DNA of 64,000 nt from Rhodosorus marinus CCMP1338 (lineage: Eukaryota > Plantae > Rhodophyta). The notes under the pieces are model-generated. The model did not search any database. It was not told where the DNA came from and worked only from the letters and a program-made list of their open reading frames with translations. Below are positions 1-64,000 of this stretch, piece by piece; position 1 is the stretch's first letter, and every line of letters begins with the position of its first letter. Location of the stretch: positions 682,001-746,000 of the forward strand of contig JAMWBK010000010.1 in NCBI GenBank assembly GCA_029953675.1. Reading direction: 5' to 3'. The position numbers were made by a program, and so were the translations under genes.

Positions 1-266
1 TCCCGTCGGAAAAAAGGAGCAAGGACAAGCATTGGTCTAGATATTGTGGCCAAGCTGATCATATTGATTTCCAAGGGTTTTGGTTTTTAAGGTGTTTGGC
101 CTTGAAAAAGGGGGTCTTGTTTTGAAGTCAACGAGCGTTTGGGTTTTTGGGCGGGTTGGGATGAGGGGGGGGGGGGGAGAAGAGAGGAGGAGAAAGAAGG
201 TGGGATTGAAGAAGGGTAAGGAGTGTTACTCTGAGTGTTTGTGTGTGTGAGGCAGTGAGGGAAGAT

Positions 267-270
<4 letters not shown>

Positions 271-317
<47 letters not shown>
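271..317. repeat. (AG)n microsatellite
   Basis: Uninterrupted AG dinucleotide run in the G/T-rich upstream region of the first gene. Confidence 0.95.
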
Positions 318-318
<1 letters not shown>

Positions 319-610
319 GGAGAAGGGAGAAGGAGAGATTACTCCTCTTTCATTTAATGTTTTGAATCCGAGGCTAGTCTTGGCCACGGGGACCTTTTTT
401 GTAGCTCGGGTACCTTCTCGGAATGTGTTTGCGGTAGTCGTGGTGGTGTACGCGTTCGAGCTCTGGTTTTTTTTTTATATGTAGATCTGTCCTTTGTGTT
501 TTATATCTGAGGGGTATTTTTGGGGGCTGGAGACTTGGGTTGCTGTACAGCGGATGGGGGTGGTGAAGGTTTGTAGGAGATTTTGAAGGGTTGGAAATGT
601 TCTGGGGTCG

Positions 611-2577
611 ATGTACAGACGACCAGTGTATCTGTTTCTAGAAGGGCTGAAGAATGTGCTGTCCGGAGCCGAGCAGAGAGTCTCGCGGCTGGTGGACGCG
701 TTGGAAAGCCAGTCCGCTGATGTAAGCGCGATATCAGCGGGTTCCAGCAACGGGATCAGGGCAAATGCAGAGACTGCGACTTCTCAGGCTACAGGCGCCT
801 ATGCTTCGATCCAAATGCAGGCACAGACTGCGGTTCTTTCTAGTACTGTCCAAGAACCTCCCCCTGGACTGATTTCTACCCCGGTAAGGCCAGGCAGAAG
901 CTGCTTTGTCTGCAACTGATTAGAGAAACTGAGCTCCATCTGGAACTTCGCTTGTGGGTCTTACCAGGCAATCGTTGGGACCAACACCCAGTCTGGATGC
1001 CATCCAGGACTGCCGAACAATTCTAAGGATCGGATGACAATTCCAATCAACCATAGCTTGGAGGCCACCATCGCTCGGAAAGCTTCGGGCGATGAGACAA
1101 TGAAACTTGGGCGCCAGGAAGCACCGGCGGAGCGGCTGAGGGCGTGAGTACTTGGTTCTTCGTGAGGATGATGATCCCGCCCCTCCAATCCAATGCTAAT
1201 AGAGTTATACTCTATTGCAGGCCCAAGCAAGTTCGTCCCAAGGAGTGGTACGTGATAGACGCCATGAACCTGATCTTCCGTTTCTACCACGCCAGAAACC
1301 TCCATTATAGAGCGAGGCCTTCTTCCTTGAATGAGACGTCGTTGGCAATGTTGTCCATGTTAATTCGTCGATTGATAAGGTTGGTGGACGACCATGCGAA
1401 AGATGGGAATCCCCTCGTCATGGTGTTTGATGCGAGACATCTTGCCACAAAGAGTGGGCAGCGTCTCGCAATCTTGCCAACGTACAAGAAAGGAAGGTAC
1501 TCGCTTTTGTTCAAGATCAAGCTCACTTTTTCTACTCTGTACACGTAGAATTTTCAAAGAACACCAAATCACCCAAAACCGGATAGGGTTTACGCTGATT
1601 AGTTCTTTTTGCGTGCTTTGTACAGACCACCAATGCCAGAGGATCTCAAGCAAATAGTTCCTGAACTCAAAGCCGCGGCGTTTGCGCTGGGCGCGAATCT
1701 GTTAGAGGTGGGCTCTACACGAACGAGGATGGACGTCGATTTGCCCTCTAACTCGTTTCTCTCTCTATTCAGCTCGGTGGCTTCGAGGCTGACGACGTGA
1801 TCGGTAGCCTGGCCACTCAAGTTCGCGACCGTGGGGAGAAGATGTATATTGTTTCCAATGATAAGGATTTTCAACAGCTTCTTGAAGATGATAAGATTTT
1901 CCTGCTTAAACCAGTCTTTAACTCAAAGGAAAAACGCTGGTCGACCATGACGGCAGAAGATTTCCGTGAATCTAACCATGGATTGGAGCCTTGCAAGTAC
2001 GTGCTCGCTGTCGTGCGCTCGCAGAGTAGCCAGAGATTCAAGCGAGAAACCTCAAACCCCTGAAAGACCGTCCTTTGTTTTCGCTGCAGATACCCTGACA
2101 TTCAGGCCCTCACAGGGGACGCTGCTGACAACGTTCCAGGCGTGAAGGGCATAGGTCAGAGAATCGCACCCTTCCTGCTCTCGAAGGCTGCTAACAAGGA
2201 TCTCGAATCCTTGCTCGCTCACGTTGATATTTTAGACGAGAAGTACAAACGGGAGTACGTCCAACACGAAAGAATCGGAAACAAGAGGGGGGTCGAGGGG
2301 GGGATTGGGACTGATTCAAAAGCTTTTGGTCTTCATGACTAGGTTGAAACCTAAGGCTGAAATCTTGCCTCAAATGAGGACTGTTCTCACGATTAGGAGA
2401 GACATTAATCTGGGGATGGCCCTCTGGCTGGCACTAAGGTATCGCCGGAAAATTAATATTAAGGAGGTGGACCGAATATTTGGCAGACTTGGGGGAGATA
2501 GCTCTTCAGTCCGGGAGCAGCTGTCCAGTATTGGTTTCAAGGAAGCAACTTATCAGAAAGTCAAGATGAAGTACTAA
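611..2577 (+). CDS. 5'-3' exonuclease (DNA Pol I 5'-nuclease/FEN-like, probably organellar), multi-exon; start uncertain
   Basis: Spliced exons give WYVIDAMNLIFRFYHA...VMVFDA...PTYKKGR, PPMPEDL, GFEADDVIGSLA, IVSNDKDFQQLL and ALTGDAADNVPGVKGIG (H3TH motif). GT-AG introns restore the frame, e.g. 1144-1220. Confidence 0.9.
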
Positions 2578-2797
2578 AATGGCTGAGAATTGATTATTCG
2601 AGATCGACGCCTCCCTGAGATCCAAACCCAGGTTCATACCAGGAAAGAAGCCATCTTGCGACTGGTATACAACTGTTGCTGATTCGAAACGTTTCTAAAC
2701 CGAGAGTTTGCAGTTCGAGGGGGTACTGCCCGCAGCGTGAAGACGATGTAGAGGGGCATTCCGGACTCGTATGATAAGCTCTCTAGTTTATATTATT

Positions 2798-5700
2798 CTA
2801 CATATTTACGTGAACGCGAGTACCGGCTTCCATCATCGTTCGTCTCACGTCAAGGAGAGACATATCATCGTTCTTGAAGAGGAAGGCCTGCATCAAGAAC
2901 GTACGACTACTCTCAGGAAGTACGGTTAAGTCTGCCAGTCGTATATACCTCGAAGGGCCCTGTGGAACTCCGACCATATCGCACACGTAGGTCCAGGTAT
3001 CACGAAAGTCGGCAATAACAAAACCCTCCTTTCGAGAAATATCTTCCTTCTCCTTGTAAAAACTATAAACATCTTCCGGTGAAAGGCATCCATCCATGTC
3101 TGTATCCAACACCGGGAAAAAATATTCTACACTCGCTCGCGCACCAGGTTCGCCCACAGCAATCCAGAACCTGATCCGGACAAAACCAGTTAGCTAAGGT
3201 GCAAATATTGCGCCGGTCGAATTAATAAGGACATACGGATCTAGAACGTACCTGGTCAAGTCGGCAACTCCAATCCTATCCTGACCATCGCAGTATCTAT
3301 TGAAAACCGATGCGACGGCGCTTGGTATGAGCAGCTCCTTATGCGTGTTGACTAGCTTCATACATTCTCGAGAAGCACCGACTCCCAGCGTCGGATCTTT
3401 CATTGCAACGGTTGAGAGCAAACCCAAGAGCGCCTGCGTTTGCCGTAGCAGATCATGCAAGTTTAGAGAGTCAGCTCCGCAGTAGGTGGGTCGAACGCAA
3501 AGTTCTGGTAATAGAGCACAAACCTCAACTCTGTCCGCTCTCAGGACCAACGCCACGCCTTCATACCGACCATTCTCGGCGTCGAAAAGAGCTTTGCTGA
3601 GGTTTCCTCTACGAAGCTCTCGCATAGTGAAAGGTCTGCCACTCCGAGAGCTCCCACACAAGGCGAAACACAGGCACGCCGAAGCGACTTGCATCGCAAA
3701 CTCAAGCGCAAGACGCTCATGGAACATTGATGCTCGCTCTTCCAGAAAGGCGGATACTAGTTTCTCTATCCCACCGACCCGTACTCCCTTTTCGTCGTCC
3801 ACCCTCAGCACGTTGTACAGTCTCTCCTCGGGATCAAAGCCTCCGAGCCTATGGTTCAGAATGAGATAAACATTTAGATCGGAAGGCCAACGCGAACCCC
3901 TTCGGACCTGCAGGCCACGCTTATCCAGAGTTCTTCAGCTGAAAGCTTCACCGATTAAAATGCCCGCTTACCTGGCGCTCCAATACCTTGAAAACGATTC
4001 ATAGTCGATCACTTCCGGCGAACTCGCACCATGGTTGATCTTGTCTCGCTTGACGGCCTCGTAAAGGATACCAGCAGCACAAACAGGAAGGTAACAAACA
4101 CGGGCTATATGCCTGAAAATTTCCTCCGTTACCCGCGAGTCGTTTTTGCGAAAAATGTTCTCCACAGTGAGTTCCTCCACTCGGCTTTGCGACAGCGTCA
4201 AGTCTAGGGCTTTCCTTTGCTCCTGAAGAAGACAAGATCACCGCAACCGTCTACGATCAATGATTTGCTCAATTTGAAAAAAGCCCGAAGAAAGCAAGAA
4301 TCGAAGCTATTGCTGGCTTCGAACACATTGGCAGATTCACGTGTCACGGCAAGGAATTCGGAGGCCGATGATCCATACCTCGTTGAAGCTGAGGATGACT
4401 TCGCTCTCCGCCCCGGCAGTGGCCGGTAGTGAGGTGCAGACCATGAAGTCATCATCGATGACCTTTCTGGTAAGGTCGCGAACTTCCAACGCGTCCTGGG
4501 CAGTGAGTCTATCCTCAAATACCCGCTCGGCCGGGAAAGAATAGACACTCGATATGTCTTTGCTGCTGCCGACGAGAACGAATGGCGTCGTGGGTACATG
4601 CGCGCGAATTTCCTCCAAGTGCGGACGTAGGAACGGAAGCTTCACGATGAAGACATCGAACATTTTTAGAGCCGACACCGTCGAAACGCTCTTCTCAAAA
4701 ACAGAAACGGTGAAGCCGCCGTATTTCTCCATGATGCTTGTCATCTCCTGAGAGGAATTCTTCTGAAACCCTGTCCGGATCAGGGTGAAATAGACGATCA
4801 CACAAAAGTCAGCAACAACGTGGAGGCCTCTGCTGTCCAAGCTCGACTATGGCGATTTGCGAGTTTTCCGACGTACCTATTAGAAGAGCGTGAAGCTTGA
4901 TATTTGCATTGCTCTGTGACCTCCTCTGCATACGCTCTTCCGTCTGCCACTTAATAATTGAGGCGTGTCTCTGTAAACCCATGGGTAGGCAATCCTTCTG
5001 GGCGACATCCGCGACCAATGGAACTCCAATATCGACAGAGCAGGAGATCAAATCAAGGCAAGAAACAAGGGGAGTCACCACTATGGGTCCCGTAAGTCTG
5101 TTTCTCTTCAGGCTTAAGGATCTCAATTGCGGAATGTGCCCCAACGGTGTCAAGTCTATTGACCCTTCCAAGCGATTATCCTCGAGGTACAGTGAGCGAA
5201 GGTTGGTGCATGTCTTCAACGGTCCAAGGTCAATCTCTATCAGCTCGTTGCTCTGAAGCCAGACTTTTTCCAGCTTTCGGCAGTCTGCGAGCGGCGCCAG
5301 GTCAATGCGACATAGTCGATTTCGCTGTAAGTACAAGGTCTGCAGTCAAAAACGGAGGCGATAGATTAGCCAGTGCAAAGACGAGTGTACGGAATGTGGA
5401 CTCTTCCGCAGATCATTGACAAAAAGTCATACCTCGAGATCTTGGCAATGAGAGAGCGCTGAGAGATCGATTTTCTCTATTCTGTTAGCTGCGAGGGAAA
5501 CCTCTTTCAACCGACACGTCGAGAGCTGCCAAAGAGCATCCAAATGCACGCTCTTGACTGCGAGGCCCCCGAGAAAGAGACCCTTCGTATCACCCCTCAC
5601 TACATAGCTTGAGACGCCGGCATCTGCGATCCCATGCACTTTCACCCCAATATCGTCTCTAACTGTCTGGCCCAGATCCTTCATCGAATCCCCTCTGGGA

Positions 5701-6419
5701 AGGTTTTTCCTCCCGGAGGCGGAAGTCCCACTCTGGGGAGATCGACTCTCCATACCATGATCCAACAACTCCTCAGTATCCACAGACTTTACTTCGCACG
5801 ATGAGTTATCATCTGCTGTTGTAGAGGACAATTCCACGTCCTCGCTCGAAATGATTTCCCTTTCTGGATACGGAGCCTGGGGGTGTACCAACTCCACGTC
5901 ATCAACGCTGCTCTGTTCGGGTTCCGGTAAGTTTTCGAGTTTCGGGCTGCTGTTCCCCCAGGGCCGTCCTTCACTAGTTTCTTGAGCAAGGCCCGCGTAG
6001 CTTTTATCAATCTTCCCACCGTTTGGTTCAATTACGGAAGCCTGGGACGCGATGAGCTCCACATCCAATCCTTCTTTCCTACCAGAGTCAGCTACATGGA
6101 CGAGAGCTCGAGCTTCCCAAGGCTGTCGCTCTTTTCCTTGGCCCAACTCCGCATAATCGCCCTCAACCCCCTCTTTGACAGGTTCGTCCACAGGTTCCGA
6201 TACTTCCTGATGCCACGGCCGCTCCTTTGTGTCTCCGTCCGTATCCTTTCCGAGGTCGACGGGTCTACAGTTAGCTGCGTAAGGCCCTGGCCTACCCAGA
6301 GTTGACATCAGGTTGCACTCGCTCATTTCAGATAGGGTACTTAATGAATACCCCAAGTTCTCCCACCCTCGTCTCCACGTTGGCCGCTTTCGCAACTTCT
6401 CCATAGTGCTCTTCACCAT
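2798..6419 (-). CDS. Multidomain protein: acidic N-terminus + LRRs + pseudo-receiver (CheY-like) domain + PP2A B''-like EF-hand region
   Basis: Exons 6419-5433, 5339-4877, 4770-4379, 4222-3972 and 3848 onward join in frame via GT-AG introns. LRRs: IDLxPL..C..L..L.L..N.L. B'' motifs: WSARLGGFDPEERLYNVL and SVEYFFPVLDTDMDGCLSPEDVYSFY. Confidence 0.8.
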
Positions 6420-7190
6420 CTCAAGTCCACAATCCCCGACCCCTCGCCTTCACAAGCAACAAGACTCCAGCGACAACCTGCCTTCCTGTTCCCCCAAATT
6501 TATCAACTCATTACTTCAGTCAGAAGGGACTAACAATCAACTGTTGTACTTGTCAATCGAGCCCATCTCGTCCTTATCTTTCAACCGCCTTCCATAACCT
6601 GAACAACCTCCGGCTGCCCTTGGTTCCTCCTCAAATACTAACAATGTTCAGTTCTCAAACGCCTGTTGACGAAGGGAAACCAACCAAAACTCCCGACTTC
6701 AAAAAAAATCCCTGCGAAAACCCTCCGAGCAAACACTCAACCTTGTCACAGAAGAACAAACAAAAAAAACAAACGCCAAGCTCATCCCACTCCCGACCCT
6801 AGAAACATAAACATACCTCTGAGAAGAAAAAGCTCCCAACCTTGTAGCGTTCTGCTAAATCTTTCAAGGAACAAACCAACCATCAAAATCAGTCTCAGCG
6901 ACTTCTTCACCACCCACCACCAAAACCAAAAAAAAAGAAGCAACAACCACACAAACCAAACCTCCCTCAACAATTTTCACCGATACCACGACCAAAGCAA
7001 AAAGAAAGCTGGAGACAGTTCCAACCCCTTACAGACACCACCCTCTTTCCCCTCCCCCCGCTCCCCCCTCTATTTTCTTATGACCAACTCATCTCCTTCT
7101 CTACCCGCTCCACCATGTAAAACAAAACCTCCCTAACGCATTTTATTCCCAACAAGACGAAAGTAACCTCGAAAAAGGCCATATCAACGT

Positions 7191-8340
7191 TTTCCCGAAG
7201 AAGCTGCTTGCCATCCACTTGCTTTGCACGGCAATCAATCCCACTGCGCGTGTTCTCGTCCTCATCTACTGCAACCTCGTTTTCATTGCGACCGAGGGGT
7301 TGTTTTTTCGGTCGAGCCCTTGACTTCGACTGCTAGATTTGTTTCCCGAAGAAGCTGCTTGCCATCCAGTTGCTTTGCACTGCAATCAATCCCACTGCGT
7401 GTTCTCGTCCTCATCTACTGCAACCTCTTTTTCATCTGCGACCGAGGGGATGTTTTTTCGGTCGAGCCCTCGACTTCGACTGCTAGATTTGTGGCGATAG
7501 TGTCTATTGAAGAGTTGCTTTGCGTGGCTTGGCTGCGCAACTTGCAGTTTGTTGATGGAACGCATCCCCGAAGAAGTTGCTCCCGCAACTTCTTCATTAC
7601 TGAACCTCTTTTTCATTGCTACTGAGTGGTTGTTACGTCGAGGCCTAGCCTTCGACTTCTAGACTCGTGGCGATGGTCTCTATTGAAGAGTTGCTTTGCG
7701 AAGCTTGGCTACGCAAATTGGAGTTTGTGGATACACGTTTCCCCAACGCAGCAGCAGCTACCATCCAGTTGTTTCGCCCGCCATCTTTTGTTGCGTGTTC
7801 CGGTTTTTCATCGATACTGAGGGGTTGTTCGGTCGAGCCCTCGCCTTCGACTGCTAGACTCGTGGCGATGGTCTATTGAACAGTTGCTTTGCGAGGCTTG
7901 GCTTCACAACTTGGAGTTTGTTGATAAACGTATCCCCGAAGCAGCCGTTACTGCCATCCTGTTGCCTGTTCTCCTCGCCTTCAGAACCACTTTTTCATTG
8001 AACTGAGCGTTTGTGAACGGGGGGGAGCTTGTAGAGGGCTATGGCCGAGGGTGCCTTGATTGCAAGGTTATTGGCGATGATCGCTTCTGCGTTTTCCCAA
8101 CAGTAGCAGCAATTACTATCCAGTTGCTTTGCACCGCATCCTGTTGAGTGCTCTGCTCATAAGCTGAACGTCTTCCCTTTAGCGCTACTGTGCGTTTGTC
8201 AAAAGAGGAGCCTAGAGGGCTATTATCGTCGAGGGTGCCTTGACTGCTAGGTTGGTGGAAATGGTACATTGACCAGTTTTGCAAGCCTTGGTTGTGCAAC
8301 TTCGAGTTTGTTGACGGAGCGTAGAGGGCTATAGTCACCC
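7191..8340 (+). repeat. Diverged tandem array, units about 150-190 bp (first two units near-identical, period 151)
   Basis: Recurrent ggtcgagccc..cttcgactgctag and ctattgaagagttgctttgcg..gcttggct..aacttggagtttgttgat blocks at about 7310, 7470, 7640, 7830 and 8230. Confidence 0.85.
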
Positions 8341-8863
8341 CCTCCCCCGATTTATCTGTCGAGCCTCGAGTGGATTAAGTTGCTGTGCCCAGCTTACGCT
8401 AGCCTGCTACCCCGAAACTTTGTTTCCGTTTGTGTATGACTGCGTTGGGTTGTGTAGGGTTGCTGAGGAAAAAATGGAGCTACTAGCAGCAGTTCCTTCT
8501 AAGATGCGCCAAACTAGTCAGCCTCAGGGCTCCATGCCATGCGGTCCTATCTAGCTCGGCTCGAGTGGTTGCACCCGTTGCTTGATAGACCAGTTCTTCT
8601 GGTGGAGAATTCACACAAGGTGTCATGACGTTACTGGTTCGGTTACGAAGGCCCAGAGCGATATGCTCGAGGGTTGGCTGTTGGATTCAGAACGAAGGTC
8701 TATCCGCCATTTGCTAGGCATGCCAGCTCTCAATCCACTACTCGAACCCATGCTTTTCGTGCCGATTCTCGGAAGTTCAGCGACGTTGTAGGTTTGCTTA
8801 CGTTGGTAGAATCTAACCACGTTTGTATGACGTTTCTTGATCATGTTACGGACGCATGTACAA

Positions 8864-11228
8864 TCAAAAATCTGTGGTCCGTGGACGACCTTGCTCTTGA
8901 TATATACACACTTCCTCTCGCGAATCATAAGACTCAAGCGCACGCCGCTGTTTGGCGTTGAGCCGCGTATTCCATCCAATACCCAGAATGTATTGCCCAG
9001 AGTTATGATGTATCCCTTTCTTCGCCACCTCGGGACAGATCTTTTCAGCGGCTTCGCCACTTGGAAAAAGCCCCGACTCGAGTATGTAAACAGTATCGTC
9101 AGCGTTGTGACACCTAGGACAAGATGATGTTAACCATATCAGCAGAGTTGCTAACGATCCAGAAAGTGATCCGACCACAAGAAACACCGTACCCATTTCC
9201 GGGTTCGTTTTCTTCGCCAAAGCCTTTGCAGAAGATCTCGTAGAAGCAACTCTTCTCCGGCCTCTCGTTCTTCAATGCGCACTGGACAACGTCCTCAATG
9301 GCTTTTATCATCTTGTTGCTCGCTCGAGCACGGTAGAACTCGACATTCAACCTTCCGCTGTCAACTGATGACTTCTTCGGCTTGGATTCTGACAGAATGA
9401 CCAAGTCAGAGTCATGCCCGCTGATTTTCGCTCTGGGATCCTTCAGCCAAAGAATTCCAGGCTCACTCCATACAACGTCAAAACCCTTGCGCAGGACCTT
9501 CAGAACGACCCTGCTCTTCATCTTTGTAAGAAGTTTGAAGGCCTGAACGCTGATATGACCTAGATTAGGTAGCTCATCACGAAGATCAGCGATCAACGAG
9601 TCCTCGTAATATACAGGGATGCTCCGAACAGCGGCCCATTCATAGAGGTCTTTGTCCAGCGCAGCGATGATGAAGTTCGATACTTGCTGCTCTCTCAATC
9701 GACAGACCCAATGCATCATGGTCTCTCGCTCAGCGTAGTGAGCAGCAGTAAGAACAATAGAGTTGTTCACAGCGAGAAGGGTCAGCAATGGATCAATCTG
9801 AAACGGTAACCTAAGAGTTCGGTCAGACCGAAGTTCTCCGTCCTCACGTTCTCGAAAAATGCTCCCCTCCAGGATCTCGGTTCTAATTCTTCCACAGGTA
9901 AGCAGCCTTGATCCGTCTACAGGCACGGGGTCAGTTTCGCTGGATACGAAGCTGACACTGGATTCGCAGTTACAGATTCCAGGGCGCATCCTCCTCTGAA
10001 GGCAAAGACCAGACTCCTCAAGACAAGACGACAGTTTCCAGGGAGCGGACAATGCTGTCCCCCGCTGAATGGCATATGTACCACGGGCATGAGCCAAGTG
10101 CGTGTTTAGACTCCGTGCAACATTGGCTACATCCTCGTCGGATTTCGTCTTCGCTGAACTGTTCGAGTCCTGCTTTCTATCATTCACATCGTAGCTGTCT
10201 GAAATATGAACTGACAACGAGCTTTCAGATGCATCGATCACTTCGCGTCTACCAGCCGCAATCGTCTCGTGCAAGAACCAGTTGTCATGTAATCCTTCGC
10301 GGAAAACAAAATGCGGCATCCGTCCATCGAAAAGCCGTGGTCCGCCAGTATTCCAGGCGAACACAGAAATATTCTCATGAGAACGGAGCTTCCCTAGTTC
10401 TCTCACATCTCTCAGTATCTGAAACGATATCAATCCACAAATTTCTGAGTGCCGTAAGAATTCCACGCTCACGTCCTGATTCCTCAGAGAATTGTCTCCC
10501 GAGAGAATTTCCCTGTGGCTATTCGCACCGAATCACCAAAGCCTGGGTCGTCCGTATCAAGAGCTGGGAGCTCATCCAGGTCAACGCCCGCGCTGACCAC
10601 CAAGAAATGCTTGAACTGAGCTGCTATCTTCTTCAATGTTCTCGGGAAGTTACTCGTGAGGATTGAATCCCCATCGACTAGAACCGATACGGTTGCTGTA
10701 GATTCATTTGCTCGAACTATCATAGAGTTGAAAAGGAGCCCTTTGAGGAAGGATTTGTCAACTCTGGTCTCGATGCTCAGATTAAACCTGGAAGCTGCTT
10801 CCATGTACCTGACCAAACGGCCAAGACAACGTTTGGTCAGGTGTGAGTTCGCAGGTCTATTATCTCTTAGGCACGGATTCCGCTGCTCACCCGGTTTCGT
10901 AGCCCAGCAGCGTTACCTTGGGACGTGGTTCCAATTGTACCCATGATCGGATCGCTCTGTAATTTCTCACGGTGTCCTCTCCACGGAAGGGTTTTGGTGC
11001 AGAAAATATTTCCATGGAAAAGTCTTCCAGTCTCCCCGAGAAGGGACGCCTAGCCGGACTCGAGTTGGAAGCATGCCCAGAGTATGCTTGGCCACGCCTG
11101 GAGCTGAGCTGATAGAGGTGAATCAGCACGAGAGTTCCCGTTAGCAGAACTAGCCAATACGGAGGCCGCTTGGCTCTGTTCCAGCGTTGCTTCAATCTGT
11201 GCAATAGAGATGCACGTTCTCCAATCAT
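8864..11228 (-). CDS. RAY1: Beta-arabinofuranosyltransferase RAY1-like, GT77 nucleotide-diphospho-sugar transferase (type II membrane protein)
   Basis: N-terminal TM (PYWLVLLTGTLVLIHLY), IFSAPKPF..AIRSW..L.P.P.VTLLG, FAWNTGG..MPHFVF..G.HDNW, FIIAALDKDLY and ILESGLFPSG..IHHN. Three introns restore the frame. Confidence 0.75.
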
Positions 11229-14200
11229 CTTGAAGGGATCCACTACCCGTTGACGCGGAAGCCTCAAGACTTAACACCCCATCACAGTGTCTGGTACTGA
11301 AGCTGAGACCCAGGTCGTGCTCAGCACTGTGAAATCAGAATCGAAAAGGCCGTTTCCCCAACCCAAAGAACAGCTGGTAGGGACCTTCACCATCCTCTCT
11401 AGTTCTAACTCAAACGCCGATCGGCTCCCCATTCAGTAGCCCATCATGAGGAGGCCGGTTCACCAGAAAAGCTCGATATGCGTTTACTCCCTCCAAAGCC
11501 GAAAGCGCGCAGAGCTTTCAACGTAGACAAATACTGTTGGGCAATTTCGAGGCTGAACCTGCAACTGGGCCTGAGTTTGTCTGGACCAACACGACAAGTT
11601 CGCAGGCGTGTTGTCACCTCAACTGCGACCTGTTTCAAGCTTCGGACGCCTAGCTGCTTGAACATGGGGCCTACGTGTGAGGCTACGTAATGATCTTGCC
11701 AGAGATGTGCTGACTACGCCCGCGCTTGGGTGGAACGGCTCGTGGACAGGTTGTCCTGTTGCGGAATGTTGTACTACTCGTACCGCCTGGGTTATTTGAG
11801 CACACAATTTTCTTTGGAAGGAAGTCAAAAGTAGAGCATCTGGCATGGCGAATCCTCGTCGAATTGGCAGTGTAGCACAGGCTTTTAGACCTGTCCAGGT
11901 TTGAGCACGTTTTAGTTGTACTAAAAAAAAAAGACTCCCGTCGGGTGTCCCACGGCGGGGGAAGGGGTGTGGCAAATGCGTGACTCCTACCTCATCAGTA
12001 AGCTACCTACTGAAAACTACTGGTAATGTCAAAGTTAGGAAGTGGCTACTCAAGAGTTGCCTCTCCGAAGCGTGCAGTTAATCTCTGCAAGAGCTTTGCT
12101 CAAGGCCGTAGGCTCGGAGTCCAGATGCCCATTGCTTACGGTGACTGCCTGGCCCCAATCCGATGAAGGTGGTCACGGCTCCCATGTAAAATCGAGTTCA
12201 TCCGTCGAACAGGTGCCAGGTGCGATATGCTGTCATGGCACAACAGTACGGTCACCTCGGGGAACTGCCTTCGTAGGTGATCGAGACAGAATCACCTCGC
12301 GCAGAATCGGACCCAGCGGGTCTCCTTGCTGTATCCCTGGTGCTAGTCAGACTGCGCCTGCTGTTGGGTCCCCTCGTGCCAACCCGTCTCAAGTGGTTGG
12401 AAAGCGCCGGACGGAGGGTATATCATCCGGTGGTAGGGCCGGACTTCCGGGGAAATACGAGCGACTGTCTGTCAAAGCGGTTGAATGCGATGTGCAGATC
12501 CAGGCGTAGGACCGCGGTTCCCGGGACGTATCCAAGCTCCTTCTGCGTGTGAGCAGATTGCCTGGGATGCTTTAGCAAGTTTGCCCCTGCTACATCCTCA
12601 GCGCTGCAGGCTCCTTAGTGCTATGTTGCACCGTGAGGACGCATGGTGGGGTTTCAAGGCTACAATTCGCGGGCTTTGTGGTCAACCCGAATGGGTTCCT
12701 AGTGCGGGAGAGTGGACCCAAACTCTGGAGTTCGTGATTCCTTATTAATATGCGAGTGTGGGCGGTGAGGAAGTTCAAATTTTGGGGAGGATGCAAATGG
12801 ATCCGAGGTTTACTTCCTGATGTTCCCGATTTACTCGGTTCTATTTTACTCAATGCTTTTTATTAGTCCCGAGAATCGTTATGAAAGATTTCGTCTGCCC
12901 CTTCGAGGGTTTGGAGCACCTTCAGCGCCACCTTGGCACGCTCACGCGTAACGGATACGTCCTCCGCAAATTTGGGACAATCAATAAAACACCAGAACAC
13001 CAATCATGCTGTTCTAATTTTTATTCAGTCATTAACACGTAGGTACTGGATAAAAGAACGTAAAATGAAAACACAGGAAAACTATTTTGCAAATATAAAT
13101 ATATATTATTTGAGATAATTCAAGATATACCAATCAGTCCAATGCACCTAGAATATCTCCTTGATTGTTGACAATTGATTCGGAGAGGAAATGGGTGAAT
13201 ATTGAAAGCTTTTGGATATTTTTGCTTATTCATCAGTTTGAAAAGTCAGAAGGGTAAGATTTCTGCAACGGCCAAAACTACTTGGATAAAATTTCATCTA
13301 TCTACTTAACATCTTGCATACTAACTTTTTTAAAAGGGAGGGAGAGTGAAGGTGACGGTAGTTGCGCATATATCCGAACATCAGAGTTCCCGAACTCTCG
13401 CAATGGGGCCAGACCAAAGAAATCATAACAGGAAAGGCAGCCCAACGAGTTTCCACAGACCGTTTCGATTCAATTGTTTCGTTTTTTCATCTTTTATTGT
13501 CAAGGTCCCGTTTCGGTAAAGTTTCAAGTCCATTTCTGTTACCCCAAAATTTATTTGTAAAAAAGTCACAGAAGAGGAAACCCATGAAAACATTGGCCAT
13601 ATCTGAAACAACCTGCCTGGCCACTTAAAAACAACTGCAAATTTTTTTTGGGAAGTCATCATTAATCATATTTGACCACCTCTTTTTTGCGCTAAAAAAA
13701 AGGTTCCATTCTTTCGTATAATAAATCCTCTTGCGAACAAGCCTTGCAGAAATTGGTCAGTAACATTGGACACTTTCCTATAGTTTTTTTGGCCAGAGTC
13801 TATATAATACTGCTCCTAAACGTGTTTCTAATATCCCATCAAAATCGATAGGCAATAGTGGACGTTTTTGGGGGTTTCGACGCACGAAGAGGTTCGTTCT
13901 TGTAACATTTGACCCTGTTTTTTTCCTCTTCGTTGGACCGGCACGAACAGTTTTAAACCCGGTTCTAAGCTGGCAATCCCCAAGATCGTAAGTAACATTG
14001 GATGGGTTTTGTTGTTGTTTTTCTGGCCCCGAGAACTCTTGAATCGCAAAAGTATTTATCGTTATTGTATTGAAAACGTTATCTTTTTTTTTGGTGATGG
14101 GAAAGAAGAGGATGAATTCATTGTTGAGGGAAGACGAGGGGTTTGTTTGTAAGGTTGTCGGGAGTGTGTGCGGGTGTGTGTGTGTGGGGGGGAGGGGGTG

Positions 14201-14471
14201 AGGGGAGGTGAGGGGAGGTGTAGGGAGATTTTGTATGGGAAAGGATCTATCTTCGTTTGTTGAGGGGGTGTTAATGACGGGATTTTTCTTTTGGTAGTTG
14301 TGCAGCGGAAGTTCTGTTGTTTCAAGAGACTGGTTTGGGTTGTTAAAGGTTTGGTTTGTGGAGTTGTCTCTTGTGGAGTTGGTGTGGAGCTGCGATCGAG
14401 GGTTTGCGTGGGAGGGCGGGGGGGGGATGAGGCAATGGTTTTTTGGGTAGGACAGGGATTCGTGGAGAAAA

Positions 14472-17400
14472 ATGGGTTTTAGAGATGCGCTAAGAGCGCC
14501 TGGGGCGCGAGTTGGGAATGCGGCGAAAGGTGTGACTGGGAGAGTGCCTGGGGTGCCGCGTAATGCTGCGGCTGCAGGTGGTGCAGGAAAGCAGGAGTTT
14601 AGTTTCCAGGTTCGCACAGATTGCAGGCTTGGTTCTTGGTTTTTGGGTTACAGATTTCAGACGTGCGCGAACTGAACAAAACTATTCGTTGATCCTTTGG
14701 TTGCCCTGCTGTTGTGGTGGACAGTTTGATATTGGTATAGGAGTCGTTGAGGGTCTGAGAGAGGGAACTTATGAGCTGAAGATCCACAGAGGCAATACCT
14801 CTGTCAACACAAAAAAGCATGTCGTGTCCGCCCGCGATGAAGGGAAGCCAACTAAATTTAATGAAAAACTAACTTTAACGTCTACGCTTCAACGCGACAA
14901 GAATTCTGAGCAATATGCTCCGAAGGAGTTTAAGATAGCTCTCGTATACTCTCGTGGTGGAAGGCAAAAGGTCTTCGGAGAGGTTTGTTTCAGCGAACGG
15001 CATCGTTGAACTGGTAATCCGGTCCATATGTCTCTTAACTGGAATTGATGTGTGATTCTTTGTACAGGGTGTTATTGACCTTAGCAAGTACGTTGGCGTG
15101 CCTTCCATGAGCAAAACAGAGACAATCGTCTTGAATCCGCAAAGATACAAGCTTTCGTCGGCCAGGATTACGTCAACATTCCTTAGTGCTGGCGCGAATA
15201 CCGGAAGCAATAGCATCGCCACAAGTGCTACGCACAATTCAATCTCAAGACCCTCCTTCGAGAACACCGGAAGAACGAGCGATTTCAAAGATTCTCCGAG
15301 GGGCTCACAGCGGGGGGATGACACATTCGACGACCTTGATATGGACGACCTGGACTTTAGCGCAACGTCGAAGAAGAAATCGTCGAAACTTGACATTGCG
15401 AAGGGAAGTGACACGAAAATGGCGACGAGCAGAGGATTCAATGCCAAGATTGTGAATAGCTCACCGACGGTCCGGGATAATACTAGCAGAAAGGACAGTC
15501 AAACGGTTAAGCCGGTACAGGCACCGGTGGCTCGTGGAACTTCAACTACGAAGGCCGGTGCAAGCACTGGATCCGGAAAGGCGGAGGTGAGTAGCGCAAG
15601 TACTGGAGTTAGCCTTGGGACGGCTGCCATGTTGAGGTCGATTTCCGGGCCAGACTCGTCTCGGTCTGCGGGTACGAAGGCGGACCAGACCAAGAACGTG
15701 CCGAAGAGTACGACCCTCGCTCCTGCCGCTGCTCGGGCTTCCCCTCGACCACCTCAGCAATACCCTTCTCCAAAGGTTGAGGAAAGTGTTTCCCAGATTG
15801 CAGCAAACGAGCCGATCACGAGCAGCATCGTTTCAAAAATAGCCAGCCCATCTGTCTCGGACTTGAAAACGAAGATCGCGGAGGCCAAGAGAACCACCTC
15901 ACCTCCGCCTCCTCTTATGAGTTCGAAGACTTCGCCCACTCCACTCAAACAACCTGCCGGAACCGTCGGATCGACAATGGCAACAGCCGCCGGTGGCGAG
16001 CAATCGACACAGGATCCGAAATCCAACTCGGAAACGGAAGCTATCCGCACCAGTGTTGGATCTGCTCGAGCTCTGCGAGCTGAGACCCCAATATCGAGCG
16101 CTGCTTCAGCAAAGGGGTTACGGGAGGTGTCTGCTGATAAGATAGATAAAGAAAACTCTACTCCGATGCCAGCCGGTCGAGTGGGAGCAATTGTGGGGTC
16201 TTTCGACGCATCGACAGCTTCACCCGCAGCAAAGAAGAACGAGGAGGCCGAGGAAAAGATCGTATCGAAAGTAGAACCAGAAAGACAACGGAGCGAGACC
16301 GAGCGAATCGCTGAACGAAATGTCGCAGCGGAGGGAAACGCGGTCGATACACAGGTCTCAGCAGTAGAAGCAACGGAGACCTGTGAGTCTTCCGATCAAC
16401 ATGAAAGAATGGATTCCACCGGTCACAGAAGTTCTTCCGTGTTCTCGTCTCTGTCTAACATTCTGAAGCCCGGAGAAGCTAACACGGACTCGCAGAAGAC
16501 AGAAGAAAAACCTCGCATAGCCACGAGCGCGGACTTTTCAGAGAGCGACAGTCCTGGGAAAACTGCCGAGCCCCGACTCCAGTCCACTTCTCGTGAATCG
16601 ACTTCTCGTGGAGCTGTTATTCTTGGCGCTTTGCCCGCGGCAGCGACCACATCGTCTCATTCGGAGAAGGACTGGAGAGTAGAATACGAAACCCTACTCA
16701 AGACTAGCGAAAGCCAGAAACTAGAGCTGGAGCAGCTCTACGCGGAGAGAGTGAAGCTGAAAGAGAGGAGTGCTGAGGAAAAGAGACGCATCCAGGAAAT
16801 GCGGGAGCAGACGGTGAACCCACTCGAGAGCACTGATGAACAGAAGCGCATTATCGAGGAACTTGAGCAGGAAAAAAATCAGCTTCTGGAGAGCAGCGAC
16901 GTGCAGAAGATCCATGCCGAGAAACTTGAGGAAGATAGAACGCAGCTCAGCAACAAGGTGGCGGAACTGGAGTCAGAAATCGTAAGTTTGAAGAATTCTC
17001 AGAAAGCGGAGCTCGCGACCGCCGCGGCGGCAGCAGCTGGAAGTGCGGCTTTGGTTACACAGCTGCAGCAAGAGGTAAGGCCGATTGACATGATCGCGTC
17101 ATGAGGGATACTTTCTGTGGTTCATTGGCTGAAGGTGGAGCATGGACGGACGCCCATTCTTTTGCAAGGTGGCAACGATGGAGAAGGAAAGGACAGCCAT
17201 GTCCGAAGGTAGTGAGCTCCAGAAGATTCATGCCGAGAAACTTGAGGAAGATAGAACGCAGCTCAGCAACAAGGTGGCGGAACTGGAGTTAGAAATCGTG
17301 AGTTTGAAGAATTCGCAGAAAGCGGAGCTCGCGACCGCCGCGGCGGCAGCAGCTGGAAGTGCGGCTTTGGTTACACAGCTGCAGCAAGAGGTAAGGCCGA

Positions 17401-18980
17401 TTGACATGATCGCGTCATGAGGGATACTTTCTGTGGTTCATTGGCTGAAGGTGGAGCATGGACGGACGCCCATTCTTTTGCAAGGTGGCAACGATGGAGA
17501 AGGAAAGGACAGCCATGTCCGAAGGTAGTGAGCTCCAGAAGATTCATGCCGAGAAACTTGAGGAAGATAGAACGCAGCTCAGCAACAAGGTGGCGGAACT
17601 GGAGTTAGAAATCGTGAGTTTGAAGAATTCGCAGAAAGCGGAGCTCGCGACCGCCGCGGCGGCAGCAGCTGGAAGTGCGGCTTTGGTTACACAGCTGCAG
17701 CAAGAGGTAAGGCCGATTGACATGATCGCGTCATGAGGGATACTTTCTGTGGTTCATTGGCTGAAGGTGGAGCATGGACGGACGCCCATTCTTTTGCAGG
17801 TGGCAACGATGGACAAGGAAAAGGTCGCAAGAACGGCTGAGCAAGATGCCCAGGGTAATACCCTGAGTCAGGCCAAGGCGCGCCTTGGAGCTCTAGAGAG
17901 CGAGAACTTTGAACTGCAGAGGAATTACAAGGAAACTGCTGCGTTGTATGCCGCCCTACAAGCTGAAGTAGAAATCTCGAAGGTGGGAACTGCTTGGTCG
18001 ACACACAGAAGGTTTTGTCGGGTGTCTAAGAGGGACTTTACCCTTCTGCTTTTTACAAACTGGACAGAAAATCACTTCCATTGATTCCTCCCCTCCATAT
18101 CGGGAGGACATGGGCACCATTGGACAAGATGACAGCGGAAGTGTGGAAAAGTCGAGCGTGACGCTTGACGAGGCATCTCTAGAGTACGAACTCGGGGAAC
18201 TGAGAAATGAGTTGGAAGTCGAGAGGGAGCAGAGGATGCAGATCGCAAGTGAGGTTGATGCGCTTCAAGCCAAGTTGAAAGTAGCGGAAGCGGAGACTGA
18301 AGAAATGAGAAGGCACATGGAAACTATGCGGACTGAGAGTCAAAAGCAACCGCCAGAACCTTCCGAAGTTGAATCCGATAAGGTGAACGAGAGCGGGAAT
18401 CATTGAACTTTCTCAAGCAAGACGCGAGTTGGCGATGGTTGAGCTAACTAATGCAAATCGTTGTACCTTCTCACGGCTCATATCGGTCAGGAATTGGACG
18501 CGATGGAAGAGCAGTTGCGCGTAGTGGAATCGGAGAAGTCCAATCTGGAGGAAGAGCTAGTCTCGTCGCGGAACACAATTTTCGAACTGGAGAAGGAGGT
18601 GCAGCAGTCCAAGGGCACTGTCGAAGGCCTACAAACCAGACTGGAGAGTGAGCATTGTTTTGGACAATCGAATTGATCAGGTCGTTGTTTCAGATATCTG
18701 AATGTCAACTTTCCACAACTACCCTCGTCTTTTCCTTCCACTACTTGCAGAGCAAACAGAGAATGAACCACCTGCTATCCATGCGGACAACAGCCCGCAC
18801 GTTCTAGGCGACCTCGTTGATAGCAAGCTACGATTGGCGGAGGTTCATGAGGAAAATTTGAGGCTCAAGCATTTGTTCCACAAGATGTACAGAACGGACC
18901 TGAAAACCGCCACGAAATTGGAAAAGAAGGTTCCTGAAATGGCTACCCACAGGCCTCCGAAGAGCGCAACTGTGAAATGA
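14472..18980 (+). CDS. NT-type C2 (EEIG1/EHBP1-like) domain protein with long low-complexity middle and coiled-coil tail
   Basis: Spliced N-terminus FSFQFDIGIG..KIHRG..TKFNEKLTLTSTLQ..YAPKEFKIAL..KVFGEGVIDLSKYV; 668-aa ORF 15098-17104; heptad-rich C-terminal exons ending LVDSKLRLAEVHEENLRLK. Confidence 0.85.
16905..17810 (+). repeat. Tandem triplication of a 316-bp exon+intron unit inside the NT-C2 gene
   Basis: ORFs 17101/17417 and 17142/17458 are identical with a 316-bp offset; introns 17075-17168, 17391-17484 and 17707-17799. Confidence 0.95.
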
Positions 18981-19182
18981 CTGAGACATCAACGCCAAAA
19001 CTCTCGCAGCTACTTCCTTGCGATGCGCACGCGGAGGACAAACTGTCATGCGGCAGTAGGGCCTTACACGTTCATGGATTTGAGGTCACAAGCGTTCATA
19101 CACGGCAGTTTTTGTTTGCGAATATCATGTGACTTATATATTTGTACAGAGAATAATTCTTCTTGAATGAAGCGAGAGTCAA

Positions 19183-19209
19183 CAAGAAGGGCCGTCTTGG
19201 CCCTTCTTG
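19183..19209. other. Perfect 11-bp hairpin (caagaagggcc-gtctt-ggcccttcttg) between two convergent genes
   Basis: Arms are exact reverse complements. Function unknown. Confidence 0.6.
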
Positions 19210-19443
19210 CCTGTCGAATAGCACTCCCAAAACGCTAGTCAGTAGACAGACTGATATGTGAAGGTTCGCTATCTACCCGCTTCGAACTGAATAGTGTTCG
19301 GCCAATCCGGCAGATATCGATGTCGTCGCTCTGGACGCATTCAACATTCGTCGGGATGCTTGGACTCTTCGGATCCAGCTTATCCTATACAATAGGAGTT
19401 ATACTTAATACACGATGAAGTTGTTCGCTGCAGGAAGGAAGAG

Positions 19444-20164
19444 TCAAGGAGACTTACTATCACTCGTTCCTGCAAGGGAATGAGGCATAGCGCCCTCCAG
19501 TAGTCGAAATTAAGCTCCCAGATCGATGTGGGGTGCTGTGCTTAACACCTTTCACAAGCTGCTGTCCTCGCGAGTTTGCTTGAACGATAACCCTGTTGAC
19601 GTCTATTTCACGTACCGACACAACAAGTCGGGAAGCGTCGACGCGCCAGCGGCCATCAACAAGGTACCTGTACTCATGGGTGCCAGGAGGAAGCCAGAGA
19701 ACAATTTCGAAGCCTTTCCCCTGAGAGGCTTTCAGCTGGAAGAGCCTTGTCCAGTTGTTAAAAGACCCTCCAACGGCCACTTCGTCTGCATAACCAGTCC
19801 AGACGAAACGGACGGGAACTCCCGTTGACATGCATGTCTGCTGCTTAGTCTCGGAATACTGTCGCGCTTTTCTCCTCGGCGGTGGTCGCCAGTCAAAGAC
19901 ACCTAGGGTAACTCGCCAACAGGAGGTTAGCGTTCGATGCATAGAGGATAGCTGTGGGCGTAGCACTTCAAAGTCTCTTTGGTAAACTCTTCGCTTGCAC
20001 CACGCGGCACCTTCATCCTCCAGTGCGGGCCCAAATTCCGGCTCCAGAGAAGTGGAAACTGGGGGGCAAGAGTGAACCACCAACCTCGCCGATGGGACAT
20101 AACTCTCCCTTTGCGCCCATGTACACGCTACTTCGACGGTCATTAAGTCACCGTACGAGTTCAT
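19444..20164 (-). CDS. CBM48 / AMPK-beta-type glycogen-binding domain protein
   Basis: VPVRFVWTGYADEVAVGGSFNNWT..FEIVLWLPPGTHEYRYLVDGRWRVD. A probable short 3' intron gives the ending KGTSDSKSP*. Confidence 0.8.
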
Positions 20165-20876
20165 GTCGAGATAAAGACCTCAAACCCCATTTTCCGTAAA
20201 CAGAACCGCAAAACGTAAGATCGAACCAACAACCCACATGAGAAAACAAACCGTCCTACTCGCACACCCCTAGAAACAAGGCTAACCGCCTCTAGACGCG
20301 CATGTCTACACCACCACCCTCTTCATCAAAAACAGAAAGAAAATACACCACCTCCTCCACGAACAGCGACTCTCCCAATCAAGCAAAACGGATCTCCCAC
20401 GCACGACTAACCAGACTATCCACTACATACCCCAGTACCAGCGAGAAAGAGAACAAATCACCCTCCCTAGACCATAAGCGTGTCCCACCCACCCCCCCAA
20501 CCCCCCAAAAGAAAGCAGGATCAAATCCCCTTCCCCCTCATAAAAGAAATTCACTTTAACGTAAAGATTCACTTATGCAACCCCCCGCCCAAACCGTATC
20601 GCCCCCCAAAAATTAAGTTTCCGCCCCCTCCCCCCTCCCCTTTCCTCGCTGCCTCCCCCACAGCCACCACCGCTTCTGCTCTAGGCAACGCTTTTTTCGG
20701 GGGTTAGCGACATGACCTCTCGATCGTGTTTTTTTTTTTTTGTTGTTGTTTTTGTTTCTCTCCTTTTACGTTAAGGTTTTGATGATGAGGTGTTCCGAGC
20801 TTTAGAGGTCCACTCTCGCGCTCTCTTGTCTCTGTCTCGTTCTCTCGTCTCTGGCCTGTTCGTTGCTCGTGCTAGG

Positions 20877-20878
<2 letters not shown>

Positions 20879-20908
<30 letters not shown>
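20879..20908. repeat. (AC)n microsatellite
   Basis: Uninterrupted AC run. Confidence 0.95.
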
Positions 20909-20910
<2 letters not shown>

Positions 20911-21325
20911 TAGGGTGCGGGAGGGGGTGGGATGGGTTGTTATCAACAATCGGGTGTTTATACTTAGCGATTACAACCCGGAGAGGAAGAAGGCAAGGGA
21001 ACGGGCCTCTAAGACCTAAGGCCGCACTAGAACGACACAACAAAAAGCTCGACGGGGACAGGAAACGCGAATGTTTCTCATCACGATCCCGAAAACAGTC
21101 CCGAAAGCCAGGTCGGTCGTCCCTGAGCTCTCGATGAATCCAAAGACCTCAATAGCAAGCAGCCTGACACACAGCCGATTGCAAGGGTTGGGAACGTTTG
21201 TGAGGGCCTCCTGCTACACCACCTCCTTAGCGGCGGCGAACAACCGTACCTCGCTCTCGCGTCGAAGAAGACAAAATAACGCGAGGGGAAGGGCCTGGAG
21301 GGAAGAGTCAAGTCTACGTCTGGTG

Positions 21326-22294
21326 AGACGCAATGTGGGGTAATTGCCCTTAAAAAGAAACTTTCATAAACCCCTCTCTCAACCTAAGCACCAACAAAAA
21401 AAACTGTATTCCTAAACCATACAACAAAAGCAGGACCCCTTTCCCCCCCGGCGCGCTTCCCTTTTCCCTCCACCAAAAAAAACAAAAATAAAAACAAACA
21501 AAGAGCTACAGTTTGTTGCCGCAGAAAAATTCCCCGGTCTAATTTTAATGAAAATTTCAAATAAATGGTTCCTATTTTCTAATCTAATAGGAAGTATTAT
21601 TCATTTCTAGTTTTCGAAACAAATTTCTGGGGGTACGCAACAGTGGGCGGAAAAAACAGTCTGTCCTTTAAAATTATGATCCCGTTGTCCAGTTTTTTTA
21701 CTTAACTAAAAAAAATTCGTTTAGAAAAAAAGAAGAAGATGTTGAGATTTTCGAGCTGAAAAAAAAACTAGAAGAATATAAATCAAAAACGTGTCTAGGG
21801 TTCGGCACAAAGAGTGAGAAAAGATGTGCGTTTGGTGGGGTTGTCATAAAATGTCTGAAAAAGGTTTATCAGACGTGTCCGATTAAGAATCGAATTCTTT
21901 AAAATATGGAATAGACGAAGAAAATTGGGTTGTATGTGGATAAAAAGCTTTCTTAAAACCTGTCATATTTGGAGTGCGTGGTTTGACACCGTTTTCGGGA
22001 GTTTTTTCGTTCACGAGCAGGGTATTTTCTTCGTTTTTTATTTGTACGATTTCGTGTACTAAACAATTTTGTTGGACGAAATATGACAACCGAGCCAGGG
22101 TTTTGTGCAAGTTGTCTTCTTTTCTGTAGAGCGAGAGGGGGGCGGGGGGGCGTGTGCAAGTTGTCTTCTTTTCTGTAGAGCGAGAGGAGGCAGACGCAAT
22201 GGGGGGTACTTGCCCTTAAAAAGAAACTTTCATAAACCCCTCTCAACCTAAGCACCAACAAAAAAAACTGTATTCCTAAACCATACAACAAAAG
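21326..22294 (+). repeat. About 104-bp direct repeat (21326-21430 and 22192-22294) flanking AT-rich DNA; 34-bp tandem copy at 22105-22138/22154-22187
   Basis: agacgcaatg..gcccttaaaaagaaactttcataaacccctctc..ccatacaacaaaag occurs twice with few differences. Confidence 0.9.
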
Positions 22295-22989
22295 GAAGCG
22301 GGGGTGGGGGCGTAGCTACGCCTGTTCCTGAGTGAATTTTGTTTAATCGGAGACTGAAAGAAGAAACCCCGAGGGAAAAAAGAAGGACTAAGCGCGGCGA
22401 AGACCGCGCGCCTCCAACATCAAAGCAGCGTTCATATACCGGTCAGCGAGGAAACTTAAAACGGGTAAACAAGGAGGACAGACGGTCAGGGCGTTCGTGG
22501 AACAATTCCCGAAGCCACCGAGAACCAGACGGAATCCATGAACCCAATACACTCAATGACCAGAGGTACCAGGAGATGTGCTAGAACCGAAGCACGAATG
22601 TCTGGGGAAGACAAAGCCCGCGCATAGTGAAACTCCTGCGACGCCTCATACGGGCAACGGCAATTCCACGGCTATTCCAAGGCAAGCGAATTTCCTCCAA
22701 TATACCCCCTGCTAAGTATTATATTGTATTATTTTGAGCGGGAATTCCAATTTTTGAGGGTGTTTGTTTCTACCCCTCTCCCGTATTTTCACTTTCCCCA
22801 TGGCTCGTTGAAAACGACGAGCATGCTCTCACCCTGTCGACTCAGTTTATTTCGGTTTTTTGGAGGGGTGGAGTCCGGTGGTTTTGGCGAGATTTCTTTT
22901 TGTCTTCATATATTGCTTATTCTAGAATAGTCTTGGTTTGATTTGTGTACGGTGCTCGTAATTTGCATCATTTGAAAGGATTTTGTTGG

Positions 22990-23512
22990 ACGGTAACTCG
23001 CTGATGAAGAAACCAGGAAAAAGCACCTCTGGATCGCTAGTGATGATTTACGGATCGCCAGTGGCCTAGCGATCCTGGAGGGCAACGATCGGTTCCCCAG
23101 TCGACCGCAGAGGCCGGATACCAAGCGCTCCCGGATATGCTTACGACCCATCGATGGGTTCAGGAGTTTTTGGAAGAATCCGGTAGGGCGACCAACGTGC
23201 CAATGGTCGCATACACGGACAAAAATTCGTGCTTACGCTGGGCGACAACCAGTGACTGCCGGATGTAACGACGCGTGTCAATGAAGCTACAATACGCACG
23301 TGAGAGATGCACCTCGGGCGAAGCGCATCTCTCACGTGCATATTGTAGCTTCATTGCATGCACCTCGAAGTGCAACTCAAATACCTTGGTACGACCGAGA
23401 TGATCGCGGAGATTTTCACGAAGGCACTGACCAAGGATCGGACAGCAACATTGACGTCCGGTCTTAGCGTCATAGAGAGAACTTCCCCTATGGCACAAGG
23501 GCGAGGGGGAGA
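22990..23512 (+). mobile_element. Decayed Ty1/copia RNase H domain followed by a polypurine tract
   Basis: With stops and frameshifts: GKSTSGSLVMIYGSPVA*RS, STAEAGYQAL..RWVQEFLEE, PMVAYTDKNSC, KLQYARERCTSGEVQLKYLGTTEMIAEIFTKAL. PPT gagggggaga at 23503-23512. Confidence 0.85.
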
Positions 23513-23513
23513 T

Positions 23514-23789
23514 TGGACGGTACTGACCTTGCGCCCTTGGCATAGTTGGAAGGTCAGGTCAGATAGCTTAGCTAGGATAGTATATTCAGTGTATAGATAG
23601 TATACCCGAAGTAGAATCATTGAGCGCCTCACAATAGCCAGCCTTGCATTGGCAGGCATTGATTACGCTAGTCTGGGGTTACCCCGGGACAGGGAAACAA
23701 TAAAGACGGTACCGAAGTTTGGAGAAATACAACGGAGGTCAAGTATTTCTGACAGGCTCATGCCTGGATTTGGACTGGCTGTGGGTCCA
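23514..23789 (+). mobile_element. Possible 3' LTR of the copia relic (TG...CA, tggac...gtcca); right end uncertain
   Basis: Starts with TG directly after the PPT+T and contains aataaa. No second copy in the window. Confidence 0.3.
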
Positions 23790-24831
23790 AATGCACCTAG
23801 CTTAGATTAAAGGTTAGCTCCGGGTGAAAGGAACTTGGCATTGGCTTGGGACGCCACCACCAAGCCGCCTCTCAGCGAGCGGCCACCGGCTCGAGAGAGA
23901 GGATGTGGTAGCACCCGTGTCGAAATCACCAGAGCGGCTTTTCGCAAGCGGCTAGTGGTGAGCATGTCAACAGACTTAAACACGTAAAAACGGACAAACA
24001 AGAGCTACAGTAATGCCCAACGTCGTCCCTACGCGTTCAGCGATGACCAATCCCCATCGCTTTCTTGGACGGCTAGATGAGTGGACTGAAGTCTACTCAT
24101 CTTCAACATACTGGCACGAGCTCTCCACTAACCTTTCCAAGCGTTGTCTTCTCAGGTGTCAACGAAGGTATGTACAATCCGAACACACTGTCCCAGTCAA
24201 CTTAGGCCTTCAACAGAATGGGATGAGACAGGCTGTCCCGTGTACGCTGCTTCAGCTGTTAACCCCTTGTGATGCGTCAAAAGAAATCAGTGCTTGATCG
24301 CTTTGCAGGACGAGGAGTGCTAAGGGATACAAAAGCGGTCTTCTTGATAGTGAGGGCTATTCTAGACTGAGCGTCGATGGAAAAAATGCTTCTGCAGCTC
24401 CTAAAGTCCCTGAAAGGCTGTCCTACTAGAAATGTGACACACGAGCTGGCGAGTGGGCAAACTGTCCGATGTGTTGCCCTCCTTACGGTTCATTCCGTTC
24501 ACGTTGAATTCCAGCTTGGTGCGCGGTGCGTTCCTTGGACACTTTGGATACCCCGTGGTGATTCCTGGATGTCTCTTCTGTGCCATGTCAGCTAGGCCCC
24601 CCCGCTTTTACAGCTGAAGTCCACGCAGAAGAGACCCACACAGGAAGGAGGATTTCGCATTCTGCATACTTCCGAAAGGAGGAAGAGAGTTCTCCCGTTT
24701 CGGGGGATTAGAAGGTGCCTCGACTAAATCCGTTTATTAACATTGAGCTCGTTTCCCAGTTGGGTATCTACGCGAGTTGAAATGATAATAGCCTGGGCTC
24801 TACATTCCTATTTCTTGCTGCATACTACCTT

Positions 24832-27800
24832 TTAATTAACACGGTCTTGCTTGAGGACAATCCTATGTGCAGGGAAGGCGTACTTTTGCTGAGCGGCTGA
24901 TTGCCGCTCATTAGATACTTGCTTGGTCATGGATCTCCACCTTGCCTTAACTCCAGGGTCATATATTCGGAGCTAGAAAAAAAGAAAAGAAAACGGTTGA
25001 CTATCGGAGCCCGCAAAGAGGCGTGGAGCTTTTCAATTCACGCGTACCTCGTTCAGCTTCCTAAGCACTTTCTCGTTCGGTTTCGAGTGGTTGCGCTCGA
25101 ATCCGTAATCAATCATCTCATCGAAATTCCGGACCACTCGACTTCGAGTTTCTACTTTCCGACGACTACTGCTCACTCCTTTGAGAGCACCCTTTCCAAC
25201 TTTCTGCGAGACTCTCCTCTAGTCAACGATAAAAGCGTTTGGTAACAATTCAATGACTATTCTCTTAATGGTAGATGGAGGTCTCGTGCAGATCAGTTCT
25301 TACCTCCAACTCAGCAATCTCCTCTACCTGCTCTTCAACTGTTGCCTTCATGTACGTATCATGAAAATTGTAGCAGGAAAACAGCGGATCTGTATAGATT
25401 CCCTTTGTATTCCTCGCAAACTGGTAGACGAACATGAACAGCTTCGGGAACCGATCAGAAAAGTATCGATAGTAGTTCTTCCGCGGATCAGCCACTCCTT
25501 CAACTGGCATGGGTCCAAGAATACTCTGAACGTCTTCGCTTAGCTCAGAATAGTGACTTCTCTTGTTCCTCATCACTCGCAGGAGCCCAGCCGCATTGTT
25601 CTCATAAACCCGCTGTGTCTTCATGTTCCGGGTGCTGAAGATAACAACATAAGCATGCATTAGGGCAAAACCTTGGCGGTCGAATACAATGCCAGGGTTC
25701 ATCTTACTTCAAATTCTTTAGAAAAGTCATATCAAGTTTCAGCTGCCAGTCCAAGAACGCTTCTGCTCCGTCTTCCGCGTTGATTCGTTCCATCAGCCCT
25801 AGTCGCGGATCCTGGAGTTTGTCCGCGATATCACATAGGAACGCGACCTTCCTAGAGTCTGTCCAGAACAGCGGATGATGCTGGATCTGGTCCGCTGATG
25901 CACGAGTGCCAGCATCGTAAACCACCATTCGACTGACAAGATCATGTGCTTCAGGAAAGCACTCCAGCCGTGATAGATCGACCTCCCATTTCATGATCTT
26001 TAGATCCCTCTCATAAGGTCGGTCTCCGAATGGATGATGTCCTCCACTGAGCACGTAGTGGACAACGCACCCGGCTGAAAATATGTCAACCGCCTTCGTT
26101 TGCCTATCTCCGCGAAGGACCTCCGGAGCCCTCCAACCCACGGTACCAACCGCGCCGACACCGGTCATCACAGAGTAGGACGACCTGTCCCCCTCCAGTT
26201 GAGTCGCTAAGCCAACGTCACCAAGTTTCACCTAGGTCAAATGAAAACGATTCTATATCAGTGCGGGCTTGTCAGACTTCCCGCCTTTCAAATGATATCG
26301 TACTTGAACGTCATTTGTCTTCGCATTTCCTCTTGTCAAGAGCACGTTCTGGGGTTTCAAATCGCGATGGACGACTCCAAACATGTGAAGATTTTTGATT
26401 CCCTGAATTAAGTCGTTCAGCGCCGCTATTGTAGCCCCCGGTATAGAATCACCAATGTCTTTCTCCCGCAGAGCAGGATGCTCCTTACAAGCAACCCTTT
26501 CGGCAAGTGTACCCGCACAGAGTTCCAGAGCGAGATATATGTACTCGTGGTCCTCTTCCATTGCAAAGTATCGAACCACGTTCTGGGTACTTTCGTCCAA
26601 ACTGATGAGCATCTGAATCTCCTTGCTCGCAGAATCGTACAAATATCTGAGAAGCCTCTTAACGGCGATTGGCCTGTCTCCTGGCTGAAGCTTCCCTTCG
26701 TAAACGATTGTTCCGTTACTGCCCACACCCAGTACCTTTTGTGACACCCATATACGCCCCACTCCAAAGAAGCCCTGGCGTAAAAAGGAAAGATCAGCAG
26801 CATCGAAACAATACGTGAATACAACGTTGACAAATGCACCTTCCAACTAAAAGCTCTCTGCCAGTGAATCCATACCTCCGGAACCTGTCCATAACTGCCT
26901 GCCGTGGGTTTTCCTGGATTCGCAGCAGTCGCTTGGACCTCGTCCGCATTTTTGGCCTTCTTCTTCTTCTTCTTCTTCTTCTTGTTTGGAGTTTCGTTGA
27001 GCTCCGCTGAGCCTGAACTGCTCTCCCCAGCAACAGCTTTCAGCATGTTACTGCTTTTGGCAGTCGTGCCAGAATCCATTCCCATCGGCGTGGAAAGGAA
27101 ATGCGTTCCTTCCTTTTTTCTGCCCGTGCGATACAAAAGCAGAAGGCTCACTATCAAGGTGCCACAAAATAATACTGCGATAAGAACTTCTATCCAGGAG
27201 GGACCTTCTCTAAGCCCATTACGGGTGCTACGACGATAATTCGTGTTTTGGCCTGCGGGCCCCGGCAAATATCTTTTGCGATCGTCTGGCGGCGATTCAA
27301 AGTACTCGGCTTTCTCGGAGCCGGAGGCAATAGTTGTCGGTCCTACAAGCATTCTCGAACGCCCCTCATCTTCTGCGAGAATTCTTGGAACAAGATTCGT
27401 GCTCGATTCACCGTCAAGTCCCAACGCCTCAGCTTGTTCCGAGATCTCTACTTCGACCCCGTTGAGACCATGAGCCTCCACAGCCAAGGACGGAAGGGTC
27501 TCCGACCAGAGCGTAGAGTCACCATCAAACATGTGTATTTGTTTTCGTGAATGCGAAACCTCAAGCCTGTAAACTGGCTCTTTCTCAGCGCTGTCGTCCG
27601 TGGCATCTCCTGAATAGCCAGGGAGACACTCCCCGTTCTGAAACAAAAGCGGTTTGATGTGATGTATTGACGCATTCATCACTTGCATTCCCGTCGCGGG
27701 CTCTATTACACGCATACCAGACTCCACGCTTCTGAGAATCACCACGTCACTACGTTCGTCCAAAACATCGTCCAAGGACTTTCTCTGCTCGGCATCTGGA

Positions 27801-28600
27801 CAGGACTCCTCGCTAAGAAAATCTATAGAGCCAAACGAAGCGAATTCAGTCGACTAACAAGCTTTTATCTTCGGTGACTTTCCATAGCACGATACTTCAC
27901 GTACCATGATCAGCGTAAGACAAAGCCCGTAAGACTTTCCCTGTACACCGATCAACGTAGAATGCTTTGGTCTCTCGATAGCTCAAGAGAACAGATGGTT
28001 TCGAACCAACTGGAGAATGTAACTGGTCCACTGGCTGCACCTCCTCCTTGTCCTCATCGTAGAAGTAGATGTTACCATCCACGCCTGCAACGACCTCCGG
28101 CCAGTCTTCTCTTGACCAGGAAGTTGCCGAGGGTTTGGGGAAGTGCACGCTCCACATTCGATTCCCTTTGGGGCACAGCGTTAAAACTCAACGTTAGCGA
28201 CGAACAGCATATCACAGCAAAGCAATTGACCCCCCCCCCCCACTTCCCGCAGCCTCTGCAGCTCTCTTTCCCCGCACGGCATAAAACAAGCGCAGTAAAA
28301 CAATAAGGCAACACATGCAACTCAAAAAAACAGGAGAAAGTTCAACAAAGCGGAGCGGGTGATTTTCTCACCATTCTCAGCATTGTATGCGTGCAACGAC
28401 CCGTCCAACAGCGAGACAAGTACCATTCCATTGCTCTCACCAACGCATGAGCTCGCGTGAGCACCCACCACCGAGCCCCTCCGCAAACCAAAATCCCGGT
28501 CAGGTTCAGCCCCCTTTGTGCTCACACCCAGCAAACCGCAAAATATCAAAACTAGGCCCACCAACCCCATCCCAACAAACCTACCACCCAAACTCCCCAT
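24832..28600 (-). CDS. IRE1: IRE1 ER-stress sensor kinase/endoribonuclease with C-terminal extension; exact start uncertain
   Basis: Signal peptide, luminal VSLLDGSLHA/VAGVDGNIY, TM (IEVLIAVLFCGTLIVSLLLLY), kinase LGVGSNGTIVYEG..AVKRLL..NVVRYF..VVHRDLKPQNVLL..GTVGWRAPE..VDIFSAGC, KEN domain LLRVMRNKRSHYSEL..YYRYFSDRFPKL. Confidence 0.95.
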
Positions 28601-30019
28601 CCTTCCTCAAAATGAGGTTCCGCCTCCCTCCACACCACACCCAACCACCCACCCACCCCCCCACCACCCCCTACTGCCAGCAGACACACCTCTTCACCCT
28701 CCTCGCCTTCCCTCCTCCCCCTCCCCACCAGCCAATAAAGCTCTGTCTTTGTAGGCTAACAAACCTCCCATTTCAATTCGAAAAACATAGATTGGGACAT
28801 TCCAAAACAATTCGGTAAAAGCAACACGGTTCTTCTGGTGTTGTTTCAGCCAGACTAGTGTGAAGTCTTTTGTTATCTGGATCTGGCTATCTGCCTTACT
28901 CTCTCTCCTCTATCTGCCTAGCTCGAAGAGGAAGAAGCAGGACGTACGAGTGTGAAATCGGGTTTATCGATTGAAGCTCCTTCTTTGGAGGTGGAAATCG
29001 GTTGGTTAAATGTTCTCCAAGCTCTTCACTGTGAAACGTCTGAAACAGTGCCGAGCTCACCATCTCTGTCTAATCGTGACGTCCTGTTCAGCATATCCTC
29101 GAGTTCTACGAAATCACACCTGTCATCGATTTTTTAAATTTACTGGAGGCAGAAGCTCGCGCAAAGCTATCTATCACAAGCAGCGAGCACTTAAGAAGCG
29201 AAGGCCCAGTGCGTCTAAAACCGGATGAAAAACACATTACATAATTCTTATCATATAATTACATTAGTTATAACATAACGCAATAAATACTAAAATAATT
29301 CAATATTCAAGGGCTAAAAACGGATTGATTTTATATGGAGTATTTTCTGCTACTTTAGGGTTTTTCAGATCCGCCCTAAAAGGCAAAAAACACTCAATTG
29401 CTTCCGATAGAAGACTATCATATCTGAATTAGCAAAAACAGAGGTGTACATTCGGTGTCGACCCCGAGTTTGGGGTTACGTTAGGACAGGGTTCGGATAT
29501 TCTTCAATCAACGACACATATTGATTGGCTTTTCAATCTTCTTCTTCCCGGACACTTGATTCCTGCACGTCTGAAAAACTATTTGAAGGCTTTATGACAG
29601 TCTGTCGACCGGTAGTCATCAGTCAATATATGAGAGTAGCGCATCTTCATATTCCTAAAAAAAATCATGATTCAATATCTAAACCGTAGATGATTGATTA
29701 TTAGACGAACGTTGATTGAGCCGCAGCCGTTTTTATCGGACTGATATCGGACAAGCGTTTTTGAATCATTTCAACAAGCTGCAGTTTTTACATTTATTCA
29801 ATAATCTAAATTTAATCGGACGGTTTATGACGGTTGGGTTGAGCGGTGATTTGATCAATCCCCTAAACGCCAAACTTGGGTTGTCAGAGATACCGTAAGT
29901 GTCTAGGAGCTCTTAAGCGGAATCCTCTAGGCAAGCATCTGATGAAGCCTTCTCATTCCAAGAATTGCGGGAGAAAGGGAGGTTGGACAGGAGCACTTCC
30001 GTGAAACTCTTTCCGCCAA

Positions 30020-30135
30020 CGGTTCCACGCGATTCGCCTGAATTCCCAGGAATGCAAATATCATTTGGTTAAGAGTCCCGGTTCCACGCGATTCGCCTGA
30101 ATTCCCAGGAATGCAAATATCATTTGGTTAAGAGT
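30020..30135 (+). repeat. Exact 57-bp tandem duplication (period 59)
   Basis: cggttccacgcgattcgcctgaattcccaggaatgcaaatatcatttggttaagagt at 30020-30076 and 30079-30135. Confidence 0.95.
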
Positions 30136-31489
30136 TCGTGTTAGATTTCGTTAGTGTCAGGGACATCCCGAGATTTTGGTTTCGGGCGTAGGGGGGAAGC
30201 TGATTTGAGAATTGGAGACCACGAATGCATTCTAAGTTTCCTCTTTAATTTGGGGTGTCGCCTGTGTTCTTGGTCTTGCACCCATCGAGATTCGGATTTG
30301 CGAAGGCTTTATGATGCAGAAACCCATTCCCCCAACCCCCTTTAGGGACAGCACCAGTCCGTTGGGTGGACGGAGACTCAGGGCGAAGACCCAGGGGGGC
30401 ATTTTGGCTTCGAGGTGTTTGCTCTTCCCTTTACGGTGATGCTTGGATTTATGGAGCATGTAAAGGTTTGTATCCTGCTGCGACTAGGCTCCACGAGCAG
30501 AATATAGCGATGGTGAGGTTTCTGCTCTGTCTACCGCTCAAACTCATTTTGAGTTTTATTCCTCCAGTCCGGCCGTTCGACGTCGTTCAGGTCGATCCTC
30601 GCAATCAGCAGATCGCGTTTGTCCCGCTTCAACTAGATTAAGAGGGGACAGGGTCCTCCCTATTCTAATGATTCGCGTGGTTTCTGTGTTTGGAATTTCC
30701 AAGTTAATTTAAATATATCGGGCATGTCCTGCTGTCCTTGCTGCAGTGGTGTTGACTCTGAATGAACGATGATGATGAGTGTAACGAGTGTGGCCAACCG
30801 AAACTCGCTCTTGTTTTGAATCAAACCAGCCGTGATGCCTGAAATGTCTGAAGTTCCATTGAAACGGGTACAGCATATCTCTAGCCGATCAATTCTGCAT
30901 GGGCGCATTGGCTGGTTGGGAACTCCGCTTAGTACTACTTCTTCTCAGGACGTCCCAATCTGTCTTTTCACATGCATGAACATCCATTCGTCCTGTGGGG
31001 TCAGCAGGTTGGACGTCTTGGATAAATATCGTGGACGAGCGTCCAGCGTCTTCCCCGGTGGAGGGCGCTCCCAATGGTTGTTTTGTGCTCTTGAACTTAA
31101 AAGGTGCACCCTATGCAGACTTCCCAAGCGTGCTTTCGGAGACGCATGGACAATTTAGCGCGTTCGCACTTGCAGCGGCAATCGTGAATAAAGGATGATG
31201 GTGAATCTTGAACTTGCATGCTAAGTTGAAGGTACCAGCTTCAGCGTGAGAACAGGCTATAACCCGCTAAGGTTTCTACATTCCCAAAAGAAACTTACCT
31301 AGGGACAAACCCCGATACATTAATCGACTGATGCTGTTCCAATTCGATATCGAATACAGGAAAACATCGCAGCCCATCGAGCTGGGTTGCCATTCAGCAG
31401 CTATCAGCTCGGGTCTCTCCAACGTGCGCGACTGGGAGAACTCAGAATTTTCGATCATATTCGAGGAAACGCATTAGTGCCGCAGCAGG

Positions 31490-31975
31490 GATTTAAACGA
31501 CTTGGTAATCTATTCTACCTCTTCATCGTGCTTGCGTTCCAAAGAATCTGGTTCTTGCCGCTGTCAGGGCGACCATTTCTTGTTCGTGCGTCGAATATCG
31601 TCCTTCCGTGTGTGTGAAATTTTCTGAGCAGGAGGTGACCGGGTGTTCGGCATCGTTGAACAACTTCTGGAGGAGTACCACTCCGATCCCTAGGGGCTGG
31701 CGTCCGTGTCTTTGATGAACCGTCGAATGCTGACATCGCGAAAATCGCTGCCATACAAAAGTGGAAGCCATTGGGAAAACGTCAGTGATGTGCGTTCTTT
31801 CTTAGGATTCGCAGACTATCTGCGAAGTTTCATAGCGCAATTTAGTATTGCGGACGCATCGGGAGTCGACCTCGGGAGGAAGCAGACGCAACGAGGATAC
31901 CCCGTCGCTTTCGAGAGTCGAAAATTTAGCAGGGCGGAAAAGCGTTGCGCAGTCCACGAACGAGAGGTGTTCAAA
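31490..31975 (+). mobile_element. Decayed Ty3/gypsy reverse transcriptase-RNase H fragment
   Basis: LNDLVIYS (YLDDILIYS-like), AKIAAIQKW, ENVSDVRSFLGFADYLRSFI, ADASGVDLG..QRGYPVAFESRKFSRAEKRCAVHERE, with frameshifts. Confidence 0.85.
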
Positions 31976-33361
31976 CCACTTGGCTTCTGAATTCCGACAG
32001 GGATCGAGGGCTAAAAATCGTCCTCTAACATGGGCTAATAACTATGCTCCAACATCCCCACTAGGTTGCCTCAACAGCAACATTGTTCTCACATTGCCTT
32101 ATTACCAACCAACCAAGCAATAAAGTCTAACCCTGAAACAGGTTCACCACTACTGAAAATGAGCATATTTTATAGAAAACAAGATCAAAATATATTTGGT
32201 AAATAGAGTTTGATCTTGTTTTCTTGTATATTTAACGCCATATTCTTGTTTTGAGAGATTTGAACTAAAAGCTTAGCCGATATCTTTTAAAAAGACTTAA
32301 TACGCAAAGTGTATTTCACAATTGTTTTCAAAATATGCATTTTATATGCTAATTCTAAGAAGATATCTTATTTTACGTTCGATACTAAATGTCTAGCTGC
32401 TAGCAGTTGAGAGCATGGGGTTCGCAGCGCTTAAGCTACCGTTTCGAGTTTCAGCTTGGCCTGGTCTGAAGCTGGTTGCTTGAAGAATCAGCACATCCAA
32501 AGTGATTTCGATTTTAGCAAAAGGAGTGCACGTCACGGTACAGCAAGCTCGACGACGACCTTTACGATTAAGAGCAGTATCTGGCTCTAAAAGGCGTGAA
32601 AAAGCGTCTAGAGGGAGGAAGGACGGATCTTGATTGAACTGTGAGCAGCTAGAGCCAATGTGGATTTAACCGGCGATCCAAACGCCCCTTTCGATCCCTC
32701 CACCAAACCTATGGAGTCATCGGATCAGCCAGGTTGCCCTTGATGTTTCGAGTGGAGTGTACCGCGCGCACATCGCGTATATTCTCCGAGCGGAGTGTGT
32801 GTATCCATCGGAATCGGTCTAAGATTCACGGAGACGCCGGACCATGGGTATGCCTATCTCCGCCTTAGATCCGTACGTTGCGGATCACACAAGCGGGACT
32901 TCCTGCTGAGAAGCTGTAAATGTCTTCAGCCCGATTCTTCTCAGGGCTCTCTATTCGTCACAGAAAGCTCGAGTATGGTATCAATGTAGAGTTGTATCTC
33001 GTCGATGTTGCGATGGACCAACCTGCCTCCACAGGAGTCTAGGGTACCAGCGTAAACAGCTTGAGAACTTTCCTGGAATGCAGCACTTTCGCCTGCGCTG
33101 AAGAGGTCTTCAATCCAGCGCAATCCTTCCGTGGACTTACGAGGCCGGCCAAAATGGTTAACGTTTGTTTTACTGTTATGCAATCAGCAATTCCGTTTTG
33201 GCACATAACGCGTGCTTCTCTCTAATAAACCAATCCTGTTTCGAGACATACTATCCAAAAAACCCCTCGCTCCCTCAGACCACTGCGCACCATCATTTGT
33301 TTTACACGCCAAAACTGGGCGGCCTCTCTGTGGTAGTGAAGTTGCAAACTCAGAAGAACAG

Positions 33362-33840
33362 TTACCTTGTGTTTGCGAATATCTTTGGCGCAGCCTGAAA
33401 CAAAAGAAACCTCATTTCAGCAAATGCGGGACGGAAAGGGTGTCTCCGTCGTTTTCTAGACTTACGCATTTATCAATGCATTTCCAAAAGTCAAGATACT
33501 GTCCAGTGCAGTGTGCTTCTCCGGTGGTATCATCTTCTATTCTCTTTTGGCATGCTTCATATGCTCTCAACTCCTAACCAATACGAGAGATCATCACCGA
33601 ACAATGTGAATACAACACGGCGAGGACAATCAAGTTCTAAACAACCCGGCTCTGAGCGCGACCCGGTCCAAAGCGCCGGGACAAGAGATTCTCAAAGCCG
33701 ATCACAATTCATCGGCAGTACGGCGATGGCCCAATAAACACAGGAAAGTGCCTTAGAACGGATCTCACCTTTCCGCACTTCGGCTTGCACCCTTCCTCAT
33801 AAACCTCCTTCATATCCACGGGCTCCTCCTCCTCCGCCAT
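33362..33840 (-). CDS. QCR6: Cytochrome b-c1 complex subunit 6 (hinge protein), 3 exons
   Basis: MAEEEEPVDMKEVYEEGCKPKCGK|ELRAYEACQKRIEDDTTGEAHCTGQYLDFWKCIDKC|AAPKIFANTR*; twin-Cys hinge pattern. Too fragmented to appear whole in the ORF track. Confidence 0.95.
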
Positions 33841-35025
33841 CGCTAGTTGTTGGGTTAAGCTAAACGCCGTGGCAACGCAGCCCAAAAAAAGCACAAAGAA
33901 ATGAGTTCCCACCAATACAACAAAAAAAAAAAAAAAAAAGAAGAGGGGAGGAGACAAGAACAAGTATGCAACCCAAAAGCTCACCTCCAGCAAAACCAAA
34001 CCCTATATATACCCCCCAACCTCCCGTTCCACCTCCCCCACCCACCCCACCCCAAAGCAATCGCCTCGTCATACCACCAAAAACAAAAGAAAAACAAAAC
34101 AAGCAAGCTCATCGACCCCAAAACTCCCATATTTGGCCCCCCAAAACAGAGCTCTAAACACCATTTCCCCCATTTCAAAGCAATCCAACCAAAAAAAACC
34201 ACCCCAACGACCTCCCTCCCCCCCTCCAATTTATTTCTTCAAACAACAAAAAACAACTGCCCCCCTCATCGAGTAAGAAACCCATCGTCCACTGACCTAC
34301 ATCGATCAAACCCTCCCCCCCCTATTTTCTTGCATGAAAAAAGTCACGACTTTTGCCACAAATTTCCAAATTTCATCAATATCCCAATCGGATGATTGAA
34401 ATTGCATACAAAAGTCAACCCCCTCACTCCCTACCGCTCACGATCCATCTGCTTCGTGAAAGAACCATTGGAACCCTCTCGGATGGCCTACCATCGATAA
34501 TTCATATTTTGGAATAAATAATGGTTGCAACGGGGGTGAAGGAGGTCCCGGCCCAACTGTTCGATGGGAATCGATGATTCAATCAATATGACGACAATAT
34601 AGATTGAGATTTGTCGTTTTAGGTGAGGTTGGGTGTTTTGGTTGGGAAGTCTTTGGCTGAGAGTGAAAACGACTGACTAGCGGTGATTTTTCAGTCATCG
34701 TTTTGTTGTCTACGGGATAAGTTGGAAGTGCTTGACCTCGATTTTTGTTGCCCTTGTGCTCGTGCCCTGGGCAGCAAACGGGAGACCGGAGGACCACGAC
34801 GCCACATTTGTACATGCTTTGTTTTTGGTCAGTATCAGTATCCTATCGCTTCTGCCTCTGTAGTTTCTGTTGCTAATAAAGCCAGTTTCTGAGGGTTAGC
34901 GCGACACGGCTATCTCCTCTCTATGTGCCTGCTTTCCTTGGTCAGAGTGAGTACAACAAAATCCTGTCGCTCTTCTCTCTTCAATAATTCATTATAGTTT
35001 TTTCCAATCGGCAGAAGCAGAAGAT

Positions 35026-36379
35026 CTACATCCATGCTGCACGCCTCTCCCTCTTCGACGCCAGTCCAACGAAGACGTACTCTCCCTCATCCAGCTCGCA
35101 TTCTATGTCAAGTGATTCAGTCTTCGTGTTCTGTGAGTGAAAGGACGGGAATGAAAATAGTCGGATAATGACCCATCAGAACTAAGAGGATTTGGGCTGA
35201 GCCCCATAAAAGTGACCAACCAGTTTTGACAAGCATACCTGGCGATACCAGCTATGCCCGCAGATCGCGTCATTGACGAAAACAACTTCATATATACAAG
35301 TCTCCAGCTCAGTAACAGCACTGACGTAAGCCGCATTGCGATCTTGGCCTGATTCAATACCCACATTTTCATCAGGATACGTCCCAGAGCAGACATATCT
35401 CAACCGTGTCCTGCGGGGTTCATTTGTCAGATCGCACAAGGATCCATTGTTGTACATTTCTGTGTATTCGTTCTGATCTATAGTTTTTGCACACACGAAA
35501 ATGCTATCAGTATGCAGCACAAAATATCAATTGCGGGGCGTCAACAAGTATCTCACCCGTCCAAACTTGTTCGTCGGAGTCTTGTGCGGTTGCCCCGTCG
35601 TAATTCCCCAATGAAAAGGACTCCGTCGCGGTGTCCGATCCTCTCGCAGTGTGCTCCTGAAGGACTTTATCCTGGAAACAGAAGCGGTACCTCCACCACG
35701 AGTTCGACTGCACATATTTCAGGACTATCGCACCATCTTTATATTCTGTCGTAACACTTACTCTGGGGAACAGATAGCATTTGTTTTTGTAACGGCTCAG
35801 TAGCTCTTGCGCTTCATCCGTAGGATCAACTCGCTTCTGCTTCAGGAGAGTAAGTCTGTTTCCCCGCGATCGATTAGTGGGCAGTCTGCATAGCAACGTC
35901 TGCCCGTTTGCGGTGACGACCTTTTCCACCCTCTCCTCTTCACACCTTCCGTCCTCTGCATTACACTTCGAAGGTCCACGTCCCTCCTCAGTGGATGCTT
36001 TGTCAGCCGTTTCCTCATTTGGGATAGCATCTTCGGTTTGAATTTCATCATCATCAATGGGATCATTGTCAGATCCATCCACTACATCCTTCCCGTCTAC
36101 TTCGGGCCGGGAAGCATCGTCACTGCGTCCGCCGCCTGGCATGTCCTCAGTCACCTTATCCATCTCTTCTGATGAATATCCAAAGTTCTTATTATGTTTC
36201 TCCTTGTATTCGCTCGGTAGGGAACCAATCTTAGGAACTCTGACCTGATAAACCAGCTTCGGGGAGCCTCCAATGGGAAGCTCGAAATTCGTGAGCCCAG
36301 AGTCCATCTTCCCCTGAGCACCCAGCCATGTAATACAGATGGCCGCCACTAGGGTGGTGTACACAACCCTGAAACTCAT
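35026..36379 (-). CDS. OS9: OS-9/ERLEC1-like ER lectin (MRH/PRKCSH domain)
   Basis: Signal peptide; GQTLLCRLP, WWRYRFCFQDKVLQEH, FSLGNY, YTEMYNNGSLCDLTNEPRRTRLRYVC, VTELETCIYEVVF..AIC. Confidence 0.85.
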
Positions 36380-38265
36380 CACTGACCGGAAGAATCTGTC
36401 AAAACCGAAGCTAGCCCCGAGGAAGATTCTATGCATACGTGTTCCCTGAAAAACCCTTGTTCCTTACAACCGAAACCGTCTCCTTCCTGGAAAAGGAGGC
36501 CTGGTGGTGCTCTGAACCCCACCAAAAGATTGAGCCAACAAAACCGACACAAGCCTCGGAGAGCAAAGTCGTCTCTCAAAACACCCAAAAGTATCCCCGC
36601 TTCAAAAAACGAGAAAACAGATCCTTCACGCAAAGACCAGAAAAACCTTTTACATCTACAGGAAGAGGTTTTTTAACATTCCAAAAATTTACATGAGTGA
36701 ACAAAGACCTACTCTACTCCCACCACCCTCCCCACCCCCATTCCTCCTTCCCATTCTTCAGATAAAAAGGCTTCTCCACTTCAAAGTTGCCAGTTGCCTT
36801 CAACTACAAAAAACAACAAAAAACAGGTCCCTAATAAAAGAAAAAAATATATCAAATGTCATGACACCGTACATCGAACACCCAACAAAACCAAAAAAAA
36901 AGAACTTCCGAGTTTCATAACTAGGACAAATATTCTTAATATACACTCAATAAGTAAATAATCTAGCCCATTTCAGATGTACATTGGGGCCTATAAAAGC
37001 ACATTCGTTTACCTTGCCAGCAGTTTTACGATTTCGCTGGTTTCCTGAGTTCCCTCTAAAAGTTTTAATTTGGAGAATATTATTTGGGAACAAAATATGG
37101 ATCAGGGAGGGGGGGGAAATAAAACCCACCGGCGAACGTGTGAAGAACTTGAGGGGGAAAGATGGGGTCGATCCTTTCTAGTTTTAAGTATAATAAGGAT
37201 TTCCGGGTCGTTCGAAAATCGGCGTTTCCGATGTACGACGTCATTTTTCAACAAATAATTTGGGGTGTTTAGTACAGTCAGTACGTGTACGATTCTTGAG
37301 CCCGGTCCCGGACATTAGTGCAAAAGCTCTGCTACGAAGGAATGACGTCCACGTTGCTACCGCTTGAAATTCTTACTTCTAGGAAGCTGTCTTTAGCCAG
37401 GATGCGCATAAGAATGGAAAGAATCGAGGTATGACAACGGAAACCCGTCAAAATCCAGTATCCGCACTATCGACCAAGTCGTTAGACAAGGGAAGAAGCC
37501 AGCTAGGGCACATCCAGCAGTAAATAAGTTTTTGGAAGTACTAGAAGGGTATGACGATCAAAAAATATAAACTCGACGCTGAAAATGCCGTTGTGTACAA
37601 TCTACGTCCTCTGCCCTGCCTCACCACGTTAACTCAGCATCGCTCACAATTAGATCAGACGACGGCTAGTAAAACGAAAACAGTTCAATGAAATCAATAC
37701 TAGAACATCATCCAAACTACGTCAACGTGGATTCTGCCGAAAGTCCCAATCCCTAACGATAGCCAGGACCGGTTGTGAAATCGCTTCTTCAGGGGCTACA
37801 TCTCCAGCACGACAGGACTCCGAGAGCTTATCCCAGCAACTGAAGAAGCTGAACGATCAGCGGATCTTTCGGAGAGACCCACCCCGCACATTGGTTGCAG
37901 AAGGGTTTAGGATCCCCTCGTCCAATCTCAGCAGGTACTCGTAATGGAAAACGTCATTCGAGTGTAGAAAACTATTTAGACCTCTAACCAGAACCCAGAA
38001 CGACTTTGTCTCTGAAAATGTCGACCGTTTGGCCTCCGCGTCAGTACCCTTGGCTCAAGCTTTGTCGCCTTCCCTTAGTGCATAAGGGAAGCCCGGCTGG
38101 TATTTGCAACGGCGGAAAAAAGTACCATGGAGAATGGCATTTAGGGTTCTTCCTAATTGCTTTCTGTTGCTATTGTTTGAGACCTTTGCGTCCACGGGAC
38201 GAGATGACGCAGAGAATTTCTGCGGAACGGTACACCTGATAGATTAGGAGTTGACTGAGGAGACG

Positions 38266-41200
38266 ATGGGAGAAGTGGAAGCCGGAAAATCAGCTTCCCG
38301 AGTTCGGAACATCTGCGTTTTGGCTCACGTAGATCATGGGAAGACGTCACTGACAGATTCGCTTCTCGCCGCCAGTGGCTATATTCATTCTCGAAATGCA
38401 GGCAAGGTATTGAACTTCCCCAAAGGACTGGAAGACTGCGACTTTGCGCTTTTTTCCACTTTCGCCTCGGTACTTATCGGCAACCTTTTCTGTTTGGTTT
38501 TTGCCTTTTGCGCCTTGGTACGACTCCTCCCAGCTGCGATTTTTGGACTCTCGTGAGGATGAGCAGCGAAGAGGGATAACAATGAAGTCCTCGTCAGCAG
38601 TTCTCCTTCACAAGCAGAAATTCGGAGGTGAGCCTTAACAATTCTGCTTCACTGTCAAAGCGAACAAGTTCGTGAGCTCTTAAGATTTCTATTTTGCTTT
38701 CTACGCGCCAGACGATGAACATTCCTTTATAGTAAACCTGGTTGACTCTCCAGGGCATGTAGACTTCACTGGAGAAGTTGAATCTGCCATGAGCGTGTGC
38801 GATGGCGCTCTTCTCGTTGTAGATGTTGGCGAAGGAGTCTGTGCTCAGACAGTTACAGTAAGAGTATTCCAGGATATGAACACGAGATCTCATCAGAATA
38901 ACGCGCTCAGCTTGCTGAGCAAGCTTCGTGTCGCACTGCTTAGGTGCTTCGACTTGCAATGGATAGAGGAATTCAGCCTGTCCTGGTGTTGAACAAAATG
39001 GACAGGCTCTTTACCGAGTTTAAGATGGAGCCAATGGATGCGTATCGACACATTAACAATATTTTGGAGCAGGTGAAGTGCGCACCGAGAAGTACCACTC
39101 CCGTCTGTACTCCTCGACCAACGCTGAAGTCTCCAGCTTGTCAACTTCTGTCCAACAGGTGAATGTCATTGTAGGCGTACGAGATCTGGACAGCATCATA
39201 AGGGCCAGTGAGAATTACGCAGAATCGGTAGAGGACACTGACGCTGTCGGAGAAGATGGAGGTGCCGGTTGGAGCGTTGATGAAGACGAGGAGACCGCAA
39301 CGAATATGTTCTCTCCCGCGAATGGAAACGTGGCCTTTGCCTCGGCAATCGATGGCTGGGCCTTTCGAGTTGAGAATTTTGCAAGTATGTACTCTAAGAA
39401 GTTTGGTAAGCTATATCTCCTGCTGTGAATCGCGGGCACACTACTCCAGCACATCATCGGCTTAGGAAAGCTCATTCTCCTTGGGCAGGGTTGAAGCGCG
39501 AGACCCTCGTAAGATCCCTTTGGGGAGACTACTACGTGAACGCGAAGACTAGGAGAATAGTTCATGGTGCGGATAAGCTGCCTAAGAAAGCTGTGCCTTC
39601 CGCAGCCAAGCCTATGTTCGTCGGGTTTGTTCTGGACAACATCTGGAAGATTTACGAATCTGTTCAGAACAGCGATCCAGAGAGCATAGAAAAGAGGAGG
39701 AACATTGTAGGAAAACTGAACCTCAAGGTGACCTGATTCTTCATAGCTCTTCTCTTTCTCGGATGGATACAAACCTCGCTGACGAAGGAGTCGCGTTAAC
39801 GCTTGCCAAAACTTAGGTCACTGCTCGTGACTATCGGCATCGAGAGGGGAAGATCGCCGTTAGAGCCATGATGAATAGCTGGCTTCCAGCGGCGAAAGGA
39901 CTGCTGGATATGGTAGTGGAAAAACTGCCAAGCCCTGTAGTTGCACAGCGCAATAGGCTTGGGCTCCTGTGGCCGCACTCAAAACCAGACAATCAAGAGG
40001 GAGCAGAGGCGTGGCTAAGAACGAAGAATGCTATAGAAACTTGCGATTCATCGGAAGGCTCACCATTTATAGCTTTTGTGTCGAAGATGATACAGAAGCC
40101 TGAAGACGGAAGCGACCCGAAGATTCGGCAGCCAAAGCCCCGGGAGGTAACAGCTAGAGCAATAGTATCCTATCTGACGCTGGACTGTCCAGTATTCGAG
40201 GAGCACACCACGGGCTGAGCTTTCACAAATGCCTCTCGCATATTCTCTCGTTTGCTAAAGGAGTCGAAGGCTGCTGATGAATTGCAAACCCCCGACACGA
40301 ATGGAGAGCCTTCCGTTGCTCCGGGTAACGGGCAAGAGCAAGAGTTTGTGGCGTTTACAAGAGTCCTGAGCGGAAGTGTCAAAGCAGCGGATAAACTATA
40401 CGTCTATGGACCACGGTTTCAAAGCGGCAGCGACCAGGGTTGGTCGACCGCAGAAGTTGCCAAGGTACAGGAAGCTCAAGTGAATTAGGGCGTGGAAACA
40501 CACATAGGCTGAAAAGGAAACCCGCACTGGTGCGCGATTCGCAATTGCTAGGTCGTACTGCTGATGGGTAGAGATATGAACGCTGTGGAGAAGGTCTCTG
40601 CTGGGAGTGTGTGTGGAGTTGAAGGCCTTGACAATGCCGTACTGAAGACAGCAACTTTGTCAAACATACCACCGGAGCAGATGCTGCCCCTGGCCTCAAG
40701 GTTGGGCGGATCAGAGACCACTTCGGATTTAGTTGTTCGAGTAGCCCTGGAGCCACATACCCCGCTGGAAACTGAGAGGCAAGCAGCTCATTTCCGACCG
40801 AATTCCTCAGAGTTCATTGCTCTATTCGAGAAAAAACCTGAAAGAGAACGTCATGTACAACATTTGTGAAGGCTACAACTAGGCATGAAGAAGTTAAATC
40901 AGGCAGACCCAATGGTGGATACCTACGTGATGGAAACCGGCGAGCTTGTCTTAGCTGTGACCGGGGAGCTGCATTTGGAACGGTGTCTGGTAGATTTACG
41001 GGAGAGATTTGCGAAAGGCGTGCGTTTTCATGTATCTGAGCCGATCATTTCATTCCGCGAGACTGTATCGACGACGGGGCCTACAGTTGTGGCCACGACG
41101 GCCAACAAGCAAGTTTCGATCACGCTCAAAGCTATGCCAATCCCGACACGTGTGGCTCGCAAGTTAGACCAAGAGGCTCCAAGAATCAGAACCCTGCTGG

Positions 41201-42780
41201 GAGAAGCGAAAAGCAATGATGATCTCGTTTCTCAGCCGGAAGGCAAGTAGAGCACAAGTCGCGCTTGCTCGATCAGACCGTGCAAAGAAGTCTTCTAACA
41301 TTCTCGGTGTCGCACGATCGCAGAGCTGAGGAAGATGAGAGGGACCCTCGTGGAGGTTTTCGACCGGGAGGAGGAGCTGTTCAATATGATGAAATCTCGC
41401 CTATGGTCTTCGGGTCCACGAAGTTTCGGAACTAACATCTTATTGGGACCTCCTGAAGCTTGCAAATTCCCGTGCTACAGCAAGGGTATATCAATGTGGC
41501 GCGCTCTCTTCTTCGACTACGAAGTACGGACGGTTTCCCGTGTCCAAAAATGTATTAATTCCCCAGCCCTTGCTGACTCTTGCTTCCGCTTCTTCTTTGG
41601 TTTTTGCAAATGCTACAGCCGGATGAATGCAGTTCCCTGAATCCAACCATTGCGAACGGCATTGTTGCCGGGTTTCAGCACACCACAGCAGCCGGGCCGC
41701 TCTGCGAAGAGGCTATGTACGGAGCTTGCTTCTCCGTTGAGGATATCCACATCGATGATACTGTGGTAGGAGATGGTCCAGACCCTTACGGTCCTCTTAG
41801 CGGTCAAGTAGGTTGGAGCTTCCTCAACATCCTGCCGTTCTGGCTCTGACTCATATGTGCTTTCGATGTGATTGGGGTTCGCACTGAATAGATTATCTCG
41901 TCCGTGAAAGAGGCGTTGCGAAATGCGATAACTAGCTCACAGCCGCGACTAGTTGAAGCTCTCCTTCGGTAAGTACTAGGTACCAACAAGACAAGAAAGG
42001 AATGAAAATGCGTCACCGCAGACTCCAAACGTTCTGAGCTACCCGCAGGAAGCGGAGGGAGTACCTCATGTCCGAAACTGCCGCTGTATTGCAGTGTAGT
42101 CCATGCTAGCCTCCTGCTAGCAGGCTGCGCTACCCTCAAGGCTGCGTTCGGAATGAATGCGAAAAAATTTGCCTTGATTTATACCTCACCGTTCCTATAT
42201 GGACGTGATACAGATTCTCGGGAACCTTGAATCTCGAGATCTAATCTTTTCTGTACCTCATGTAACTTTCCTTCAGGGTTGAGATTCAGACTACCATGGA
42301 CACGCTCGGCAGCATGTACAAAGTGCTAGCGAAGAGAAGGGGTCGAGTTGTTCGCACGGAGATAAAGGAGGGCGCATCCATTTTTGAGGTTGAGGCGCTT
42401 GTTCCTGTGACGGAATCTTTCGGTTTTGCTGATGTTCTGCGAATGCAGACGTCAGGGCAAGCTAGTCCGCAAATGGTTCGTAGCCATTGGGAAGTTCTCG
42501 AGCAGGTGAGAATGGCGCCGAATGACGGAATCACTGCGAGAGGTTCTCAGTATGATTGCCTAGCGTGTTTACTTAATGCGACTTCTCCATGCAGGATCCT
42601 TTGTGGGTTCCACAGACTGAGGAAGAACTGGAAGATTGGAGTCTGGAAGATAAGACGCTAGCCAATAACAATCTCGCCGCGAAGCTCGTGAACCGAACAA
42701 GGAGAAGAAAGGGCCTCCATGTCGTGGATAAGATTGTGGACAAGGCTGAAAAACAGAGAACTCTGAAGAGAAACAAATGA
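38266..42780 (+). CDS. EFL1: Elongation factor-like GTPase 1 (Ria1/EFL1, 60S maturation), many introns
   Basis: [139 protein letters not shown]. Confidence 0.97.
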
Positions 42781-43025
42781 GCCAACGCGTTATTGTACTC
42801 TTCCTCTGCCAATGATTTCTTGGTCAACTATAATTTAGTGGTTACTCCTCACAAGCTACGCGTTCATTGTCACATACCTATGAATATAGACAAATATCCG
42901 GCATCTGTCAACGGAAACCTATCAATGTCGATAACTCTGACGAGCACCGCTGCTTGCCGTTCTGATGGCTCTTCGAGCCGTGCCTTTTGAAATTAAATGC
43001 TACTTCCTACCCGCGATGGTAGGAA

Positions 43026-43694
43026 CTACCGTCTTCTGGTCAGCTTCCCAAGGGCCCTAAATCCTTGCAGGAGCGGATCATCGCTATAGAGCTGCTTCGG
43101 TGGTGCATAAGAGTCCTGGTCCGTGGACACCCTTCCACGGGCAATCATTTGCCTGACGTCGTTATCGTACACAGTTACCGGCAGTTCCAAATGGTCCGGG
43201 TTGATCCCGACCTGCTCAAGTTCGTCAACGAACCTTAAATACGCTACTTTGCGGAAAACCTTCGGCGAGATTAGGGCCTTGAACGTCACTCCCATTGCCG
43301 ACTTGAGCGAATCAGTTGGATGAAGAATAACGATTTTCTTCAGGTTCTTCTTGTAGTTCACATTCAACGCATCCTGAATCTGTCGCATCCACTCCAGACT
43401 CGGGTACCCTCTCTTTTCGGCCTTCCGAGAGTGGACGTAGAGAAGCACGTATTCCCTCTTCACGAGTTCCTCCAGGTACTCTTTGATGTATTTCACCAGC
43501 GTGGCAACGTCGAATGCCGATGTTGCTGGCAGCCTATCTCCAAGAACGATAACCATCGGTCGTCCCATCGAGTCCGAGGCCCCGGTGATATGCAGAAACG
43601 AGGGATGGCTCTTGCTCACTTTCTCTGGCACCCATACCGGTTTCTCCTGCTTCTTCACCGGAACTTCGAAAACCTTCTCAATTTCTAATGCCAT
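43026..43694 (-). CDS. BCH / CRAL-TRIO (Sec14-like) domain protein, intronless
   Basis: FLHITGASDSMGRPMVIVLG..YIKEYLEELVKREYVLLYVHS..WMRQIQDAL..YKKNLKKIVILHPT..LISPKVFRKVAYL..LE..GI. Confidence 0.85.
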   Translation of the reverse strand: MALEIEKVFEVPVKKQEKPVWVPEKVSKSHPSFLHITGASDSMGRPMVIVLGDRLPATSAFDVATLVKYIKEYLEELVKREYVLLYVHSRKAEKRGYPSLEWMRQIQDALNVNYKKNLKKIVILHPTDSLKSAMGVTFKALISPKVFRKVAYLRFVDELEQVGINPDHLELPVTVYDNDVRQMIARGRVSTDQDSYAPPKQLYSDDPLLQGFRALGKLTRRR

Positions 43695-45605
43695 CTTGTT
43701 CACCCTTCCCCTCACCAGAATATTCAATCAGCCCAGGGCGATCCAACTACGTCTACACTCCCGCCTTCCCAAAACCTCTCATTCCACACGCTTTCATAGA
43801 TCTCCCCTACTCCTCCCCCTGCCCCACATCCTCCAACCGAGGTCAGACCGGCAACTAATATGGCTTTCTCATTCAATCGCAGGAATATCTCTTAACCCAG
43901 GAAAAAAATTTACAAGAGCAGAAATCCATCTCATTCATCCACCCTCGCACCATTTCACCATTTCACCATTTCACCAGTCTCCATCCCCAGGCTGTTGCAA
44001 CTGCCGGATCGATCTTTCGCCATGGTGGAAGAAAAAGATGCAACCCTCAGTTCCCGCATTGGATAAAAAATCTAATATTAGCAAAGAAAATTATTATCGA
44101 TTCGTCCGTTGTCCCAAAAATGATGGCTGGCGGTGTCAAAAACAAAAGTTTTTTTTTTGGAGCGGGACAGAGATAACTGCTAAAAAGCAACTTTTTAGCG
44201 TTTTTTTCGCACATTCCTTTTAGATGACCATTTGTTTTGTTTTTGGGTGTTTTTCTCTCAGAAAATAGATGAGGAGACGCCCCCTCTTGGAGTGCGGAAC
44301 GAGAGACGTCTTCATTTAGTGTAATAAATTACTCGGAACCACGTTTTCGTGTGGTTGGATATTTTTTAAATCATTATTCGTGAATAGAATGGCCTGGAAG
44401 GTGGGGAATGTCGGTGGCGAGTTGTAGGGGGGGGGGGTTTCGTTTGGAGCACCACTTAAATGTTTCGTTTCATGAAATTAAATTTATCTTAGCTGATGTC
44501 GTTCCCGATGCTAGATGAGTTGGTAGGGGGAGTGTATTAGAAGCACCACTGTCGAAGCAGAAGTTGTAAAGTAATGCCGGATAGTATTCCAAAACAAGAA
44601 AACGAAGTTTCTCACTAGCGCTCAAAAAGATATAAAAACGCTCATATGTTTGGCGTAGATCTTAAATTAAAGTTCTATTTCCTCTTAATTATGTTGTGGT
44701 ATAATTACCTTCCTTTTTTTAAGCAGACGCCGTGGTCACTAGAGCTTTATGTTGGCACGGGCTCTTCTCTAGCGAGGAGAGTTCGAGCTCTCATTGGTAA
44801 ATAGAACACCTTTTTTTGCTCTGAATAAATCGGTCATGACAATTATGCTGGAGTACTGACAATATTTCTGTACTGGGGTATAAAGTTTAGGTTATACGAA
44901 AACTCGGTTTTCTCGCGCCAAAGTTAAGGGGGGGGGGGTGCAGCCGGGATAGCGTCAGTTCTAAACTGTCGGAGGGTCACGCTCCGCAAAGAAAAACAAA
45001 AGAAAAAGAAAGATCTGGGTATCCTAAACAAGGGAATAGTCGCATCGCAACCAATAAAGAAGCCACGTTTCTTTTTCACTCAGAAATGTTACATAATTTA
45101 TTTGAATAAACCGTATATTGATTGGTCCGACTGCCGGTTCGTACAAGGAAGCGTACTTTTAGAGGACTTTAATCCAATCATTAATTGGGCAGTAATAGAA
45201 CTAGCAAATAGTAGAGCGGCAAATAGTCTGGAAAGTAATACTCTAAAAATATCGATCTAAATTAGGGCGTTGGTGATTGAATTAGTCACAACAATTTTAT
45301 CGAGAAGGGAAGGGATTTTTTACGGATCTTTCGCACTGGTGAAAGCCAATGTATACAAGTTGCGCTTGAAACGGTGGGGCAGGGTGGGGGGTCCAAGCCT
45401 GGATAGTTGATGCCCTTTTTGTTTGTGTTTACTGGATTTCGGGGAGAATTCTCTCTTTTTCAAAACTTCTTTAGAAGGTTTTGCTAACTGACGGAATCTT
45501 TGTGGTTCCAACGGTTTTTGTTTCCTTTTTGTTGTGGGGTATCCTGGTCTTCTTTCAGTTTTTGGAGCATCTTGTTTTCCGCAATGATTGTCTCGGAAAA
45601 GTTGT

Positions 45606-46409
45606 AGTTTCAGGTTAAGAAAAAGGCGGAGACCCTCGATTTTCATGCTCAGAAACGTCGGGGTAAAGTATACGCGGAACTCTTCAGTTGCATCTTGACT
45701 GGGAAATCGGCCGTCTTACTCCAGCATCGCAGCCTGGATCTTCGCACAAGCTCTTGCCCTTCAAAACAAATCAGCAGGTTGCCACTGTATTGAGCAGCTT
45801 TGAACTTCCGCAAGTTGCACGGCATCGCACTTTTCATGGTCCTCCTGTGATTCATATCAAAGTTGTTGTAGTTTTATTCTGCATTTCCTGCTTTTTTTGT
45901 CCTTCTCTTCGGGAGACCAACAGTCTGGTCATGGGCTGGCTAGTCGCAAAGCATCCCGGGTGCCCACGCTTGCATCACGGGCGATTGGAGGGAAGGTGAA
46001 TCCTGGACTGTCTTTATTTTCTCTCCTACGCGTTCTGGTTCCGATGAGTCGTGATGATGATATATTAACAGGTCTTCAAAAAAGCAGAGGGATGAGATTA
46101 GTAAAGCCGCTTACAGCAAGCCAGAGCTAGCTGGGCGCTGGTAGCAGTTTCAGGTTAAGAAAAAGGCGGAGACCCTCGATTTTCATGCTCAGAAACGTCG
46201 GGGTAAAGTAGACGCTGAACTCTTCAGTTGCATCTTGACTGGGAAATCGGCCGTCTACTAGTCCAACATCGCAGCCTGGATCTTCGCCCACAAGCCCTTA
46301 CCCCTCAAAACAAATCAGCAGGTTGGCACTGTATTGAGCAGCTTTGAACTTCCACAAGTTGCACGGCATCACACTTTTCATGGTCCTCCTGTCATTCACA
46401 TCAAAGTTG
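45606..46409. repeat. About 260-bp direct duplication (45606-45865 and 46146-46409) containing a probable minus-strand exon-intron-exon piece
   Basis: Near-identical blocks 540 bp apart. Indels fall only within 45699-45757 / 46239-46301, which has donor and acceptor signals on the minus strand. Confidence 0.9.
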
Positions 46410-47001
46410 ATCAATGCGAAAGAAACTTACGAAAGTGGGTGTGTGCACACTACCATTCCCCACCCCCGTTCACGTTCACAGTGGCTCTCAGCAAGTGTGC
46501 CCAAAAGTCGGGTAAACACGGCAGTGACAGAACTAATCAATCATCATCGCTTCAGTCGATTTGGACGAATGAATCATTATTGGACAGGTCAGTTAATGTT
46601 GGTTGATCTCTACTTGAGTTCTCTCTTCCTAGACCGTTAATATGCCCTGAAACGAGGAACTCCTATAACGTCGCACGGCCAGATCCTGAGAGCATGCTTG
46701 TGATATTTGGATAATTCTCAATTCATTCAGTAGTTGTGACGTTCACCACTCCACTCCCTGAGCCTCCCAAAGCCCCTCCCCAAAAAACCAAGTCTGCCAT
46801 GTGCGACTCAAACGAGCTGCTCGTGGGGTTCAGTGCGGATCCGATTCTGGTTTGGGCGAGATAGGGTTTTTGCATAAGATGAGGGGGAATGGGGGTGGTT
46901 TTGGACAGTGTGAAGGGGCTGATCAGGACCCTTGTTCTGGCCTGTTAAAAACTTCTATTGTTTCGTCTTTGCTCTCCTTGTTTTGTGACACGAGCAGTTC
47001 T

Positions 47002-49037
47002 ATGTCCGCAGCCATGGGTTGGGGAGGCGTATTCGCTATGGTCGGACTTGGAACGGCCATGTTTGTGCGTTATTACAAACAGAAACTGGCAGAGGCGAGA
47101 AAGAAGGAGCTAGTGGTGACGCGGACTATGAAGACACTAGAGAAACACACCCGTATGCTCGATCCGGGGAAGGCGGATACGTTTTACGGGCTTTTGGCTA
47201 TGGACCAAGCAAAGCTCGAGCAACTTCCGGTGCCGGCGACAGTCAACGTTTATGCCCTGTATGATTACGTCGAAGAGCTCATTATTCCGCCGCAGATAAA
47301 CATGGAGGAGGTGATTGTTACCCTTATGGCAAACTTTGGGTTGAGGAACCTTGCACCTTTGACGGCTTTCTTGCCGGAGAAACTTAAGACACAGTCGTTG
47401 TCCAGCGACAACTCGACTGTTCAATCTTTTATCAAGGTGCTCAGCCCGACTATTTTGTCGGCCATCTCGCAGTCAATTCACACAGTTTCGAAGAGCATGG
47501 AACAGAAATCCTACGGACCTGGGAGCGCTCTGTATCTAACGCGTTATGGGTCTGACCATGGGCAGCCGGGTATCGAGCAGTACATCAAAAATCCGTTCGT
47601 TTTGGATACGGATTTGATCTATCTACTAACAGAACTTGACCTCGACGGAGCGCAAGGGGCCCAGAAGCTGAAAACGCCACAGCCAAACCCGCTTTCGGAT
47701 GCATTTTTCCCAGGCCTGTACTTGGGAATGTCCCCAGGTGTTGAACATCGATATGATCAGAGGGAGATTATCGTAAATCGACTCATATGTCAGATACTCA
47801 ACAGGCTTGCATCAAACGCGTATCCAACCGGTTTGATAGATCCTGAGGACGGTGTACCGGGGCCGTTCGCCGTTCAGATGACGGAACAGTCTCCAAAGCT
47901 GCTCAGTCCAGAGGCGCTCTTGGCCGCCCTTGTTGAATCGGGACACAGTGTCAGCGGTGGAATCTTCACGAACATCACTGCCTTTGGTATAAACCTGTCT
48001 ACTAAGAAGGCGGATGGTACCTGGGCGGATGTACCCGTGGCAATTCCAATACGCACGGGAGTGAGAACTCTTAACGACGATTTGCGGGTTGAGACGACTG
48101 AGATATCAAATTTGATACCCCACTCGGCTTTCTTTGTGGATTGCACTGGGCCGCTGCTAGACTTCAGATCCGAGTTCTTCCAAGGCATTGATGGTTTCAC
48201 GGGTAAATCTTGCTGCAAAACGGGTTCTTCTCATGTCCAGCATTTCATGCTCACCACCCTCACCCTCTTCCGATGTGCAGGTTGGAACGCACCACCGTTC
48301 GTGTTGAAGTACTATCAGAACCATCCCGAGATAAACGTACGGTGGACAAGTTTCTTGGTATTCTTCGTTGTCTTTGTTTGTTAACCATGCTCGTGCCATC
48401 TTGATCACTTTCGTAGGCTCTACATGGGATATGGAGCTTTGAGGACATGATCTCAGGGGTAAAACATGCGTCGCACATCATGAACATTTACAATTATATT
48501 GCTACCAAATGGAATCTGCCAGTTGGAGGTTATGGATATTCCGGAGTGTGCCTTGACAGTGTGGCATTGGTGCAGCACAGCGTGAAAGGGGAGACAACCG
48601 TTTTTCCGATAATGATTGGTGGTGGAGTAAAGGTCGAGATTGCCCAGGTATGAAATCCCGGTTCATAAATTGATAGCGAACAGCCCGAGGGAATCGGGGC
48701 CAAAAAGCGATACCCAGTGAAGCTGAATGCATGCTATCATAATTCTTTATCACAGGCCATTCAGGACTTCTTCGACCACGTATCTGCCGCCGGACAGAAC
48801 GAGTACAAGTCCATCATGCGCCGGATCGTTAGCTCGCTAAGGCAGCTGCCTTGTGACGTCCTAGTCGAACCCCACGAACTGGAGGATGCCTGCATCAGGA
48901 TGATGAAGACAATTCCAGAGAAGAGTCCCTTCAAGGTCTGCGTCGACGCACGGAACATGGCACAGCGCGTCCTGGATACCGTGAAGCTCCACCGCACCAA
49001 GCTCACTGTTCAGAACCAAGTTTTTATACCAAATTGA
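47002..49037 (+). CDS. Uncharacterised protein with N-terminal TM anchor, 4 exons
   Basis: Long ORF 46801-48384 plus in-frame exons 48418-48647 and about 48757-49037. Segments include GWGGVFAMVGLGTAMFV, NRLICQILNRLASN and WNLPVGGYGYSGVCLDSVALVQHSVKGETTVFP. Confidence 0.8.
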
Positions 49038-49387
49038 CATCACAGAACGACCTCGATGATTGGTTATTAGGCCAAAGTTGACTAATAAACGCTTTTTCTT
49101 CCTTAGTATTATATTGCTATCCTGAAAAATGAATATTTTAAGATCAATTTCTAAAACTAAAACTAAATATTATAATTTTGATTGATTTTCACCGTCCGTG
49201 TGCATCGATATCATCGTGTTTCAATGGCGATGGTGAGGTGGGGAGATTTGGGTGCTAATCGTTTGGTTCCCTGTTGATGAGAGACTTGTGTCTGTTATTT
49301 GAGTATTATCTGTATTCATTGAAACCGTTGATTCATTGTCAGAACTGAGCTCCACTCCTTTTTGTAACGAATGAGAACGGTTTTGCA

Positions 49388-50259
49388 ATGGTGAGTTTCA
49401 GCTGCGATAAGTGTCAGGATGTGGTTAAGAAAGCAAAGGTAGAGAATCACATATGGCAGTGCCGAGCCCCATCTGTGTCCTGCGTGGACTGTGGGAGGAA
49501 TTTTGACGGCAAGAATGTGAAGGGTCACTCTTCGTGTATAACGGAGAGGGAAAAGTATGAAGACGGCGTTGGGAAGCCCGGTGGGGGTGCGTCGGCGGCT
49601 CAGAGGAGCAGCGATGCGGTTTGCCAAGTGTGCAATTTGCAGCTGAATGGAGCCGTCATGGCAGTACAGCATTATCAAAGCAAGAAGCATAGGGGAGCAG
49701 AGAGAAGGCAAAAGAAAGGTAACTTCGCGTATAAAGCTTGCATCGTTCCTGGGTAAAATCTTATTGACCATGGATCGTCGCTGTCGATTCCTTGTAATCA
49801 ACAGAAAACCCAGCCAATTCTAGTGGAGGAACCAAACCAAGAGAGAAGCAAACTAACCTCGGGGACAAGGTAAACGGACAAACCGAAGCGGCGACGGACG
49901 AGGGCCGAAGAAGCCAGGGGGCCAAGCCTGATAGTGGCGCAAAAGCTACAGCGGAGGCAGTACCAAATTCCTCCGATGCTGAAGACGAGAAGCTTCCAAC
50001 CTCATCCAACAGCAAACAATCCACAGCTACAACCAAAAAGAAGACCAAGAAGCTCCTCCCCGTAGTCAAGAGAATCATTCGCAAGCAATCCACACCGAGG
50101 ATGAAACTCGAAGCCCTTTCGGCCGAAGTTCACCGCGTCCTCAAACACAGAGGGGTGCCCGTCGAAGCTGATGACCTACCGAAGCGAATCAAGAAGCTAA
50201 CAAAATCACGTCCAAAGGTCCTCAAACTGGAAAAAGATGACGTCGTTCTCTCCACTTGA
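49388..50259 (+). CDS. LYAR: LYAR-type C2HC zinc-finger nucleolar protein with an extra C2H2 finger, 2 exons
   Basis: MVSFSCDKCQDVVKKAKVENHIWQC..VSCVDCGRNF..HSSCITEREKY; CQVCNLQLN..QHYQSKKH; Lys-rich C-terminus. Confidence 0.92.
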
Positions 50260-50620
50260 GAGGGAAGGCAAAGACAAAGACTAACTGCGTTTGTCCCAGT
50301 TCTTAAAAATCAGTGGTGTATGTACTAAGTAATACTATTGAAATATGAAATAAAATATCGTCCATTTCAACATTGTCCCGCGGACAGTGTCCCAAGCGGT
50401 TGGTTCCAGAGGTTGATCAGAGGGATGATTGAATTTTGAGAGTATTTAGATGGAATTTGGTTGAGCTCAAAGAGTGCAAGCAGAAGTGACTTTTTGACCT
50501 GGTTTGTGAGTTGTCATAATGACGGATTAAGTGGGGGGGTTAAGGGGGAGATGTTGTTGAAGTTGGATGGCATTAGTAATTTAGCAGAGTTGTATAGGAG
50601 ACATAATCGTCAAATACATA

Positions 50621-51742
50621 ATGGAAAGGCTTCCGCACATGATTCGTGGGAAGGAGTTGTTCAAAGACTGTCAACCTGGTGAGGAAGGGCTGAAGTTCTC
50701 TGAGGGCGAGACGATTCTGAGGGAGCGATCGGGTGTTTTCTCGGAGTATGGGAAGAACTGGGCTCTGGATATATTCTGTATTACACACAATGCTGTGAGG
50801 GCGGAGTTTCAAGATCTCTTCGCCATCGTGACGTCGATGGCGCATCGAAAAGAATCGGTTAGCGTCAAGGATATTGAAGAGGTCTTCAACTGGTGGCCCG
50901 TGTTTGCTCAGTTTCTTGTCGAAGTTCTGGAAATGGAGAATACGGTATGATAACGCTCTAATACTCTATCTTAGTTGGGGAAGAAGGTGTTCAAGATTTG
51001 TCTTGCTGATCCTCTTCAAAAAAATCAGATTTTATTTCCTAGGTGGGAGGAAACCATACCTTTGGCCGGTCCAGTGTCTTCTCTGAAACGGGAAGATCTA
51101 AGGAATCGAACTAAACTGGCGCTTGAATCAGTTTCAATTAAGAAGAATACATTCAAGCAAGAACACCCGAGCGAGATATTCGGGCAACTGGTCAAGTTCA
51201 CGGAATCCACTGTTCGGGAGATCGAATCGTTGTTCATGATAGCAGAAGTAGAGACGGTAGCTTTTTTGTTGAAGCAGCCAAAGTTTGAGCGGACCGGTGA
51301 AGGTCTGTTCGAGTTTTTCGCGGCGTACATGCACAGCTTGGTTAACCCCAACGAGTTTGCGACCTTATGGATGCGTGGATTCAGGTCCACTGAACCACGG
51401 AACGAGTTTCGCGAGGTCTTTCAGAAACTGAAGAAGAAAAAGAGATTCGGAAACAGCAAACGTATAGTCGAAGAGTTAGAGGTGACTGAAAGCAGGATTC
51501 AGAAATCCCACTACCAAGTTGTGAGAGAGTTTTGGCGAAATTGGAGAGAGGCTGAGGTGTTCCTAAGTCTCAGCGACGACTGCATCGAGCTTCCTGCATC
51601 GCCAAAAGAACCCAAGGTCGCTGAAGTGCTGAATGTGGAAGAGGAGGTTAATCCAGAGCCGATAGAGGAGTACAAGCCCCAGTTTACTGGATCCAAGTTC
51701 CTCTCGCATAGAAACAAGTTTGAAAATGCCGGGAAGGACTGA
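50621..51742 (+). CDS. Hemerythrin-like (HHE-fold) protein, degenerate metal site, 2 exons
   Basis: WALDIFCITHNAVRAEFQDL..DIEEVFNWWPVF..VLEMENT|ILFP: the first His and the E..LFP pattern are present, the HH pair is replaced. Confidence 0.6.
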
Positions 51743-52006
51743 TCCGAACCAGAGAGCGAGGGCGAATTACTTCTCAAACTGGAGTTCAAAATGATGCCGA
51801 TTATGTACATGAACGAAAAAAAATTTGCCGCACAAAACGGGCTAGACAATCGCCGGCTGGAGGTGTCAATCCCAGGACGACGTTAACCTCATACGAAGAG
51901 AATCATTGAATCCAAAACGGAATGGTTTGTGCACTTGCGATGCTGGAGCTTTGAATAAAGTCGGCGACAAGATGAGGTCCTGAAGGGCTCCGTTCGTCCG
52001 GCTACG

Positions 52007-53507
52007 TCAGCTCTCGGGATTGGGATCTCGTCTGAAGGTATTCGAATAAGCAATTGTCATATCTTCCTGCCCGGATGCCAAGACTTCGGTTGCGAGTCTC
52101 TGAATTTCATCAACAAAGTTAAGTTCTCGTGATCGTAAGCCTTCAGAGTGAACTCTCAATGTTGCCTTCTTGTCGACGAGCTCGACGTCCACGTCGATAT
52201 CCTGTAAAGCAGCCGAATTGCAAAAAAGAGCCAGAGGCCAAGGTGAGATAGTGTCTTTTCGCGCACCTCGGAAATAGTCGAAATCTTAAAGAACACGCTC
52301 TACCATTATCGTCGCCATCCTCAGCAGCCTCTGCACAAAGTGGCTCGCCGACTGCCTTGTCTTCATGTAGTAATCATTTTCCAGGACGGTACTGTCCACT
52401 AGCTATGCACGTGGAGGCAAGAGAGGAGCTGGAATCAGTCAAACATCCTGTTGTGCGTCCAGTAAGGCGGCAACTGCGTCCATAGGTGACGACGAGATCA
52501 GGTTTTAGCTCACCTTCCAGTCTCCTCGATTCGCGAGTCTTTCTAGAATCTGATCGTTTGACAGTTTCACTTCCTCAACTTTGTGCATGTAGACGGTCGG
52601 GTATCGCTCGAGAATAACATCGTCTGCACCGATGACTCCTTTGTGTGCTTTTCCAGTGAAGAGGTCATGCGCCATGACACCATCAACAGAAGAAATCTGA
52701 ACGCGCAGCTCGGAAGCCGCAAGTCTCAGCAACGGAAAAATTCCAGATCTAATGGCTCAAAGAAAAAGCAGTCCTGGTGCATCCTAATTCGGTTGATGCG
52801 CGCCTTACCTGTTCAGAAACAATGAACGGGCTGTGCATAGGTTTGTTAGGACTCATCACGAACTCAGCGATGCGATTGCCGTCCAAAGTTCTTATAGGAA
52901 CAGAGTCCTTTGTCCGAAAGGAAACCACGGGGGAGAGGCTTCTAATCGCTGGTAGCTGCATTAACCTCCGGAGCGTGTGTTTCGCTCCCATGTCCGATAT
53001 CTCAAAACATATTTTAGACCCGATCCTGGCCCTTTCGTCCGTCTCGTTGGCGACAATGATCAGGGACTTTGAGCGAGTGGCAACAAGACGCGGTCTTAGG
53101 ATAGATGCTCCGGTGCTCTGCGCGACGAAATTGAGCTCGTCGTCAAACTCAGCCGCATGGATGATGCTCAAATCCAGGTCGGCAAAGCTCTCCGGGCCAA
53201 CTTGCGGCAGCTCAAGCTCGGCGGCGCGATTGTTCATCCGCTTCGACGGCAGAGCGAGCGTCACGTCGACCAACTTGCCAGTTCCAATCAGACGATACAG
53301 CTTATCCATAGCCATCGCACCTATAGAGGGCGACGCGATGCCAATTTTCATCCCACTTTCGACATGATCCTCGATTGCAGATTCCACAGCATCCACAAGG
53401 TCATCACGATCTGCAGCTTTTCGCCGCACCCGCGAACATCGACGGTCTCTGCGGCAGTCAAGCAGGCCACAAAGCAGAGTAGTCGGTGACAGAATAAACC
53501 CAGTCAT
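52007..53507 (-). CDS. Fusion of RpiA-like (ribose-5-phosphate isomerase A fold) and PCD-like (pterin carbinolamine dehydratase fold) domains, probable plastid transit peptide, 4 exons, 391 aa
   Basis: Exons 53507-52809, 52696-52514, 52402-52304 and 52201-52007 are all phase 0 with GT-AG introns. RpiA-like: GMKIGIASPS..DLSIIHAAEFDDELNFV..TLDGNRI..SPFIVSEQISSVDGVMAHDLF. PCD-like: KLSNDQILERLANRGDWKLVDS..SASHFVQRLLRMA..LRVHSEGL. Confidence 0.8.
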
Positions 53508-54418
53508 TCTTTTTTCCAGATCACTCCACAGCCCCTACATGCCGAAAAAAGCCAAGAAAAGGTACCATCCTCACCATGCTAAGAGTGCCCAGCCCAGCTG
53601 ATGACATTTCGCCGACGAACTTTCGTGGAGGATTGATTTGCGGCGCGTTTCAAACATTGATGCTACGAGAGCAACTGTCTGGACATTCACATCTAGGACT
53701 CGTAAAGGACAGCAATTGAATGCCAGGTTGATGGTGGCTACAGCTGACCTGAATTGTGCAGCGGGTACGAACTAGAATGGATGAAGGGTGGCTTCAATAC
53801 GAATTGGGTGTATTGCGTAGATGTGAATGAGCCGCTAATGATCTGATCTCTTTCGACGTCGAGGTTTTGTACCAAATAATTCCAGCAGCTTTCTGAGCTA
53901 GGCAAGAAAGTTGTTGCCTTTTGCAGGACTGCTCAATTTTGTGGTCTTTAACACAAAAGTGAGCAGTCCTGCGCGCTCTATTCCACGTGTAAATAGTTTC
54001 GGTGATTGCCAAGCGGAGAGATGAACCCATCCTCAAGCTTAGATTCGATTCCTCTTGTAGCTCCGCATTTTACAATATTCCAGTTCTTGGAGCAGTTTCA
54101 AACAACAATAATACATACTCGCACGCTATGCAGCCTGCAAACGTGTTCCACTTCGATTGAGTACATCGGAAGGGTTGACGGTGCCTAGATACAGTTTCGA
54201 GCCGATAAAACGAACAGAGTACTGCGACCCGTCCATCACGTTTTCGCCACACGCGACCTAGCCATGTTCCTTCGAAGAAGACCCTGCTCGAGGTGGCGCA
54301 TAGAGCTTGAGACCAGTATGGTTCAAAGGTGCTATTTGCTTCTTTGGCGAGGAGGGGTGCACAATGGAGTACCCGTCTTGCTGGAAGCATGACAAGGAGT
54401 TGCAACACAAAGTTTCTT

Positions 54419-55818
54419 CTAGCTTTCAGTTTGAGGGACGGGCAGATCCTTAAAACGCTCGCTGTTCTCGTAGCCATTCGGTAGAATTCCCTTCAGGTGC
54501 GGGTAGATCTTGTTGTAAGCAGCGCGAATTGTGACTTCTGCTACGAGGGCGGCGTCCGATACCTGCTTCGCTGTTTTCCGCTCATCCTGCGGCCCAAGCT
54601 GACAGATAATAAAGATACAGGCAGCCGCAATGGATACAAGCGTACGACCGTACACCCCATTTAGGTCTCGAGCTTTGTTTGCAAGCTCAGTTGCCGCGTT
54701 CACAACCTTTCTTGGCAAACCTAGAGCACTGCAGCATCGAAGCACCCCATCCTCCATAGATGTATCCGTTCTCGCCGAGGTCGCAATCGTGGACTTCACG
54801 CGCTTGTCAATTAACTTGACAACACGCCCGAGGTCACGTTTCGGCACCTGTGGAGAAAAAAAAGTATCCCGAAGCGAAGCTCAGCAGTGCTCTTGCAAAA
54901 CCGTTTCCGTCAAAAGCAACGGAAAAATTCGACGAGCACATACCCCAGTCATCAGACTTATTTCAATGAACGTTCTGGTCATGTTCTCCCCCCGCAGCGA
55001 CAGTAACAGCACACCAGCAACTATTTGCTTGGTTTCTTCCTCTCGCAGAGATCTCACTCTTGTCCCATCCTCCCTCAAGGTCAGCACATCATAGTACTGT
55101 TTAAACATCTCGTTACAGCGTTCCTGCACTTTGTGCGGGATCGAGTTGCGTTCGCATAGCTTGCTTATCTCCGCGAACACGTCCAAAAGGTAACGATCAG
55201 AAGCAGATATTGTGTGCATGTTTTGGGCTCGATTCAGAGACGACCCTATCCCCCGTCCGCCCTCCATAGAAATCGATGTATTAGCCCCAGATTCCAGTAA
55301 CGGGTTCGCAGGGCCTGGTCAGTATACGAAAGAGAGACCTTGATTAGCTTCCATAGTTCACACATCCTATGCCAAAACAAGAAGGCAACAAAGTCGTGAA
55401 GTCGAAAACAAATCTGCTTGTGCGATACGCTTTCTATCAAAGCTTCTTGTGAACAGACAAAATATAGATGTCATCGACCGCCTTTCAAGTGCGTTTATCA
55501 AGTACGTACCACTAGCACGATTTGGATCTGCTCCGGGCTCATCGTTTGTAAAAGTTCTCCATTCACACCCGAGATCAACCAGTTTTTCTTGAATAACAAG
55601 ACCGCAGCTACGGCAAACGTTCTGACCTTCCTTCCAATCTGTTCGTACAGAAGATACTCGCCTTAAGCACCAGTGTAAATCCATCACTGAAAAGTTGTCA
55701 GACTTGAGCGCTTACCTTCGACAATATCCGGGCTTCCACACTCAGGACATTCCTCGGGAGTGTCTCGCTCCAGCTCTGGAGCGAGCGAAGGTAGCACACT
55801 CGAGTTGATTTTTGCCAT
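54419..55818 (-). CDS. TFIIB: Transcription initiation factor IIB, 4 exons
   Basis: Zn ribbon CPECGSPDIVED..NVCRSCGLVI..GCEWRTF; two cyclin repeats (ERCNEMFKQY..RTFIEIS; RCCSALGL..GRTLVSIAAACIF..VAEVTIRAAYNKIYP). Confidence 0.97.
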
Positions 55819-56516
55819 TTGTTCTCAAGGTTACCGACTGCTAAAGGAAAAAAATCCTCCCTCAAAAGGCCTACAGAGAGCTTCTCGATACGGCAAAAAC
55901 GAAACAAAAATTTCCGCCAAAATGAACGCGAAAAACCCAATAACAGTCACCAAACTCACTGCCTTTTTCAAAAGCATCCTTCAAAGTGTGGTTTCCTCCT
56001 TTTTTGTCAGGTGCAGTGAACCATGAGCAACACCACTGCAACCTACAACTCTCTCACCTTCCGCAACGAAACTCATCCCTCCAAGTGACTCCAGAAAGTT
56101 CCAAAAAACAAATAGCAAAACCCGCATTTTCAGCGGTGATTTTGCTCTCCAGAAATATCCAAGTATTTCCGAATATGTTTCTTGGCCAAATAAACATGGC
56201 GAATGGTACACTGAGTGACGTAAAGATCTCTTGTTGAAGCTTTTGTAGGTGCTGCAGAGGGGGGTGTTAGATATTGGGAATCAGATCTGGAAGACACTCT
56301 GCCCCAATCTGAATGACCTAGTAGTGACAAATCTCACTGACTAGTGAAGAGCCCCTGCGAAATCGCTTCGACCTTACTAGCCGAACCATCGATTTTTAAC
56401 TTGACCCTTTCTGGTGTTTTGGAGAGCTTTTGGCCTCCCTTCGCCGAGCAGGAGGGCTTCTACTCAATGGTCGTCCAGAAGAGGCGGGAACCTATTTCAA
56501 TGTTTTTTTGTGGCTG

Positions 56517-57899
56517 CTAATTTCCCCCAAAATTCTTCTGGTGGTTGGAGAATTTCTTCTCCTGGAATCTTCTCCACCTACACTCATCGGCGTCCTTGTC
56601 GTCGAGCAGGACTTCCACATTCTCCGGGCAAAATTCCCTGCGCTGATCGTTTCCGCACGCGCTGAGAGCAACAAACTCATCTCGATATTCCCTTTGAAAC
56701 TGAAACAGCTGAAGGTCTATGGGCACTTTGTACTCGGTCAGGTGATCGTACAACCATCTCGCTCCGTGAAGGGAAACAGCGTATGCACCAGCTCCATAAC
56801 TGGGCTTCGCTCTTACAATAGGATGGTGGAAACTACGGAAACATGCGATCTTATCCTATTAGAATCCTCACAGGTGTGGATTTTGAGCTCTGATGTCCAC
56901 GAAATCAATCCGCTTACCTTGGATTCGAGGTCCATTTACCCTCAGGTCCTTCCCATGGTGTTTCATTGTTGGAGCCGGCTTCACTGTCCACGATCATTCT
57001 ACGGAAGTAGATCATATGCCAGGTAAGCGAGCCCCCCACGCTTTCCTGATCAATGCGAGCGAAAAGCTCCGGAAGAACCTCCGCAAGTTTTTCGCTGATG
57101 AACAGAGTGTCGTCTATGATTAGGACCCTTTGAAGACCAAGATCAACCATCCGTTCCCAAACCGATCGGTGGCTGAGGGCGTAGGACACATCCCGGCGCA
57201 AAGTGACCTGTTCACAAGAATCGTTTTCACATGTGAGCAGCTACTCTCTTGAGCTAGATGTGAGGAGTCTAGCCCATGCATTACCCTTTCCCTATGACTC
57301 AGGTCGTTCAGGCTCTTATCAAGTCGAATCGGAATCGGTGGAGACTCCAGAGAAAACTCGTTGTTGTAATTGTTGATTGTTTGGAATCTCAGACCCTGCT
57401 GTTCCGCCTTCTTTTTAAATACGTCCAACTGGTGCGGACATTTTGGGCTCGTGAGAACGAACATTTCGTCGAAAGCCCTGTAGCGATGTGCAGATTCACT
57501 CGAAAGAGGGTCCCGGAATGTTCCGGGTCTGACTCCTACATATCCTGCCGGGAATGACGTGGGTCGCTTGTCCTTCCAACCAGTTGACCATTTCAAACCC
57601 TCCCTACTCTGTACTTCAGCAACGATAGTGAACGGATAGGGGAGACTTTCTACATATTCACTTCCAAATTTTCTGTGTCCCAAGCCCAACGCAAAACTCG
57701 AGATGAAGATGATAAACAAAAGCAGCGTACACCACACTGTAATTCGAATCGCCTTCGACTTGCGAACATGATCATCGGCGTCTATCCTGCCAAACCTATG
57801 TCCAGTTGACGCCGCCCCTCCTCTCACCCTCCTACCAAGCTCCAGATCAACTCGATGAGTAGCATGCCCAATGCGAAGAGATTTCCATACTCTTTTCAT
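56517..57899 (-). CDS. Glycosyltransferase family 25-like type II membrane protein
   Basis: TM (ITVWCTLLLFIIFISSFALGLG); YALSHRSVWERMVDLGLQRVLIIDD (C..SH..W..LI.EDD type); KVPIDLQL. Confidence 0.7.
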
Positions 57900-59017
57900 C
57901 TCCGATGGAGATGAACAGGCGACCTCTCACAGCCAAGCTCATCAGAGCCACCGAAGGGGACTTCGCTCCTCCCCAAAAGTGCACCATGGCCCCTTGACAA
58001 AAGACCCAACATACATTCTTGCTAAGACGACTCTCCTGAAGACCGCACGATTGCCTCGAACAAACCAGAGAAGGGAGATACGAACAAAGCTCTAAACATC
58101 GTCGGAAGTTCTACACACTACGTGCCGAGAGTCATATTAAAAACTCTTCATCTTCGAACGTATCGACTTGGATTTCTCCTGAGCTCTACCCCACTGTAAG
58201 CAGGATGAAGTAGAAGAGACTCTGTGGACCGATAGCTGGTCTACTTGAAACTCGAGAATCTGTGATTTGCCTCGGAACGCTTTGTCAACGCTCCCTCTGG
58301 ATTGAATGTCGTTCGTGCCGAGCAGGAACAAGTCATCATCATCATCATCAGTTTATCAGAGCCTAACTACCCTGAGAAGCGAGAAACAAGACAAGTTCTG
58401 CGAATTTCAAGAATGACCTTGCTCTCGATCTGACTGTGGAGAGAGTAGGTGAGGGTACCTGCGATATGATCCCTTTCTTTTTGGCGAGTTGTTCGAGACA
58501 ATACTTGTTGTACTTTGATCATGTGATCCGTCCTTAAGCTGTACAAGATTCCGGAGCGGAACTGCTGAAGAATAACGCATATGTTCTGGAAAACGCAAAA
58601 CTTCTCTTCCTACAAGTTTCCAGGGGGTGTCTGTCCAGCACTGATGTTTGTGCGCAAAGCGGTTCTTCACGAGGACACGCCACGCCTCTGCTCACGTGTT
58701 ACTGTGGTTGTCATTTTGCCGCCTTCGCAAACTCCAGTTCAGGCTGTACGTTAGGAGCACATAAGGAGACAGAAGAATCGACGCCGTTTGCGTCGACGTC
58801 CATGAACACCCAAACGCGTTCTCAGCTAGGGCAGGTAGAGAAACTGGGCCCAAAATTTCTCCAGGTGCAATCCATCCGCGAGCTGGTGGGCGACCCCGAA
58901 CCATCAAACCTTGAAGCCTGCGTCTTGGGAAAACAGGTGGCTTGCGGACCCGTCGAGTCGATCCATCAAGTTCGTGCCAACTCCTTTTCAGCAGACTGGT
59001 AAACAGAGTAGCAAAGC

Positions 59018-61410
59018 TCAGAGCGCCATATTTTCATCGTCAAGAACGGAGAAGTCGTACGCATCTTCAGCTCCAGCATCCACTGCCATGGCAACCTGAC
59101 CAGCATTTTTTCGCTTCTTCTTCAGCGCCTTTTGCTTCTTCTTAAGATCCTTGTTCACTTGAGGGTTGATCGCCGATCCCTTCTGCTCCCAACCTTTGTC
59201 CGCCCCATCTCTGTTCTTCTTGGTCTTGGGATCCACAGTCTTGTACTCTGGGAGATCGTCTTTCTCATCGCCGTCTGAAGCTGAGTCCTCGTCTAGGAGT
59301 AGAGTCCGTGCAGTACGATGTAAGGCCTTCCATTCTTAGAATTTCTCAGATTTTCTTTTGCTGCTGAAACCACTACCTTCGACTTCCATCTCCTCGTCAT
59401 TCTCTGCTTCCTCAGTGACCGTATCTGCGAAGGGGTCTTCATCTAACATACCGTCAGTCTCTGTAGCTGTTGCTTTTGCGTAGACCCTGTCAGATTCAGT
59501 GGCAGATGCTTTGGTCTCCATTTCGATCGCTTCCGACGAAACAACTTTCTTTAAGTCGAATTCTTTTCCCCAGGCAGCCACAAGCTTCGTCCTGTGAATG
59601 CTCTTCCTCCTTGCCGATGGAGGTATCGTGTAGAATCCAATTTTGCCACCGTTCCAGTCCTACCACAGAAAAGCGCCCATCCACACATTGCGAATGAGAT
59701 CGTTACGTGAACAACGGACAAATGTGATGCTTGGACACGAACCTGTAGCACTATTCGAGCCGCCGCTGCGAGGTCAAAAGATCCGCTTTTTCTTACTTTG
59801 CCTCGCTTCTTTGCTACAAGCGCTAGACACTCCGTGACGCCGTCAAAAGTTGGAATAGCATAGGCTGCCATCAAGACCTCATGCCCGCACCTTTCTAGTA
59901 TAAACTCAACCGGTCCGATCGGATCCTAGTAGCAAAAACAAGTTTGATACCCCTCAGAACCAAATTGCTGAGTATGGAGGGGAGGGCTGCCATTCTGGCG
60001 CGCGCAAAACTGACCTCCAGATTCTCGACCTTTATACAATTTCGTAGAACCAATGCGTTTGTCTTTCCCGTCGCGAAAACAATCCCTGGTGAGTCAATCA
60101 GCCTTATATGCTTATCCAGGTGAACCTCCTGCAGGCCCTTAGTTACTCCTGATGAGGGATTCCGAGGAACGAACCGAGGATTAAGCTTCAGAAAAAGAAG
60201 AAATGAAGGTCATGGATACTGCAATGATATCACGGCGTTACCAGGAGTAGCACCGACGGTGACTGCTCTTGATCTCTTCAGCGAGTTGATCAGTGAGCTC
60301 TTCCCCACGTTTGGATATCCAATGATTCCAACTGTACATGCCGTTTTCATACCCCTATTCCGAGTGTAGTTCTTTAACAATTGCATGAGCGCATCAGCTC
60401 CAAGCGCGTTGCTCGTGTGTATTTCGTTTGCGTTGACTGCGCTTGATTTCGCTTGAGAAACGTTCTTCTGTGAAAAGAGCAAGCAGAACCGATGTGAGCG
60501 CGTTCCTTGACAGATTCACTCGGGTAGGATGACCGTGCGAAGTCCGATCCGAACTTGGCACAGCCAGCTGGATAAACCCGCCCCCAACTTTCCTACCTGC
60601 GATTGAGTAGTCGCTCGAAACGCCACGGTCGGGTAGTCGTTCCTGAGGTAGGAAAGCCACTTTTGTGTGACGTCCTTTGGAACCAAGTCAACTTTGTTCA
60701 ATATAAGTACTATTCTCTTAGACCCTCCTCCTGCTTCCATGATCATTCTCTCAGCTTGATGGCAACGGCATCCCAGGGGGTCCCTGGCATCCAGTACTTG
60801 AAGGACAATATCTGACGCATCCACAACCTTTCGAAACTCTCTAATGTACGCTTTTCTGGAGCTTTCGTTCAGAATTCCCTTATCGCTCACTTCTCCGTCC
60901 TCAACTTCAGCAGCCTCATCATTGAACTTGGATTCCTAAACGGCAATGACACGCACTCAGCACAAGGTTGGTGGTGAACGGATAACGTTAGACGCGCAAT
61001 ACTCGTTTAAGGCTTACTCTGCGTCTAGCGTCATCTGAAAGGGCCCCCAGGCTATCCAATTTAGTTTTCTTCCTCTCCTCTTTCCTCTTCGCTCTTTGTT
61101 CCCTCTTCTTCTCTTCCTCGTCGCGCTTCTGCTGCTCGATTTCTTCCATAAGCTCATGCTTGTAAGGGTAGCTATTTGGTATTGTCACTGATTCATACAG
61201 GACGAAACATGGACTTAACTTGAGTTCGTATCTAAGATTGAAAACGTCACTCGTAGTAGACAATGGCTACGACTTTAAAAACTTACGTGGCTCCTTTCCC
61301 TTTTTCTTGGAACGCTCTTCTTTTCTGAGCTTCTTGTGGTGAGCTCGAACCTTTTTCGCCACCTTATACTTCTGCCGTGCCGGCGTCCGTTTACTCTGTT
61401 TTTTTGCCAT
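59018..61410 (-). CDS. GNL3: Nucleostemin/GNL3 (Nug1) circularly permuted nucleolar GTPase
   Basis: [113 protein letters not shown]; final exon [17 protein letters not shown]. Confidence 0.97.
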
Positions 61411-62529
61411 CCTAGGCCAGCCTCTCTTCCTCACTAAAAACCAAAACCAAAGGAATAAACACCGCAATATCCGACACAAACCTGCAGAATCTCTCTTCTC
61501 ACAACCCCTTGTCCACGGACAAACCGAACGCAGTTGCACCTTTAGCAAAAGAATTCGAAGCTCAGACACAGAGCTCGCTTTCTAATGACAAGCCTGTCAC
61601 TGAACATTCCAAACCGTTCAACCTCGCAAAGCACCACTGTCAACCTTGTCATCCTCCCCGCGCCCATGAACAAAACATTTTCGCACATGTTCAGTTGGCA
61701 ACCCTATCATCGAATATTTTAGCGTTTTTCATGTTTGTTGCACCGACGGCGAACTATGTTAAGAGTATTTATTGGATATTTATAGTTCCTATTTCATCGC
61801 TAATCCTATTTAAAGGCTATTTATTGGATAATTAAATATTAATATTTTCTTCTACTGGAAATTTTCCGTCAGTGTACATACTTATGCAAGATCTCTCGTT
61901 TATCAATAAACATTTGTGCTATACTATTTGATCACCAACCCTGAGGCAATCCAAGTGGAGTAACTCGCCAACCCTGAAGCTGTGTAATCCAAGAATGCGC
62001 ATTGGTAAGTAAAAGGAGCACCCACCCTGAGGCAAATCTGAGGATTAAGCTTCTAGGCCAAGGCGTGAATTGCGACTTGTTTTGGTGGGCCAGGCTGTCG
62101 TGACTATTTTCTCTGGAATTTAATTCTTTGGGGTTACTTTGGTTGGTCGGGGGTGAAGCATTGCTTCGAGCCTTCGCACAGATAGAAGTTGTTGAAAGTC
62201 GTGCTGGCATGTATCGCCTGCACTTGCTCTACTCTGTCGCAGACTATTCTCAGCACTCTTTTCAGTTTTCCTTCCAGAACTTGATGGGACCGCCGATCGT
62301 GCCTTTCTGGAAGATTGAACTTATCACTCAAACGTATTGATTCGTGGGCGCCCGGTTTCTCAGTAGCTCAGGGGCGGGGCGGGGGACTATAGAGGGAAGT
62401 GCGCATTGGGTCATTCAATTCGATAATAATGGAAAACTTCGGAGGCCCTTCTTGCGTTTTAGTGAGCTTACGACGCACTCTAGGAATGATGCAAATGGGC
62501 CTAGTGGCAGTCGGGGGCGTATCAACTTC

Positions 62530-63683
62530 TTACTTGTTGAAAACGTTGATGCGAGTGCCGAAGGTGATCGTGGTGTTGTCCACCAGGTCAGCCGTGCTGG
62601 AGTCGAACGGAAAATCGGCTGACAGCGAAAATGGTAGGTTCTCGGCGTTGCTCTTGTACTGGATGGCTCCTCTCTTGTCGCTTGGGTGTGCATGCAGGCC
62701 TACTTTGGCCCCGTTGTTCAACACTTTCTCAACCTAGGCCGCAGGCATCCACACAACTATTGTAAGGACTACTGCTAGAGTGGCGTTGGCAGCATCCAGC
62801 ACGTTACTCACCGAAGCACGGAATCCGTCCAGCGCCTTGGCAGATGCTCTTGCTTCTCCCTGCAGAATGTAGCTGCCAGTCGTGTACCTGACCTTGCCCT
62901 TCAGGGACTGGCCCTGAACGGAATACTTTCCGGATAGCTTGATCTGCTGCTCAATGGAAAAAAAAAAGCTCCAGGTAAGGAGACCACCACTCAAGACCAA
63001 GCATCGCATGCTGCGACTAGCAGAAAGAACATAAGCTTACGTCGTCCTGGAGTTTCGACTGGACCCAAATATCTTCGTGGTGGTTGTCGAAGACTGCCTT
63101 GCTGAACTCCTTGAAGTTGAGCTCGGTTCCAATCTTCATGTTGCTCTCACCCCACTGAACCCGTGCACACGCGGAGTCACCCGATGGGGAGTAGACCAGC
63201 TCATTCATGAATTTCTGATCGGCGATATCGACCTGTGGTGATAGATAAACAATCACGCCTCAGCGATTGCCGACTCAGCCAACTGCCATCCCTGATCCAA
63301 TCTCACCTGCTTAAGCTTGAGGCCAATTGCGGAGATTGCTCTGCCGATAGGATCTACCTCCGCAAAAACCTTCTGGTTGTCATTCACGTTGTAGAATCCC
63401 TTGACGTTGAGGGTCTGGCACTTGCTCAACTCCTTCAAGTTCTTCGACGTGTGGGTAACCAGCATCGAGACGTATCCATCCTCGAAGTTATCAGCGTATG
63501 TTGCTTTGGCGACCTTGACCTGCGTATCACACAAGACATACAAGGACCAAACCAGCAGCTCATCAGGTCAGCAAGATTCCTTTACCACACTAGACAACAG
63601 ACCAAGCAAACGCCACAAACTTTCAGTCCGAAACCTACAGGCTCAGCCTTGGCGACCTCCTCGTTGCGCAGCTTCCAGAACAT
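62530..63683 (-). CDS. Beta-barrel outer-membrane pore, OEP24-like (plastid outer envelope), about 5 exons
   Basis: Alternating amphipathic strands (LNVKGFYNV, QIKLSGKYSVQGQSLKGKVRY, FSLSADFPF, TITFGTRINV). KLKQVDIADQKFMNELVYSPSGDS resembles the OEP24 segment [21 protein letters not shown]. Confidence 0.55.
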
Positions 63684-64000
63684 CTTTCCCTTATCTCCAA
63701 CGAAAACAAACTACAGAATCACCCGCGGGGCAGCGAAACAAAAAAACTAAGAGCAGCCCAATCCCGTTCTTCTCAAAAACTCTCCTGCCCTTCCTCTGAA
63801 TGACGCCAAGACCCCGATGTGCTCGCCTGCCTCTCACTCTTGCACCACCACATCCGAACCTGAACTGCCCCAACCTAAGAAGCCCATCGCCACATATACT
63901 GAAAAAAAATCACACACCCCCCAAAAAAGGTGACGATCCCCAATCCTCACCGAGCGATACCTACAAACATACCAAGCAGACACCCACAATCACACACCCC

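What the first reader, a model, noticed from the sequence alone, without database searches (positions are those of the whole stretch)
2798..6419. One gene linking LRRs, a pseudo-receiver domain and a PP2A B'' regulatory subunit
Seen: ORFs the track lists separately join through canonical introns with matching phases (DLE|TLYLQRN, LLIG|FQKN, FNE|EQRK, SAR|LGGFD, LTR|FWIAV). The middle exon 4379-4770 (LHALLIGFQK..MTSIMEKYGGFTVSVFE..MFDVFIVKLP..LEEIRAHVPTTPFVLVGS) has the beta-alpha pattern of a CheY-like receiver, with Lys at the usual phospho-Asp position. Known: B''/PR72 subunits are Ca2+-binding substrate adaptors of PP2A and normally lack LRR or receiver domains. Inference: a sensor-adaptor in which ligand or protein binding by LRRs directs PP2A, i.e. 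an undescribed phosphatase-signalling module. The acidic N-terminus also carries short repeats (RPW/QPW x3, DVEL x3).
Basis: partly seen in the sequence, partly recalled or inferred. Interest (0 to 1): 0.7.

Follow-up and report, generated by a model that had tools for sequence, protein, structure and literature searches.

The report
Red-algal LRR, pseudo-receiver, PP2A-B'' protein
One red-alga gene (Rhodosorus marinus) encodes a cytosolic protein that joins leucine-rich repeats, a dead two-component receiver domain and a divergent PP2A B''-type regulatory core; this architecture is conserved across red algae, was not described in the papers I could search, and may be a lineage-specific way of targeting the PP2A phosphatase.

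Summary
Window 2798-6419 (minus strand) is one gene. Its seven-exon model translates exactly to GenBank NDN08_003932 of Rhodosorus marinus (990 aa, "hypothetical protein").

A related-strain transcript splices introns 1-3 at the predicted sites and runs on into exon 5. A second transcript ORF confirms introns 5 and 6. So this is one mRNA.

All three domain calls pass profile and fold tests:
- **LRR:** 5 repeats, Pfam LRR_8 E 1e-13.
- **Middle domain:** a CheY-like receiver (family profile hits RpfC REC at 1.5e-6; AF2 pLDDT 93; Foldseek DctD REC, TM 0.71). It is a pseudo-receiver: Lys527 at the phospho-Asp site, no acidic pair, no Lys109 equivalent.
- **C-terminus:** homologous to the whole PR70/PR72 B'' core (profile E 9e-21; Foldseek 4i5l E 9e-13, TM 0.72). 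EF2 is intact and EF1 is degenerate.

About 28 proteins share the architecture, and every named one is a red alga. Binding to the PP2A core is inferred, not shown. I found no paper describing the family. Verdict: a new variant of a known kind, of moderate interest.

The parts
2798..6419 (-). Complete CDS of one gene (ATG 6419, TAG 2800-2798). Seven exons: 6419-5433, 5339-4877, 4770-4379, 4222-3972, 3848-3524, 3433-3252, 3170-2798. 990 aa, identical to R. marinus NDN08_003932.
   Evidence: translation equals P0001; name and source.
5340..5432 (-). Intron 1 (93 nt, GTATGA..CAG), phase 0, inside LRR 2.
   Evidence: Spliced out in transcript L001.
4771..4876 (-). Intron 2 (106 nt, GTACGT..CAG), phase 1, inside strand beta-1 of the receiver-like domain.
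   Evidence: Spliced out in L001.
4223..4378 (-). Intron 3 (156 nt, GTATGG..CAG), phase 0, in the linker between the receiver-like domain and the B'' core.
   Evidence: Spliced out in L001.
3849..3971 (-). Intron 4 (123 nt, GTAAGC..TAG), phase 2. Retained in the one transcript contig that covers it.
   Evidence: Splicing is supported by the P0001 model and by family alignment continuity.
3434..3523 (-). Intron 6 by position along the gene (90 nt, GTTTGT..CAG), in frame and without stops.
   Evidence: Absent from transcript ORF P0101 and from P0001. Coordinates. Its removal restores the length seen in homologues.
3171..3251 (-).
   Evidence: Spliced out in P0101 (DLTRFWIAV is continuous).
5661..6419 (-). 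aa 1-253: acidic, Ser/Gly/Pro-rich N-terminal region predicted disordered. Carries the degenerate [RQ]PW...DVEL repeats. Copy number varies between strains.
   Evidence: pLDDT below 50 over residues 1-253. Composition and motif positions. A 138-nt x3 tandem repeat in L001 where the window has one copy. Lower nucleotide identity than the rest of the gene (81% against 89-92%).
4944..5660 (-). aa 254-461: small beta N-cap, then five 24-25-residue LRRs (cores at aa 304, 328, 352, 376, 401), then a C-cap. Includes intron 1.
   Evidence: Pfam LRR_8 1.2e-13 and LRR_4 1e-12, both above gathering score. PDB Roco LRR 1e-21. pLDDT 89-98. Repeat cores.
4439..4904 (-). aa 475-594: pseudo-receiver (CheY-like (beta-alpha)5) domain. 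Includes intron 2.
   Evidence: Family profile A1 against PDB receivers, RpfC 1.5e-6. Pfam Response_reg in 5 of 29 members, best 1.3e-5. AF2 pLDDT 93, pTM 0.87. Foldseek DctD REC 3e-5, TM 0.71-0.78.
4640..4642 (-). Codon of Lys527, the residue at the phospho-acceptor Asp position (end of beta-3, FIVKL).
   Evidence: Alignment to the RpfC receiver. Column counts. Coordinates.
4196..4438 (-). aa 595-623: flexible linker containing a short hydrophobic motif (VILSF). It lies where canonical B'' proteins have their N-terminal hydrophobic motif (seen as Y/W-F/Y-P).
   Evidence: pLDDT below 50 over residues 593-623. Motif comparison is inconclusive.
2816..4195 (-). aa 624-985: B''/PR72-like core (all-helical, two EF-hand-derived lobes). 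Includes introns 4, 6 and 5.
   Evidence: Family profile A2 against PR70 4mew 9.1e-21 over chain residues 21-333 of 356, and PR72 4i5j 4.8e-19. Foldseek 4i5l_E 9.2e-13, TMt 0.72, and 4mew TMt 0.74. Canonical B'' proteins hit the query at 1.7e-6 to 8.4e-4 in a library of 1.8 billion proteins.
3071..3106 (-). EF-hand 2 loop, DTDMDGCLSPED (aa 889-900). Ca2+-ligand positions 1, 3, 5, 9 and 12 are intact.
   Evidence: Columns equivalent to PR70 D401, D403 and E412 are invariant (Asp) in the family; the D405 column is Asp or Asn. Asp at loop position 12 also occurs in canonical B''. PR70 D403 both binds Ca2+ and contacts the A subunit (PMC3698643).
2978..2980 (-). Codon of Asp931, equivalent to PR70 Asp443 in the helix that binds the catalytic subunit.
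   Evidence: Invariant in the red-algal family and in canonical B''. The role of D443 is described in PMC3698643.

Best explanation
Window 2798-6419 (minus strand) is a single seven-exon nuclear gene of the red alga Rhodosorus marinus (NDN08_003932). It encodes a 990-aa cytosolic protein with five parts:
- a disordered acidic N-terminus of about 250 aa;
- five leucine-rich repeats;
- a degenerate receiver domain that cannot be phosphorylated;
- a flexible linker;
- a divergent but full-length PP2A B''/PR72-type core with one intact EF-hand (EF2).

It belongs to a family with this architecture that is conserved across red-algal classes.

Most likely mechanism (inferred): the C-terminal core docks on the PP2A scaffold/catalytic dimer as canonical B'' subunits do. 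In PR70, Ca2+-loaded EF2 and the helix around Asp443 (here Asp931) form part of that interface. The LRR and pseudo-receiver modules would act as protein-protein interaction surfaces that bring substrates or regulators to the phosphatase, or that hold the subunit at a location.

The domain architecture and the single transcript are shown. Holoenzyme formation and the role of the LRR and pseudo-receiver modules are inferred. The confidence of 0.58 applies to the PP2A-subunit function; I put the architecture itself at about 0.97.
For: Gene model:
- One open frame through GT..AG introns.
- Exact identity to P0001 after removing the sixth intron.
- Transcript L001 splices introns 1-3 and continues into exon 5.
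- Transcript ORF P0101 confirms introns 5 and 6.

Domains:
- LRR_8 at 1.2e-13.
- Receiver profile hits, 1.5e-6 to RpfC REC with many other receivers.
- AF2 pLDDT 93 with an E-H-E-H-E-H-E-H-E-H layout.
- Foldseek top hits are receivers, TM 0.7-0.78.
- B'' profile hit 9.1e-21 covering PR70 chain residues 21-333 of 356.
- Foldseek of the full-length model ranks PR70 in the PP2A holoenzyme first, E 9.2e-13, TMt 0.72.

Interface features kept:
- The EF2 loop is intact: the D401, D403 and E412 columns are invariant, and the D405 column is Asp or Asn.
- The R288 equivalent is R or K in 12 of 13 members (Glu in one).
- F434 is Phe in 11 of 13 members, and D443 is invariant.
- These are also among the best-conserved positions in canonical B'' from diverse eukaryotes.
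- Their roles are taken from PMC3698643.

Conservation:
- About 28 proteins have LRR, mid domain and C-terminal domain in the same order.
- Named members come from Porphyra, Porphyridium (two species), Erythrolobus, Purpureofilum, Galdieria and Cyanidium, plus a second Rhodosorus paralogue.
Against: - No experiment or complex model links this protein to the PP2A A/C core.
- Pfam's B''-specific models (EF-hand_13, P2R3B_EF-hand) do not match the window protein. Only EF-hand_7 appears, at E 0.02 and below threshold.
- The EF1 Ca2+ loop is replaced by a non-acidic, variable loop.
- PR70 residues R398 (R398D disrupts assembly), W277, R362 and Q440 are not conserved in the family. R398, W277 and R362 also vary among canonical B''; Q440 does not.
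- The canonical N-terminal hydrophobic motif is not clearly present.
- I could not determine whether red algae also have a canonical B''.
Confidence: 0.58

Rival explanations
1. The C-terminal domain descends from B'' but no longer binds PP2A. On this reading the protein is a Ca2+-regulated scaffold or adaptor for some other partner, built from LRR, pseudo-receiver and an EF-hand core.
For: EF1 is degenerate. R398, W277, R362 and Q440 equivalents are not conserved. Pfam B'' signature models are not matched. The branch is long and identity to PR70 is low, at 15-18%.
Against: Homology covers the whole B'' core rather than one EF-hand. The positions that are invariant in canonical B'' (EF2 ligands and D443) are also invariant here, and F434 is nearly so. 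Such selective conservation across all red-algal classes is what a retained interface would predict.
Confidence: 0.3
2. The middle domain is a working phosphorelay receiver, and phosphorylation of it switches the B'' domain.
For: The receiver fold and sequence profile are present. The Cyanidium caldarium member and P0035 keep Asp at the acceptor column, and four members have Glu.
Against: The window protein has Lys527 at the acceptor site. In 29 of 29 family members the two Mg2+-binding acidic residues after beta-1 are G/N/S/A plus F/M/Y/H. The Lys109 equivalent is never Lys and is Glu or Asp in 21 of 29. By established receiver chemistry these residues are needed for phosphotransfer.
Confidence: 0.02
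3. The single reading frame is a gene-model artefact that fuses two neighbouring genes (an LRR-REC gene and an EF-hand gene).
For: L001 retains intron 4, so no single spliced transcript covering all seven exons was seen.
Against: L001 runs uninterrupted from the 5' UTR through the LRR and REC exons and exon 4 into exon 5. The same domain order occurs in about 28 proteins, including transcriptome-derived MMETSP sequences from other red algae. Frame and phase are compatible at every junction.
Confidence: 0.02
4. The protein is a receptor-like sensor whose LRRs bind an extracellular or small-molecule ligand.
For: LRR domains of plant receptor kinases are among the sequence hits.
Against: There is no signal peptide or membrane-spanning segment. 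The only hydrophobic windows lie inside confidently folded domains. The best LRR matches are Roco, internalin and SDS22-type protein-binding LRRs. Only five repeats are present.
Confidence: 0.05

Closest known systems
PP2A B''/PR72 regulatory subunits (human PPP2R3A/PR72-PR130 and PPP2R3B/PR70; by recollection, plant TON2/FASS)
   Same: The C-terminal 360 aa align with the whole structured B'' core (profile E 9e-21, Foldseek TM 0.72-0.74). The EF2 Ca2+ loop, the R288 equivalent and Asp443 of the catalytic-subunit-binding helix are kept.
   Different: The EF1 loop is lost, and several A-subunit contact residues are changed. Pfam EF-hand_13 and P2R3B_EF-hand are not matched. The N-terminal extension carries LRRs and a pseudo-receiver, which the canonical B'' proteins scanned here lack.
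Two-component receiver (CheY-like REC) domains, and degenerate eukaryotic versions such as plant pseudo-response regulators (the latter from my own knowledge)
   Same: The (beta-alpha)5 fold and sequence-profile similarity to RpfC, NtrC, DctD, RcsC and CheY receivers. A GA..F..P motif at beta-5 is present in most family members.
   Different: Lys replaces the phospho-Asp. The acidic pair and the conserved Lys are absent in every family member. The domain is fused to LRRs and to a phosphatase regulatory core rather than to a DNA-binding or CCT output.
LRR regulatory subunits of PPP-family phosphatases (SDS22/PPP1R7 and SHOC2 for PP1)
   Same: A short intracellular LRR solenoid associated with a Ser/Thr phosphatase regulator. 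SDS22 and SHOC2-PP1c appear among the structural matches to the LRR part (ranks 15, 28, 39, 50).
   Different: Those proteins bind PP1 directly through the LRR. Here the LRR is attached to a PP2A-type B'' core, and its partner is unknown. The similarity is at generic LRR level only.
Roco/LRRK LRR domains (Chlorobium tepidum Roco)
   Same: These are the best sequence and structure matches for the LRR segment.
   Different: No Roc GTPase, COR or kinase domain is present. The resemblance is confined to the repeats.

Membership tests
PP2A B''/PR72 (PPP2R3) family | Homology and fold across the whole B'' core, not just one EF-hand | tested here: met
   Profile A2 against 4mew_A at 9.1e-21 over chain residues 21-333 of 356; the next non-B'' hit is 4.5e-8. 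Foldseek 4i5l/4i5n/4mew rank 1-5, TMt 0.71-0.74.
PP2A B''/PR72 (PPP2R3) family | Match to Pfam B'' signature domains (EF-hand_13 PF17958, P2R3B_EF-hand PF21161) above gathering score | tested here: not met
   Only EF-hand_7 at E 0.02 (15.6 bits against a cut-off of 30) for the window protein. Canonical B'' proteins from the same search do match.
PP2A B''/PR72 (PPP2R3) family | Functional EF2 Ca2+ loop, which contacts the A subunit | tested here: met
   DTDMDGCLSPED. The D401, D403 and E412 columns are invariant Asp, the D405 column is Asp or Asn, and the S409 column is Ser, Thr or Asn. Asp at position 12 is also found in canonical B''. This is sequence evidence only; Ca2+ binding was not measured.
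PP2A B''/PR72 (PPP2R3) family | Functional EF1 Ca2+ loop | tested here: not met
   The D-x-D-x-D loop of PR70 (ELDTDHD...) aligns with a non-acidic loop of variable length in all family members.
PP2A B''/PR72 (PPP2R3) family | Catalytic-subunit-binding helix (PR70 439-446, key residue Asp443) | tested here: inconclusive
   The D443 equivalent (Asp931) is invariant and F434 is nearly so. Q440, which is invariant in canonical B'', is Y/G/S/N/H/W here, and C439 and K446 also differ.
PP2A B''/PR72 (PPP2R3) family | N-terminal hydrophobic motif (PR70 Ile125/Phe128) and AB-2 residues R288, R398, W277 and R362 | tested here: inconclusive
   R288 is kept as R/K in 12 of 13 members. R398, W277 and R362 are not kept, but they also vary in canonical B''. 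A hydrophobic I-x-x-F/L or I-D-F motif lies in the linker, but its pattern is not uniform.
PP2A B''/PR72 (PPP2R3) family | Physical assembly with the PP2A A and C subunits | not testable with these tools
   No complex prediction or experiment is available here.
Response-regulator receiver (CheY-like) domain | (beta-alpha)5 flavodoxin-like fold with receiver-type profile similarity | tested here: met
   AF2 pLDDT 93, pTM 0.87, five strand-helix units. Foldseek top hits are receivers, E 3e-5, TM up to 0.78. Family profile hits RpfC REC at 1.5e-6. The window sequence alone does not reach Pfam Response_reg.
Response-regulator receiver (CheY-like) domain | Phospho-acceptor Asp at the end of beta-3 | tested here: not met
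   Lys527 in the window protein. Across the family: Asp in 2 of 29, Glu in 4 of 29, other residues in 23 of 29.
Response-regulator receiver (CheY-like) domain | Acidic Mg2+-binding pair after beta-1 and conserved Lys at beta-5 | tested here: not met
   0 of 29 have acidic residues at the pair (G/N/S/A plus F/M/Y/H). 0 of 29 have Lys at the K109 column, and 21 have Glu or Asp.
Leucine-rich repeat proteins | Tandem LxxLxLxxNxL repeats recognised by curated models | tested here: met
   LRR_8 at 51 bits and LRR_4 at 48.3 bits, both above the cut-off of 27. Five cores at a 24-25-residue period. pLDDT 89-98.

The most novel reading that the evidence does not exclude
Red algae evolved a lineage-wide family of PP2A B''-type regulatory subunits in which substrate or partner choice is made by an LRR solenoid plus a receiver-derived domain. 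The receiver would descend from a genuine two-component receiver: the Cyanidium caldarium member and one unnamed member (P0035) still have Asp at the acceptor site, and four others, including Galdieria phlegrea, have Glu. On this reading an ancestral red alga coupled His-Asp phosphorelay input directly to PP2A, and in later lineages the receiver became a constitutive interaction or dimerisation module. These proteins could then be the main or only B''-class subunits of red algae, which have a reduced gene inventory.
Probability: 0.2. Interest if true: 0.7.

Novelty: new variant of a known kind. Interest (0 to 1): 0.5.

Why it matters
PP2A specificity comes from its regulatory subunits. B''-class subunits are known as Ca2+-dependent adaptors whose extra regions differ between lineages. 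A B'' core fused to LRRs and a receiver-derived domain, conserved from the early-diverging thermoacidophilic class (Cyanidium, Galdieria) to the seaweed Porphyra, would be a distinct way of targeting PP2A in a major algal phylum.

It would also be an uncommon case of a bacterial-type receiver domain being re-used in a eukaryotic Ser/Thr phosphatase pathway. The databases currently label these proteins "hypothetical", "Calmodulin", "Internalin-A" or "EF-hand/Response regulatory domain-containing", so the finding also corrects their annotation.

The idea is directly testable in a red alga that can be transformed. To my knowledge Porphyridium purpureum can be; its member is KAA8497315.1.

Tried and rejected
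Rejected in favour of seven exons after P0101 and P0001 showed that the 90-nt segment 3523-3434 is spliced out.
- **Single-sequence searches of the window protein.** These gave only weak evidence: Pfam found nothing for the middle domain and only EF-hand_7 at E 0.02 for the C-terminus, and PDB gave PR72 at 7.6e-4 over 80 residues. Family profiles were needed.
- **The search for homologous proteins.** It returned only the close Rhodosorus sequences. With profile A2 it returned one protein, probably because EF-hand words swamp the word index. It did not recover the family, so the taxonomic spread rests on the representative search plus cluster look-ups.
- **Literature searches.** Searches for the accessions and for red algae/PP2A/LRR/receiver or TON2/FASS in red algae found nothing relevant.
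- **P0051.** This Pyropia protein (620 aa) showed no LRR match to the window protein. I examined it as a possible canonical red-algal B'', but it has no PDB hit on its own and no Pfam domains. Whether red algae have a canonical B'' remains open.
- **Tandem-repeat search of the window's N-terminal coding region.** It found nothing there. The RPW/DVEL motifs are only degenerate duplicates.
- **Membrane or secreted topology.** Considered and rejected.
Full report
**1. Gene structure**

Joining them at the quoted junctions uses five GT..AG introns of 81-156 nt. This gives one frame of 1020 codons from ATG 6419 to TAG 2798.

A protein search returned P0001, "hypothetical protein NDN08_003932 [Rhodosorus marinus]" (990 aa; UniRef calls it "Calmodulin"). 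It also returned P0002, an 814-aa product of a 2863-nt JGI contig.

Those 30 residues correspond to a sixth intron at window 3523-3434: 90 nt, in frame, stop-free, GT..AG. The MMETSP transcript ORF P0101 (72% identical) lacks exactly those residues and also shows intron 5 removed. With the sixth intron removed the window translates to P0001 residue for residue. The window is therefore R. marinus nuclear DNA, and the gene has seven exons: 6419-5433, 5339-4877, 4770-4379, 4222-3972, 3848-3524, 3433-3252 and 3170-2798.

**2. One transcript**

Contig L001, which encodes P0002, comes from a related strain and is 81-92% identical in nucleotides. It aligns to the window from 6739 (5' UTR) to 3818. 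Introns 1, 2 and 3 are absent at exactly the predicted boundaries. Intron 4 is retained, and the contig ends inside exon 5.

This is a cDNA-type molecule that links the N-terminus, LRRs, middle domain and the start of the C-terminal domain. Junction 4 has no spliced-transcript support. It rests on the GenBank model and on uninterrupted alignment with homologues.

**3. Domains**

- **LRR.** Pfam LRR_8 (1.2e-13) and LRR_4 (1e-12) pass their curated cut-offs at aa 300-412. There are five repeat cores at aa 304, 328, 352, 376 and 401. The best solved relatives are the LRRs of Chlorobium Roco, internalins and plant receptor kinases.
- **Middle and C-terminal parts, sequence alone.** Alone, the middle part gave nothing in Pfam. 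The C-terminal part gave only EF-hand_7 at E 0.02, and an 80-residue match to PR72/PR70 at about 1e-3.
- **Finding relatives.** I searched aa 467-1020 of the six-exon model against 1.84 billion representative proteins and got 76 hits. About 28 of them, 800-1330 aa long, match the window protein in the same order: LRR, middle domain, C-terminal domain. The weaker hits of about 550-990 aa that I scanned (P0064, P0068, P0072, P0073, P0077) carry the Pfam B'' signature domains EF-hand_13, P2R3B_EF-hand and EF-hand_7. They match the query in two collinear stretches. One of them is named PP2A B'' subunit delta-like, from the sponge Sycon.

**4. The middle domain is a receiver fold without phosphorylation chemistry**

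- A 29-sequence alignment of the middle domain (A1) searched as a profile against PDB sequences hits almost only receiver domains: RpfC 1.5e-6, a Clostridium receiver 2.8e-4, NtrC 3.3e-4, RcsC, CheY, FixJ and DctD.
- Five members hit Pfam Response_reg (best 1.3e-5). Six hit OKR_DC_1_N, the N-terminal domain of Orn/Lys/Arg decarboxylases, which to my knowledge also has a receiver-like (CheY-like) fold. UniRef already names the Cyanidium member "Response regulatory domain-containing protein".
- AlphaFold2 on A1 gives pLDDT 93 and pTM 0.87 with five strand-helix units.
- Foldseek ranks DctD, HupR, QseB, PhoB and other receivers first, E from 3e-5 and TM 0.68-0.78. Flavodoxins score lower, at about TM 0.45.
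- Across the family that column is Asp in 2, Glu in 4 and something else in 23 of 29. The acidic pair after beta-1 is never acidic. The Lys109 column is never Lys and is usually Glu or Asp.
- The whole family therefore has pseudo-receivers. Asp or Glu survives at the acceptor column in six members: Asp in Cyanidium caldarium and P0035, Glu in Galdieria phlegrea, P0038, P0049 and P0050.
- The domain begins at about aa 475, in exon 2. Intron 2 splits strand beta-1.

**5. The C-terminal domain is a divergent, full-length B'' core**

- A 14-sequence profile (A2) hits PR70 (4mew_A) at 9.1e-21 over chain residues 21-333 of 356. It hits PR70 in the holoenzyme (4i5l_B) at 1.6e-20 and PR72 (4i5j_A) at 4.8e-19. 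The best non-B'' protein is an Entamoeba Ca2+-binding protein at 4.5e-8.
- A full-length AlphaFold2 model (alignment A3) has these regions: pLDDT below 50 for residues 1-253; high confidence for the LRR (about 255-461), the receiver (475-594) and the helical C-terminal domain (624-985); and a disordered linker at 593-623.
- Foldseek of that model ranks PR70 chains of 4i5l, 4i5n and 4mew first (E 9e-13 to 1e-11, target-normalised TM 0.71-0.74, about 365 aligned columns). LRR proteins follow.

I mapped the contacts described for the PR70 holoenzyme (PMC3698643) onto the family and onto nine canonical B'' proteins:

| PR70 feature | Red-algal family (13 sequences compared) | Canonical B'' (9 proteins) |
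|---|---|---|
| EF2 ligands D401, D403 | invariant Asp | conserved (D403: Ser in one) |
| EF2 ligand D405 | Asp or Asn | conserved (Ser in one) |
| EF2 loop position 12 | Asp | Glu, or Asp in 3 of 9 |
| D443 (C-subunit helix) | invariant (Asp931) | invariant |
| F434 | Phe in 11 of 13 | conserved |
| R288 | R or K in 12 of 13 (Glu in one) | mostly R/K |
| R398, W277, R362 | not kept | also variable |
| Q440 | not kept | invariant |

EF1 has lost its acidic loop. A hydrophobic motif lies in the linker, but its pattern is not uniform.

**6. Distribution**

Every family member that carries a name is a red alga:
- Porphyra umbilicalis OSX77411.1;
- Porphyridium purpureum KAA8497315.1 ("Internalin-A");
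- two P. aerugineum paralogues;
- Erythrolobus madagascarensis;
- Purpureofilum apyrenoidigerum;
- Galdieria phlegrea;
- Cyanidium caldarium KAK4537839.1;
- a second R. marinus gene, NDN08_007557.

A distance tree groups the members broadly by red-algal class. The window protein sits on its own long branch. Many members come from unnamed assemblies, so presence outside Rhodophyta is not excluded. A Pyropia protein (P0051) matches only the B''-like part of the window protein and shows no LRR match.

**7. Other features**

- The N-terminal 253 residues are acidic (48 D+E against 29 K+R) and rich in S/T/P/G. They contain the RPW/QPW and DVEL motifs at the stated positions.
- These motifs belong to degenerate duplicates. 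In the related strain one 46-aa unit is present as three near-identical tandem copies (138 nt x3, 96% matches) where the window has one.
- This region also diverges fastest between strains.
- There is no signal peptide or credible membrane segment, so the protein is most likely cytosolic.

**8. Interpretation**

Shown: one gene and one transcript, and the LRR, pseudo-receiver and B''-like architecture, conserved in red algae.

Inferred: the B'' core still docks on the PP2A A/C dimer through the Ca2+-loaded EF2 face and the Asp931 helix. The LRR and pseudo-receiver would recruit partners or substrates. I put this at roughly 0.6.

The main rival, at about 0.3, is a B''-derived Ca2+-binding scaffold that has lost PP2A binding. 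An active phosphorelay receiver, a fusion artefact and an extracellular sensor are each unlikely.

**9. Novelty**

The gene is annotated only as hypothetical. Its relatives carry misleading automatic names. I found no paper on these accessions or on this architecture in the searchable library, though that library is incomplete. I rate the finding as a new variant of a known kind (B''-class PP2A regulatory subunits), of moderate interest.

Noticed in passing
window 3849-3971 (intron 4); L001 2701-2863: The only transcript contig covering intron 4 retains it. Read through, it adds YVGIGIVLSFS and a stop after WSAR, which would give an LRR-REC protein lacking nearly all of the B'' core. This could be an unspliced precursor or a regulated isoform.
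   Followed up: partly
L001 727-1140, against window about 5892-6029: In a related Rhodosorus strain the N-terminal acidic region carries a 138-nt unit in three tandem copies (96% matches). The window has a single copy, so repeat number varies between strains in the disordered region.
   Followed up: partly
window 1144-2577, + strand: A split (intron-containing) gene convergent with the studied gene. ORF pieces 1144-1548 and 1797-2063 match the 5'-3' exonuclease N-terminal domain (PF02739, E about 5e-7 to 9e-7, below gathering score). Its last ORF ends at 2577, about 220 nt from the studied gene's stop.
   Followed up: partly
window 9114-10472, - strand: A 452-aa ORF with a nucleotide-diphospho-sugar transferase domain (PF03407, E 6.7e-15).
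   Followed up: partly
window 6420-7100: On the + strand as given, the 5' UTR and upstream region of the gene is a long C/A-rich, low-complexity tract (GC skew -0.27 for 6001-8000). The related-strain transcript aligns up to 6739, so the 5' UTR is at least about 320 nt.
   Followed up: partly
window 7200-7650: ORF translations on both strands show a repeated segment of about 150 nt (for example ...LQSIPLRVLVLIYCNL.F...RG.VFSVEP.TSTARF... occurs twice). Tandem Repeats Finder did not report it at default score.
   Followed up: no
window 263-317: (AG)n microsatellite, 27.5 copies.
   Followed up: no
P0091 / P0009 (R. marinus NDN08_007557, not in this window): R. marinus has a second paralogue. 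P0009, the 511-aa member of its cluster, matches the REC and B'' parts of the window protein. The 800-aa P0091 groups with the Purpureofilum protein in the distance tree. Porphyridium aerugineum also has two. The family is therefore multi-copy within species.
   Followed up: partly

Follow-up and report, generated by a model that had tools for sequence, protein, structure and literature searches.

Which function can be ascribed to a protein made of two enzyme-like domains when neither domain has kept its catalytic residues? The question is raised by a gene, NDN08_003944, lying in a stretch of 64,000 nucleotides from the red alga Rhodosorus marinus CCMP1338 (contig JAMWBK010000010.1, positions 682,001 to 746,000; hereafter, the window). 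A preliminary description made from the DNA letters recognized in it a degenerate ribose-5-phosphate isomerase (RpiA) joined to a degenerate domain of pterin-4a-carbinolamine dehydratase (PCD), and proposed a role in the assembly or regulation of Rubisco, or in the pyrenoid.

The gene is located on the minus strand and is composed of four exons, all in phase 0, separated by three introns (Table 1), and retention of any of these introns produces in-frame stops. Its spliced translation of 391 residues is 100% identical to GenBank KAJ8901738.1 (R. marinus, same contig), which is annotated as a 'hypothetical protein'. The single four-exon reading frame proposed in the preliminary description is therefore that of the deposited protein, and transcripts of other strains are spliced alike. 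The mechanical list of open reading frames did indeed present the gene as unrelated fragments, with pieces of 252, 75 and 61 residues; exon 3 corresponds to a frame of merely 37 residues, which falls under the default limit of 60 residues and is absent from the list. Two other R. marinus strains provided MMETSP peptides (P0001 and P0004) of 391 residues, with 91% identity to, and collinear with, the product. In the transcript L002, the exon 2/3 and exon 3/4 junctions were found exactly at the proposed sites, whereas intron 1 was retained, so that this isoform (P0003) would terminate after exon 1. Between R. marinus strains, intron 1 is 80% identical, compared with 92% for the coding sequence. 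NDN08_003944 is a real, expressed nuclear gene making one protein. Its neighbours encode TFIIB, a GNL3-type GTPase, a glycosyltransferase of family 25 (GT25) and a LYAR zinc finger protein; these are housekeeping genes with no relation to it, as one would expect of a eukaryotic genome.

Table 1. Features of the RpiA-PCD gene of R. marinus. Positions are counted from the first letter of the window.
Feature	Position	Strand	Extent	Remarks
Whole gene, start to stop codon	52007..53507	(-)	391 codons	Translation = KAJ8901738.1
Exon 1	52809..53507	(-)	699 nt, aa 1-233	3' end ...GAACAG|GTAAGG; position as in exon 1 of L003, L004
Intron 1	52697..52808	(-)	112 nt	GT-AG; kept in one MMETSP isoform (P0003/L002)
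Exon 2	52514..52696	(-)	183 nt, aa 234-294	RpiA-like end, linker and PCD-like start
Intron 2	52403..52513	(-)	111 nt	GT-AG; removed in transcript L002
Exon 3	52304..52402	(-)	99 nt, aa 295-327	
Intron 3	52202..52303	(-)	102 nt	GT-AG; removed in transcript L002
Exon 4	52007..52201	(-)	195 nt, aa 328-391 + TGA stop	
Putative plastid presequence	53403..53507	(-)	aa 1-35	MTGF...; F4 invariant, dN/dS 1.4
RpiA-like pseudo-enzyme domain	52601..53402	(-)	aa 36-265	Spans intron 1; Pfam PF06026, PDB, AF2/Foldseek
PCD/DCoH-like pseudo-enzyme domain	52088..52570	(-)	aa 276-365	Interrupted by introns 2 and 3; PF01329, clade profile, hhalign
C-terminal tail, ...SNTFRRDPNPES	52010..52087	(-)	aa 366-391	Without family match; conserved in 3 R. 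marinus strains; dN/dS 0.18; low AF2 confidence

The first domain is homologous to RpiA over its full length. The Pfam family PF06026 (Rib_5-P_isom_A) matched the 391-residue product with 64.3 bits (cut-off 26; E = 1.4e-17) over profile positions 6-172 of 173, and phmmer against the PDB retrieved the chloroplast isomerase CrRPI1 of Chlamydomonas (6zxt, E = 1.5e-16). AlphaFold2 (AF2) modelled residues 36-265 with pLDDT > 90 from an alignment of 126 sequences, most of them RpiAs, and in the Foldseek comparison this predicted structure superimposed on RpiA structures with TM 0.87-0.92 and rmsd 1.7-2.1 Å (TM 0.90 and 1.7 Å for 6zxt), a confident assignment to the same two-subdomain fold. The domain is, like CrRPI1, of eukaryotic or plastid-type origin; among canonical RpiAs, one from the red alga Galdieria matches it best, and plastid RPI3-type proteins come next. 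Its score with the NCBIfam equivalog model TIGR00021 (73.2 bits), however, is far below the cut-off of 126.4.

It is in the active site that the resemblance to RpiA ends. Alignment to RpiAs returned exactly the four motif replacements listed in the preliminary description, namely GTGST by ASPSI, DGADE by IHAAE, KGxGG by QSTGA and REK by RPR. The residues involved in catalysis (D115 and E137) and in phosphate binding (S60, T61 and K155) have been assigned in CrRPI1 (PMC7589169). In that numbering, the proposed catalytic pair is gone (D115 is I116, and E137 is P139, in the Rhodosorus protein), and the conserved motif residues D118 and K128, the latter being the lysine of KGxGG, have become A119 and Q130. 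As for the phosphate-binding side chains, S60 is retained as S61, while T61 and K155 are replaced by I62 and D157, so that two of the three are lost; residue 157 itself varies between Asp and Ala among R. marinus strains. Besides Ser61 in the phosphate loop, Glu120 is also retained. Each of the replaced positions is canonical in 112-118 of 118 aligned RpiA homologues (in 115-118 for D115, D118, K128 and E137), and those deviating at the Asp or Glu position are the members of the fusion clade and four further sequences (P0010, P0029, P0062 and P0121). As judged from these residues, the RpiA-like domain is catalytically dead: because the catalytic Asp and Glu and two of the three phosphate side chains are lost, it cannot isomerize ribose 5-phosphate by the established mechanism. 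The earlier suggestion that the protein senses sugar phosphates is weakened as well, considering that the phosphate-binding Thr and Lys have become Ile and Asp.

The second domain, which has no counterpart in RpiA, is more diverged. The Rhodosorus protein alone gave a borderline score with PF01329 (Pterin_4a; 25.6 bits, just under the cut-off of 26; E = 1.4e-5) and a weak match to NCBIfam NF002017, and a phmmer search of the PDB with its C-terminus alone returned nothing relevant. A profile of the clade prepared without the orthologue from Compsopogon caeruleus retrieved only PCDs from the PDB (2ebb at E = 3.9e-4); in hhalign it matched a small PCD profile well (92%, E = 5.9e-7), and the single Compsopogon sequence weakly (E = 0.014). 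In the Compsopogon orthologue (P0056, a transcript), the same fusion has a PCD domain that is close to canonical (71.7 bits); a sequence search of the PDB matched this domain to the PCD of Brucella (6.7e-15) and to human PCBD2 (1.6e-13). Together, the clade profile and the clear Pterin_4a domain of the Compsopogon orthologue settle what the borderline single-sequence score could not, and uphold the earlier assignment to the PCDs. The 90 residues of the domain align end to end with PCD/DCoH proteins such as 3jst, 2ebb and human PCBD2 (4c45). The predicted order of secondary-structure elements (H280-289, H304-326, E331-337, E341-346, H351-369), taken from a low-pLDDT model, is compatible with the alpha-beta-alpha-beta-beta-alpha arrangement of PCDs. 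It should be noted that AF2 gave pLDDT 33-66 for residues 270-391, where few homologues were available and no usable Foldseek match was obtained, and pLDDT 33 when run on three near-identical Rhodosorus sequences. The fold proposed for this domain is thus the one suggested by sequence profiles and secondary-structure order. No acRAF chain was found among the PDB sequence matches, even at E up to 10, with either the clade profile or the Compsopogon domain as query; the domain resembles canonical PCDs rather than acRAF, and probably descends from them.

Naponelli et al. reportedly defined in 2008 the PCD catalytic motif as [EDKH]-x3-H-[HN]-[PCS]-x5,6-[YWF]-x9-[HW]-x8,15-D. The Compsopogon domain fits this motif with the exception of one position (HFP instead of HHP, followed by H...D). 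In the register given by both hhalign and Pfam, the Rhodosorus motif H-H-P...Y...H...D is, in contrast, entirely replaced: I-D-V stands in place of H-H-P, as the preliminary description had recognized in calling that motif lost, Asp occupies the aromatic position, and E347 that of the third His. The same description held that the third His was kept; H345, however, lies two residues before the third His position, and is not conserved: a further R. marinus strain has Arg there, and the two Logan contigs described below have other residues. A further difference from PCDs, which normally stand alone with about 100 residues, is that the domain is fused behind another one. With these replacements, the C-terminal domain is to be regarded as a degenerate and catalytically inactive PCD.

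All five orthologues begin with M-x-[G/S]-F, and Phe4 is invariant. Rhodophyte plastid presequences follow an N-terminal Phe-based rule (PMC7038456), with which the occurrence of F4 in five of the five orthologues is in agreement, and the plastid import suggested earlier from the MTGF start gains support. The first 24 residues were modelled with pLDDT < 50. From F4 and the presequence, the protein is probably targeted to the plastid.

In addition to R. marinus and Compsopogon, the fusion is encoded by two Logan contigs (L003 and L004, from assemblies of the two SRA runs SRR23287143 and SRR22824290), in which exon 2 (183 nt), exon 3 (99 nt) and the intron positions are the same as in R. marinus. 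The fusion is therefore present in at least four red-algal taxa, and is not unique to the R. marinus genome. When the full protein, the family alignment and the Compsopogon protein served as queries in a word-indexed protein search, all entries retrieved belonged to Rhodosorus or Compsopogon, and none was an additional member of the family. Among the best 150 of 471 matches (E up to 0.001), the fusion was confined to Stylonematophyceae-like taxa and Compsopogon, and no orthologue came from Porphyridium, Bangiophyceae, Florideophyceae or Cyanidiophyceae. The statement that no protein with this architecture had been described is correct as far as papers are concerned, in that our literature searches retrieved nothing on the RpiA-PCD domain combination or on RpiA pseudoenzymes; the architecture itself, however, occurs in other red algae, and UniProt already contains entries with it.

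In a single pair of close strains (dS 0.26), dN/dS was 0.13 for the RpiA-like domain, 0.11 for the PCD-like domain and about 1.4 for the presequence. Both dead domains are under strong purifying selection. Among three taxa, the most conserved segments were residues 41-65 and 111-135, both in the cleft, and residues 251-275 in the linker. RpiA catalysis was lost before the four taxa split, and the PCD motif later, because Compsopogon differs from the motif at one position only.

We consider it most probable (roughly 0.6) that the gene encodes a conserved, expressed two-domain protein of non-enzymatic nature, imported into the plastid and working by binding as an adaptor or scaffold. Binding rather than catalysis is suggested because both domains are under purifying selection and because the former active-site cleft and the linker are their best conserved parts; the scaffold role would follow from the lost residues taken together with this conservation. 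The presequence with Phe4 would most likely direct the protein into the plastid. There, the first domain would offer a complete RpiA fold from which isomerase catalysis has been lost, and the second a descendant of a canonical pterin-4a-carbinolamine dehydratase which, in the Rhodosorus lineage, is left with none of the dehydratase motif residues. Both folds normally make dimers or tetramers, and might allow the protein to associate with itself, while a partner or ligand could be held by the re-lined cleft of the RpiA-like domain, by the surface of the PCD-like one, or by both. The most attractive guess as to this partner, by analogy, would be a stromal protein related to Rubisco or to the Calvin cycle.

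Plants and alpha-carboxysomes depend on inactive PCD-fold proteins for the assembly of their Rubisco, and we know of none with this role from red algae. An inactive plastid PCD in a red alga would fill this gap. The preliminary description proposed that the protein is a factor of the RAF2/acRAF type which assembles or maintains the form ID (red-type) Rubisco, or else a scaffold for Rubisco or Calvin-cycle enzymes associated with the pyrenoid. The likeness consists in an inactive PCD-type domain in an autotroph, probably in the CO2-fixing compartment; plastid targeting is plausible, RpiA belongs to the Calvin cycle, and Rhodosorus has a prominent pyrenoid, in a group whose pyrenoid components are essentially unknown (PMC13655443). 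Raf2 of plants and green algae and acRAF of alpha-carboxysomes, however, consist of a single domain and go with form IA/IB Rubisco of the green type, and the form present in red algae is ID. Non-green algae have red-type Rubisco, and according to a review, Raf2 accompanies form IA and green-lineage Rubisco and has not been found in red algae. No specific sequence kinship with Raf2/acRAF was found among the PDB chains searched; as canonical PCDs come nearest to the Rhodosorus domain among these chains, a role like that of RAF2 would have to be convergent. The protein, moreover, has neither repeats nor a linker-like disordered region of the type found in known pyrenoid linkers. To our knowledge, Compsopogon is described as having no pyrenoids, which also counts against a pyrenoid role. 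Nor could the role be general to organisms with red-type Rubisco, because no orthologue from other red-algal groups appears among the best 150 of 471 matches. On balance, we regard such a Rubisco or pyrenoid factor as unlikely. Its narrower version, in which early-branching mesophilic red algae would have convergently recruited a dead PCD, as in Raf2/acRAF, into a chaperone or organizer, particular to this lineage, for form ID Rubisco or for a complex of Calvin-cycle enzymes, with the dead RpiA as a second docking surface, would remain a rather long shot. Pseudoenzymes often regulate their active paralogues, and the protein may equally be thought of as a pseudo-paralogue that regulates the active RpiA of the plastid; it would form heterodimers with the isomerase or dock on an adjacent enzyme of the Calvin cycle, for example PRK, the PCD-like domain building higher-order complexes that tune flux. 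This would suit the derivation of the domain from RpiAs of eukaryotic or plastid type, with a red-algal RpiA matching it best among canonical ones; RpiA itself functions as a homodimer, and one of its surfaces has been proposed to dock partners (PMC7589169). Non-catalytic use of a sugar-phosphate-isomerase-type fold as a regulatory or scaffolding module is exemplified by the alpha, beta and delta subunits of eIF2B, which were among the weaker Foldseek matches (E about 1e-4), although the resemblance is distant and at the level of fold only (TM about 0.3), and compartment, partners and architecture differ. The dimer-interface residues of RpiA, however, are poorly conserved in general, and regulation of an active RpiA also seems doubtful.

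The possibility that the protein still performs chemistry deserves consideration, given that conservation in the clade is highest in the segments of the former active site. An active bifunctional enzyme is to be rejected. A neofunctionalized enzyme or small-molecule sensor might have its cleft re-lined (ASPSI / HAAEFD / LRPR) for another metabolite, with Ser61 and Glu120 still in place, and the PCD dehydratase might be active in, for example, Compsopogon (H-F-P...H...D), whose domain is off the motif at one position only and so close to a solved PCD (6.7e-15). The residues that replace those of the cleft are, however, mostly non-ionizable (Ile, Ala, Pro, Gln), with a charge reversal from Lys to Asp, which makes them poorly suited to acid-base chemistry or to phosphate binding; residue 157 is not constant even within R. 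marinus, and the PCD motif is wholly absent from the Rhodosorus protein. Such a new activity is hence very improbable. Finally, the loss of every catalytic motif in both domains, together with the isoform that retains intron 1 and would stop after exon 1, might suggest an artefact or a decaying gene: either two separate neighbouring genes mistakenly merged, or a duplicate of RpiA that drifts as a pseudogene. Against this stand the collinear, full-length transcripts from two further R. marinus strains and from Compsopogon, the frame that stays open through four exons, the exon lengths and intron positions that L003 and L004 have in common with R. marinus, and a dN/dS of 0.11-0.13 in both domains against 1.4 in the presequence. 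Two separate genes and a pseudogene are both rejected, and artefact and decay can be considered effectively refuted.

Both halves of the protein come from familiar enzyme families. In the literature searched, there is no description of a dead RpiA fused to a dead PCD that strong purifying selection maintains and that probably enters the plastid. The UniProt entries with this architecture are automatically named 'ribose-5-phosphate isomerase' or '4a-hydroxytetrahydrobiopterin dehydratase', names that mislead metabolic reconstruction. Red-algal Rubisco has the best kinetics and yet does not assemble in plants (PMC6508576). If the adaptor or scaffold proposed here acts on the organization of Rubisco or of Calvin-cycle enzymes, it would be a useful lead, as the components of the rhodophyte pyrenoid and of Rubisco biogenesis are almost unknown. 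Otherwise, it would still be a clean double pseudoenzyme in which the order of inactivation can be dated, the RpiA-like domain having been silenced first and the PCD-like domain later.

The DNA examined is nuclear and comes from the red alga Rhodosorus marinus CCMP1338 (assembly GCA_029953675.1, contig JAMWBK010000010.1), whose genome has been published (PMC10250338). The introns separating the four exons of NDN08_003944 measure 112, 111 and 102 nt and are all canonical (GT...AG), and retention of any of them introduces in-frame stops. The spliced translation gives the 391 residues of GenBank KAJ8901738.1 ('hypothetical protein NDN08_003944') without a difference. Peptides P0001 and P0004, derived from transcriptomes of other R. 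marinus strains, also have 391 aa and are collinear with it, with 91% identity. The four-exon model of the preliminary description is thus confirmed, and splicing and the GenBank match assign to one gene what had appeared as three unrelated ORF fragments.

Coordinates in the window of NDN08_003944 and its closest neighbours
Feature	Position	Strand	Length
Exon 1, NDN08_003944	53507-52809	-	699 nt
Exon 2, NDN08_003944	52696-52514	-	183 nt
Exon 3, NDN08_003944	52402-52304	-	99 nt
Exon 4, NDN08_003944	52201-52007	-	195 nt
Convergent neighbour	50621-51742	+	345-aa product
TFIIB gene (Zn_Ribbon_TF + TFIIB)	54419-55818	-	

An MMETSP transcript of R. marinus (L002, 2747 nt) agrees exactly with the predicted exon 2/3 and exon 3/4 junctions, introns 2 and 3 being removed, but retains intron 1 (window 52697-52808) as L002:743-852. 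The intron-1-retaining isoform (peptide P0003) is predicted to yield a truncated protein of 237 aa, in which the PCD-like domain is missing and the RpiA-like domain is incomplete at its end. L002 also spans the convergent neighbour (L002:1599-2636), which ends 264 bp from the stop codon of NDN08_003944 and whose product gave no match in a Pfam search; this reflects either overlapping convergent transcripts or a chimeric assembly. The TFIIB gene lies upstream on the same strand, 911 bp before the start codon, and other neighbours encode a GNL3/Grn1-type GTPase, a family 25 glycosyltransferase, a LYAR zinc-finger protein and an EFL1-type GTPase; none of these five is functionally linked to the fusion protein.

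In an exhaustive search of 1.84 billion representatives, the best 150 of 471 matches with E up to 0.001 were examined, and among them the fusion was seen in only a few taxa. Two Logan contigs, L003 (SRA run SRR23287143) and L004 (SRR22824290), carry pieces of the fusion gene with 52% and 37% identity, respectively; their models, spliced by hand, also have four exons, with exons 2 and 3 of 183 and 99 nt and introns at identical codons. A 378-aa transcript product of Compsopogon caeruleus (P0056, UniProt A0A7S1XCU0) aligns to query residues 18-328. Automatic names in UniProt and GenBank for fusion sequences are 'ribose-5-phosphate isomerase', '4a-hydroxytetrahydrobiopterin dehydratase' and 'hypothetical protein', and a literature search for the RpiA-PCD architecture and for RpiA pseudoenzymes found no paper on either.

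Residues 36-265 match Pfam Rib_5-P_isom_A (1.4e-17) and, among solved RpiA structures, best the chloroplast enzyme CrRPI1 of Chlamydomonas (PDB 6zxt, 1.5e-16). The AlphaFold2 model, based on a 126-sequence alignment, has pLDDT >90 in this domain, and its Foldseek superpositions with RpiA structures give TM 0.87-0.92 (rmsd 1.7-2.1 A). In CrRPI1, D115 and E137 are proposed to be catalytic, and a sulfate mimicking the phosphate is bound by S60, T61 and K155 (PMC7589169). Four of these five residues are replaced (D115>I116, E137>P139, T61>I62, K155>D157), S60 alone being retained (S61); the further conserved positions D118 and K128 have become A119 and Q130. Each changed position is canonical in 112-118 of 118 aligned RpiA homologues, and the protein reaches 73 of the 126 bits required by the NCBIfam RpiA equivalog. 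To judge from these substitutions, the RpiA fold is present and the RpiA chemistry is gone.

Deviations at the Asp or Glu position among the 118 homologues were confined to the fusion clade and P0010, P0029 (Welwitschia), P0062 and P0121, the last three having one or two key positions altered. P0010 and its cluster, from JGI/IMG metagenome contigs, form a separate RpiA-like lineage without a PCD domain, in which SGADE, SGGGG and QQGK replace DGADE, KGGGG and REK; it is a candidate for another inactive RpiA. Another JGI/IMG metagenome protein (P0008, 478 aa) contains two complete canonical RpiA domains in tandem on a single polypeptide.

The C-terminal part scores, on its own, just below the Pfam Pterin_4a cut-off (25.6 vs 26 bits, E 1.4e-5, profile positions 2-72 of 91), matches the NCBIfam PCD model weakly but over its whole length, and gave no phmmer match in the PDB. 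A profile of Rhodosorus, L003 and L004, built without Compsopogon, retrieved from the whole PDB only PCDs (2ebb, 3.9e-4, end to end), and hhalign aligned it with a small PCD profile at 92% probability (E 5.9e-7). In the Compsopogon orthologue both domains are recognised, Rib_5-P_isom_A at 5.7e-21 and Pterin_4a, in full (positions 2-90 of 91), at 5.6e-20 and 71.7 bits, the latter matching solved PCDs (3jst, 6.7e-15; human PCBD2, 1.6e-13). These relatives therefore settle the borderline score, and the proposed degenerate PCD domain is upheld, although for its fold in the window protein the predicted helix/strand order is the sole support, the AlphaFold2 model being of low confidence here (pLDDT 33-66). 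In the hhalign register, I-D-V stands where PCDs have H-H-P, Asp replaces the aromatic residue, and Glu347 (codon 52144-52142, minus strand) takes the place of the third His; this Glu is itself conserved, without exception, in Rhodosorus, L003 and L004. The third His had been considered kept, but H345 lies two residues earlier, is Arg in strain peptide P0004 and is not conserved in L003 or L004.

Three key RpiA residues (the first Asp, the Glu and the Lys that binds phosphate) are absent in four of four taxa (Rhodosorus, L003, L004, Compsopogon), so that the isomerase was dead before these taxa split from their common ancestor. The PCD domain of Compsopogon departs from the dehydratase motif at one position only (H-F-P), which places PCD decay later, in the Rhodosorus-like lineage.

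Overall dN/dS is 0.17 when the window is compared with strain L002 (dS 0.26), with 0.13 in the RpiA-like and 0.11 in the PCD-like domain, and 1.4 in the first 35 codons. Comparison of Rhodosorus, L003 and L004 shows conservation to be highest at aa 41-65, once the phosphate loop, at aa 111-135, once the catalytic loops, and at aa 251-275, which link the two domains. On this evolutionary evidence, the fusion protein is best taken as a maintained functional non-enzyme rather than a decaying gene copy.

All five orthologue N-termini fit M-x-[G/S]-F (MTGF, MAGF, MASF, MVGF, MLGF), and a Phe at the extreme N-terminus marks plastid presequences of rhodophytes and glaucophytes (PMC7038456). Since, in addition, residues 1-35 combine relaxed selection with low model confidence, consistent with a cleaved presequence, import into the plastid can reasonably be inferred.

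The preliminary description proposed a RAF2-like role in Rubisco assembly or the pyrenoid. The idea is attractive, in that inactive PCD-fold proteins help Rubisco assembly, red algae reportedly lack Raf2 (PMC5859369) and the components of the rhodophyte pyrenoid are a gap in knowledge (PMC13655443). It is, however, an analogy only. Raf2 and acRAF accompany green-type Rubisco, the PCD domain of the fusion is by its PDB matches, which include no acRAF chain, nearest to canonical PCDs, and the narrow distribution of the fusion among the matches examined also speaks against the idea. The proposal of sugar-phosphate sensing loses force with the replacement of the Thr and Lys that bind phosphate in RpiA. 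The main rivals are that the protein may regulate an active RpiA, or that its conserved cleft may have acquired a new ligand-binding function.

The best reading is a putative plastid adaptor or scaffold, which would act through binding and would employ two normally oligomerising folds; the leading guess for its putative partner is a Calvin-cycle or Rubisco-related protein.
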